A DNA stretch of 64,000 nucleotides from NCBI GenBank assembly GCA_004022145.1, contig RCNU01000008.1; one strand, 5' to 3'. Numbering within the stretch: position 1 is the first letter of the stretch; each line of letters begins with the position of its first letter. This document shows, in pieces, positions 1 to 64,000 of the stretch. The notes under the pieces are model-generated. The model did no database searches. It saw only the letters and a program-made list of their open reading frames with translations, and was not told where the DNA came from. This DNA comes from Paecilomyces variotii. Taxonomy: Eukaryota. Both the position numbers and the translations under genes were made by a program.

Positions 1-1023
1 AGACGCCGGTGGCTGCACCCTGGAGAGCACATCGAGAGCGTCCGCAGGGCGTCCCAGATACGTCAAGATCCTGGCCAACCGATGCATGATCTTGGGGTTC
101 GTCGGATCCAGCTCGTGCGCCCGTTGGCAGTCCTCCAGGGCTTCCCGGTATCGGGCCGCAGAGAGGTAAGCGGCGGCGCGGTTAGACAGGTATGCGGACG
201 AGTTGGGGTTAATCTCGATAGCTGTTACGGTAGGAGCGCCGTTAATATCCGCTTCGGAAAGGAAGGGAGAGGAAAGGAAAAGGAAAAGAAAAGAAGAAAA
301 TTCTGCTGGATTTCAGCAACCGCAGCACGAGGCAAACCTACCTTTATTGTACTCCTGAATGGCACGGTTGTAATCGCCTGCCTTGTAGAATTTGTTCCCC
401 GCCAACTTGAATGACTCCGCGTCCGGCGCTGGAGGGCTCGACCGGTGAGGCGGGGGAGTTGGACTTCTATCTTCCTGTGCGGGACTGGCTCCATTGGGAG
501 TCTCTCCAGAGGGCGATGTGACGGGAGCAGTATTGGACGACGAGGGGCTCTCCTCGACGTCCATCGAGCTCCGCGCATCTTCTCTGGTAGCCATGGCCGT
601 GAGGCGGCGAAGCTCGTCGGGCGGTAGGTTTAGCGGATGAGAGTCTTGGTCCCGGTGATCCCGTGCAGAGGAATAGCGGCGCGAGATGGTGAAACTGCGT
701 TTGTTGGAGGTGGTCGACGAGGAGCGACTGTGCTGGAAATAATCGCGGTGCGAGACAGACTTGGTGGGCGATTTCCGCGGCGACGTTGAGGTGGAAGACG
801 ACTTTCTCGGCGAGCCGGTGGGCGACGGCCGGTATTCGGGCGACTTGGGCGGCGGCGGCGGAATCACAATACGCTGGGAGAGGGGGTCGATGCGGTCCTT
901 CTTGTCCTTAACGCGCTCGCTGGATGTCTCTCGCTCTCTGGGCTGACCTTTCTCTTTCTCTTTCTCCTTGGTCTTGGTCTTGTGCTTGTCGGGCGATTTG
1001 GAAAAGATATGATTGAGCACCAT
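1..1023 (-). CDS. TPR-repeat co-chaperone, probably DnaJ/TPR (DNAJC7-like); 5' part only, runs off window start
   Basis: ATG at 1023 (MVLNHIFSKS...), long S/P/K-rich N-terminus, then TPR 'AESFKLAGNKFYKAGDYNRAIQEYNK'. Intron 341-222 (GTAGGT...TAACAG) joins to 'AIEINPNSSAYLSNRAAAYLSAARYREALEDC...DPTNPKIMHRLARIL'. The J domain would lie outside the window (inferred). Confidence 0.8.
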
Positions 1024-2567
1024 GAGGAGCTTTTGCGGGTTGCGGGATCGAACTACGACGAAAGCGGTAGAAGGATCGGGGTCTAAGCTTCGCTGAGAAA
1101 GCAGAGAAGGGCGAAAGGAAGAGGGAGAAAGAAACAAGAACAAAGATGCCAGCAACAGAGCACAAAACACAGCACTCAATAACACGGCAGGATGGCTAGA
1201 CGTGGTTTCTTCGCGACCGGAGAGACAGCAGGCCCATTGTGGATGTGGGAGTCAGGATGCGAGCGAGCAGAGCACGAGAAGAAAAGAAGAGAGAGAGAGA
1301 GAGAGAGAGACCACCCACCACTCTGGAGCTGGAGGTTCTTCTGATCGTCTTTTTTTGTGTCGGTGGAGCTACCAGCAACAAGAGACAAAAGAGCTGATGG
1401 GCAATGCCGACTGTCGCTCGTCAACTTCCCTCCGGGGAGCGCGCCCGGTGGCCGTTAGTGAGCTCACCACTGGGGCCGAATGGGCCTGCGCTGCCCATGG
1501 TGATCGGCTTAGCGTCTGCGCTGCTGGATAAATAGAATCCTATCGATGGCTGTTTTGCTCCCGCTGTGCTTCCTGTCTGGTTGGTGCTGGGTGTTTTGCA
1601 TGAGCCGTGATCATGGACAACCTGGAGGATCTACTCGACCGGCCAAAAAGAAGAGCTGGCTTCCCAGCCACCACGATCCCGACCTTTTTTGTGATGGCCT
1701 GAGATGAGTCTCATGATTCTCATCCCTCACTGGTGGAGACGATGGATCAAGTCCGTGCTGACTTCGAGTAGAAATTATCCTATCGACCTAGCCTGCCTTA
1801 GTTGCTCCCCATTGTTTATATTGCCCCTCGCAGTTGGGGCTGGTGATAACAGAGTTGTATACGCAGTCTGGGAGGCTCCCGACACCTTCATACAGCTTAA
1901 TATAGTTGATAGATCATAATTCTGGTGTACCATAGACATGTGGTCGTAGTATCTAAGAAGAGTGCTGGATATACTGGATGCAGATGCTTAATGACTGTAT
2001 TTCTTCCGCACAGAGGCGCTTATCCTCTTCCCGTCTTGAGCACGTGTCTCTGTATACCGCTCTATGAAATCCCAAAAGTCCGGATGGACGTGCACTGGCC
2101 TCGATCTCTGTTGTTTTTCTGCTAGTCCGGTCCTTCCGGCACCGCCCAACTGAGGCCTGTTGATGCTGAGTGCAGAGGTTGGGCCTATGGCCTTGCTCTG
2201 CAGGGAAATGTAGCTATGTACCGCCGTCCTGGATACGTCCGAAGTAACCAGTCTGCGTCGCCCTCCTGTATTGACATGACACTCCGTAGAGCGGGGTGCA
2301 ACTGCTGCATTTTCCGCACGAATTAGTGCGGTTCGGACGCATCTATCGGGTCTTATCGATACAATAATGAGTAGCGGATAGGAGAGAAACGATGCAGCAA
2401 GAATGGGATACATACTACGGTGGTATTTTAAATCGATCAATCAACTGAAAGCCCTCGAAACTGCGTCTCGGGGAAATGGCTATGATAAACATCGTAGATT
2501 CCAAGGGCGACCATGGCAGGTCGTGGCCATCACACGGTCCTGTCAACCCTTTACATATATGCAAGCG

Positions 2568-4550
2568 CTAAATCATGGAAGAGATGGTATGCAGAGGAGA
2601 GACGGTCTTCACGTTCGACAGGGCGCTCTCCACGACAGCTGAAGTCGCCGGCGCAGGATGTGTTGTCGCGGCATCCGTCCGAGGCGGTGCTGGTGTTCCC
2701 GGTCTGGGACTCGCGGTCGCCGTCGACGGTCGGCCGTTCTCACGACGCCGTTTGGGAGCGTCTTTGATTTTGGGATGGGAATGGCACTGGATGTACATAT
2801 GAATTTAGCCACGGGAGATCAACGAACCGCGCGGGAACGAACCTTATATGCATGGCGGAACCACGTGGTGCCCTTCTTCTTGCTGCTCACCAGCGCAATC
2901 CATTCCCCGCAGCTGCCACACAGTCCCTCCCAGACGTCTGCGTTGCCTTCCATCCGCCGTGTTTCTCGCGGTGGCTCGAAGGCCTGGCCGGTGGCTGCAC
3001 TTACTCCGTGGGTGAAGCTCTTGTCGTACCAGAAAGCAGAGTTCTTCAGCACCAGCCATCGCCCCGGCTTGCAGATACCACACCATCCCTCCCGCTTGTT
3101 GCCATGGCCCCGAACCCATCGGGGTGTATACAGGTCATTCTCGAACCGTAATTCCTGTTCATGCGGCACCAGATCGGGGTCGTCCGGGTGGAGATCCTCC
3201 GGCGGAGGGGGTACCTGCTCCTCGCGGAGAGGCCCTAGAAGATCAGGAGGCTCGAATAGACTGGCGTAATGATCGAGACAATTCCCGTGAGGATCCGCAC
3301 TGCTCTGTAGAGTTCGAAAGGGGCCCTGAGACAAGAGTCGGAGGGGGTTAGGAACCCGATTATCAGAACTGGATGGCAACAGGAATGCGCGGCGGTGGAA
3401 ACGAGCTGGTGAGGACCCGAGAACTGGCGGCGGAGCGAGATTTGACGGAGGCAGGATAGTATTCGATGTGACTGAAGGAACAGAGTACTTTGGGACGTTC
3501 GTTGCACGGTGGTAGCTTTCGGAGCTGGGGTATAGGAGAGGCGACGACCTGAGGACGGGAGACGGTCCGTAGGAACCTGTAGACCACCTCTTCCGCCCTC
3601 CATCCAAAGTATATGGAGCGGCCCGCATATTGGGTCGTGGGGACGGGGAGGCTTTCCCGCGACTACCTGTCCTGGACGACTCCGTTGGAGGATATCGGGG
3701 GGTTGGAACGGGAGAAAGGACATTGGACGAAAGAGTCATCGAGCTCCTCGGGGTATAGTCAGCCGGATACGGTAATGGGTCCGGATATGATGACATGTCT
3801 GGCACGTCTATTGAGCCACCTCCGACGCTGGACATGGAGAACGAAGATCCAGAGAAGCGTCGGGTATCGTCGTCGGATTTGAGCAACTCGTGTTCCGGCT
3901 CAGGAGGACGGCCTCTCACATTCACGAGTGAATGGTTCTCATCCGCAGGGAGAAGGTTGTCTGGAAACGTCCCTACATCGGTTTCCAAACTCGAATAGTC
4001 TAGAGAGTGGTCTGCGGGTTTCTGTTCGTGGAAAGCTATATCATATCAGCGATCTGTAGTCCAATAATCTGACAGGAAAAGCATACAGCGGTCGACTGGA
4101 TTTTGTAACAAGTCATTGACACTATTCATCTCTGGAGGTAATGAGTAGTACTGTGGAAGGTAGAGGCCATATGTGTTCCACGATAAGGGTCGGCCATAAT
4201 TCGTCGTATATGTGGGCGCATATGTCCGCGCAGGAGGAGGTGCTCCAGGGTGGCCTGCAGCCGGGTAACTTTGCGTTTGATAACCTGGTGGCCAGACTCT
4301 GATTCCTAATGCTTCCATCGTAGTCGCTGTTGAAATTTGATTATCTGCGTTGGGTCTCCCTGTTGCGCGCGTGCTTCCGTGTATATCTGGTGTGGAAGCG
4401 AGACTCTGCGACTCAAACGACGTCTCCGTCGATGGTGACCACTGGCTCCTGGGATACAGTCAGTCCTCCCACCTTGACATTCCCTGCGCAAATACTCCGC
4501 GCGTCCGGGTGTTCCTCAACATACCGCCGTAATGTATTATTATAATCCAT
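2568..4550 (-). CDS. Rua1 C-terminal domain (DUF4451)-type putative transcription regulator
   Basis: Conserved block 'ELRFENDLYTPRWVRGHGNKREGWCGICKPGRWLVLKNSAFWYDKSFTHGVSAATG...WEGLCGSCGEWI...WFRHAYK|CH'. Four-exon model with introns 4524-4449, 4086-4036 and 2842-2787, all GT..AG and phase-consistent. ATG at 4550 (MDYNNTLRR) is directly preceded by an in-frame TAA. Confidence 0.75.
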
Positions 4551-7058
4551 TTAGACTCTGGAAGCCTCTGGTTGGCATGAAAGATTCCTGCGCTTCCATA
4601 TTAGTTATAAGTGCTGTGGACAAAGGTGCCCCGCAATCGCCATGTCGGATGCCTAGAAAAGCACTTACTAAAATGATATTTGTATCGCTCGTGGCAGGGT
4701 AACGACTGGACAGGTCTTCCAATACCGCGGATGAAAATAAAAAGAGAAAAGAAAGAAAGAAAGCTAGAAAGGGCGACGAATCGAAAAGACAGAAAAAAGA
4801 AGCCTGCTGGACAACGAAAAAGCCTTCGTTATATCACCGCAGGACTGGAAATAGAATCGAAAAGAGGAGCCAGCTCCCAGGAGACGAAGTGAAAAGGGTA
4901 AAGGGAAAAAAAAAAGAGTATGAATTAGACTAAATATCAAATGGCATAACTATTTTAGTGAGCGACACGGCGGCCATATATTGTAGGGAAACGAAAACAA
5001 GAGACGAACCGGTCAGAAAAAGGCAAGAACAGGAACGAGTCAGAGAAAATGGGGTATATAGACGCCGCGAGCGTTCCATACATGGCCCACGACAGAGGCT
5101 CGAAAGAGAGGCCCTATCACAACAATGATCCAAAACAGGCAAGCCAGGGTCTCTGCTACCCAGGTGGGCAATCCAGGGTTCACGAACATCGTCAAGGCTC
5201 ACATCCTCGACCAATCTTCCAAATGACTCGATGGCCTCACCGAAACACTGGGGCATGGGTCTGAAGCTAGACCCGCGCCTTGAGGGTTTGATATCAGGCC
5301 AGCGTGGAAGCGAGTGTATCATATCATATCATCGAAGCCCGGGGACCGGAACTCTCGAGGAAATAAGCGCTACATTCCATCAGTAGTGAGCAGAGCCAAC
5401 CCCTTGGGCGGTGTACAGTGGTTGTGCTCCGGGAGAAAGCTGAAGCAAACCGTCTCCTAGAGTGCTCTTCTTTGGGCAATGATAAGTTCTCTGCTCTCTA
5501 GCTTAAGCGCCCGTCGCAGAACCAAGCGCACCAGCAAAAGCCCAGGCCAAAGAACAGCAGCGAAACTGTCATAACCGAGGCGTAGACCGGAAATAAGAAA
5601 ACTGTCCGGTCATAGCTAGCTGCTATTTTCCGTTGAGGCGTAGCTGCTGGGCAGGCACAGAGGAGGCTTGATGAGAAAAGAATCGTTTCATGATCTGGCC
5701 GGAAACAAGCTTCAAACCGCCAAGACATCCTGAGACGGAGTCAGGAACAGCAGCAACAGCCGGGGCCGCCGATAACTGACTAAAACTCAACGGCGAACTA
5801 GGCAGATCGTCGTGAAGCCGGAGGAATTCCTGATCTTCTTGGTAATCACCGTTAGCACTGACGGCTCTTTTTCTCACGCCTGTTTCTCTCCTTTGCAATG
5901 TCCTTGGCATCGTTGGTCTCGTCTTGCATATCGGTAGGAGGGACCTGTTCTCCAGGTCAGCGGCAACTGCACTAACTATCTTGTGGAGAAAAACCGTTGC
6001 TCAAGGCTAACCACAGTCGTTGCGAGGGGAATATGGACCGTGACCTTTATTTCCCCGAAGACAGCACTCTTTGAGTTTGAGCAGGCCAAAGATACGAGCT
6101 CTCGACGGAACAAAGTCGGGAAACATGCAGTAGCAGAGCCGAACTCTTGCATAAGCCCACTCAGAACATCGATCGAGAAAGTGTTCGCGTGGGCATGAAA
6201 CCACGCTAATCAAATTCGAATGGTCAGTGTGTCGGTGGCTCCCCTAGGTACAGTACATAAGTACAGTACGAAACCTCTCTACGGAAGCAGGCCAAGCAAC
6301 AACCAGAGAGTATATATGAAATACAGCTTGGGGCTAGTCTATGGTTAGCATTTCCAGGGCGGATGAAACTCCAAGACTTCATAGAGCCAAAACCGTCCGA
6401 AAGATACTGATCTGCGCTCTCGTATCTGTCTGTCGGGCTCTGCTAGCTTGCCAACTACTCCGGAGTCCGTAGATGATTTTCCAACTCCATGAAGATCCAA
6501 GTAGATAGACTACAAGGCTCAAGCTAAGGAAATAAGTCGCCGCATTCTCACAAGCCGCCGGCAATGAGGCACGGGCACTATGTATCCGCATTTTGGTATT
6601 ACGCGCAGCGCACAGCCTCGAGACCTCAATGCTGTGGCGGTGGATTGAGGAAGTACTAAGAACAAGCAAGCTGGTCTGGAGATACATAATTTTGTTTGAT
6701 AGAAGTGGCATCACTTATCATTGAGTGACTATCGAGATCTACTACCTAGACGAGCTTTCAACACCGTACCAAAGAACCCAATGAACCGGACCTTGATGTC
6801 ATTCGATCGACATAATACAGGCTATCGTAGCACAATACATAACAGTCTGCAGGCCAGGAGAGGTGACTCAAGAAGTAATCTGAACTCACATGTTTGCCGT
6901 ATGGCACAAAGGCGGAGGTCCCGTGGAGCTCCAACTTTTTTTTTCTTTTTTCTTTTTTTTTTCTGTTTTTATTCTTTTTCTGGTCGCCAGCGTACCACCT
7001 GAAATAGAAGACCAGATGCCTCGAGAATTCAGGTTGAATTCAGACCACTGCTTCCGAT

Positions 7059-10000
7059 TTAGGCTGCGTCTTCCACCTTGACCGAGACATGCTCTTCGGC
7101 CTCCACGCAACCGCTCAGCACATCCATGGCTGACGTCGAATCGATATTCCTTTGATCAGCGACGTCTCCTGAGTGGCCACGTGAAGCGGGACGCTGTAAA
7201 AGCTTGCTGTTCAGATCAAGTTCATCTTGCGCCAGTTTTACGATACTGGCTATCTCGGATTTAATCTCGATCTGGGTTTCGTTGAAGGCTGCGAGCTGTG
7301 GAGCCACTATAGCCGCATAGTAATCACGCCAGATGTTTTCGAGGTGAGTCCTGATTCCATTCGTGATATTATCTTGAATGGATTTTATCTCCCCGAGAAG
7401 GGACTCGGCGGCCTTTTCGGCGCTGTCGTCGAACATATAGTTCCGTGCATTCTCGGTCTTCACTTCCATGATCCTTCTCATTCTTTGGAGACTCCCCGCG
7501 CCTGCGGAACAGGTGTCAGTTATGATACCAATCGAAGGACAACGACATGATACTTACCTCTCTGTTCAGTACACTGCTCGTACGCCGACTCCATCGCTTC
7601 TGCGATAGCTGGAGTGAACTCTCGACTGACTCGTCTCTGCAGGTCCTTGAACGACTGAGCCGCTGAAAGAAACAAGACGCCCAGAGATCTGCGATAATTG
7701 TCATTTTGCGTCGTCAAGATCGTCCGGTAATGACCAGTAACGACCTCGTTTCCGTGCATCAGGGAATTATGAAAGCCCTGGAGGAGATTCTCAGAGCCTG
7801 ACACAGCCCGACCCAGCTGGTCTGGAAGATTAGACTGGAAAGCCCTACGTCAGGGGAAATCGTTAGTAGTATAAATATGCATGCTGATAGAATATTCTTA
7901 CCTCTGCCAGGAAGGAAGCAGATCTCTCAGCATGGGGTCGCATCTATACCATCAGCAAGGTATACTGAAAACCCTCGAAGACAATCTACTTACAGTTCTT
8001 GGTTCCAGTCCTTGACGGGGTCAGTGTCACAGGAATCAATTTCGGTCGGTATAGACTTACAAGCTTTCGATATACGCCCTGAAGGACACCTGATCGTCTA
8101 CATATAGCCCTGTAGGTGTTCCACCTGTATCCCGGGATCATCTGACCGCCCCGGCCTGTATGGGGTTCATTCCAACGATGCACGACAGCCATCGCTTTCG
8201 AACGACCACGAAGAGCTGCATGTCCTAGCATATCAACGAGTTAGATACTGTTCGACAGTAATATATGGAAGTTAGGATAACAAACTCAGACGCTGGAAAA
8301 CATGTCCTTCAAAAGTGTCGAGCTGCTCATCGAATAATGATTCTATCAACGCCACCAGAGCCTAACAATCGGAATAATATGAGTTTTTGCTTTTGAACAA
8401 GAAGTGGAATAAGCTTTACTTACTTTCTTCAAGGCGACGAAGTGATTTTCGAGTTCGCTCTGAAGCTCGATCCTCTTCTTCTCCGAGACCTCCGACGACT
8501 CCCTTTGGAGCGCCCAGAGATTCAATGACTGGAACAACTGTGAAATGCCTCGAAGTACGTTAAGGCAGGATGACTTCCTCGCCGTGTCTGCCAGAAGACG
8601 ACAGTGTTTCTGCAGTTGTGGGATCTCCGTGTCGGCCGGGTTGTTGAAGCCCGGAATCAAGGAATCCCTCCGCAACCTTCCAGAGACCTTCTGATAGCCA
8701 CGAGAGGAGACGCAGAACACTGGAAGGTTTCTGCCCAGCTTCTCGTAGTCACGGATCTGGATTTCAGGGTCAAAGTTGTCCGGGTCAATTGCTTCCAACT
8801 GTTCGTCATCCAGTTCCTTCAGCCCGGTTGCGAAGTCCCTACGGATAGCACCCTTAGAATATTCATTCCTGGCTCGGATACACTCAATATTTATGAGACC
8901 TTGTATGGCCTCTTCAGACATGAAGACATCATTCAGGGCTCTCTCTTTTTCTTTGATCTGCTGCGCCAGATCATCCCTCTTAGAGACCAGCTCATCCCTT
9001 CTGCTTTTCAGCTCTTCAAGTTTGGAACTGACGTCGGATTCTGTTAGAGGGCGTAGTCTCTCTGGGGCTTCGGTGACTTGATTGAGTTCGGTTTCTTCTC
9101 CAGTATCTCCCCCATCGTCTGACATGGCCAGCTCGTCGTCGGAGTCATCAACTTCTGGTCTCTTTCTCTCCGGCGTATCGCCGCGGCCTCTCTTTCGTTT
9201 GAGCGGACTTGAGAACTCCATAGGAGGGTATACCTCCTCTCCATCACGAGATGTCGCAAGAAGTTCCTGCCATGCTACTAGCTTCTCGAAGGTCTGCGCC
9301 AACTCTGTCGTGACAGAGTCGGCAATGGTCTGAAGTTCTTCAATCTCACTTTCTAGTAAGTCGCGTTCTATTTTCTTGGTTTCAGATTCTTCTATGAGGC
9401 CGGTGAGCTGGAGATCGAGAGACTCATGAGCTTCGGTAGTGCTGACGTCGTCTGTCTTGGTACAGATGAATGTGATGGACTCAAAGGCAGAATCCATCGC
9501 CAGCTGCCTCTTCATATTGTCTCCAAGCAGCTTCTTCGCAATGGCATCATCTACAGCCCGGGTTATCGGGGCGACAACCCAATGCGCTGAGCACTTCTTC
9601 ATGTATTCTTCCGCAACGGCCACACGAGCAGTATTGGAGTCCTGGACTCCTGGCAGGTCGACGATGACCGCTCCTGTGGACAATGCATCCGCCTTCACGT
9701 ATATCTTCACGACCCGAATCAGGGGCCACCATTCCGGTTCATCTTTCTGGGCTTCCTTTTTCTTCCCTCTTCTTTTCTCCTTGCTATCAACGTAGCTTTT
9801 GAGTCGCTCGTAGAACTTCTTTGGATTTTCCTCCTCAAATATGAGTGTGGTTCCGAACGTTTCTGTCAGCTTCGAGTCATTCAACAACTTCTCAACAGAC
9901 GACGCAAGGATCTCTTCCCTGCTGAGCGAAGGATAAACCGCCTTGATCTTGTCAAGCGCCATAGCAACCTCCGAGTCTCTCGGGAGACTACTATCATGGA

Positions 10001-10596
10001 CAACATCTCCGCTGCTGTCGCTGAGGTCCTGGAACAAAATCCTCAGCTCCTTTTCCCAAGCATCGCGCTGAATAAACTCAATGCGCGCCTTGTATCTGCT
10101 CACGCCGTCATTATACGAAACCTCCGTGGCGACGGCAGTACAAGCGCGCAGACAGTTCGTCGGGACGAGTCTCTCCTCATCCACCAGCGCATTTATCAAG
10201 GACGATTTCCCGGCTCCGGTGGTTCCAATGATGCCAATGACAAATTTGGTCTTGTCTGTGGTGTTGAGGACCTTGGCGATTTCGCCCTCCCAGTGTTGGT
10301 CACAGGTGCCGTACTTTTGAAAGACTTCGCGGAGGAGCTCGATTGCCTTGACGCCTTTCTCGATGGTTGTCTCTAATTCTTCGACAGAGTAGGTAATCTG
10401 AGCATCTTCACGATTATTCTCTTCATGAAGGACTTGAGAATTTGACCTTTGTGAAGACTGTCTCTCGTGCCTGTCGCTGCTTTGTTCTTGTTCTCTAGAA
10501 CCCTGATCTTATTTGTTGAATCAGTATCAAAAGTGACTATATGGTGAAACGTCAACAAACGATGGAGAACTTACTCAGAGCAGGATTCGACTCCAT
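7059..10596 (-). CDS. Dynamin-superfamily P-loop GTPase, nuclear GTPase SLIP-GC (NUGGC)-like
   Basis: G1 'IGIIGTTGAGKSSLINAL', G2 'PTNCLRACTAVATEV', G3 'IVDLPGVQD', G4 'FICTKTD', a long acidic coiled-coil, then 'VFCVSSRGYQK'. Short first exon MESNPAL (ATG 10596) is spliced via GTAAGT...TAAG. Several further introns at 7.5-8.4 kb. Last exon ends VKVEDAA* at 7059. Confidence 0.8.
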
Positions 10597-13027
10597 GACG
10601 GATTTTAGAGATAAATCCCTCCACGTAGCAAGATACCTCCGTTACACGATGTGTGTATCGTTACAAGTAATGAATATCATGTAATATCAGAGGTGTGAGA
10701 GAGATGATGTGGATTAGAAGTGAGTAGACGAGTGAAGACGGTCCACAGCTCTTCCCACCAAGAATCGAAAGAAAAGATGAAAAATGACTATTCCCCAAGA
10801 GCAGAAGACATATACAAGCCAAATATGATAACTCTTGAAGGATATTCAGACACGTCAACAGTAAGAGTAGACTTGTTGACAAGTGAGCTAGGTGGAGTGT
10901 GTATGCTGTTGTTGTTGTGTTTTGAATCTGATCTGGGTGGCAACCATGTGCTGGTCGAACACACGCTGGTCATTCTTTGTCTACATCACCTAAAGCGTCG
11001 AAGATCAGATGATATGAGTGTTCATAGAAGAAAGAAAAGTTGATACAGAATTGTAAGTAAGGTATGATAGAATGGATTATTATCAAAAGTGAATCGAATG
11101 GTTTCAGAGTAACTAGTCTCGGAGGGCAGAGTACCATATGCTGGTCCTTGAGAACCATCGTATGCTATTCTCCTAGTGCTCTCTCTCTCTTTTGTAGGAA
11201 GATGAGGGGTTTTTTAGTAAAAATTCACAGGACTTGCTGAATGATAAGTGAAAAATTCAAACTAGGGTAGGTGAATTCTTCGAGTAATCGACGCATCTTA
11301 TCACTCATGCATGTAACTTCGAAAGAAATTCACTCCAGAAGATATAGCCACCCGTAGACCCTCACTAGTTAACAGTGAATAAATACTATGATCTCGAACC
11401 ATGATATTAGTTATCAGTGGTTAAACCGTAAAGACGAGCTCCGTGTTAAGATGATAATAAAAGGTCTAGTTTCGAATAGCGGAGCATTTGGACATGGCCA
11501 ATTCATCTTCTGAGAAACCAAGATTTAAAATAGAAATAAGAAACATACTTCAGGATCCCTGGCTGACTTACCCATCGATGGAGCGTATGTAAGATTCATG
11601 GAGGGTTCTTTATGGAATTTGCTGCCTCTCTCTCGAAAATTCTCTCCGAGTTCGGTTCGGAACCTTGACCACGATGGCGAGGGTGGACTTCGTATACGAG
11701 ACGAAACGAAACGAAATCCCTCCCTCCCTCCCTAGATCTCCAATGTACAGTGGGGAATTGGCACTATGGTGAGAATAGAATGTGCTGCGCTGCAATTGCC
11801 ATTGAGGGAGAGATACCTCCATGAGTCAGTCTACGGCGAACTTTGAGAGCCTTGGAAGTGGGTTGGTTGGACCGGAAATAATAGACATGTGAATACTTAA
11901 CGCATGGCTCACACTACGTACTTAGAAAGGCTACATTTGCATTGATTCCACAAGGTCTACCCTGCAGCTTCCTGTCGTCTTGACTCTGGGGTGCGAAACT
12001 CTCAAAGGGCTAGAAGCAAAAGAATTCCAATTGCGAAAAGAAAAAAAAAAAAAAAAAAAAAAAAAGTCCACAGTAGAATATACCACCGTCATCATTAGTT
12101 ACTCGTTGTTTGTTATTAACAATCGACCCGGCAGGTAAATAACTAATTAATATTATTGTGTTGACAAAGGGAACGGTGAACAACAAACATCCATCCGGAA
12201 ACTGATGAGCAAAAAAATAGGCTTAACTACTTATTGTGAACCGATTAGAACCCTCTTTGCCGAAGTACTTAGAACCGAGCGAAAACAGGAAACGATGTCC
12301 GTATTATTCATTGTCGCCCTTGCCAGACTGGAAGCAAGGGGATCGTTCCCAGCCTGAAAGAAAAATCGTCCGCAATTATTCTGTTCGGAGAGGCCATGGC
12401 ACGATTCTGATCGGGATCTCGACAGTTAAATAACTAACTATCGTTGGTGATCTTCGGTTGGAGACCCGCTTTGTGTCCGCTAAGTAGGATCCCCTCTAAT
12501 TCTAGTCGTATGTGAATAATATCTTGCCAGTCAGTGTGATGAGGGGAGTTTGAGGATATCGGGCGGAGAGTTGCTTCTGCGAGTTCATGTCAGTTGAGGT
12601 TTGGTTTTGTCTCTGCAATCTGAGTATACTCTATATATACAATTTGTATGTACTATCGTTGACAAGTTGAAGCTTTTGTTTGACCTTTGGTCCGGAATTC
12701 CCGAATCTTCGCCGGGGCTCGGTGAAATATGAAGAAGTCGCCACTTTTTGGATTTGAAATCATAGTTATCAAAAGTTCTACAACTGACGGGGATAGGTTG
12801 AGCCACAGTAAGTAGAGCCACAGTAACTAAGTTAGAGTAGATGATGACAAACCCACGCATTTTCCAGTTATATTATAAATCTCTCTCTCCAATAATCAAT
12901 CGAATCCCCACACTATAAATAGGACCTGCTTTGTACCCCAACGTTGGTTATATTTAATATTATTATTATTATTATCTATTATTTATTTATTGTTCGTTGA
13001 TTTTTTTTATTTTTCTTTCTTTTCACA

Positions 13028-14094
13028 ATGGCCAGTCAGAGAATCGGCGTCTTTCCTGCCGCGGGTGGTATTGGTGGTAGCACTGTCAAGTACTTGCTCC
13101 CGCGGCGTCCGGCTAAAGATCTCGTCTTCATCGCTCGGTATCCCGACAAGTTAGAATATGCCTCTGCTGCGGGAGCAACTGTTCGCCAGGCCGATTATGA
13201 TGATGACAAGTCCCTAGAGCATGCTTTTGATGGAATCGACACTCTGTTCCTGATCTCGTATGCTTCAGTTGAAGTGGAGCACCGAGCTGAGGTACGTTCA
13301 GTTCAGTCTTAACTACTACCTAGGTTGTTACTTATAATAATATATATATATATATATGTTTCTTGCCAAGACTAACACGGAAACCAAAAACTTGATAGCG
13401 TCACCGAACTGCAATCGACTACGCTCTCCGTAGTGGTGTGAAATACATTTTCTATGGATCCCTGGGATTCGCTGGCAGTCCAGAAAGCAAAGAGTCAGTT
13501 GCTCATGTGATGCAGGCTCATTTGACTACCGAGAAGTATCTCGAAGAGTGCGCCCGCTCGCATCCCGGATTCGCCTACACCATTGTACGGGAGGGACTGT
13601 ACTCTGAATCGTATCCTCTTTATACCTCGTTCTTTGACCCCGCCGATCCGGTTGATGAGATCAAGATTGCCCACGACGGATCCGGCCCCGGGATTGCCTG
13701 GGTCAAGCGGGAAGAACTGGGAGAGGGAACGGCGGAGCTGTTGAATATCTTCGCTAAGAATCCAGAGGAGTTCAAGTTCCGGAATAAGACGGTTCTCCTT
13801 TCTGGTACCAAGGTGTTGAGTCTTCAGGAGACGGTGGATATTCTGGCTAAGATCGCGAAGAAGCCTGTGAAAATCGTTCAGGTGTCGGATGAAGAGTTCG
13901 CGCGCCAGCCCAAGAATTCGCCGAACTTCACGTATCATGGCGTTGACCTCTCTAAACCATGGGCAACGGCTTTTGAAGCTTTCCGCAGAGGCGAAGCGAG
14001 TAAAGCATCGCCGCTCCTACGTGAACTGCTCGGTCGCGAGCCGGAAGATTTCGAAACCACAATCTCGCGAGCCTACACAACCTCGCAAGCCTAG
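13028..14094 (+). CDS. NmrA-like / atypical SDR NAD(P)-binding oxidoreductase
   Basis: Rossmann motif 'IGVFPAAGGIGGS', 'VRQADYDD...AFDGIDTLFLIS', 'H...EKYL', 'TIVREGLYSE', C-terminal 'LLGREPEDF'. One intron 13292-13398 (GTACGT...GACTAAC...TAG). Confidence 0.85.
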
Positions 14095-14699
14095 TTTGCA
14101 TGGGCGTGGGAGGTTGATCAGTGTTTTTCTCAGCAACAGAAATTCCTCAGATCAAATATAACTTGTCATCAAACTTGCGAGCACGCTCGACTATTATTAC
14201 TGTATACTAGCAAGATGATGAAGGAAAAGAATCGAGTCTGAATTAGATGCGTAACGTCTCATAGATGTACACCAGGAAACATGATCAGAGGTACAAAAAA
14301 AAAACGAATAATGTCCTAATTGGCTACGGTGTAGAACCAGCAGACCGTGAGAAGAATGGAAAGAGAAGCAAAACCGCGAAGAGTCGAATTACAGGCCCTA
14401 CGCGCATAACTTTGTACAGTTCGCAACAGACGACCCCTATCCACGAACGACGGGGCCACCTCCGCGGGGGAATCAGATAAAAAAGCACAAAATGAACTGC
14501 CCTGAAGCTTGAGGGAATATACATTGATATCTTCCAAGGCACTCCTAAATGACAAGACCCTCCACTCCGCTTCTAAGTTGATTGCGGCGGTCCATCTTTC
14601 GACCAACACCAACAAGCCCAGCTACCAGTCCTGCGGCATCGCGCCGAAATGTGACCCTAGACATGAGCGCAAGGGGAATCGTATTCACAAGAAAGGAAT

Positions 14700-15423
14700 T
14701 TACGCGAAGAGGACGGCGGCCAGGGCGGCAACACCACCGAAGACGAAGGAGTTGCCGACGGTGCTGGCGGCACCGGTGAAAGCCGGGGGAGAGGGGGTGG
14801 CAGAGCCGGAACTGTGGATATATTGTTAGTTGATGGATTCTTCGTGAGATCAGTTTGAAGAATCGAGGAATGACTTACGGAGTGGGAGAGCCGGAGGGCT
14901 TTCCGGGGTAGCCAGTGCCAGCAGGGACGGCGGGGGTGGCACCAGGAGCCTTGGGGGCAGGGCCACCAGCAGCGCTGGAGGGAGCCAGAGTGACGGTCGA
15001 GTAGCTCACGCTGGGAACGCAGGTGGAGATGGTGATGACCGAGATGCTGGGGGCAGCAGCAGAGCTGGGGTACGGGGGCTGGGCGGCAGCGCTGCTGACG
15101 GGAGCGGGAGCGGAGGGAGCGGGACCGGAGGCCACGGGGCTCACCGAGGCGGGACCGCTGGGGGCAGCGCCGCTGGTAGCGGGAGCAGAGCCGCCGGCGG
15201 CAGAGGTGGTGATGGCGGGAGCGGGAGCCTCCGAGCTGCCCTCAGGGGCGACAGAGGAAACAGCCGGGGCAGCAGTGGCGCTGTGCTTGCGGGCCGGGCA
15301 GTTGGTGACGGTGGGAGCACACGAGGTGATGGTGACATCCTCGGTCTGGTAGACCGTCTCAGCGGCCTGGGGGAGGGCAGCGGCAAGGCCGGCCAGGAGA
15401 GCAACGGAGGCAGCGAAACGCAT
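14700..15423 (-). CDS. GPI-anchored Ser/Pro/Ala-rich cell wall protein
   Basis: Signal peptide MRFAASVALLAGLAAA, motif 'TEDVTITSCAPTVTNCP', low-complexity stalk. Intron 14878-14812. Exon 2 ends with GPI signal 'PAFTGAASTVGNSFVFGGVAALAAVLFA*'. Confidence 0.85.
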
Positions 15424-18250
15424 CTTGAATTCGTTGATAGAGGGGGTATTTCAGGAAATGAAATCCGTCAAGGCGTCGAAGCGAAAGAAGGGAGTGCGGG
15501 TTTGCAAGAGAGCGGTGGTAGTTGGTAAAAAAGAATGGACGTTGACCGAAGTCAGAAGCAGGACACTGCAAGCACGAAGAAGGGAGTCTTGGTGGGACTT
15601 GGAGTATGAGAAGAAGAAGAAAGAAAGAAAGAAAGGAACAGCCAGCCCGGGGGATGCTGGGGGCTCTTTGTATGAGCTGGGAGATTAACCTGGAGATCCT
15701 CACGGAGGCCCAAAAAGGGGGGGCGCTTGGGGAGTGGACCGGCCAGCAAACGCGTCCCTCGACTTGTTGTATTCTAACTTGGTTAAAGCCAGAGAGAAAC
15801 ACAAACACAGAAACACCACGGCCGAAGCGATCACTGGGTCTGAGAGCAGCGTGCCGTGCTGGGTTGGCAGACTAGCCATTGCCATAGACTAGATAGCCCA
15901 AGTGGAGGCCGGTGGTCCGCGGTGGCTGATCGTTGTCGTGCGGGTTTCCTTAGGGCCTCCTGATAATCACTGTCAACGGCGAGGACGGAGTATAATGATA
16001 CTAGTTACTAGTGACCTAGTTACTCCTGTTCCTGAGAGTCGACAATGCGAGACCACTCGACTTGATGGTATCTACTCTAGATATTCTGCTCTGCTCTGCC
16101 CTGTTCTATCTATCTATCTATCTACTGTAGACTACTAGATCCCAGCTGTCGAGAATTCCGGGGAAACCGGGCTGTTTATTCGTTCTGCCACTCGATCTGG
16201 CAGTGTTTCAGGAACCATCGCACTTGCCGCCCAGCACGGCTAGTCAGGGGGTTGTGTTCCCGCCTAGCGTCATCTTCACCGCCAATTACTGCTGGTCAGA
16301 TGGATCGGATAAGCAACTCGCCCCCTGAAGCGAAAACTGCACTGGCTGTGGTCGTGATACAAAGTCGCACTGGGCGTTGCAGCACGCTCTCTAGAGTTGC
16401 TCTAGAGTTGCTCTAGCGGCCAGCTCAGCAGCCATCCTGCTCCTTCATTGTCCCCTGTCCAAATGAACGCTCCGCCGCTCGGGGAATTGATTGGTCTCCC
16501 TCAGCTCGCTTGCTTTTTGATGACTTCGATGCTAGCGTCGTCTCTTTCTGCTCTCTCACTGCTCATCCGACAATCCCTTCTCCAAACGTGTACAACGGTA
16601 ATCCCGTAAGTGACAGTAATCATTAATGAGTAATCATATCGGGAATCTCCGTCTCTTTTTTTCTCTCTCTCTCTCAATCAGATACCATAGTTATCGCAAA
16701 GTCAAAACAAACTCTGCTGCTAGAGCATCTAGGGCAGCCCTTCTAAACAAGTCCCAGAATCCAGACTCCAGACCCATCACAGTCATGGATCCAGTAGCTA
16801 CTATTTCCGGAAATGAGAAGTCCGGACTCCTCGATATTAATCTAAATGCGGATGATGGAAAATACGGGGTAACGTTGGAAGGGAAAAACGGTAGATAGGT
16901 TTGGCCGCTGCAGAGTCCAGTCAAGCCGACTAAAGACGCCACAGCATGTCTCCTTCCGGAAGCACCTGCGAGATCTAGGGTCTGATGGATCATGGACCCC
17001 AGTAGTGCTACCCTATCGAGCGTGCTATTTTGCGAGCGGACGCTTCTTTTTTGGACACTCCAAGCTAGCCGCCTTTGCGGGCGGGAAGATCAGAATCAAA
17101 GGAACAGACTATCGACGTCTGGACTCGATCGCATACATATTATTATCACAGACAAGCATCAGACATGGGCGCCATAAAAGTATATCCTGCTCGACCAGGC
17201 GAGCCATTCTGTCCTGCCGTTACGCCACCACGAGCACCGTGTCTGCTGGCCAGCTCGGTTCTCAGGAACAGTCTGGGCGTACTTAGCCGCTGCAACATCA
17301 TACTCAATCCGACGGTCTTCAGATGCGAATGCCGACATTGAACGCCGAGAATCGAATCAAGAAAAGGCCAGGAGATTTCTCTCATCCACCCTTATTATTT
17401 GACACGCTATTCTATTATTATTTCCACCTGGTCTCGGTGAGATTCCGATCCCTGCCAAGCTACCGGTCTTTGCTGACAATATGCGATGATCTCGCACCAC
17501 AGGTTCGGAGACGTTCACATTTGCATCAGACTTGACTCGTCCCTATCCCCCTCTCGCCGTTCAACATCACTTCCATCGAGCACAACCTGACAGGAGTTCT
17601 TTCGAGAACTCGAGACACCTCCAACCTATCCCCTGGACTGCTTGATACGATGACATTATGGCATTATACACCACCGGGAGACAAAACGAAGCGAGGTCGG
17701 TCCAGACTGGAAACACGAGAAGCATCTCGATAATTCTGTCAATTGGCAAGGTCTGCAGAGCGCTACACAATACCAAGGGTTCAAGAAACGACCCTCAAGC
17801 TTGAGATTTGGACTGCTTCTAGTCCTAAGATATATCTTGTTTGATGGCCTCTCTTAGCCACAGGTACCTACTGTCCCAGCTACTAACCGCCAGGATAGAC
17901 TCTTTGCGTCCGATCGCCCAAAAAGGACTGCTGATATCGTAGGGTTTCAACATCAGTAACTACTACTACTACTAACTAACATACTCCAGTGAATTATCAG
18001 ATCATCAAACTTGTAGTTACTCCACAATATCCACAAAAAGACCTTTGACAAGATAATAATAACATCCTACGCAGATGTGATAATAACCCATAATATCTAT
18101 GACTTCATTTCTAACCGTGAGTCATCACGTGCAATAACTAACTATCCAACGCACAACTTCGAGAAAGAAAAAAAAAATCACCAAGACTCCATAATTTTCC
18201 CCTCCCGGATATAACTCCTCTTTGTCAACCCACAAAGCAAACGCCAGATA

Positions 18251-18420
18251 ATCTATCAATCAATCATCCATTTGCGACAGGTTCTTCGAATCGTGATTAT
18301 AGGATAGAACTTAGTTACTAGATTATTACTTGATTACTACCATAGATCCTTTGCATACCTATACTTAGGGAGATAAACATGGGTTCATATCCCCCCCTGG
18401 AGACCTAGAAGTAAGTAAGC
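18251..18420. repeat. Diverged dispersed repeat, copy 1 (homologous to ~51124-51280)
   Basis: Collinear shared blocks ATCTATC..TCATCC, TTATAGGATAGAA, TACTAGATTA, TAGATCCTTTG and AGATA(A/G)A(C/T)ATGGG, in the same order and orientation as the 51.1-kb copy. Ends are approximate. Confidence 0.6.
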
Positions 18421-19171
18421 AAGTAAGTAAATTCAAGGGTGTTTAGGTCAGGTTAGGTCAGGTCAGATTATGCTTTCCGTGCTGCTATTCAATAGGTATG
18501 CGACACTCTTACTGTAGCCCAGTAATATAGCCCAGACCAGGGTAATTACTACTGGCTAAATTAGCGGTGGTAACTAGGGACTGAGAAATAAATAAATGAC
18601 AGATTTACTTCATGATATGAGATATCCTTGTTATACATGTAGGTGGTGGGGAGGCGGGGTAGTTATATATAAACATATATAGGAACGGATATAGATTCGA
18701 GAACAGCCGAATGCGCAGACAAGTTAAGGTATAGAGTCTATGATATCAGCATCTACGAAAGAGGATCGAACTTTTTGTTTAGATGATATTCATATTCGAA
18801 TTCGGGTATCTAACTTTGTTATGCACTGGGTCTATTTAGACCGTCCCCAGCCTGAGCTAGAGATAGCAAAAAAAAAAAAAGAGGAAACAAAACCACTCTA
18901 TATAATAAATCAGGTCGTTGGCATCGCGCAAATCTGGGCATGACAGTCATAATGATTCAAAATCGACAAGGCAGTGAGCGAAGATCAAAGGAGAGTCGGC
19001 CAACTCCAACTGAAGGATGACTGCAGTAATACCAATAAATCCGACTCCGTACGAAAATATGTCGAACGCCGTAGATTGTGTGTCCCTGAGATAAATCGGG
19101 ATAAGGAATGTTTTGGTGATTTGGGGTTTTTTGTTTTGTTTTTAAGAATGTGGTGATGGTGCCTGCGTCAC

Positions 19172-20206
19172 TTAGACGTGTCTGTAGGGTTCGTAGGCGG
19201 TGGTTCTCATGTTGTAGGCAGGGGCGGGAACATTGGCAGGATGTTCCTGGTTGGCGCCGTGGGCGTACGTGCTGCCAACCGGCTCGTAGGTGTAGGGGGC
19301 CTTCTCAGCACCGACGACGCCGCGGTTGCGTCTGTTGCCGCGGGGAGAGCTGCCCGAGCAGCAGCACGAGCTGAGCATCCAGAAGAGACTGGCTGCCAGA
19401 GAGAAGGCGACGGCGAGCCAGGTGGTGACATACATGTTCCTGCCCATGCTGCCGGTGATTCCATAGGACTTCAGCTCCTTGTTGAAGGCGTTCGTCAAAA
19501 CGACGTACATGGCGGTAGCGGTGACCGAGGCGGCGATGGTGAAGAGCAGCGACACGGTGGAAACCAGACTGGTGATGCAACTTCCCAATCGACTGCAGAT
19601 GGCAGTGAGGCCGACGACTAGTTCCACAACAGTAGCCGCGAAAGCGATGATGTAGGCGATAAACATCCACTTGGTCACCGCCTTGTACGTGTTGAGTTCC
19701 TTTTGCAGACTGTCGGGGAGGATGTCCTCGATGCCAGTGCCGTTCAGGTTCCAGACCTGCACCGGGTTGAACCAGAATCCCGCCTTGGCCTTGGAGCAGT
19801 TGGTGGTCTTGAACTCGTCGTTGGTAACGTCTCCGTCACAGTAACCAAACAGTCCAATGTCGTAGAAATCCTTCAGGTTCAGCTCCTTTTCTGCTTCGTT
19901 CAGCAGCGAGCTCAAGTTGCTGCTTGTGTCGGACGCGCCCAGGGCGCTCGATAACGTTGAACTGACATCCGAAGCAGTCGTTGTGAGATTTTGGAGATCC
20001 GCCTGGGAAGTATTAGTCCATGTTAAATCAACACCATCATCTTTGGGGTAATGACCGGGTCAACATACGCGGAAGAAATAGAGGTTATTGAGAGTGCTGG
20101 AGTTCTTATTGGTGCATCCCACACCAACGAGGATGAGACAGATTAACGATGCAATGGTCAAGAGATATGGTGTGAAGATGCACACGATTCTGCCTGCTTT
20201 TCCCAT
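19172..20206 (-). CDS. Sur7/PalI-family tetraspan membrane protein (Pun1-like)
   Basis: N-terminus 'MGKAGRIVCIFTPYLLTIASLICLILVGVGCTN', loop motif 'DFYDIGLFGYCDG...NCSKAKAGFWFNP', three further TM helices, Cys cluster 'SSCCCSG'. One intron ~20068-20003. Confidence 0.85.
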
Positions 20207-21302
20207 TGTGTAGATAGTTTTCAGAAATGGCAATGCACGGGCCGCAATGTCAGTAGTAGTAGTAGTAGTCTAGTGGAGTCTGGACTCTTCTGGCGATGTA
20301 TAGCGACTGTCTCTGACCGATGGAAACGAATGATCGATAGATGCAACCCGGGAGGACAGCTGGTATCAGGAGAGCGAAGGACAGATGAAGAGGTAATAAT
20401 AATAATCAGTGAGAGGAAGGAAGGAAGGGAGGAAGGGCGGAAGACGGCTAATTAAAAAAGATGAGGCCGGATGACCGTTTTCACAGCCAGGCATTGGCGG
20501 GACGTCAGCACTGGAGATGGATCGCCTGGCTCAGCCTCTCAGGTCTGCGCGCGTGGCCGCGATGACTCCGCTGCGCCACTGCCGTTTCTATTCTTATCTA
20601 GATAATATAAATATTGTGGTTGGTGCCTCGTGGCGGTGGTTGGCTCTCTCAGGCAACCAGTCCACATTGGACCAACCACCGTTGTCGCTGGCCGCGCGGC
20701 CCCACTGTCCACGTCTCGCGGGAAACACGAGGCTTGGCATTCGAGACCGATAGACACAGGATATACCGAAGATGGACACAAGATAGACACACAGATGCAC
20801 AGATACGGCAGTCCTGAACGGTTGACATGCAATTTAAACTTTTCTTAGTTGCGCACTGAAATTCGGGTATCTTCTGCCTCACAGCCCTAAGATGATCGTC
20901 ACTGCTTCGCAACTAGGGAACTTGTTTCGTTTTAGCTTTTTACTGCGAAAAATTCAATAATTGCTGCGCCGCATACCCTGACGTTTCTTGCGAATGTACT
21001 TGTTACAATTGAAGGAACCGCAGTTGTCCAAGGAGAGGACGTGCCGTTGGGTCCCGTCCACCCACAGACGAAACAGGAACAGATAAGATAACTATGATCT
21101 TCAACATCTATAGCTTAGGTATCTAGTGCAGCACTTTCGAGCACGAAACTATTAATTCACTAGTACAACACAAGTAGCTTTAACGGCCAAACCCACTCTT
21201 GCAAGCAGCTACTCTACACCATTAGATCCTAAAATACAGCTCCATTTCCATATCAATATTCAACGCAAATCTCTGATATCCGCTATACTGGCAGTCGGCC
21301 GG

Positions 21303-22429
21303 TCAAGGATCATGCTCATGGACAATCTCGCCCTCCGCCGGCGTGAACGGATGATTCTGCGGATCGCCCTCGATTCGACGCGCATAGGCCCACTCGAGAA
21401 CGGTGTCGAAATTACGACATCTATGAGGCGTGCTGAAGTCGGGATAAGGCCGTTGTTCGCGTCCCTTCACGTACTTGTACCCATAGATACCCGCGTCCGC
21501 ATTGCACATGAGCACCTGTCGGAGCATTTCCGTGCAGTGGTAAAGGTGGTTCTCCAGTTCAGCTCCTGAGTCACTGAACTCACTGCCCTGATTCCGGTAG
21601 TAAGGATAGTTGAACCATGCAGCCTTGCGGAGGAAGTTCTGTGGATGCGGATACTCCTGCCTTAGCCTCTGTTCCGAGAAGGGAAACCAGACGGGGATCA
21701 TCCATGGATAATAATACCAAGCCGAAAGAGGGAACTTACTACGCAGTGAAGTTGATGGTTCACCTCCACAGAGGCCATGTATTCACCGCTGCCTTTGTAG
21801 CCGGGAGGGATTCGTACATCTCCTTTTTCGAGGCCTGCTTTGAGAGCTTCGTGCTCTGGAAGAGAAAAGACGCCCACTAGTTCCGGTCAGCGACGTTCCA
21901 AGCCTCGATATGATAGGGGTATCTCATAATTCCATACTGCCGAGTGAAATATAGCTCCATGCTGCGTCGACTTCAGGCCCTGGTGGAGCGCGGTAGATAG
22001 ATTCGGCATGCAGAGAGCCGTTGAATTTGGTCGTCATGTAGGGATCTTTAATCTGCGCTAAGATGGGGCCTATCGTCCACACATTAGCTGGACTGCAGAA
22101 TGAACAGACTGGAGCTTGTAAGGAGAGGACAGCATACTGTAATAGCTACCATGCTTCAAGCAGAAGCGATCAACTTCTCGAAGAGACACCCACCAGAAAG
22201 TTGCAAACAGCATTGAGCTGACGATGAATAGGAGGAGGGACGTGAACAGCAATCCGTATATCCACTTGTTCAACGGTCGAGGCATATGCTTCATCGCCAG
22301 AGCAATCGATCCATGGAATTTGTCGGTCTTTTCATCGTGTAACAGCATGTCCGTATCTTCCATCTTGCGCGAGAAGGAGTTTTCTCCCGCTTCTTCCTCC
22401 GAGGAACTGACTGGACTATAGAGCGACAT
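21303..22429 (-). CDS. DUF3328 / UstYa-family oxidase (RiPP tailoring enzyme), copy A
   Basis: N-terminal TM anchor (WIYGLLFTSLLLFIVSSMLF), 'KFNGSL...IYRAPPGPEVDAAW', motif 1 'VEVNHQLHC', motif 2 'NHLYHCTEMLRQVLMCNAD', C-terminal 'PDFSTPHRCRNFD'. Four exons with GT-AG introns near 22137-22070, 21937-21878 and ~21740-21636. Confidence 0.9.
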
Positions 22430-23490
22430 CTCTGATCTCCCTTGCAAAATAACAGCGACATATGGACAAGGTGAAAAGAAGCAATCGATAATATGCTATT
22501 TCACTATTTCACTTGTGTCTAGGAGGAAAGACTGAGCTAGACTCAGGTTCAGACTCAGCCTTTGGTCTCGAACAGGATCTAGCCCGTGCTGGTTCAGAAG
22601 TACGATTGACAAAGAAGGCATCCAATAGCCTGACAGAGATTCTAATCGTTCCATACGCGCGCGGCCACTGGTAGTCGACTACTTGGGGAACAAAGATTCT
22701 TTGTTCGAAGAAGCTCAGATACCTCAGATCAGTCTAAAGCATATATTCGCCATCATGTTCTTGATCCGTCCAGAGACAGCATCATGCAGCTGAGGAAAGG
22801 ATGAGACAGGTCAGAACGCACGGTATAACAGATAAATAAAGCAACCACCCCTTCCCATGGCATTATTGGCTTACTGTTTCTTGTTATTATAGATTGTCAC
22901 CTGGTTTGAACTTATTAGGTCGCGTGATCAGTCTTGAAAGGCGTGAAAGCCAACACGCCCGATATTGGAAAAGCACAAGTACGACCCGTCAGTATAGCAT
23001 AAGCTGCACAAAGAGAAGAAACTTCAGGTTGAGACAGCTAGAACCTTCTTCTCCGTTAACGGCGTATTCGAGAGTAAGGTTTCAATATTGGCTGACGCCG
23101 TGTGGCTTCTGATTAGGCTTCGAGACATCGGTAACCTATGGAGCTCTTCCCTGCGATTGACCGGGCAATCAAAGCCAGGAATAAAGAAGGTTGACTGCAT
23201 GAAAGAGATTTACCTTTGCATGATCGGATAACTGGCACAGAACAGATCCTTACACAGTGCGCGAGGATGACATAGCGTCGAGACTATCACTCCTCTCCAT
23301 GAAAAAGAAGGTGGACACAAACTTTTACGAGAATTTTGGAATTGCTTCTCATAGCAGTATAAAACAGCCCAGTATTCCCATCCAAGTAATCTTCTCTCAC
23401 TTTTATCTATCAGAGCCAGATCCCTCTTTTCGACTATCCACAACCGACCTGTTTCCATCTCCAAGAACGTCTCTCTTTCAAATCTTCAAA

Positions 23491-23961
23491 ATGATCGCAA
23501 AGCTGTTTACTCTCGCAGCCGTCATTGCTCTGGCTACCGCTGCGCCAGTCTCCACCTGTAAGACAAATCTTGACCGTCAATTGACATTGCTAATGGTAGA
23601 TAAACTAGCATCCGAGATCGCCGCTAAGCGTGATCCCGCTAATGACCTGATCGAATACTACATCGATGGACCTTCTGAGAACGATAAAAAGCGCGATGTG
23701 AAAATGAGACGCGATCCCGAAAACGATCTCGTTGTCTTCTACATCCCCGAGGAATCCAAGACCACGAAGCGTGATTCTGAGAATGAACTCGTGAAATTCT
23801 ACGTCGGAAAGGAAGATGTCGACAAGAGGAGCAACAATGGCTTGCCGGTCTACTCTTCCGTCGACGCGGATGGTCTGAGGCGGCGCGACTCCGAGAATGA
23901 ACTTGTCAAGTTCTACGTTGGAGCGGAATCTACTGAGAAGAGGAACAATGATGCTGTCTAG
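23491..23961 (+). CDS. Secreted Kex2-processed repeat protein (KEP), candidate RiPP precursor peptide
   Basis: Signal peptide MIAKLFTLAAVIALATA-AP, probable 51-nt intron 23558-23608. Then units delimited by KR/RR: DPANDLIEYYIDGPSENDKKR, DPENDLVVFYIPEESKTTKR, DSENELVKFYVGKEDVDKR, SNNGLPVYSSVDADGLRRR, DSENELVKFYVGAESTEKR. Lies between two DUF3328 genes. Confidence 0.88.
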   Translation: MIAKLFTLAAVIALATAAPVSTCKTNLDRQLTLLMVDKLASEIAAKRDPANDLIEYYIDGPSENDKKRDVKMRRDPENDLVVFYIPEESKTTKRDSENELVKFYVGKEDVDKRSNNGLPVYSSVDADGLRRRDSENELVKFYVGAESTEKRNNDAV

Positions 23962-24555
23962 GTGTGTAGTCTACGGACTAGGCACTAGGCTTCTGCGGAG
24001 CTTCCTAGAGGTGTTGAGACTTGGAGGGAAAGTAGTTCAGGCTTCAGACATTCCTTTAGTGTTTCGTTTCTGTCGTCTTTGAATCTTTTCGCTTTGTGCA
24101 TCCTATGCACGATGCAACTCCGACGTTCCTTAGTTTGAATTGTAGTTTTAGTTATCTTGGTAGCTACGTTCGAAGTGGCTTCATTCTGTAATACATCTGT
24201 TTACCTCCGAATAAGGCCATGAGAATCTGTAACACAGTTATCATAAAGTGTAGTAGTAGGGCTACATGTAAGTCCAGTCCTACTCAAGTCGTATAGCGCG
24301 CAGGGATACAGGTAGTATCAAGAAGTCCGAAAAATACCGCCAAGCGAGTCTAACTGTAAGTATGTGCATAGTAAAGATTAGAACAAAGAAAACTAAATCC
24401 AGCGTATCATGGCCGGGCCAGGAGCAGCTTAAAGTATCTCCTGTGACCATTCAGATAGATGAATCTCTCTCTCTCCATCGATGTTCCATCCTATCTGCAT
24501 CTCAACTAGAGAACCCCAAGAGAAAGAGAGGAAAAACACGAGTCAAGCCTCAATA

Positions 24556-25380
24556 ATGGCCAAACACGAATCCTCAAATCCCAATACCTGGCGAATTCCC
24601 TTCTTGATCACAGCAACCCTACTCCTCGTTCTCGTCTCAGCAGAAATCTACTTCCGAATCATCCCAGACAACATTGAAAACGTCGGAGCGAGCCTCCTAA
24701 CCCCCAAACCATCCCCTTCACATCAAACCCCAACAGAAGACGACACAACAATCGGTTCCGTTTTCCGAAAAATCGACATTCTCGAAGATATGGGTCCCGC
24801 AGGAGACGAGGCGTGGGATTCACTCCTCTTACCGAAAAGAGGGGGCTATATATTCGCACGACCGGAGGATCCTGCTTCGAACGAAGCAGAGCCGTGGGGT
24901 ATTACTATGTTTCATAGTTTGCATTGTCTGGGTATGCTACGAAGTGCGATTCAGGAACAGCAGGGTTCGAATAGTTCAAATGCGCATGTGCATAATCATA
25001 ATCATGCGAGGAGGGATGGAGTCGAAGATGTTAACCATACGGTCCATTGTCTATCTTATCTTGCTCAGGTAGGTTTCCCGCTCATTTAGGTAGTTTTCTG
25101 ATATGGATAATTATGAATATGGGACATGTTGGCTAATTAGGTACTCCTGGAACAGGCACTGACGTGCTGTGGGGATGGCACTCTTGAGAAAGCGATTCAT
25201 CTGGATGAGCCAGATAGACGCTTTGCCATTAATGGACAGGGCGTGTGGCATCAGTGTCGAGATACGAGTTTGTTATGGGATATTACTATGAAATCGACGC
25301 GTGAGCCGGTTGATAGATGGGTTTCGAGGAGAGGTGAGACGGTCTATAGTGTTTGGGGTAAGGGGGGTCGGACGAACTAG
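24556..25380 (+). CDS. DUF3328 / UstYa-family oxidase (RiPP tailoring enzyme), copy B
   Basis: N-terminal TM (IPFLITATLLLVLVSAEIYF), 'GDEAWDSLLLPKRGGYI', motif 1 'ITMFHSLHCLGMLR', motif 2 'NHTVHCLSYLAQ|ALTCCGDGTLE', C-terminal 'GQGVWHQCRD'. Intron 25069-25155 (GTAGGT...GCTAAT...CAG). Confidence 0.9.
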
Positions 25381-25927
25381 GGCAGAAGTGTTGGAAGGGT
25401 TGGAGTAGAGAAGGTTGTTTGCTTCTTTGGCTTTCTCCTTTCTCTTGTTGTGTAGGTAAATATTGTTTTGGATTATCGGTAATATTCTATCTTATCATTT
25501 CGGACAGTTTGATCCATCGTCTTGTTCCCCGCATGCGTGACCCCACATAAGTAAGTAGTGTCAAGAGTGACATAATTTATCTTCAATGAACGTCTGTTAT
25601 AACTCAGTAAATCTATGACATGGGCATCGAGACACCAGTTTTATCTTGCTTCTATCTTAATCTAAAACATTCTCAGCTCTTCCAACTTACCAATTGACAA
25701 TTCCGATATTGTATATCGTATTTCATACCGAGGTCGTAACGCTGGATGTTGGAAACCCCTGTGGTAAACCTCGGGAAATCCAGACATCTATCGGGGAGTA
25801 AATGTGGGGTCTATCTCAGAGCTCTACAGAGGCAAGATAATAAATGAGAGATCCGCAAAGAAGAAAAAGTAATATATCTAGAGAAACAGTTTTCAAGTAT
25901 CCTGTCCCGGTAACCGCAGATTTCAAA

Positions 25928-26976
25928 ATGGCCTTAGTAGAGCTCGATCCCTCCTTACTAGCCACGCTCAAGGACAAAGTCGTCGTCCTTACGGGCGGGG
26001 CGACGGGCATAGGACGTTCTGCTGTAGAGCAGTTCCATGGTGAGTAGGAGGAGGAAACTGAATTCAAGAGAGAAAGAAAATGAAATTGACAATTACTTTC
26101 ATCCCAGCAAGCGGCGCAAAAGTCGTCTTCGGAGACGTCTCCGACAAACCTGCTCAAGAACTGATCTCAAAACTTGGCCCATCTGTTCGCTACATGCACT
26201 GCGACACAACACGCTATGCGGATCAACTCGCCCTCTTCGCGACAGCCGAGAAGCTATTCGGTCGTGTCGATATCGTGGTCGCGAATGCCGGAGTCGCACA
26301 GCACAAGGACATTTTCGCTCCAGACCAAGACATCAATGAGGAGCCGTCTCTGCGGGAAATCGATGTGAATCTCAAAGGCGTGCTTTTCACAGCAAGGATC
26401 GGTCAACATTATCTCCGCAAAGTAGGAGGTGGAGATATGATTCTTGTCAGTAGTATTGCTGGCTTTAAGGAAACAGGTGGTCTTACCCCGTATATGGCGA
26501 GCAAGCATGGGGTTATTGGGATCTTGCGGGGGTTAAGACTCACGGCTCTTCCGGAGAATATTAGGATTAATGCCATTTGTCCGTGGATGACGAGTGAGTT
26601 TTATGATGACATCCTTGTTTAATTGGTGATTATAGTGCTTATGCATGTGTCAGAAACGCGGCTAGTAGAGGGCATCGAGGACGGCTGGTATAAACTAGGC
26701 CTTCCTACAAATGAACCCGCCGACGTTGCGAGGGCGATTGTCACTTGTGCGACGGCAAACAGAGAAACTGGAGGTAAGACGCACAGAGGAGCGGTATTGC
26801 CGTTTGCGGGAAATATCCTTTACGTTGCTGGCGGAAAGGCCTATGAGATTGAGGCCAAGCTGCAGGAACTGGAGCCGGTATGGCTCGGAAAAGAGAACAG
26901 TGAGGTTCTTGCAAAAGGACAAGCATATTTGGCGTCAGAGGGAACCAGCTGGGATGCTTCGAAATCAAAGTTGTAG
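25928..26976 (+). CDS. Classical short-chain dehydrogenase/reductase (15-hydroxyprostaglandin dehydrogenase-like)
   Basis: 'VVVLTGGATGIG', 'VVANAG', catalytic Ser in 'VSSIAG' and 'YMASK'. Introns ~26040-26107 and ~26593-26653. Confidence 0.88.
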
Positions 26977-27089
26977 AGAGTGTATTAGGGTTTTCTAATA
27001 CTGTATATAGACCTCCCCGAGCCTTTCTCTTGTCTTGTCTTATCTAGTGCCTCTTGAAGTTAAGAGATGGAACCCAATATCATGAAACT

Positions 27090-29495
27090 CTAACTAAATA
27101 AGCTCTCCACATTTTTAAACTCGGCCATCCCACCGGTTGCCGCCAGAGGGGCCTTCAACTCTCCCTTTTTAGTGAAAAGAATCAACGTTCCTCCAACACC
27201 CATATCGCCGTAGATGATCTTGACAGAAGACTGCTTCTTGTTTGGAATCATTGTAATCGGAACTGACTTCTTTGAGACTCCATTATAGTAGGTGAAGGTG
27301 CTGCTTTCAACGTCGAAGCTTGGATAGGCCTCAACGGTAAGATGAGGCGCCCAGTTCTTCGTCCATTTATTGTTCGCTTGGACGATGTCACCGCGAGGTA
27401 CAATGGACCCAGCCTTGATGTACACAGGACTATATTCAAGTTCCAGCTGTACCTGGGCAGTTGAACCTCCTTTATACACGTCCGTCTTGTTGTGATACTC
27501 GAGATAGTCCGCCCCTTTGGGGAAATAGACTGTTCGGCTGCCGCCTTCGTTCACGATCGGGGCTACTAGAAATTCTTCCCCAAAGAAATATTCGTCTGAG
27601 ATAGTATATACTTTGTTATCCTCTGGAGACTCGAGGAACAAAGCCCGCATAATAGGCACACCATTCTGCGTCGCTTGGTAGGTATAGCTCTTGATGAATG
27701 GAATCAGGTCATGATGAAGATTTGCCGTCTGCTTCAGAATCAACACAAGCCTTTCCGTATATGGTGCGTACCATGGAGTATGGCCTGTGCCGATCATGAT
27801 CAAAAACTCCGGGGTGAAGGCAGAATGGTGCATCCATCTTGCCCAGAGCTCTTCGGTGGGTTCGTCTCCCTCACGGACATAGCCGCCCGTGTCGCTTGTC
27901 CAGTGGGAGAAACCAATAAGACCGGCCCTGATGCCATCTGCAACGGTGTATCTCAAACCAGTGAAGTTAGAGTGGGCATCTCCGTCCCAAACAGTGGTGA
28001 CAGCACGGTCACGGTCATAGGCACTTCGGGCAAAATCGTGGAAGCCATCCTCACCCCATTTCTCGACCATGGTTTCATAACAGAGCCTTCTGAAGAGTAC
28101 ATCCTGGATGTTTTGTTCAAAGACTGAAAATCCTGTTACCACTAGTTTCGAGCTACATATAGGTAAGACATACCTGGCATTTCACCTTCTTCGCCGCGGT
28201 CGATTTTGTACCCCTTGACTCCGATTGATGGGAAATAGCTCAACCTCTCCTTGAAATATTCATAGGCAGCAGGTATCGACAAGTTCAAAGCCGGACCGAG
28301 AAACTGTTCCGGATCAATTCCAGGAAAGAGCCAGCCATTCTCCACTGACGCATTGTAGAGCTCGGTGTCGAGGAATGCCCGGTTCGCAACCCATACCTAA
28401 TAGTATCCAAACATCAATAAACCTGCCTGGCACCTAACCGGGGAATTAATCATACCTGGAAGTCAAATCCGTAGTCGGTAAGATTCTGAATGAACTGTTC
28501 TGGGGTGGGATAATACTTTGGGTCGAAGTCGAAATTCCCAAAGGAAGAGTTTCCCGTTCCATATGGACCTAGTGAGGAGTTAGAACCTGTATCACAACCA
28601 TATAAATGTGGCAACATACGATCCGCAAATAAACCAGAAGCATGAATCTGGTGATAGTACAGATGATCCACAACATCATAATAGTTCTCCTGCGCATTAC
28701 GGACATAGCCATGGAAATCCTCCTCAAAATCATCCGAGTAGAAATTGGGCCCATACGCTGAGTCCGGAGGCATTATACTTCTAGCAGATAGTCCAGTATA
28801 TTCCTCAATTATGGCCTTGTAATCATTTTTCTTTTCCGGCGTTATGATGTAGTACGTCAAAGAGCTCGTGTTGAAGACAAATTCAGCTGTTCCCGGTGCA
28901 GTAAACTCGTACGAGCTCATGGCGGTAGAATCAGCGTAAACAGCATATCCGGCAGTACTGATGAAAAATGGAGCCCTAGCATTCGACCAGTTGATTCCTT
29001 CGGAGTTTCTGAATCCTTTTAATTCGAAGGAAACGTTTGAGTTGACGATGGTGTCGCTCAATGGATACTCCCAGACACCGTAGAAGAGGTCAGTGGCATC
29101 GTTGATGAATTTTGCGCCGACAAATTGCTTTGAGGAATCGATCTTGATTTGCATGACTGTTGGGGAAATGCAATTCCAAGAAATTGAACCGCCATCGTGC
29201 ATGATGTGGCCGTTGCCCGTAATGCTAATGGCTGATACGGTCTCATTTTGCGATCCTACACTCGTGTAAGCGAAGCCCGTCTGTCTCAGTGGTCCCTGTA
29301 ATTATGCTAAAATGCTATAAAGAGACATTGCTAAGTACCAGTGAGAACCGTGTTCTGAACTGTCCCCTTTCCATTCCATGATCCCGTCTCAAATGTCAAT
29401 GGCCACTTTTGCGATACTTTCACCGGGCATCTACTAGCATACGTAGTAGTGCCGGTCATGGCAAGGATAGAGACTCCCAGCGCAAGCCAGTGCAT
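27090..29495 (-). CDS. Secreted glycoside hydrolase family 31 (alpha-glucosidase/alpha-xylosidase-like)
   Basis: Signal peptide MHWLALGVSILAMTG (ATG 29495), nucleophile region 'GYKIDRGEE', 'VWDGD', acid/base region 'HWTSDTGGY', 'EELWARW', 'GVPIMRALFLE', 'YFFGEEFLVAPIV'. Several short introns. Confidence 0.85.
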
Positions 29496-30141
29496 TTCGA
29501 GGATAATCGAGGAAGCAATTCCTTCATTAATTCTACTCTAGACCTCGCCCGCGCAGAACTTCACTGCATTCTTATAGCAACTATGCCAAGGACGCAATAT
29601 TGCTTTCGAAAAGTTAGGTTAATATACAGACTAAACCCGTCCTTCCGTGATTTTCTTGCTTGTTTACATGGAGAAATACGTTTCCACCAATGTCTTACGG
29701 ATTAGGTCTCGAGTTACTGTATGCCTTTATCGGCCCTATTCCGATGAGGTGGAGAAGGCTTGTCGAAAGCTAACTGTGCTCTGTGTAATGCCTTGCCGGG
29801 TAAAGCCTTCGAGGGCAAAATGCGGGGACCCCACAAGTGCTGGAGTTTCCCCTAGCAGATAGCAGCGAGAAGATAGCTTATCCCGCTCTTTTTGGTTGCA
29901 CATAGTTCCCAAGTCGAGCAACAAACCGAGCTCTCTGCTGGACGCAAGCAGCAGTTTTAAGCGGCTCTTCGCAGCTGGATATTACCGACGGAATAGACGA
30001 CATTCATTAATCCAAAGCTATTTTTCCACCAACCAGAAAATACTCAGATTCTCGTATCGGAATCTAAGATGAAAAGTCAAGTTGCAGAATGTTTTTGGGG
30101 ATCTAACACGAGGCAGATTTTCATTTGTATGCTTGGGTATC

Positions 30142-33100
30142 CTAAGGAAACTGAATATCCAACATCTCCATCCCAACTCCACAGACGAGAAGCTTCAAGC
30201 CTTTTTCGGAATCGGAGTCTGCTGCCGGAGCGCGGATGATATCCATAGACGATATATCCGCAACCGGGGAATACCGATTTACTTTCTCAACGATATCAAT
30301 GACGTCTGAACCTTTCTTTTCAAGGTCTATCGTAATTGACCATATTTTGATCCGGTGATCGTTGCCTGAAGTTGCAACAAGGAAGTTTCTTTGCGAACCG
30401 GTAGCATCTAGCATTTCCTTCGGGTAAGGAAGCACTTTGATTGTGGTTACAGAAGCTGCATGAGCATCGGGTATTGATACTGTTGTCACTTCAGCATCTT
30501 TGGCAACGTCGATGGTTGGCAGCGCGAGTAAGGAAATCGACAGTGCGTTATCATCTCCACCAGCAATAATAATTTTCATCGAGTCTGATAGATCCACGTA
30601 TTCCATAGACTTGATGCTGTTCTGATGGATCTGATATCGTGTATATGAGGGCAGATCGGCGAGCTTTACAGCATCTGACAGAGCCGACGGCCGTGGAATA
30701 ACTTTTGAGGACTCAACAAAGAAAAGAGGCTCCAGAATGTGACGCAGGTCCCAGACTGAAAAGTGCCCATCGGTGGCACAAGTTATCAGGTTGATTGAAG
30801 AATGGCACATTAAAAACTGTGCCCGAGTAAGACAATTGGTCATATATGTACCCTTTGCTAGCAGCGTAAACTGGGAGCCCGCGTCTGAGGACGTATAGTA
30901 TAGGATCTAGAAAGTTAGCGCAGTCATAAATAGGAGGCTGTAGGCATATTTACCTTCACTGTCGAATTAGAGCAGACCAGACAGAATAAAAAGCGATCCT
31001 CCCCCTTTTCACTTGTTATGTCTAAGACGTCAAAGCTGGTTATTCGGAGATCAGACTGAGGGTCATCTTTCGGACAGGACGCCTCTTGGATGATCGCAAG
31101 ACCGAACACCGGAATAGAGCGTGCTCTCCATACAAATAGCTCTTCTTGGCCCGCGCTTGTGAATAAGAATCTTCCATCTGACGACCACGTCACTTGCTGG
31201 AGTCCAGTATTATGTGGGTTAAGCACTCGCAAGCATTCGAAAGCTCCTCGTGGGCTATTCGCTGCTGAAGGCGCTGATTTGAATATGCGCACTGTTGTAT
31301 CCTCGCCGCCTGTGGCAAAAAGGGCCTCCGAACTCTTTGTCGTCTCCATACACTTTATCTCTCGACCATGACTGCCCACACGAAGCGTTCTTTGCAAGGG
31401 GGTTGTCATTCGGACAGTGTATAAATTCTTGGCCTGGTTCCACAAGAATGTCCCACACCCAGGTAATGCCTGGATATTGCAGTATGCCCAGCTTCTGTGC
31501 ACGCCTCCACAGCCAATGGTGAGCAGCTCAGATCGAGTTGATTCGTTCCAAATAACAAAATCTTTACTGCGGAAGCCATATAACATCAGATCACCAGTTT
31601 CTTTTTCAAAATAGGCGCCCTCAATAGTCTGTTTGAGGGAAGGTGAAGAACGATGGATTGTTTTGAGATGAACGGGACCTCCTGGTTCAGCTGCTGATCT
31701 CAACTCATGAAGACAGTAGAAGCTATCTCGGCCACAGGTTATGAAATAATCCACATGCGTGCCGTCCACATCAACGCGTGATAGGACATGTGTCTGAGAA
31801 GTGACCACGTCGAAGCCATGAACACGACGGATGCATATCAGAGGTTCCAAAGGTGCATCTGAGTGAACCGACATGTCATATAGCGCTAGGCCTCCAAGTA
31901 GCGACCCAAAGGTAATGTAACGGCGACCACAAAGATACAAAGAACTGGTTACCTTGAAAGTAGAAGGCAATGCCAGTTCAAAAGTGTCTACGTCCGGGCT
32001 CGAACCATCCAGTGACTTTATGACGATCAGATCAGCATAGTCGGAAGTAGCACGCGTTGCCAGGATGGAGAAAGAATCAGCCGGACTATCGTTAGAGGCC
32101 CCTTCTGTCTGATGATCAAGAACATAGAGGTCCATTGGCCGCCTGCCAGTCTCAGCAACGACTCTGATGGTCTTTGAATGGTGATCATATAGACGCATAA
32201 GACCGTTTGCGTTTCCTATCACCGCTAACCCTCGACGTGGCAGACTGGCGATGAAAGCGAAGGACGCGAGATCGGGTTCAGTGGATATTTCCTCCCAAGA
32301 GATCCGGTCATCTTGCTCGCACAGAGGGTTAGGTCCAGGGTGAAAGTGACCTATACGAATTTGTCCCTGGACAGTGACTGCAATGAAACAATCGTCGGTG
32401 ACAAAGTCAAACGCTTTGATTCGGTCATCAGTCCTCACTAGTGTTTTCTCATCCTTCAGAGAAGCTTTAGCAGAAAGGACTTTGTTGTTGATAGGACCCA
32501 ACTCTATGGCTTTCAGGCCACCATCAGCACCGCCTGTGTAGATTACGGTGCTGTTGGGTGCCCTGAGAATGTCTAAAGCCCATATGTGCTTTCCGGTATG
32601 ATGATACAGGGTTGACAAATTTTCCAAGTGGAATTTGGGCTCCGACGAGAGATGATTGTCCCATGTAAGATTCCATAATTGGCAGGCTGCATCCTCGCCC
32701 CTAGAAACGAGGCTCACCGTAGGTTCAGATGACGTATGTAGGAAATGGATACCCCATATTCGTGCGGCGTGACCGAAGCATTCCGCGATGCAGTTTTCCG
32801 AGCTAAGAGAAGACGTCTCAGCATGACTACCGAATCCTGTCGTTCGAAGTTCGAACCCATCCGTAGAATATGCAGAAGGATCGTGGCGTGACGCTTTGGA
32901 ACAGTCACTGATGTCCCAGATCCGGACCGTTCTGTCGTCACTGCAGCTTGCGAGTAACCGTCCTGGTTTACCATCACGTACGACAGCGATTTCAGGAGAT
33001 ATGTCGACGCCAAATATGGATCCCTGATGTCCAGTAAAAAAATGGTGAATAGACGTACAGTTATCTGTGAGAAAACTTCCATCTTCATCAAGAAAATAAG

Positions 33101-33732
33101 ACCACACGACGATTTCACCAAAGACAGTCCCAGCAGCTATGAGGACATGTGTAGCAGAAAGTGCCAGGATGTCTGCGGAATATAGCATTGTTTTGACGCC
33201 TGTTGCTAGCTGTTGCAAATGAATCCCTGTCTCAGGGTTGATATCAAGAAGCAGCAACGCATTATGAGCCGTGACCAAATAAGCTCTATTCCGATTATCG
33301 TCCTCATGAGAAGCGCACGCATCGAGGATCCAGTCCGGAGCTGCATACTCGCGGCTTGCTACTGACAAGCATAGATGTTGGAACCCAACATCAGTTTTCA
33401 GATAGCTCAATCTGAGGACTCTCACTGAATGTCCACCCCACGTTAGGATCTGCACTTCATTCTGCCCACTGTTCTGCGATTTCTGTTCAGTAATTAGAAA
33501 GCCATGAACATTGTTCCTTTTGAAGGCCCTAGTTTCGGCTAGAACCACTCCAGTAGCCTCATTAATAATGCGGGTATAAGGACCCTGGCCATAGATTACT
33601 ACATCGTACCCCTGCAGACTGAAGACTCTTATTCCAGATATTGGAAGGCAGGCATCGATGTGCTGGTTTTTGAGTCAGTGCCACATTTAAATACAGGCAA
33701 TGGTGCACACTGACCTCAAGAGAGAGAGACAT
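30142..33732 (-). CDS. WDR6: WD40-repeat protein, WDR6/Trm734(Rtt10)-like tRNA 2'-O-methyltransferase cofactor
   Basis: Characteristic WD segments 'AAGTVFGEIVVW', 'GHQGSIFGV...LASCSDDRTVRIW', 'GHAARIW', 'CGGVHRSW', 'HGREIK', 'GGDDNAL', 'AHAASVT'. Short exon 1 MSLSLE (ATG 33732) and a late intron ~30953-30908. Confidence 0.8.
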
Positions 33733-34120
33733 TGGGTACGAGACCCGCACCTACAGTCGTAGGTAAATATTGAAACCTCTGATGAGGTACTTCGATACTT
33801 GATCCCAATAATACTGCCTAGAGGCAGTTCTATTCTCCCACCTAGATTTTTGAATTATTCGATAGCATAAAAATGATCGTGCAATTGGATTACATAATCT
33901 CTCAAAATCTCCAAGTCGCACTTACCCATAAGCGGTTATATGAAGCACGTGATGTCGTGTCCCTCGTGTCAGATAAGTGGCGATGACGATAGTGGGAGCT
34001 ATCGGCCATATTGCCTCTGCAGTACCACAGTCCTCTTCCATGAATCTCTGAAGGCTTTTCTCTGCTGTGTGCGATGAGTACTTCGTGCGCCACTGCTTAT
34101 GAACGCGTCTACCCGACGCT

Positions 34121-37100
34121 ATGGGTGTCACCGGTCTCTGGACTGTCGTCCAGCCATGCGCGCGCCCGGTCAAACTCGAGACTCTTAACAGGAAGAGACT
34201 CGCAGTTGACGCGTCCATTTGGATATATCAGTTCCTGAAAGCTGTTCGCGATAAAGAGGGAAATGCGCTGCGAAACTCCCATGTTGTTGGCTTCTTTCGC
34301 CGCATATGCAAGCTGCTCTACTTCGGGATTAAACCGGTGTTCGTATTCGATGGCGGAGCCCCCATTCTGAAAAGACAGACGATAGCGGCGAGGAAGAAAA
34401 GAAGGGAAGGTCGAAGGGAAGATGCCGTTAGGACCGCCGGGAAACTTCTTGCCGTTCAAATGCAGAGGTTGGCCCAAGATGAAGAGACCAAGAGGAAAGA
34501 CTCGGGGAGGCAACCGCAAGAAGAGGAGGTGCCGGATAATGCAGTCTATGTGGATGAGATATTCATGACGGATAAGGAGAGACGGCAGAACCGCCAATTC
34601 CGAAAGAAGGATGCCTATCATCTTCCTGAAATGGATGTCTCTTTTGACAAGATGGGTGCACCTGAGGATCCCCGTATCATGTCGCATGAGGAACTCGAAG
34701 AGTATGCGCGACAATTTCACTCTGGGGAAGAAATAAACCTCTATGACTTCTCCAAAATTGATTTTGATAGTCCCTTCTTCCTCAGTCTACCTGCGACTGA
34801 TCGATACAACATCTTGAATGCGGCCAGGCTACGCAGTAGACTCCGAATGGGTTACTCCAAGGAACAGCTGGATATCATGTTCCCGGATCGGATGGCCTTC
34901 TCTAAGTTCCAGATCGAACGTGTTAAGGAACGGAATGACCTTACGCAACGACTAATGAACATCAACGGTATGAACGGAGAGGACGCTATGTACGGAAACA
35001 CTGCGGGTCAGAGAATTGCCGGAGAGCGTGGTCGAGAATATGTATTGGTGAAGAACAATGATGTTGAGGGCGGATGGGCTCTTGGTGTCGTGGGTAATGA
35101 AGGCCACAGAGAGCGACCGATCGATGTTGATCGCGATGATCAGCAGGAGGCAGCGGAGAATGAAGATTGGACTGATGACGAGGATGGCTTCGAGGATGTG
35201 CCCGTCGAGGGCTTGAATAGGCTTCCTAAGATCCCAGCCCTGCGGGAGGGAGTCTTTGATCAGTCTTTGAGCCGCCATGCACAGGAAATTGCTACAAGAT
35301 TTGAACCGCCACTACAAGAGATTGATGACAACTCTCTTTTTGTAGAGGGCGCTACTGGTGATGATGAGCTTTTCGAGGGAGCCATGGAAAGCGAAGATGA
35401 AGACCTCCAAAAAGCTATTCAGATGTCCCTCCAGGTTCCAGAGGATGATTTGGTCCTTGAAGAGCCTATGGCTGCTCGTCCAGCTCCTCCGCCAGCTAAT
35501 AGAGCAGAGGCAGTAGTGTCCCCTCCTGAAAGTGATGATGAGATGGACTTCGCATCCGCACTCGCGCGATCCAAGAAATCACAACCGAAACCGAAACCCA
35601 AATCCGCTGCTCCTCGTATTGACAATCCATTTGGGGGACCTCTGCCCTTTGAGTCTCTCAAAATAAGCATGAAAAAGAAACCTCAACATACTGGGACCGA
35701 CAAGGAGTCTGATAGGGGGGTCAGCGAATCGACAAAGACACCCAAGAAACAACCTTTGCCTCCTTGGTTTTCTGGTAGCGATGAGGCTAAGAGGGATTTC
35801 ATCAACGAAGAAGCAGGCGAGAAGTCTTTGGAGACATATCGACAAATTGCTGCGAACCCGGAGCACGAGTTCTTGACTGATTACAAGTCCCCGGGAGTTA
35901 TCGACGTCGATAAGATGCCTGATTCGACAGAAGTAGTCGACCTTGAGGGAGACGATAGCAAGCGTCTGCACGAGGAGCCCAAACCAACGGCTTCGAAGCC
36001 GCCCGTCCGCATGGGTGATATAGCTGAAAAGATCAGGGCGGAACCACCATTGTCTAGGAAGTCAATTACTGAAGAGCCTGAAATCAGGCGGGGTGTGGCA
36101 TCTTCAGCGACCGATGTTCCTAACGATGGACCGAAGAAGGCCGCCGATGAAAACTTACCAGACGCCCATGAGGAGCCTCTGGAATCTACTAGCCTGACAG
36201 CCAGAGATGAGAGCTACGAAGAAGAACGATCGCCCTCAGCAGAATTTGAAGATGTCGAGGTATCTGCCGCAAGTGCAGCGGGGTTTCCTCCTGCGGAATC
36301 GACTCCAGCAGCTGAAGTGCCCCCCGCATCTCAGGAATATATACCAGAGACAATGGACGTTTTGGTTGACGAGGCAGAAGATTATTCTGATCCAGAGGAC
36401 GAAGATCTCATGAGACAGCTTGCAGCTGAGGCGGAGGAGCACGCCCGATTCGCTTCGACATTAAACTCTAAAAGCCAGGCGGAAAATATCCTCGTATACG
36501 AGGAAGAGCTGAAACAGTTGCGATCTCAGCAGAAGAAGGATCGCCGGGACGCGGACGAGGTGTCTCACATCATGGTCACAGAATGCCAACAGCTTCTCAC
36601 TCTCTTTGGGCTTCCCTACATCACCGCACCCATGGAGGCGGAGGCACAGTGCGCCGAGCTGGTCTCTCTTGGCCTTGTCGATGGCATCGTGACCGATGAC
36701 AGTGATATTTTTCTGTTTGGGGGAACGCGTGTTTACAAGAACATGTTCAACCAGAGCAAGTATGTTGAATGCTACCTGGCGTCCGACCTGGAAAAGGAGT
36801 ATGCGCTGGACCGCCAGAAGCTGATTCAATTTGCACACCTCCTGGGGAGTGACTACACGGAGGGCATTCCTGGTGTGGGCCCTGTTACTGCCCTGGAGAT
36901 TCTGACCGAGTTTGCCTCTCTCGATGAGTTTCGAGACTGGTGGACGCAGGTACAGATGGGGGTACAGATTCCTGATGACCCCCACGCCGCCTTTTATAAG
37001 AAATTTAAGAAGCATGCATCGAAGCTGTTTCTGCCGCCCTCCTTCCCTGACCGCCACGTGGACACTGCTTACCTGCAACCGGAAGTCGATTCGGATCCTT

Positions 37101-37573
37101 CTCCTTTCCAATGGGGCGTGCCTGATCTGAACGCGCTGCGCAACTTCCTCATGGCGACTATCGGATGGGACCAGCAGCGGACGGACGAGGTGCTGGTCCC
37201 CGTTATTCGTGATATGAACCAGCGAGAACAGGAAGGCACCCAGTCCAATATTACGAATTTCTTCAGCGGCACGCAGGGGGCTGGTGCTTTTGCGCCTCGG
37301 GTGCGGCCTGATGGCAAAGGCCGGATGGAGAAGGCGTTCCGCCGACTACGACAGGAAGCTGAAAGTCGACAGCAGCCTCAGACGGAGGAACCGGATGTCA
37401 GCCAAGCGGATGGAGACCGGCCCGATAGTGAGGCCAGCGTGAACCCAGCAACGGGTTCAAACGATGGGTCTCAGGGTCGGCCCAAGAGACGGGCTCCGCG
37501 GAGAGGACAGAGCTCCAAGACAGCTGCTCCCACCAAGAGACGGAAGACCGCCGCGAGTAGGGAGCCATCATGA
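34121..37573 (+). CDS. rad2: XPG/Rad2 nucleotide-excision-repair endonuclease
   Basis: Single 1150-aa ORF: XPG-N 'MGVTGLW...RLAVDASIW...PVFVFDGG', UIM-like 'EDEDLQKAIQMSL', XPG-I 'APMEAEAQCA...TDDSDIFLFG', H3TH 'LLGSDYTEGIPGVG', PIP-box-like 'QSNITNFF', C-terminal basic NLS. Confidence 0.95.
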   Translation: MGVTGLWTVVQPCARPVKLETLNRKRLAVDASIWIYQFLKAVRDKEGNALRNSHVVGFFRRICKLLYFGIKPVFVFDGGAPILKRQTIAARKKRREGRREDAVRTAGKLLAVQMQRLAQDEETKRKDSGRQPQEEEVPDNAVYVDEIFMTDKERRQNRQFRKKDAYHLPEMDVSFDKMGAPEDPRIMSHEELEEYARQFHSGEEINLYDFSKIDFDSPFFLSLPATDRYNILNAARLRSRLRMGYSKEQLDIMFPDRMAFSKFQIERVKERNDLTQRLMNINGMNGEDAMYGNTAGQRIAGERGREYVLVKNNDVEGGWALGVVGNEGHRERPIDVDRDDQQEAAENEDWTDDEDGFEDVPVEGLNRLPKIPALREGVFDQSLSRHAQEIATRFEPPLQEIDDNSLFVEGATGDDELFEGAMESEDEDLQKAIQMSLQVPEDDLVLEEPMAARPAPPPANRAEAVVSPPESDDEMDFASALARSKKSQPKPKPKSAAPRIDNPFGGPLPFESLKISMKKKPQHTGTDKESDRGVSESTKTPKKQPLPPWFSGSDEAKRDFINEEAGEKSLETYRQIAANPEHEFLTDYKSPGVIDVDKMPDSTEVVDLEGDDSKRLHEEPKPTASKPPVRMGDIAEKIRAEPPLSRKSITEEPEIRRGVASSATDVPNDGPKKAADENLPDAHEEPLESTSLTARDESYEEERSPSAEFEDVEVSAASAAGFPPAESTPAAEVPPASQEYIPETMDVLVDEAEDYSDPEDEDLMRQLAAEAEEHARFASTLNSKSQAENILVYEEELKQLRSQQKKDRRDADEVSHIMVTECQQLLTLFGLPYITAPMEAEAQCAELVSLGLVDGIVTDDSDIFLFGGTRVYKNMFNQSKYVECYLASDLEKEYALDRQKLIQFAHLLGSDYTEGIPGVGPVTALEILTEFASLDEFRDWWTQVQMGVQIPDDPHAAFYKKFKKHASKLFLPPSFPDRHVDTAYLQPEVDSDPSPFQWGVPDLNALRNFLMATIGWDQQRTDEVLVPVIRDMNQREQEGTQSNITNFFSGTQGAGAFAPRVRPDGKGRMEKAFRRLRQEAESRQQPQTEEPDVSQADGDRPDSEASVNPATGSNDGSQGRPKRRAPRRGQSSKTAAPTKRRKTAASREPS

Positions 37574-39150
37574 ACCTTACGCAACAAATACACCTACCAG
37601 GTCCATAGCAATGGCGTTTGTTGGGTCGGGATGTCGAGGGCATACATAGCATAGAAGCCGCCGGTCCCGCGTGCAAAGAAAAATATAATAATTTTCATTT
37701 GCCATCTATTGGAGTTTGGACACTGATCTTTCTGGCTTGAAGTTTTCTAGTATATGATGACATTGGGAACCCTGTAACTAGTGATTTCCTTGCAGGGCTG
37801 ACCAAGATGGCTGGGTTCATTTGCGCTGTGGAGATTTGAGTCTCTCTCTCTCTCTAGGGTCTTGGTGTATTACTCTCCAGACGGAGACCAACTCCGGAAT
37901 CGAAAAAGCCTTACAACGATTGGATCCTCTTCTCCACCAAGGCTGTGATCGAGCTGTCCAAGGGTCAGTCGAACGCACCGTGGGGAATTCCAATGCCACA
38001 CCTGGGGTTGTGTGTCCACGAGAAGATGTCTGCCAATTGCCTTGCTACCAACGAGCTACCATAAGAAGGCCATGACGATCGATTGGCCGCCTTTCTCTTT
38101 ATGAACTCATTGCTCCGTACTCTACATCGTAGTTGTGCTTGGTAGAGAATCTTTTCCTCGTTTTCTTCTTTTTTTTTTTATTTTTTTGCTTTCTTTCCAG
38201 CGGATCGGAATGGGAAACGGTCGATGACGTCGGCGACGGGAAAGGCCAATGATGACGTCGGACGGACATGGAGATACTCGAGAGATTATCGCTAACTCGA
38301 GGATGTAACAATATTATAAAATTAGAGTAGACGATGAGAACTGATTAATTGACTACTTAACTCAGTAAACGAACTGATGATCATCGATCACCCATGTCAT
38401 GTAGTTAAATAGATAGTCTTCTCGTAGGGCCATCGCGATCGCCATCGTTACCCCGGAGATCTGCCGTCACCAAGAGGTTCCTGCGTCGATGCTGGATTGA
38501 TATTATTATTATCATAGTCAACGTAGTAGCTAACTAACGAATTAATTAATTAATTAATTCCTCTCTGACAAATCGAGTCTATCTAGTCAGTTCATCCCAT
38601 GACCATCTGAGATAATAACCATAACCAACTTCCAGTAATCCCATTGATGATCTGCCGTCTCCGTCCAGCTTGGGCAGCGCAGCCGCATTGGGACAACTAG
38701 CCGAGCGGTCGCCGACGTCACCGGCGGCTCTGCTCTGGGACGTTCAAGAGAGAGAGAGAGAGAAGAAGCCTTTATATCATCCCCGTCAGTCCGTCAACGC
38801 TCGCTCAGTCCATCTCCAGCTTCCCATCTGCTCTGACAGACGCAATTGACAACTTCCCACGTCTTACTTGTGGTACTGGCTGCGAACTGATTACATTGCC
38901 CTGTCGATTCCGCCCAGCTCCGTCGAGCTGCCCTGCTCTACCACACTCATCATCGCATCCGGATTGCTGGTCTTGCTACCAACCCAGAAAACCATATCTT
39001 CCCCCCCTCCTCGCACACGTCACTCCTGCGCAGTGTCTTCACGGGACGCTCGGTGCAATTCGATAAATCCAACCATCCTTGCTTTGCTACCTCAGTCCAG
39101 CTATCCTTCCATCGAACCCCGCCCTCAAGGCAGACCAGCCAGCATCCACC

Positions 39151-40623
39151 ATGCATCGCACGTATTCTATGCGCCAGACGCGCGCTCCAACCGCTGCCCA
39201 GCTGGAGAACCCACCGCCTCCGCCATCGTCGACCAAGACCGGTCGGATCTTCGGAAAGGGTGGCTTTGGTGAGTCCATTCGTCGTGTTGTTGCGAGCTCC
39301 TCTCCTTCGCCCGGGTTCCTTTCTCACAAGTGGTCAAATCCTCACCGGTCATTGGGGCGGCGGAAGTGCATCTGCGCTGGCCCTCAATGGCATGGGGTTT
39401 CTGTCCGCTTGCTGGGGAGATGACCGCGGGGGGAGGGGGGATCCCCAGCTGTAACGGGAGATATCTATAGATGGCTCACGGATCAACTAACAGGTGGTGA
39501 CAACGCAGGCCATGCTTTTCGCAAGTCGGCCGCCGGCGCTTTCGGACCGGATCTGGCTAAGAAGCTCTCGCAACTGGTGAAGATGGAGAAGAACGTCATG
39601 CGCAGCATGGAATTGGTGGGAAGAGAGAGGATGGAAGTTGCGGTATGTGTTTATGGGGATGATTATGATGCTGGGTATTCTTCAAGAGATCGTTGATGCT
39701 AACGCGGTCCTTCCTCACTGTAGCAACAACTTTCCATCTGGGGCGAGAACTGTGATGAGGATGTCTCCGACGTCACTGATAAGCTGGGGGTCTTGATCTA
39801 CGAGATTGGAGAGCTCGAGGACCAGTTCGTCGACCGTTATGACCAGTACCGCATTACCATGAAGAGCATTCGCAACATTGAGGCTTCTGTGCAGCCCAGC
39901 AGAGACCGTAAGTTTTGATTTTTTTTTTTTCTAATCACGTCTGGAATGCTACGATTCTAACAGATCCTTCCTCATTTAGGCAAGCAAAAGATCACCGACG
40001 AAATTGCCAAGCTCAAGTACAAGGAGCCCAACTCCCCCCGGATCGTCGTCCTCGAGCAGGAGCTGGTTCGTGCGGAGGCCGAGTCCCTGGTCGCTGAGGC
40101 TCAGCTCTCCAACATCACACGAGAGAAGCTGAAGGCTGCCATGAACTACCAGTTCGACGCTCTCCGCGAACATTGTGAGAAGGTTGCTATCATTGCCGGC
40201 TACGGAAAGCATCTCCTGGATCTCATCGATGACACGCCCGTGACTCCCGGAGAGACCCGCCAGGCCTATGATGGCTACGAGGCCAGCAAGGCGATCATCC
40301 AGGACTGCGAGGATGCCCTCACCAACTGGGTCACCTCCAAGGCTGCTGTCCGGTCGAGCTTGTCGACCCGTTCTCGCACCCTCTCCCAGCGCCGCCGCAA
40401 CAACGCGTCCAAGAACGGTGAGGGGGTGGACTTGGCCAGCCAGGATCAGCCCATGAGGGGAGACAGAGATTCCTGGCTGCCGGCTGACCAGCACCCGAGT
40501 TACAACCAGGAAGAAAACGAGCAATACCAAGACGGTACAGACGAGGAGCCTATCGAGGTGGCTGGCGCCAACGGAGAGCAGCGTGGCCGCGTAGAGGAGA
40601 GGGAATCCATCGTCACCGCCTAA
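39151..40623 (+). CDS. pilA: Eisosome BAR-domain protein Pil1/Lsp1 (PilA)
   Basis: 'MHRTYSMRQTRAPTAAQLENPPPPPSSTK', 'FGPDLAKKLSQLVKMEKNVMRS', 'DEDVSDVTDKLGVLIYEIGELED', 'LEQELVRAEAESLVAEAQLSNITR', 'TPGETRQAYDGYEAS'. Introns 39269-39508, 39643-39723 and 39908-39979. Confidence 0.93.
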
Positions 40624-41628
40624 GCCTATCCTACCCTCTGCTCACTCTTCTATGACTGTCAGATGACCGCTTCTTCCACTCGCTATTATCACTGGTCCTG
40701 TAATAGTACCTACCTCACTCTCGTTCTGTCCCTCATCGACCGTCACTGGTCGCAGTGCACAGCCTCGTGACAAACATGTCACTTTATGTCCTGTGGGTTT
40801 CGCGCCGTGTTTGATGATTTCTCTGTCCAGATTTTTCGGTTCTCAGTCTCTCTTTTACCGGACAGAGACCGAAATTCCAGAACTCCAAAAAAGGAAGGGA
40901 TCCAAGACACCTCTCTCCTTATCCCCCCTCCTCGTGATCCGACGGATGATACATACGCACCTTTTTACGTCTATTGTTGCAATTGTCTCTATTCTATCCC
41001 GATTTGATATTGTTCTTTTTTCCCTAGGCTAGGATAAGGGACATGGGAATTACGACGCCCAGAGGCTGGCTTTTTTCATGTTGTTATTAATGTCGAACGA
41101 ACTTAATACTCTAATCAATCAATCAGTCTTAATCATGTCTTATCTTGTTCTTCTCTAATAAGAATAATATATCTAGCGTCTGATCGAATAGCTCGGATTC
41201 TACTTTTTATCAAAGTAGGTAGTTAGAGTAGTTAATTATGTCATGGTCAATTACGTCATGATAAAATATCAGTAACTTAGTTAACTTACTACCTAGGTCT
41301 TCGGTAATACTGACAATGGATTTTCTGCAGGAGAAAGGAAACGAAGCTATTGACGCTTCTGCTGCTTGTAGAGGACGGTCTCAGCGGAGTGGCATGGCAG
41401 GCCAATTCGATCTCGCCCAGGAGGCCCAGGATGACCAGCCAAGGGATCTGCGTTAGGGAGTCAGAAAACCCATCAATCGTGATACAAAATACAGTGTCCT
41501 CCAAGAAAAATTACTTCCTCACTTTCTCATTTTCTGTTTTTGTCGATGCGGTGGACACATTACAGCATAACTGAACTTGGGTCAAGTTGCGTGATTCCCT
41601 ATTTGGGAAATATCTAGCAACTACCTAC

Positions 41629-42653
41629 CTACGCTTCACTCTTACTCGGCTCCTGCGACGGATCCAGATCACCAATAAAATCATCCGTAGTATCCCCCCT
41701 CAGATAATCAATGGGCCGGCGAAAATCAGCAAATCCAATATTCGGACTCGAGACAGAGTATCCAAGCACCTTCTGCGCCTCCGGACTCCAAGTCAGAACA
41801 TCCTCGGGCTTATTGACAAGATAGATATTCTCCTCCTGTCTCATATACCCTCTGACATAAAATAGTCCATGCACAGTCCTCTTCTCATTCTGGGTAATAT
41901 TCGCTCCCCCTGCATGATACGTCCCACCGAGCATGACAAACGCATCTCCCACATCCATCTCCGCATAGCATACCTCCTCGACCTTGGGTGCCCTGTCGGA
42001 ACCCCAGAGATGACTCCCGGGTATAGCTTGCGTTGCGCCATTCTCAAAAGTCGTCTTTACACCGGGGATCAGAAACGCTAACTCGACATCAGAGCCCAAG
42101 CGATATCCGGTTTCTGTCTGGTCTTCATGGTCCATGTGATAGTTCTTGTCGTCGCGATGAAGCCGTTGTGCTTTGGCTCCTGGGCCGATTTCCATCGTCA
42201 GAGCAACGGAGACAACAGCCTCGCTGGTATACGTATGCTTGGTCAACCCGTAGTAATTCTGCGTTGTCTTATCGACAAACGTCGCTGTGAGCTGGCGGAT
42301 TAAAGGGTCGATGATCCATTTTTCGCGTGCGTTTACGCTCCTGCCTCCGAGGTTTGTGCAGCGACGAGTCTCGGGAGGGTAGAGATCTCCCTGGATTCGA
42401 TCACAGTGTTAACTTGTAAAGGTATTAAAAAAAAAGGTGAAATGGTCCTGCGGTTCATCAGTCCATGTTGTAAACGTACCTTCCATGGCTTATCAGCATC
42501 TAGATACGGTCTGGTATCGGCATTTACTGCATCGACCGTCTCCTTGTCTGTGAAATTCTTAATTATACAGCATCCATCATCGATGATGGCCTGTATGATC
42601 TTTGTCGGTTCAAATCGATCGATCCGTTGGAGCTGCGGTAGAGCGTGTGGCAT
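41629..42653 (-). CDS. Fe(II)/2-oxoglutarate dioxygenase, phytanoyl-CoA dioxygenase (PhyH) family
   Basis: 'IGPGAKAQRLHRDD' (HxD), 'NGATQAIPGSHLW', 'AEMDVGDA...TYHAGGAN...R', 'RQEEN'. Intron 42479-42391. Confidence 0.88.
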
Positions 42654-45600
42654 CGTGGAAACCAGAGAGAGAGATTTGGTGCAGATATAACGCCCCTAAG
42701 TATGCGAAGATCGATCAATGTAAATTATAGTGACACCACTTATATCCTAGGACGTTGATAATGTTTTCTCCCAGATAGAATTCTGAAGAGGAATTTAAGA
42801 AATATATAATAATACAACCTTACTCAGGTCCTGTAAAACATCCCATCCCTCCCTCCAGGCGTGATTGGTGATATCTGATAAGGATAACGCATCGTTATCA
42901 GCGGTAATGCCGAACGACACCGACCGGAAACTGTGGCAGATTCCCGTATGGTTTGTTCTAGAGTGGGGAGCGGAGTTGAATCTTGGCAGGGAATAATGCG
43001 CTTATATCTGGACAAAGCTCGTCTTGAAATCATCGCATAACATGTGGTTATGAGGTGTAGTAGTAGATGGTAGAACAAGAATGAGGATGAGAAGAAGAAG
43101 AAGAAGAAGAAGAAGAATAGCGACGGTTGTAGATATACCCTATTGCTTGGCGGAAGCCTTCCGTGGTGAGTATGCAATCGTATCGAATCGCCTGGTTTTC
43201 CTAGAGCTGTTATCGTTCTTATCGACTAGATAGATATGCAAGAGTAGAGAAGCTCTTTGTATAGTACAGTATTTCAGAAAAGCTCATAACCCGAGACGGC
43301 CGACCTGGTAACCCCTTTATGATTGATTGAATAGGTAGCTGTCCTTCATACCATAGATAAGTTCAATATTAAATTCTTCCACGCGGATTTAATGAAGTAC
43401 AGGATCCTAAACATGCAACGTAAAATTCGAGCTCTAGCTGACATTATTCACTTTATATCCTTCACGAGTGCTCAATAAAGCAGAATAGATCCCATCCTTC
43501 TTCACTGCGTGATTACATGATCCGGCATGTTTCTTCGTTGCATAAACAGATGAAGTCTTAGAGAAAAACACGAGACTTAAAAGGCATAGCGTTTTACAAA
43601 AGCGCATTTCTGCTAACTATACATCATACTAGAACATTATCTTCAATGTTTAGCTCTCATGGAAGGAAATCACTATTTCTTCCTATTAAAAGTAATATCG
43701 CCGAACTTACGTATATATATATATATACATCCAAGTTATTCCATACCTTGTCCCTTGATTCCGTCAGCTTCCCTTACTCACTTCCTAATTCCCTTCAAAA
43801 TAACAATTATATCCGTGGATCCTTATTCCCGAATTAATATCCCTGATATCGTAATTACATAGCCTCACTATTCCTCCCCTGCTATATAACGCCAGGGGTT
43901 CGGTGCAGTATCTAGTCACCTGAAACTGTAGTATATACGAGGACGACAGAGTACCGCATCCTGCAGCGCCACCTAGCGATCAGGATGCATATAATACTGT
44001 CGTTTACTACGCCTTTTGAATAGATTTTCTTTACTAAAGGAGAGCTTTTTATCAAAGTTGAAAAGAGCAGACAGTGTCAAGTTTAAGTTGCGGGGACGCT
44101 TCAACGGTAGTGGCAGCCACTGAAGGAGGAACGGGAAACCAGACAATAAGAAACTGCAGAGGAACTGTTCTCTCCGGTACGGATGGATGGATGGATGGAT
44201 GGAGCATCGAATATAGTCTGATTTGCCTAATGAGCAAGCATTTTATGTCTATATTACTTCCATCTGAGTCGTTTGTACTGTATCCTATGGTACTGCTCGA
44301 TCTTATCGGTCCTCTAGTCTAGAACTATGACGCCTTTCGAATTTCGCTAATACCTGAGGGGCCCATGGGATTCTGCCCGGGATGAAATAATAAGCGCATA
44401 CTATGCGCACCAATAGTTTCTAGGGTTATTGCTGGATGTATTTCCATTGCAATTCACCCTATCTCCTTGCTGAAATAGATTACAAACGATGAGAAAAGAA
44501 CAGTGATTATATAGATCAAAACGGACACAAGAAATAATAGTTAAAAAAGCTTACCATGCCCTACGCCCTCACAGTTAACAGGTACGATACCCCGGAAAGG
44601 TCCGGGAAGACCTAGAAAACCCCCGCAAAGTCCCGAAAATACAGCGCTCCTTTTCTTTGGAAGCCTGGAAGGGAAATGTGCCGGGGTCCAGACGGACAGC
44701 CCTACCTACCTATAGTCGAGTCCGGGCTGCAGAGATATGAACAGCGATCAGAGCTAACTAATAATAATCCCTCGATCATCTAGCGCAAAAAGATGATCTG
44801 CACAGTTAAAAAAAATGACAGGATATGCACTGAGGATCACGCCTTTTCCTTCCTGGATGGTACCAAGCTCATAAGGCGGTGCAGTATGGTAGGAAGAATC
44901 GAAGACACAATGATGCGGAGGGATGGCGTGATTTGTGAGTGAGTGTGTTGCATCGCGTGCATCAGCTGGCTTCCTTCAGCTCTCCCTAGGAATACTACCT
45001 ACCTAGTTACATGAAGTGTGCCAGGTGGTGGAGACGATGTCTTGATTGATCTTTGAGTAGTTTAGATTTGTTCTGTAGATCGTAGGAAGTCAAGGGTGGT
45101 GAGGCATAAATGAGGCAGTAGATGGCTCGATGATGAGCGGGAAATGTGATCGAAGTTAGCAAGTGTAATGTCTATTTGGGTTTCTCAGACTACTTGAGAT
45201 CGACCAGACAGAGGTTCAGACAAATGGAGAAAGGCTGGGAGATCTTTGGCCGATTCTAAATTCTGGAGGTTGAAAGGTCTTGGACGTATTGCTATCGCTC
45301 TTGGATAACATCCGTACTTTCCATCGTGATCACATGGAATTAAACCCCCAGCAAAGAGATGGGAGCTTTCGTAGCAGGGTATACAGGTAACCTACGGTTG
45401 CCTGCCTCGAATTGCCTATCCCATTATCCCATGCAGCAGTAGTTCTGCTCTCTCCTCCTTCGTGATCAGGGCTGATCATGGCGAGATGGAAACCGAGACC
45501 CAAGGTCTCAAGTTGTGACGCAATGTTACAGCGCAGGGTACAGCCAGGAGACTCATCGATGATGACAATCACCGTAAGTCTCTACATCGGAAGAGGAAGG

Positions 45601-46078
45601 GCAAATGGACGATGGCAAGAAAGCCGAGAATCGACCAATATTCGTCGGGGCTATATAAGTAATTATAGTTAATCTTCTCAAGCTTAGATAGCTGAGTTCT
45701 CTGCTCCACGAGATAAAGTGGTCGTCGTAAAGGGAATGAGCACGAGGCAAAGACGTGTAGCCACCATTCACCGTATACAAAAAAAGCAAGGCAGAATAGA
45801 AAAGACCTCTCCACCAAACCCCATATTTCAGCAAACCCAGGAAGCCATCACCCAGCTGGCGACAAATCCACTAGTCAACTGCAACCGCACGTCCACCTGA
45901 ACACTTAATTCCAAAGCTATAACCCGCCTTCCGTAAAGATCACGCGTGCATCGCGTGTCTAGTATATACAACCCAGCGTAACCACATCAGGTAGTCGCCT
46001 CCCTGAATGCAGGGTCAAACCAACTCCAATTCAACTCCGGGAACACAAAAAGATTCGAGAGAACTTTGATTTCTTTCT

Positions 46079-47532
46079 TCAAATATCGGTACCCACACCC
46101 TTCTTGGGCTGAATGTTCTTGGGAGCGGGCGCTGCGGTGCTCGACGTACTTTGCGAAACAGGCGGGGTGTTGCTGCTATCGGGAGGCGGTGGCATCTTAA
46201 CAGTGTTTTCGTGCTTTTCTGTCAGTAGGTTCTTGAGCCATCGATTCTCCATTTCGAGCTGCGCAACGCGTGCTTCGAGAGTCGCGTTCAGTTCGGTAGC
46301 TTCCCGCACAGTTCTCTCGAGAGCTTGTTCCCGCTGCTTCTTCTTCACGCGGAAACGAGCGCTGGCTGCCGTATTACGGCGTCGCTTGTCCTCTTCAGCA
46401 ACCATACGGGACTGCTCCTCGATGCTGAGTGCAGAGGCAATTCGATCACTCGGAGGCTGGATGCTGTACCTCGTGTTTCCGAGCTGGCCATTTGGAGGCG
46501 AGATGGAAGATGACACGTCGGATGGTGTCAAGTTTCCAGGATGGCCTAGATCATCGATTTGATACGGGACAGATGGGTACATTGAGTGATGAGGATATGT
46601 TGGTACCATCTGATCCGGTAGTGGATAGTTCAAAGACTTGTCGCCTGCTAAGAGGTCTTGTAAGCATATGCGTGATTTGGACATAACAGACATCGAGCGT
46701 TCGTTTTGCGAGGGGATGAGATATCATCACAGGGTAGAACAATAAAGCTGAATTGCAACTAAATTGCAGCTGAGTTCCTGAAACGAAAGAAGAGCTTCAT
46801 GATCTCCGCGCAACAAGCCCTTTCTTTGGATTGACATATAGTTATCAACACCCCCGGGCTGCGACGGTAAGCGACGGCTGAGCGCAGGCGATCATCGCTG
46901 GGCAATAACAACCCGGGATTGCGTGCTTTCTTGGACCAATATGTGGGGAAGGGAATGCAAGCCAGAAAATAGCACTGCGAATTGGTTTTATAGGCAATCA
47001 GGATGGACATGTGTGATATTGGGACTGGCCAACAGGACAGGGAAGAATGAGATGGGCGACCAGATGGCGGCCAGTGCAGATGCATCCGGAAGACAAAGTC
47101 CATGCTCGAGTAGCTTCCTACTGGCAGAATCTGTCCCAGACAAAGGCTGGGCCTTGACCGCACATCTGGCAAGAAGTACTTGAGAGAAAGAGCGAGCCAG
47201 ATGACGGGAAAAGAAAAGGACAATGCCAGACGCTACTTTTCGCGTAAAGTCGTGATAAACTTACGGTGATAATGATACGATCTGGCATCGATGGAAGTGC
47301 GCTCATCCTCGATACTGTCGTACGAGCTCACAGATAGGCCGCCTAGGCCTTCTGTCTGGTCGTAATCCATGGAGAATCTCGTCTGGGCGAAGGGCGAGAT
47401 CTCGGAATCGGCGTCGAAAGAATAATGTCGTCGTTCTGTGGCTGTCGAGCTTGGGTAGGAAGAGCCCGCGAAAAGGTTGGAATTTTCGACCTTGCTGTGA
47501 GCGGCCTGGGAAGGAAGATGGTTTTGTGACAT
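46079..47532 (-). CDS. metZ: bZIP transcription factor of the MetR/Cys-3 type, most likely the paralog MetZ (sulfur regulation)
   Basis: bZIP 'EEDKRRRNTAASARFRVKKKQREQALE...LEMENRWLKNLL' is of MetR/Cys-3 type. The N-terminus (MSQNHLPSQ...) lacks the MetR-like start as I recall it. One long intron 47264-46648 (617 nt). MetZ versus MetR is from memory, not a search. Confidence 0.7.
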
Positions 47533-48435
47533 GGCTTTCGCGGAGAATAATCACACGAAATGGCCGGGATCGCAGACCACAACCACGTTCACGCAACCAC
47601 GTTGGAACTGGAACCCCGGATCAGACTGAAGAGGGGAAGGCCGATGAGGGAAAGGCACATTGAGCTTCATCAGGCTCGTGCCGTGGGTGCAGTGTCTACA
47701 AAGATATCTGGTGTCCAACAGCGTTCACGACCGCATAGCGTCGGTGCCAAGTCGCGGATGGGAAGAGCTTCGACCGACACCCACGGGATGGATGGAGACA
47801 CTGCGGCTTTCTTCAGCAGCTGAGTGGATAGAGTCAGGGAGGAATCGTTTTCTATTCACCTGCTGAATCGATCAGCGGCTGCGCTTCACGACGCCTCGGG
47901 CTTGTTGTGGTGATGATTCTTATGCCGCTAGAGGCTAGACGATGATCTGATATGATGGGGAAATGTCGTGATCCCGCGCGCCGGTTCGCCAGTCGTAGCT
48001 CGCGAAAGCCAGCGTAGGGGGAAGCGGAGACGAGACCAGCGTTTTTAGAGTACGCTGTCCAGGTCCGTGAGTTGAGAGAGAGAGAGCTCTGAAATGAAGA
48101 AGAAGAGGGCAAGAACAATGGTTAAGTGGGCATTCTACGAGTAGGAATTACTGATTATTATCACTCCTTCAAGCGTTGTCCCGACTATCTTAGCTACCCC
48201 CGCTCCCGGGCGGAAGGCCAGTTGCTGCCATCATCCTGTGGTTCGAGACGGGATGCGAATGCGATGCGAATTGAAACAAGGGGGAACCAATAATTCGCTT
48301 GGCAGCTGGATTATTACCTGGGTGAACGCGTTGCCCATGACGCAGGCATCGCAGAGTCGCAGCGCTCAAAGTACTCCGTACATAGCGTCCTGCGCTTTGC
48401 TTTGCCTTTGGGTCGCTGTAAGCGAAGGAGGAATA

Positions 48436-48473
48436 GGAAATCATAGTCAATCGAGGAAATCATAGTCAATCGA
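48436..48473. repeat. Perfect 19-bp tandem duplication GGAAATCATAGTCAATCGA x2
   Basis: Directly visible in sequence. Confidence 0.9.
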
Positions 48474-48609
48474 TGCTGAACCCATGTCCATTATCATTGA
48501 TTGGGTTTGTGCTTCTCTGGTAACTAACCCGCAAGTCTAGAATGACGCTGTGTTTTTCTGTCTTCCATCTGCATCGAGCATCTGAACATGACCTCGACGC
48601 GTATGACTC

Positions 48610-49685
48610 TCAACCACGCCTGGACCGCTTTGCCACGATCTCCGAAACGTCTTCTGCAGTCTTGCCTCTGTTCCTCTTGCCTATCTTCTCCTCTCCCAGG
48701 ATAGTGTCTTCTGCCACGGTTCGATAAACTTCTGCAAATGCTCCGTATACACTATCTCCCAGTCCGTGCCAGTCGCCTTCTGTATCAAATGCTTCCCCGA
48801 TTGCGCGCATCTCTTCCACCCATCGATACGCCTTGGGTGGCATACCTATGATCCCCTTGGTAGCCAACGCTGCAGTGGCTGGCGAATACTGCTGCAGATG
48901 TTCCAGCAGCTCCGGGAGAACTGATTCCTTTTGCGCCGTGGAAAAGGAGAGGATCGAGAGAGCGGTGAGACCCTTGGTCAGTGCAGCAAACGACAGCTTC
49001 AGCGTCGATGCGGAGCCGATCGTGGGAGATACCAGCTTCATATTAAGGATCTCGGACAAACCGCGGAAGCTAGATGGAAGATCAACAGAGCCAGATATCA
49101 CAATGCTGGGCTTCTTCCAGGCCTTCGTTTCTGGATCTTGAGATGGTGGACCGCCGATGATGCCACCGTCCACGAAGTGACAAAGAGTGGTGTCGCTGTC
49201 ATCTTGACTTGTGGCCGGGAGCGATAGCAGTGAACCGACTTCTCTTGTTAGACGTGGAGAGATTGCGTTGAGATCGAAGTAGTACGGCTTCTGTCGCGTC
49301 TCGAGTCCCTCCAGATCGGGAATTTTTGCACGTTGAGGAGCTGTATCCGGTAACTGGCATGCTTCCGATATCCGACGAGCAGTCGCGAGGGCATCTCTTG
49401 GTGGAACGATCGATAGGATGTAGTCTGACTGCACTACCAGTTCTTGATCGGATGGTAGAGACTCGATCGCGGCTGACCGGATCCGCGCGAGCGTATCTTC
49501 ACTAACATATCGTCAGAACCGGCGAAATAGACAGAATAATAACCTGCGTAGACAATAGAAATTGGGGGATCATACCTTCTACCCAAACCTACAGTAAGAA
49601 CGCGATAATCATGTGCTTTTAGGAGGCGGGCTACACCAAGGCCCATATCTCCAATGGAGAGGATCCCTACAGACACAGGTCGCAT
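48610..49685 (-). CDS. 6-phosphogluconate dehydrogenase-like NAD-binding protein with DUF1932 C-terminus
   Basis: 'VGILSIGDMGLGVA', 'DYILSIVPP', 'FDLNAISP', 'VDGGIIGGPP', 'IGSASTLKLSFAALTKG', 'KAYRWVEEM'. One intron ~49576-49503. Confidence 0.85.
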
Positions 49686-51123
49686 TGCTACGATGATTGA
49701 CGGTGCATATAACGATAATTTCCGATTTCCAGATTTCTAAAGGAACTTCTAACTTGAATACAATATTGGAGAACGATGATAAGAGTGTTACACGGAACGT
49801 CTAATAGTTAACTATCGTTGCGCTCCCAATCTTTATCAGCACGGTCGGCAAACCAGGGGGTTATCCGGTGCTTATTCGAGATGGCGGCATGCGGGGTTCT
49901 ATCTTAAGGTAGGACTCCGTAGGAGTCACTGACGATGATTAACAAAGCGCTCTTTTCTCGGACGAGAAAGCCTTATGAATCTAGGAACAATTAACAAGAT
50001 GAACTTATTCGAAAAAGTACAAGCTCGAGAAAAGCTTAGCTCTTGCGCAATAAACGCCTCGTCTGGGCTCATCCTCTTTAGCGTCGCGGCATCCAGGCAC
50101 ACAAGCGAAATTTGGAGACGACAGACGTTCGGCGATATTCTGACACTTCACATCGCTTACTCTTGTTGTAGCAGACGCAGCCAATGGGGAAATTAAACTT
50201 ACTTAATAGTAATGTTTGGAAATTGGAGACTGATGACTGGATTTTCAGCATTTCTACTTGGTTCTTGGTCCACTTTCTTTCCTGTATACTCTACGAGCTA
50301 TGAAACGCCTCATGTCACAATAGCCGGACCAACAGCCATAGGGGGGAAGACCTCATATCCTTTCACTGACACAGGCGTCTCGAACGATGGATACTCCACT
50401 CTTTCGAACCAGGACTCGTGCTTATTGCTCAATTCTAATGACCCCTCGCCTGAACATACTCGAGCAGTCTGATAGTCTCGGTATATTGTTTTCTTCTAGG
50501 AACGAGAAGCATCAACGGGACCAAACCGACTGTAAACCTTCACAAAATAGTATCAGACCGTTGCTCATATGGAGGGAGCTCTACGATGGATGGAATAGAT
50601 CAACAGTAATGTCATGTGGATAAGGTCGATTGGACAAAAATCTCGCTCTGCTATGCACAGTATTCCCCTCATAGATAGCGAAGCAACCCGACATCGAGAT
50701 ACTTAGTCGTTCTTTTGTCATAGACTTGAGTGGTTAATTCAAAATGTCTTCAGTTACCGTAAGAACTACCGTTATCTTGACGATCGTCCACTCCAGGTTC
50801 TCCAGATCATTTACAAAATAATTAATGCGTATTACCGCATGGGCTCTTTCTATATGTGTAAAGACAACGGTAAGATTTATAACTACATTCGAAAAGCATC
50901 AATAGGGACACTCGTCTAAGACCGGCGAACGGTTACTTTTGTCTTCTACGCTGCATGCAGCACTCTTCTCCATACACAGAAGTTTACTTTCGGCCATATC
51001 ATCAAAGCATTGGCACCAGAAATCTACATTAAAGGATATAATAAGAGACATATAGTCACATTCACCACAGATTGAGTTCTAGACCGGTGTAATCTTATCG
51101 GGCCCGAAAGAACTATGTAGGTG

Positions 51124-51280
51124 ATCTATCATATCATCCGTTGCAGCAGGGTCTTTGATATCCTAGTTATAGGATAGAATCTACTAGATTACTAGAATCT
51201 AGATCCTTTGTATGCTATAGCAGATAGATATGGGATGAATACACCCTATATCTAGTGTTTAAGCAGGGAAGTCAAGCAAC
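51124..51280. repeat. Diverged dispersed repeat, copy 2 (homologous to ~18251-18420)
   Basis: Same collinear blocks as copy 1 (TTATAGGATAGAA 51167-51179, TACTAGATTA 51182-51191, TAGATCCTTTG ~51200). Ends are approximate. Confidence 0.6.
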
Positions 51281-53546
51281 CTAGCTGCGTAGCTACGAGG
51301 TTCAAATCATGTCGTTGCTTCCATACCCTTTAGGATTCGACAAGTCTCAAGAGATATGAATGGGGTATCGATCTTTCAAATCACTGCATAGAACCAACTA
51401 GTATCCTTCATATATTGACGAACATATCCCCGTACGTTGAGCACACCATCCATGATTTCACCCATGGTAAACTGAAGTAAGGGACCTATTCGCGAGTATT
51501 TTGAACAGAAGTCCCCAGCAGTTACCACAGACGATAAAAACGCTAAATCTACAGGATAAGAGTACAGTATCCTGTTGGTTCAGACATGTGATCCTATCTG
51601 TTTGCAAGGACTTTGGTGGAATAACGGAGACTCCGTAAATCGAGCAACGCATGCTTGGAATCCTTAGCTGCTTGTATGTGATATCATTGTGGTTAAACCT
51701 CGGACTTGAACCAGACAGTCGAAATTAAGATCAAGCAGAGTCGTTATTTCCCCCTCTTTTTTCTTTTGGAATAAATGGATAGCACCTTACCTGATCCATG
51801 ATTGTGAAACTCTGTTACTTGCAGCTATGAGTCAATCAAGAATGAAGCTGAACTCAAGAACATCTAAGCTCCTGGGACTGGCTCGCTGTAATCTGCTCCC
51901 AAATGAAGGTTACACCTTGTCTCAGAAATACCATCTAGGCCCATGGCTAAGTAGAGATTTTATCATTCAGGAGACCATCAAGTAGACCGTAATTCAATCT
52001 GAGTGAACAAATATGCTAAGAATTTCCATATCAAGGACATGCTCCGAAACGAACTTTGTACTATGCAGCAACAAGTATGAAAGAAGTGTCGTTGATTTGT
52101 TCATATATACCCACGTGGTACAGACTTGGGTTACTTTCGAATCTGTCCGTCGGTACGCTTGTGCATTATGCAAGATAAATCACCGATTTGAAATGGTACT
52201 TTCAAACTTCCGACCTTTCGTTTCAGTCATTGGTGATGAGACTAGCGTCAATTCTAGATTTTTCTCCGAGCCATGTGGTCTTTGTGTAACCACCTCGTGG
52301 TTTATCTCATAGTCGAGGCATAAGTCATCCTTAGATCTCTACACTGGCCCTACTATGATATGGAGTACCTCGAGAGTGATAATGTTGACCTTGGGATAGT
52401 TAAGCCCGCCTCAACTCACCAGTTCTCCGTCCGTATACAGTATATTAGACCTTGTTGAGGAGTTCTGGGGGATATGACGTCTAATTGGGGATTGTTTTAA
52501 CTGGCAGCTCAATCTTGGTCGTCACTGCAAGGTTTGGAGCTTCTGCAAGTCTGCGCGGGGTTGTCACTGCTCCGCCCCTGCGGTCCGCAATAATGTCCTT
52601 GTTGAGGAGGAAGCCGGAGCTTAGGTTTGCCTTTTGACATGGATATCCTCAAATGGTAAGGCTCAATTCATAGATCATTAACGATCAGTCTAGGTGCCTG
52701 AAGATGGCTTATTTCTGTCCTTCCCAGATTCGTTTTCCGGGTAAGCGGCAAGTCACGAATACTTTCTAGAGTAATCCCAGCATAAGAATCAATTGACAAT
52801 TGGGCTAATAATTTACGCATTGCAATCCATCACTTGTAAGCCTCCATTTAACTTCGTTGAAAACTTGGCCAAGTGGGTTAGTATTGAGCGTGAACCTTGG
52901 AAAAGACCTTCTCCAACTATCTACACGGGTCATGTGTCCGGACGCGGATCAGAAAACTGCCGAGAAAGATGCGGAGACAGCGTCGGTAATAATAATAATG
53001 GCCCCCGCTTAACTTATGGCCGCTACCTGAATAATAATACTGGATACTAACTTAATATTGCTCTAAAGTAGAATAGAGTATTATAGAATTTATCCGTCGC
53101 GCGCTACCGAAGTGGAATTGCCAATACAGATACGTCATTGCGGGTGCGGGATCATCATAGTCTCTTTTGCACTGTCGAAAGCTTGAAATGCCACGGAGAG
53201 ATCTCCGAAAAGTCGCATGTTGATATGAACATGAGATCTTAGTACTTACACGAGGAGCGAGTCCGGGATGCTCCAAGTTTACGCGCCAATCGGCTGTCCA
53301 CCCAGGAGCAGAAGATAGTCACATTCCCCGGGTTTGCATCCATAGTACGTAAAGGACGTACCTAAAATGTAGAAAGGCAAAGACTGGATCTAAGCAGTCG
53401 CATTTTGAACTTACCAAGATGCCCCTACTAACACGTCCATGGTCTCTAGACCCACTGGACCTGGATGGATTTCCCCAGTTTCTTTGGGGTATTTAAACCA
53501 TTCACTGAGTACCGGTTCCTGAGGATTCACTGCGATAGTGTTCACC

Positions 53547-55885
53547 ATGTCCATACTCACCGGCTCATCCCTACGGGGATATAACACGTTTGTCGTGTTG
53601 TTGTGTCTCACGTACATTCTCCCTGCAGTCGCATTGGTCCCCAGAAATCCATATTCGAAGCTCGTGGCTCGTCAGACACCTGATCCTTTGGAGGTTGATG
53701 TGGGTTATGCGACATATCGTGGTTACCACAACGACACAACTGGACTCAACACATGGCTAGGGTAGTGTGACCACATATACAGATTGCTATATGTGTTGCT
53801 AATACTTCCCCCATATGTTTAGTATTCGTTTCGCAGAACCACCCGTGGGTAGTCTGCGATGGCAGAAGCCCGTTCCACCGCGAACACCGCAGAACAAGAC
53901 TGAGGTAGTAAACGCCGACAAATTTCCCAACCAATGTCCTCAAGCACCGCAAGCAGCTCCGTAAGTAGACCTTCTCTGAAATCAGTAAGATGTTTGCGAT
54001 TAACAATCGACAAGGAGCGATGGTCCATTCCAGTCTTCAACATCACAAAGTGAGGATTGTCTGTTCCTCAATGTCTATGCGCCGTCCAACGCGACTGGGC
54101 TACCTGTTTTTGTTTATATTCGTAGGTTGAGCCCTTGATTATATTAGGTATAAGCTAATGGTTGTAGATGGGGGTGGGTATGGATCTGGCAACGGTCAGT
54201 CGAATATACCAGTTTTGCTCAATGGATCTGGCGAGGATTTTGTTGGAGTCGCGATTCAGTATCGAGTACGGAGATCTTCGCATTAGCTCTGTGGACTTTG
54301 CTAACAGAAGCAGCTTGGGGCTTTTGGCTTTCTTTCATCGGACGAGGTCAAGCGTTTTGGAACGGCAAACGCCGGTCTGCTTGACCAGTATCTTGCCTTG
54401 CAGTGGGTACAGCGATATATTGGACTTTTTGGCGGAGATCCCCTGCAAGTGACGATCGCAGGAGAGTCTGCAGGTAGGCGTACTTTGGACGACGTTTCGG
54501 TTACATCGCTAAGGGTTCTTCTAGGTGCTGGTTCGGTGATGCTTCAGGCTATGGCCTACGGAGGATCGATTGGGACATCCCTCTTCCAGAATGTAAGCTA
54601 TGCTGCACTTAGTGATGGAAGCCAATTGGCTGCTGACGCGTTTCACAGATCATAGCTGCTAGTCCTTACCTGCCTATGCAGTACCGTTACTCTGATTTTG
54701 TGCCCTCACAGATGTACTATACTTTCGCTGCTGCCGCCGGGTGTTTTGACGGTCTCCAAACCTGGAAGGAAAAGATATCAGTATTTGACTGTCTCGTCAG
54801 TAAAGACACAGAGACTTTGCAGAATGCCAGTTATACTGTCACGGTAGGAGGGAAATACGGTCAATGGGCATTCCTCCCTGTGACGGATAACGATTTTGTG
54901 CAACAGGTGCCGAGCCAGCAGCTTCTGAACAAGCAGGTCAACGGCGAGCGCCTATTGATCAGCGTAAGATCTCCTGATGAGGAGTAAGCCGCACTGTGAT
55001 GGCTGCTGACATTTAATGGCAGAACAACGCGGATGAGGGCACCCGGTTCACCCCTCAAAAGATCGATACCGAAGATGATTTTGTCAACTTTATCAAGTCG
55101 TTGTTCCCGCTCTTTACGGAAAGCGATGTGAACAAGACCCTTCTGTACTATCCTTCCACGACAGCACCAGTGGATAAAAATGATCCAAAGTTCGCCACAT
55201 CGGGGACTGGCACTCCAACTGCACTCAACGAGAGCAGCTTTGGAACTGGCCAACAGCAGCGCGCGGACGTAAGTCTTGTCTTTCATCAGGTTTTGTTCCA
55301 CCAGCCAAGCTGACAAAAAACCAGAACCTCTATGCAGAAGTTACCTTCGATTGCCCGGCTTACTGGTTGGCCGAGGCCTTTGGAGAAGATGGTAGGAAGA
55401 GCTACAAGTATCAATATTCGATAATCCCAGCCATTCATGCCTATGATATGGATGCTTACTTTGGTCCCCGTCCGGATACAATGTCTGTTGCCTTTCAGGA
55501 AGCGGTGAAATGTAAGTGTCTGGCGGCTTCCTAGATTTCCGGTTTCGATTGCTAACTCTGATCTGATTCATCAGCGATCTGGAACAGTTTCATCGTCACT
55601 GGAGACCCTACTGAAAAGATTAACAACACCATCCCAGCCAATACGACTAATGCCATCAAGTCGTGGACTCCATTTACCGTTGGGCAGCCATTTCAACTGA
55701 ATCTCAACCAGACTGGTGGCCATCCCACGACTGAGGAGGATAGTGTCACGGATATCGATATAACGGTGTATGAAGGCTCTGGCCTCCGGCCTGACTTTGA
55801 CCTCGTCAACGCGTATACGTGGGAAGGCGGACGAGGACAACGATGCGACTTCTGGCGGAGTGTGAGTGGTCACATTCCAGGATGA
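53547..55885 (+). CDS. Secreted type-B carboxylesterase/lipase
   Basis: Signal-like N-terminus, 'GIRFAEPPVGSLRWQKP', 'EDCLFLNVYAP', 'GGGYG', nucleophile 'GESAG', acid 'NNADEG', His 'PAIHAYD', C-terminal 'RGQRCDFW'. About ten short introns. Stop TGA 55883-55885. Confidence 0.88.
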
Positions 55886-56899
55886 GTGTTTTCAAAACAC
55901 ATGAATACCGCTCAAAGGATGTTGTGAGTTGGTTAGTTCCTCCGATGAGGAACCACGTTTCGAGGATTTGGTGCCACGCCAGTTACGATGGATTATTTCG
56001 CTTAGAATCAGTCATGTCCATACAACGCAGACCGCATATATTCTATCAGCGATAATGCTGTTTTTCATCTGACGACCCTTCTTGGTTGGGTTAGTAGAGG
56101 CCTGCATAGCAGTAACAGAAGAGAATTCTGCGATGAGCACGGTCTTTGTTTCTCCTCTTCTATCAAAAAACCACAGCGAATGTTCTATCTTGCCTTTCGA
56201 TATAATAAATGCTCAGGAGGCAATGAGGCATGCTCCATTGGAACGTTGCGGGTATGGCAAGCCACAAGGGTAAGCTTAGCCTTGCCCGAGAACAAATCAT
56301 TCGTGTGTCTTCTTAGTTTACCAAGCCATCACGCAGATCGTCCTTGGCAGTCAGCGCCCAGGGGCGCTAGACCGTCTTATTATTCGGCGTCGTCCTATAT
56401 CTTATTCTTTTTCCGCGACTCGGAGTCCGAGGAGGCGTTTCCGTTGCCGGCTATCCGATTGTGACAACAATCAACAATCGACTCTTCGCGTAATAATAGA
56501 GATAGAACAATCGTTACCTCTCGCGTGACCGTTGCGTCGTCCGTTTTCCCTCTCACACCGCTTCTTTTCTTCTCTCCTGGTGTTGTACATCGAAGCCGTT
56601 CGAAACTAGCTACCTCATACAGCAGCGGAGTTTATCATTCGGTGGGGCTCCTGGTTCTTACTGAACAGTTTGGTTGCGGGGTGGGACGTCTCGAAGAGTC
56701 GATGACTTCTTTTTCGATAGACTAGCCACATGGTCGAGCTATCCACTCTCGACTTATCTTCCTCTGACCGCGATGTATTCGTCTATCGAGCACAGAAAGT
56801 GAGCATCTCCGTGCTGTTTGATGGGAAAGAGAGATGCAGCAGGCGGATCCGTTGGTCGGGCGCAAACTTGCTGCGCGGCAAACCGTCTCGCAGCGAACG

Positions 56900-59896
56900 A
56901 TGGATCTCCCGCTCTCCGAAGGCGAAGAGACTCAGGAGGACTTAGCAGCAGGCTTTCGAAGTCGCCCTTCAATGGTAAGCATGTGTGCAGCACTGCATTT
57001 ACAGGGCCAGTTAGATAACCTTGATATGGGCAGGCATGCGACATGTGCCGCAGAAGGAAGATCAAATGTCAACCGGAACTAAGCGGTAAAGGCTGCGTGC
57101 AGTGCATGCGCCGCAAGATCAAATGCAACTATGGCTCGAAGAAGTTAAGAAGGGAGTCTCTGAAGAGGTATATTCTGATCCATTCTGTTCTCATTACCAG
57201 TTACTGACAAGTGTCCAGGGAACAGCATATTAGATGGTTGGAGAATCGGTTAAAGCGCGTCCAGGAGATACTGAAAAGCGCGGGTGTCTTGGATGAGAAT
57301 TATGTCGACGAAGACATCACGGTTGCGGAGGATGATCAGCTGGCTGGATATGAGCATGATCTAGGCGGTGAACAACGAGATGACGATGAAGATCATTGGG
57401 AGGTCGAAGATGCCATTGGAACCGAACCGTCATGGCAAGATGGATTATTTCCATCTGCGTACGGTTCAATGGATGTTGTGTCTTGCCCCATACCCCAGAC
57501 GACACAATCTGCTGCCACTGGACGTATACAATCAGTCTCCTTGACCCCGTCATCGTCGTCATCTGAAGACCAGTCCATGACCGAACTGGATTCTTTGACT
57601 TCATATATCATCACGACAAATGAGAAAGATGAGCCCCGTTACTTTGGTAAATATTCCAACCCTCAAATGCGTATACGAGGGATCCATCCACGTGCAGGAA
57701 GGTGCTGATTGCTATTTTCTAGGACGAGCCTCCACTCTGTCTATATTTTCCGCGGATGGGCTTCAATGGATAAGACACAAAACGGGTGATGATAGTATTC
57801 CTGATACAATATTCGCTAGACCACCAGATGAGAATACATCCAAGTACTATCCACCTGACGTGTATCACGATATATTTGAATCCCACGTCTATAAACCTCT
57901 ACCTCCGAGGACGGAGGTCTTCACACTGCTAAAGCATTACTTTCGGGATGCGAACAGGCTATTCCCCATTTATCATGAGGCTAGCTTCATGCGCTTGGTC
58001 GAATGGCAATATAGGCAACAGACATGCAAAGATGCGGCATTATGGGCGAGCATCAATGTTATGATCGCTGTCGCATACCGCTATCGGTTAGCAAATAGCA
58101 TACGACCTGAGCGGGACAACGAGAAAGCCTGGTTGTATTTCAAGAATGCATTATCAGTGCTGGCTGACCTGACGTTACGGCGTACTGATCTATTGAGTGC
58201 ACAGGCTTTGCTTACAATGGTCTGCACCCTTACCACATACTTTCTAATGCCAGAGCATCACTGACGATGAAGTCACACAGGCCATGTTTCTGAGGGGTAA
58301 CTCTACACTCCAAACGGCGCTTCCACTTGTGACTGCAGCTATGAGGATTTGCCATCAGCTGGGTCTTCACAGACGGTCCACAGGGAACGGTCTTCCTCTA
58401 GTAGAACAGGAGCAAAGGAGGAGAGTGTTTTGGGTAGGCTATGTGCTCGACCAGAGGTAAGCTTGCACACATACATTTTGCTACGGGAATGCTAAACGTT
58501 GTCAAGTGTATCTATCCGTGCAGGCAATGCACCATCACAAGCCGATGACTTCGACGTTGACTTCCCGACGGACAATATTGACGACCAAGAAGATGGCCCT
58601 GATGTGCAGTGGTTCTCTCTTCTTGCACGTCTATCAGTTATTAAAGGAAGGATTTACAAGAGACTGTATTCGGCGAAATCCCTAAGGAGATCTCCGCGGG
58701 AGATTATCGCGACGATCAAGGAACTGAATGCAGAACTCGACGAATGGAAATCCAATAGTCAGGAAATAGTTCACCGCGAACAAGGAAACGATGAACGAGA
58801 CTTCATGTTCAACCTCTCGAGGATGGCTCTTGAGTTGGCCTACTACAATGCAGTTATAATGGTCAATCGCATGCCTGTCCTCCACGATTCTTTCTTAGTC
58901 GTGCACTTCCCGGCTGCCGTCACCAGGCCTTACTTCGCGCAGGCATTGGAGTCCAATGCAATTTGTGTCCAGGCCGCTCGTGATTCATTAAGACTTATGA
59001 ACACGATGCCTTGGGGAGACGTAGCATGGATGTGGTAAGTTTACCCAAAAATCTTAAATTGACGGCTTTTTCTCACGATGGTTAGGGCGTTATTATATTA
59101 CTTGTTTCTATCAACAATCATTGTGTTCGTGAATATCCTACGGAATGCGACCCATCCGAAGGCCAGGGAAGATCTCCGATCACTGAGCATGGCAGTGACC
59201 TTTTTCAACACTTTGGCACCCGGGGATGGTATCCGCAGCAGTGCGAAATTCATGACGAATACATGCTCCGTGTTTGAGCGGATAGCGAAAGCGGTAGTTG
59301 AGAGGGCAGAAAAGGATAGCAAATCTCGGAAAAGCTTGCGAGGCGAGAAGATTTCAGATATTTCGGCGCCAATTAACGAGCAAAAAGACAGCACTCTGCG
59401 TGGTTCAGAGAAAACAACGTGTTTAGCGGAGCCTTCGGAAGCGGTCGAGAACGTCACGAATGCCGGAATTCCGACTGCCGAGGGTTATGGCAGCACCGTG
59501 GCAGCAGATCCTCACAACTCGGAAGATCACTTTTCATACATCACAAATCCGTCTACTGCAGGAGCGGTAGAGGAAGCCAGAGAACATGCTGAGCGGATTT
59601 CAGGGTTGACGAACTTAGACCCTCCTATATCGGATGCATACACCTTTTTCAATAATATGCTAGTGCCGCCAGATCTATGGCAGATCCCCATGGGTGCTGA
59701 CTGGGAGTTGCGAAATCAGTTCCCCGGAGCTGTTTTCTCACAGGGCTTCTCAGAATTACATGGACCAGGGGGTGTCCTAGAAGGGATGCCAATACCCGAA
59801 CAGCCAGTTTACGGGTACGGCATGCCAAACTTGCAGCAAGATAATCAACGAGATGGTAATTGCAACACCTACGATCTATACGACTTTTTCCAATGA
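56900..59896 (+). CDS. Zn(II)2Cys6 transcription factor with fungal-specific TF domain
   Basis: 'ACDMCRRRKIKCQPELSGKGCVQCMRRKIKC' at ~57034-57127, dimerisation 'IRWLENRL', middle homology region 'LFPIYHEASF', 'AMRICHQLGLHR...EQEQRRRVFWVGYVLD'. Start codon uncertain (56900, or an upstream exon). Confidence 0.85.
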
Positions 59897-60344
59897 GCAT
59901 CCGGAGTTTCATCACGATCAGCTTGATTTATCGCTAAATATGTCAGCTGTGGTACGTGCTATCCACCATTGATACTGACGGAAAGCCTGAGAGGCATTTC
60001 GCGACTAGCTTCTTTTTAGAGGCTGCTACTCCGATCATGCTTATTCGAGTTTCCGAATATTCAACCTCAACTACTAGGTAATGATCTACGATTTATGAAT
60101 CAAAAAAATATAATGAACACGATAATTCAGATCTCAGTTATGCCTTCATTAGCATAACAGTCCTAACATGCGTGTATAAGCCCGCCCAGTGGGACGGAGC
60201 ATATTAAACTATATACTGCAAACATCACAATTAAATTATATTCATGATTATAATCGTTCCCTCATATGTGAATAGTCGCATCATATATGCGGACTGCGTT
60301 CGCAAATCCCCGCTCTGCGAACCGTCATCGTGGCTCAGCTGCAT

Positions 60345-61838
60345 CTAGCATTTATACTTCGTGAGCTGCTTGTTCAGATCTTTGTCAATGATTCCAGCTT
60401 CGACGGCCTCTGTAAGAATAACCATGTTAGTTCCATCCGACCTGATATATGGGAGAACAAGGAGAAGGCCTACTCTGATAAGTCCACTGCTCAGCGTTAT
60501 TGGTCAAGTCGGTCTTCCAGCTCCAGAAGACCCAGCCATTCAGCTTCTCATACTGCTGCTGCTGGGCCGAGAACCAGTTCGAGTAATCACTAACGTGGTC
60601 GGTCATAGGAGTGAATGCGTCTCCGGAGTTAGAGAAGCTTAAACTCCATTCGCCCACGATTTTGGGATTCACGGCTGACTCGCGGTTGTCCTTGCAGGCA
60701 AAGCTGACGAAGTCACTGATGTTCTGGGCGCTACTGATAGAGTAAGATTCATAGTTGTGATCGTCGAAGAGGAGACGCTCCTGCTGAGAGGATGTCAGAG
60801 ATGAAGTAGGGTTTCCGCCAGCGTCCCAGAGGTCGTCCTAGAGCCTTAGTGAGTATAGCAATGACTATGAGAAAGGGACTAATGATTATAACCTACCATC
60901 GTCATAACGTGGACCTTATCACTGTCAGACACGCCCAGCGATGCCTCTTTCTGTTGGATGCGATCGATGGCGGTTGGGTAGAAGGTCTTAACAAGCCAGG
61001 ATGTCTGAGCGTTTACAGTGTTCTGCAGAGGCTCGTTGATAATCTCGACGGTTCCAACATTCGAGAAGTCGTCGCTGCTGTGGATATTCTCGATAATCCA
61101 TTCAAAGAATGTATACGCCCGCTCCGCGTCGGGGTCGGATTCATAGAATGCCGTATTGGGTGTGTACTAATGAAATAGTTAGTTATATTATTTCTATTTA
61201 TCAATTGATGTATCATAGTATATACTTACTCTTCCAGTGAAGGCTTGGTTTGGTGTCTGAACACCAGGCATCCCATGGAGATCCAGGATGACATACATCC
61301 CAGCAGCAGCAGCCCATCGGCAGACGTTGCGCAGGTTATCGAATGCGCCACCTTTGGGATAATACTCGCCGTCGTTAATGAGGTCTTCATTGATCCAGAA
61401 TCCAACAGGGATCTGTCCCAAGCGGAGGTTAGTATTTTCATACATTCATCTATACAATGAATTGGTTGAGGCCCAACATACCCTGATAGTGTTCAACCCA
61501 TATGAAATCATAGTATTGATATCTTCCTGAGAAGTCCACGAGCTCCAATGCCGCTGAAAGGCCGAATTGGCAGCATCTTGTCCAATCCCCTGAACACAAT
61601 CCCATTCGGAATGATAGCCACTACCACCGGAATCCTTGCATCCCAAAGTATCTTTCCAATATGACTGCGCCATCCATGGTTCGAAGACGAAATGCGAGCC
61701 TAAGTTGACCCCTCGGATTTTACTCGTTCCTCCATTAGTGAAGGCAGATAGTGTATGACTTCCGTCTGTGGGCAGCCATGCCTGGACGAGGGCGATGACC
61801 GAAGAGAAGAAGAAAAGAGAGAATGTTGTGAAATACAT
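60345..61838 (-). CDS. Secreted GH5 beta-glucanase (endo-1,6-beta-glucanase/ExgB-like)
   Basis: Signal peptide then 'AWLP...KIRGVNLGSHFVFEPWM', 'GLNTIR|IPVGFW', 'ILDLHGMPG', acid/base 'EIINEP', 'FDDHNY', nucleophile 'IVGEWSL', 'GWVFWSWK'. Four introns. Confidence 0.85.
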
Positions 61839-63489
61839 GGTATCTAAGAAAGAGAAATTGGGATTAAACCTCCCAAAAAAGACCCTTTCAAGGGAAAGAA
61901 GGGATACACACAAAGATCAACGAGCTCGGAGCATTAATACCGAAAACGAAGATCATCCTCGACGATTACCAGGTCACGATGATTATATAGGTAGCTTTCT
62001 TCTTTGTTCTCATCAAGGTACCCCCCTCTCCAAAGGGTGGAGGAGGGGAGATAACAACATGAGACGCACGCGGTGCATCCATCCCTCACATACTTCCTCT
62101 CCTTCCCGAAATTGCAGTAGGTAGTACAAAGGCATTGAAAATGGGTCCGAACAGGGGATGGGGAACAGTGATTTTGCAAACATCGACGACGTCAGCACTT
62201 TACATGATTATTGCCTATCCAGGAAATAAGTCTATAACAAAGAGCCCAGCTGTGCAATTCAATAGGCATCTAATGGGTCTCCATAGGAGCTTCCGGGAGA
62301 CAATAATAATTTGTCACTGTTTCCAGGAACTATGAGGGCGTTACTTAGTTAGCGCTGCGGAGTTTTGTCTATGAATCAAGGGAGGAGATGGCCGTTTGCG
62401 GAAGTTGAAGGTTATACAATTTACAACTAAAACGAGATTTGATTGGTTCCCTCTCGTTCTTTCTCCCTAGCATTTTTTTGGTTGCTACTCGGGTTAACTT
62501 ACCATAACTTACTCCCAAGGCTTGAAAGAAAGGAAGGACAAAGATAACAGCATCGCACTACGCGAATCCTGGAAAAAGCCTCAACTGATCAAACTTCGAT
62601 GACGAATGGCTCAATATTGTTACTGTAGATCTTCTTTATTCATTATTAGAGGTACCTTTGATGTTCCCACTCTTAACTTCCAGGAACCTGTATCTCAGCA
62701 GTGCAAAGCAAGGTGAAGTGCCTGGTTGAGGGTTCATGGCAACAACATACTGGGGCGAACTTTAAATGCACAAACTTCGCTCTCATGCTCTTTGAGTTAC
62801 TCCCAGGACCCGATCCACTGATCTTAATCCGGCATTTTACTAGGTACCAAAACTCTCTGGATCCTTTCACCGGTTCCGGCTGCCAACACGAGCACAAAGC
62901 GATGATTCCAGGCACTGTGTCCATAATTTCTTCTATGGGCGCGGTATTTATCCTGGTTATGAATTACTAAATGCATCCAGCTGCTGCTCAAAATAGGTCA
63001 TGGGATCTCGAGTTATGCCTTCACTTCGGGTTCTGTGTGGTTCGCTTCGACACTGACACAAGCGAAGGTCTCGCCATATAAGTAATATGGCGCATCGACT
63101 CAGGAAGGCGTGATGATTCGAGATCAGGGAAGGAATGTTAAAATTATCGAGACTCCACGCTGTTCAGACTAGGCTCATGACGTAGGAAATAATAATAGTG
63201 CTGGGCCTGTCGTGTCTGCAAGTTATACTGCTGAGGTAGGTACCCTTATACCACAGTGGTCGAAAAAGCATACGTCGAGTCCTCTCGATGTTCAAAAATA
63301 ACTGCAAATTGGTATTCGGTTCAAATCACGTAAACAATTCATGGGAATGGCAATTATCATATACTCCAGGCACCGAACTGAAAACGCAGTATGCTGCATG
63401 CCACCATCCCGTAAGACCGGCCATTCCCAGGATAACAAATCAACCAACTCCATAATGCAAGTAGGGCAAAGAATTGCGAAAGGTTCAGA

Positions 63490-64000
63490 TCAGAAAACTC
63501 TCCCAGCGAGTTCATGCACGGCTTTTCTCCAAACGCCTTTCCCGAATTCTAGACCAGATTTATTCCCCTGGGTCTCTTTGCGAAGGATATCTTTCATTTG
63601 ATTCTCCGAAACTCCGCTCTGGTCTCCAGAGCCAAACCCATAAACTTTACTTCCGAGCGCTTCGATCTCCAGTCTGAGAGGGCCAATGTCCCCGGGATTG
63701 ACGGTGCCGTCGTCTACAACACGCATTCTAACATTGAAATCCACGTCGACCCGGCTCTTTCTCGGCATCGCAGTTGAGGGAGCGTCACCCAAAATCGTGC
63801 ATCTGGCCCTTAACAGAGAGTCGATCTCATCCTTCGTGAGCCTCAACTTGGTGACACCGCAGAATTCGAGTTGGCGGATTTCCTCCTCAACGGTAAGTGC
63901 TAGATCCCATGCCTCTGAAATAAAACTCAAGAGCTTTTGCGGAGTCAAGGAGGACTGGTCTATAGTCATCAGGTGTTTCCTCAGAGCATGTAAGGCTAGG
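63490..64000 (-). CDS. 3' end of probable kinetochore protein Spc105/Spc7 (KNL1) C-terminal domain; gene continues beyond window
   Basis: Open frame to the window edge: 'QSSLTPQKLLSFISEAWDLALTVEEEIRQLEFCGVTKL...SKVYGFG...GVWRKAVHELAGRVF*', resembling Eurotiales Spc105 C-termini as I recall them. Not verified by search. Confidence 0.55.
   Translation of the reverse strand, partial: LALHALRKHLMTIDQSSLTPQKLLSFISEAWDLALTVEEEIRQLEFCGVTKLRLTKDEIDSLLRARCTILGDAPSTAMPRKSRVDVDFNVRMRVVDDGTVNPGDIGPLRLEIEALGSKVYGFGSGDQSGVSENQMKDILRKETQGNKSGLEFGKGVWRKAVHELAGRVF

What the first reader, a model, noticed from the sequence alone, without database searches (positions are those of the whole stretch)
21303..25380. 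Candidate new fungal RiPP (dikaritin-type) gene cluster: DUF3328 <- KEP precursor -> DUF3328
Seen in sequence: a signal-peptide precursor with five KR/RR-delimited, Tyr-containing repeats sits between two intact DUF3328 genes, each with both HxxHC motifs. Established: a Kex2-cleaved repeat precursor plus UstYa/DUF3328 oxidases defines dikaritin clusters (ustiloxin UstA/UstYa/UstYb, phomopsin, asperipin-2a AprA/AprY, victorin), where DUF3328 enzymes form oxidative cross-links, often Tyr aryl ethers. Inference: this locus makes cyclic peptides. The cores differ from those I know (YAIG/YVIG, YVIPID, FYYTGY, GLKLAF). No tyrosinase, methyltransferase, transporter or peptidase is adjacent, so it looks like a minimal, possibly undescribed system.
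Basis: partly seen in the sequence, partly recalled or inferred. Interest (0 to 1): 0.92.

Follow-up and report, generated by a model that had tools for sequence, protein, structure and literature searches.

The report
Fungal cyclic-peptide gene trio, product unknown
A mould carries an intact three-gene set, one multi-copy peptide gene between two copper-oxidase genes, that very likely makes small ring-shaped peptides of a well-known and common fungal kind, though this particular product appears not to have been described.

Summary
A secreted-type precursor gene (23491-23961, +) lies between two intact UstYa/DUF3328 genes, each with both HxxHC motifs and a Pfam PF11807 score above cut-off. Gene A is identical to an annotated Paecilomyces variotii protein. 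One correction: four units are true repeats (D-x-[EA]-N-[DE]-L-[IV]-x-[FY]-Y-[IV]); the fifth Tyr unit is degenerate. RNA contigs from one food-fermentation study show the precursor polyadenylated; evidence for the two oxidase transcripts is weaker. Best reading: Kex2 releases acidic 17-19-mers and the dicopper oxidases cross-link the invariant Tyr, asperipin-style; the bond itself is inferred. The architecture is ordinary: a published survey found DUF3328 genes beside 1758 of 7878 such precursors, 1.7 per precursor, and tyrosinase genes are uncommon there, so 'minimal' is not unusual. The precursor's only clear relative is a longer near-identical allele, and I found no paper on it, but a catalogued P. 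variotii precursor with DUF3328 nearby could not be compared. One odd lead: all five gene-B-family sequences carry a dibasic site between the two copper motifs. Verdict: new member of a known kind.

The parts
21303..22429 (-). Gene A, UstYa/DUF3328 oxidase, 298 aa; exons 22429-22138, 22069-21938, 21876-21740, 21638-21303; one N-terminal membrane helix; HxxHC motifs begin at 21757 and 21548
   Evidence: identical to P0007; PF11807 184.3 bits
22430..23490 (.). 1061-nt divergent intergenic region between gene A and the precursor; TATAAA at 23358
   Evidence: shared regulation is inferred only
23491..23961 (+). KEP precursor gene, 139 aa if the 51-nt intron is removed; predicted signal peptide about residues 1-17
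   Evidence: signal peptide from hydropathy and inspection
23558..23608 (+). Predicted in-frame, stop-free GT-AG intron (an alternative acceptor gives 42 nt); the repeats are unaffected whichever is used
   Evidence: not confirmed by RNA
23632..23694 (+). Repeat 1, central L-I-E-Y-Y-I
23713..23772 (+). Repeat 2, central L-V-V-F-Y-I
23773..23829 (+). Repeat 3, central L-V-K-F-Y-V
23830..23886 (+). Degenerate unit, central G-L-P-V-Y-S; similarity to the other units at shuffle level
23887..23943 (+). Repeat 4, central L-V-K-F-Y-V
23962..24211 (+). 3' untranslated region of the precursor; poly(A) loose ends at 24193 (run X20) and 24211 (run X19), neither at a genomic A-run
24556..25380 (+). Gene B, divergent UstYa/DUF3328 oxidase, 245 aa; intron 25069-25155; one N-terminal membrane helix; HxxHC motifs begin at 24913 and 25036
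   Evidence: orthologue P0001
25009..25014 (+). Arg-Arg pair in the His-rich loop between the two HxxHC motifs of gene B; a dibasic site at this loop in 5 of 5 B-family sequences
   Evidence: meaning unknown
25928..26976 (+). Short-chain dehydrogenase/reductase gene, possible but unproven tailoring member
   Evidence: PF00106 111.6 bits; model; spliced in RNA runs X19 and X20

Best explanation
A dikaritin-type (ust-RiPS) ribosomal peptide cluster of Paecilomyces variotii. Shown: three intact genes, family identity of both oxidases, repeat structure, polyadenylated precursor RNA in one study. From established knowledge: the precursor enters the ER by its signal peptide, Kex2 cuts after KR/RR in the Golgi and frees acidic 17-19-residue units; DUF3328 proteins are membrane-anchored, lumen-facing, O2-dependent dicopper dimers using the HxxHC pair. 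Inferred: A and B oxidise the hydrophobic centre L-[IV]-x-[FY]-Y-[IV]; most likely one closes an aryl ether from the invariant Tyr oxygen to the beta-carbon of the always beta-branched Ile/Val three residues upstream (asperipin-like, no tyrosinase needed; about 0.3 for this exact bond) and the other adds a second ring, hydroxylation or desaturation; unlinked peptidases trim the acidic flanks; the result is a small set of secreted cyclic peptides whose ratio varies with repeat number between strains.
For: Both flanking genes pass PF11807 with two HxxHC motifs and a membrane helix. They are the only paired HxxHC in the window: 8 six-frame matches, 4 of them these, the other 4 single and next to stop codons. 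Repeats beyond chance, 0 of 5000 shuffles. Tyr is invariant in 4 of 4 true repeats here and 6 of 6 in allele P0005; Tyr is enriched in KEPs with DUF3328 neighbours, 65.6% against 38.2%. Poly(A) ends in 2 of 4 RNA runs laid, both from one study. Gene A is kept intact in Rasamsonia and Talaromyces (64% and 58% over the last exon). Asperipin-2a is closed by Tyr-O to beta-carbon ethers with one DUF3328 and no tyrosinase in its four-gene cluster (PMC6514808 passage; PMC12186524 passage). Copper, O2, dimer and topology shown for CctR (PMC12435403 whole text).
Against: No product, mass spectrum or knockout exists here. No splice joint for A, B or the precursor was listed; the gene B piece in X19 starts at 25108, inside the predicted intron; gene A is covered only from 21492 downward; strand and level cannot be read from contigs. 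Runs X17 and X18 run through introns and intergenic DNA and give no evidence of transcription. Linkage of precursor and oxidases in other species could not be shown: the 3 distant gene-A-like loci found (30-38% identity) have no repeat precursor nearby. No shared promoter words above chance. DUF3328 enzymes also act on non-ribosomal substrates.
Confidence: 0.72

Rival explanations
1. The precursor yields linear secreted peptides (signal, pheromone-like or surface peptides) and the oxidases act on something else or not at all; adjacency is partly chance.
For: 78% of KEPs have no DUF3328 neighbour and several verified KEP products are linear. The feature search gave a mating-factor cluster at 0.85 as second hit, a lead-level score only. 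Gene A has orthologues in two other genera while the precursor has no clear relative beyond one allele.
Against: A DUF3328 gene on each side, both intact, 1061 and 594 nt away; invariant Tyr; mating factors almost never have DUF3328 neighbours (PMC7329392 abstract). Fast divergence of precursors is the rule: 2560 of 7878 were stand-alone.
Confidence: 0.12
2. The ring is of the ustiloxin/phomopsin type (Tyr-x-Ile, first to third residue) with a tyrosinase encoded elsewhere.
For: Two DUF3328 genes as in the ustiloxin cluster; repeat 1 contains Y-Y-I; every repeat has aromatic-Tyr-(Ile/Val) (YxI motif described).
Against: The first aromatic is Phe in 3 of 4 repeats here and 5 of 6 in P0005, so Y-x-I is met in one repeat only; no tyrosinase among the 28 ORF stretches scanned.
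Confidence: 0.08
3. The cluster has four genes: the adjacent short-chain reductase is a tailoring enzyme, playing the part of AprR in asperipin-2a (compatible with the best explanation).
For: Same strand, 547 nt after gene B; spliced RNA in the same two runs; the asperipin-2a cluster contains a reductase.
Against: AprR is described as an isoflavone reductase, whereas this is a classical adh_short protein with no evident signal peptide; such genes are common; no synteny evidence could be had.
Confidence: 0.2
4. The precursor is already in a published computational catalogue, as RWQ98829.1 (KEP type 28, DUF3328 nearby) of Byssochlamys spectabilis = P. variotii (affects novelty only).
For: It is the 1 of 8 Byssochlamys rows in Table S2 of PMC7329392 marked with DUF3328 in the vicinity (synonymy).
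Against: Type numbers rank by size and type 26 has 35 members, so type 28 should be a multi-species family, whereas this precursor found no hit among 64 near-length candidates and one real hit among 1.84 billion representatives. Both searches can hide relatives inside clusters, and the table carries no sequences.
Confidence: 0.2

Closest known systems
Asperipin-2a cluster of Aspergillus flavus (aprA, aprY, aprT, aprR)
   Same: Small cluster, KEP precursor with more than one kind of unit, internal F-Y / Y-Y aromatics, DUF3328 oxidase, no tyrosinase.
   Different: Core FYYTGY and 8-residue repeats there, 17-19-residue acidic units with L-[IV]-x-[FY]-Y-[IV] here; two oxidases here against one; no transporter found here; the neighbouring reductase is of another family.
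Ustiloxin and phomopsin clusters (ustA/ustYa/ustYb; phomA/phomY)
   Same: Signal peptide, Kex2 sites, Tyr cores, two or more DUF3328 genes beside the precursor.
   Different: They need a tyrosinase and carry methyltransferase and other tailoring genes, and cyclise Y-x-I; Y-x-I occurs in 1 of 4 repeats here.
Epichloecyclin (gig) cluster
   Same: Imperfect repeats, strain-variable repeat number giving a product mixture, conserved Tyr, DUF3328 cyclase (PMC10540207 passages).
   Different: One DUF3328, a SET methyltransferase and a cluster-own kexin; cores such as INFKIPYT; a C-N link is proposed there.
CctR and the DUF3328 dicopper enzymes
   Same: Single N-terminal membrane helix, HxxHC(x)nHxxHC, further C-terminal cysteines.
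   Different: CctR hydroxylates a non-ribosomal peptide; copper binding and dimerisation were not tested here.
Plant cyclopeptide-alkaloid cores (ArbA/ArbB2), analogy only
   Same: Five-residue hydrophobic cores ending in Tyr, cross-linked between positions 2 and 5 by a copper cyclase (PMC12186524 passages), as my preferred bond would be.
   Different: Unrelated BURP-domain enzyme, plant pathway.

Membership tests
KEP (Kex2-processed repeat protein) | N-terminal ER signal peptide | tested here: inconclusive
   Basic residue, hydrophobic run peaking at 2.6 and small-residue cleavage context by hydropathy and inspection; no SignalP-type tool
KEP (Kex2-processed repeat protein) | At least 3 tandem repeats of 8-100 aa between dibasic sites (criterion) | tested here: met
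   Four homologous units of 17-19 aa, 0 of 5000 shuffles as similar
Dikaritin / ust-RiPS cluster | DUF3328 (PF11807) gene(s) next to the precursor | tested here: met
   Both neighbours above Pfam cut-off
Dikaritin / ust-RiPS cluster | Two intact HxxHC motifs in the oxidase | tested here: met
   A residues 182 and 218, B residues 120 and 161
Dikaritin / ust-RiPS cluster | Co-expression of precursor and oxidases | tested here: inconclusive
   Precursor poly(A) and partial cover of A and B in 2 of 4 runs, one study, contigs only, no splice joint for the three genes
Dikaritin / ust-RiPS cluster | DUF3328-dependent macrocyclic product | not testable with these tools
   Needs LC-MS, knockouts, NMR
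Ustiloxin/phomopsin subtype | Y-x-I core in the repeats | tested here: not met
   1 of 4 repeats; 1 of 6 in P0005
Ustiloxin/phomopsin subtype | Clustered tyrosinase and methyltransferase | tested here: not met
   None among 28 ORF stretches scanned across the window; not a full annotation
Asperipin subtype | FYYTGY core, transporter and isoflavone-reductase genes | tested here: not met
   Core absent; no transporter hit; an adh_short gene adjacent and an NmrA-like ORF 7.2 kb away, below Pfam cut-off
DUF3328 dicopper enzymes | Disulfide-linked dimer binding copper | not tested
   Monomer models were low-confidence; no complex prediction was obtained

The most novel reading that the evidence does not exclude
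The cluster makes a macrocyclic scaffold unlike any described dikaritin, and gene B defines a DUF3328 subfamily that is itself cut by Kex2 in the loop between its two copper-binding helices (a conserved [TA]-[KR]-R site), working as a clipped two-chain enzyme or as a partner of A, so that one protease both frees the substrate and matures or switches the oxidase.
Probability: 0.08. Interest if true: 0.75.

Novelty: new member of a known kind. Interest (0 to 1): 0.4.

Why it matters
Few dikaritin products are chemically known against well over a thousand predicted clusters (five listed in a 2022 review; 1758 predicted), so a compact, intact, apparently expressed cluster with an undescribed core is a practical target for finding new DUF3328 copper chemistry. 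Near-identical DNA occurs in food-fermentation metagenomes and the precursor RNA in a food-fermentation metatranscriptome study, so the product may be present in fermented foods; since some dikaritins are mycotoxins, its activity is worth knowing. It does not change the picture of the class.

Tried and rejected
No whole genome is held for the window, so other KEP, tyrosinase or kexin genes of this genome were not surveyed. Precursor search among near-length proteins: 0 of 64 candidates scored; since even same-species alleles did not appear, the blank is weak. P0006 (E 3.8e-4, 4541 aa, repetitive) rejected as a chance match. Pfam: no family for the precursor; six sub-threshold hits for P0005 disregarded. 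ESM Atlas: precursor hits 0.84-0.85, leads only; gene B orthologue 0.95 to UstYa clusters. Metagenome scans: 0 of 205 stretches confirmed for the B family; 3 of 186 for the A family, distant, none with a repeat precursor by my scan. PDB sequence searches: no relative. AlphaFold2 monomers from 8-sequence alignments: mean pLDDT 49.9 and 47.7; both put the two motifs on two long helices but are too weak to use, and no fold search was run. No dimer prediction was obtained, so dimer or heterodimer formation is open. Cluster membership look-up could not be made, so P0009 could not be tied to the three T. stipitatus KEP rows marked DUF3328, of six listed. Listing type-28 members from the supplement failed. 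Shared promoter words at k = 7-10 at chance level. An upstream ATG at 23299, used by the P0005 prediction, lies before the TATA-like box and was rejected as the start. RNA bins without cover over most of gene A in X19 and X20 are no evidence of silence. Earlier-scan look-ups by sequence and place returned nothing.
Full report
OBSERVATION. The region holds three intact eukaryotic genes. Gene A runs 22429-21303 on the minus strand in four exons with GT-AG introns of 68, 61 and 101 nt and gives 298 aa with a membrane helix near residues 60-78 and HxxHC motifs at 182 and 218. My model is letter-identical to NCBI protein P0007, annotated from Paecilomyces variotii, which scores 184.3 bits against PF11807 UstYa, cut-off 25. 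Gene B runs 24556-25380 on the plus strand with one 87-nt intron and gives 245 aa with a membrane helix near 14-32 and motifs at 120 and 161. Its first exon scores 51.3 bits; its annotated P. variotii orthologue P0001 (91% identity) is spliced at the same place and scores 73.3 bits. A and B are only 23% identical. The window is therefore from P. variotii or a very near relative, and its other genes look like ordinary chromosomal genes (SUR7, GH31, WD40, XPG, Pil1, bZIP, fungal transcription factor).

The precursor starts at 23491, 133 nt after a TATAAA, and stops at 23961. A stop-free in-frame intron of 51 nt (or 42 nt) follows the signal-like segment; retained or removed, the frame and the units stay the same. 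Dibasic sites cut out five Tyr-containing units and one 6-residue spacer. Their mean similarity is 32.0 against 13.9 +- 1.1 for shuffles, 0 of 5000 reaching it, and the ORF ranks first of 84 dibasic-cut segments in the window, 59.0 against 43.3 for a low-complexity runner-up. Four units share D-x-[EA]-N-[DE]-L-[IV]-x-[FY]-Y-[IV]; the unit at 23830-23886 scores 12-14 against them, the shuffle level, and keeps only Asn, Leu and the first aromatic position.

RELATIVES. A full HMMER scan of 1.84 billion representatives gave 2 hits at E up to 0.001: P0005, 91% identical, and a 4541-aa repetitive protein that I reject. P0005 is a longer allele with six true repeats plus the degenerate unit. Two RNA contigs are 24 and 6 letters longer than the window over the repeats, sizes that fit the short insertions seen in P0005 (inference). 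The word-based search found 0 of 64 candidates. Gene A has 4 hits among 48 candidates, including Rasamsonia byssochlamydoides (64%) and Talaromyces stipitatus (58%); gene B has 4 among 48, three of them unnamed at 66, 41 and 38%. I could not see the DNA around any of these. Two metagenome scans gave 0 of 205 and 3 of 186 confirmed stretches; the three loci are distant (30-38%) and show no repeat precursor. Conservation of the gene order outside this species is therefore untested, not refuted.

EXPRESSION. Of 24 runs listed, 20 hold part of the stretch, 4 of them on record as RNA; I laid those four. X17 and X18 (one study) run through introns and intergenic DNA and tell nothing about transcription. 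X19 and X20 (a second study) skip introns of the neighbouring reductase gene (both runs) and SUR7 gene (X20), so they contain mRNA. They cover the precursor from 23688 to 24039 and end in poly(A) at 24211 and 24193, where the genome has no A-run. Gene A is covered only from about 21490 down to 20807-20870; gene B has a listed piece at 25108-25411, which begins inside the predicted intron. No splice joint was listed for A, B or the precursor, the piece table was cut (123 rows not shown), and contigs give neither strand nor level. So the precursor is transcribed in one study; for the oxidases the evidence is suggestive only.

HOW IT MOST LIKELY WORKS. Established for the class: dikaritin precursors carry an ER signal and Kex2-cut repeats, and neighbouring DUF3328 proteins are needed for cyclisation (PMC7329392, sections 3, 6, 7, 9, 11 and supplement rows read). 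CctR shows the family to be membrane-anchored, lumen-facing, disulfide-linked, O2-dependent dicopper dimers whose HxxHC pair is essential (PMC12435403, whole text), and the same paper reports that ApnU and AprY behave alike; I could not read the AprY paper itself. Inferred here: Kex2 frees acidic 17-19-mers and A and B oxidise their hydrophobic centre. The residue three before the invariant Tyr is Ile or Val in 4 of 4 repeats here and 6 of 6 in P0005, the residue two before varies (Glu, Val, Lys), and the one four before is always Leu. With asperipin-2a's Tyr-O to beta-carbon ethers (passages of PMC6514808 and PMC12186524) as model, my preferred bond is Tyr-O to the beta-carbon of that Ile/Val, about 0.3; the second enzyme would add another ring, a hydroxyl or a double bond, all known for the family. 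The ustiloxin-type Y-x-I ring fits repeat 1 only. Core boundaries and trimming peptidases are unknown. A short-chain reductase gene 547 nt downstream may be a fourth member, as asperipin-2a has a reductase, but it is of a different family and nothing beyond adjacency and RNA in the same runs supports it.

AN ODD DETAIL. All 5 B-family sequences (window, P0001-P0004; four lineages, as the first two are one species) carry [TA]-[KR]-R in the otherwise poorly conserved loop between the two HxxHC motifs, against 0 of 4 A-family sequences and 0 of 1 distant locus. Chance per sequence is 0.10-0.18 from whole-protein composition and 0.15-0.56 from the loop's own composition, and the sequences are related, so this is a lead, not a finding. 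If the loop faces the Golgi lumen, Kex2 could cut it.

COMPARISON AND NOVELTY. The locus meets the genetic definition of a KEP + DUF3328 cluster; it fails the ustiloxin/phomopsin and the asperipin subtype features; the defining product is untestable here. The layout is common: 1758 of 7878 KEPs had DUF3328 genes within 15 genes, 1.7 each, peaking at the next gene, while tyrosinase genes were counted 341 times; clusters with signature genes only are called not uncommon (PMC12048977 passages). Full-text searches for Paecilomyces with 'Kex2-processed repeat' (0 papers), 'UstYa' (1, passages unrelated), 'DUF3328' (1, a Metarhizium study, listing only) and 'RiPP' (30, listing only, no title on this locus) found no description; most subscription papers are not in the library, MIBiG could not be searched, the asperigimycin paper (recalled, not held) and the Nagano 2016 catalogue were not seen, and bioRxiv supplements are closed. 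Table S2 of PMC7329392 lists 8 KEPs for the two P. variotii assemblies, one (RWQ98829.1, type 28) with DUF3328 nearby; it has no sequences, so I cannot exclude that it is this gene, though a large multi-species type fits poorly with the lack of relatives.

VERDICT. Real, intact, probably active; a new member of a known and common kind with an apparently undescribed core.

Noticed in passing
window 25009-25014 and P0001-P0004: A [TA]-[KR]-R dibasic site sits in the loop between the two HxxHC motifs in 5 of 5 gene-B-family sequences and 0 of 4 gene-A-family sequences; in the window and P0001 the loop is also His-rich.
   Followed up: partly
window 23632-23943 and P0005: Repeat number varies between alleles (4 against 6 true repeats), and run X17's long contig breaks inside the repeats at 23734.
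   Followed up: partly
window 24010-24016: Runs X19 and X20 carry a 29-letter insertion in the precursor's 3' untranslated region that the window lacks.
   Followed up: no
window 25928-26976: Short-chain dehydrogenase/reductase gene directly downstream of gene B, two introns, spliced in RNA; two possible acceptors 3 nt apart for intron 1.
   Followed up: partly
window about 13000-14094: NmrA-like reductase gene (25.5 bits, below the Pfam cut-off of 27) 7.2 kb from gene A, with two unrelated genes between.
   Followed up: no
window 14875-15450, minus strand: Secreted Ser/Ala/Pro-rich cell-wall-like protein with no Pfam hit.
   Followed up: no
window 19172-20200 and 39961-40623: A SUR7/PalI-family gene and a Pil1 eisosome gene lie in the same 64 kb; the SUR7 gene has by far the deepest RNA contigs in X19 and X20, though contig depth is a poor measure.
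   Followed up: no
window 8346-10508, minus strand: Large fungal dynamin-N / P-loop GTPase-like ORF.
   Followed up: no
L001 1660-2400, L002 7777-8315, L003 2367-2939: Three distant DUF3328-like genes with HxxHC motifs and no repeat precursor in the DNA held.
   Followed up: partly
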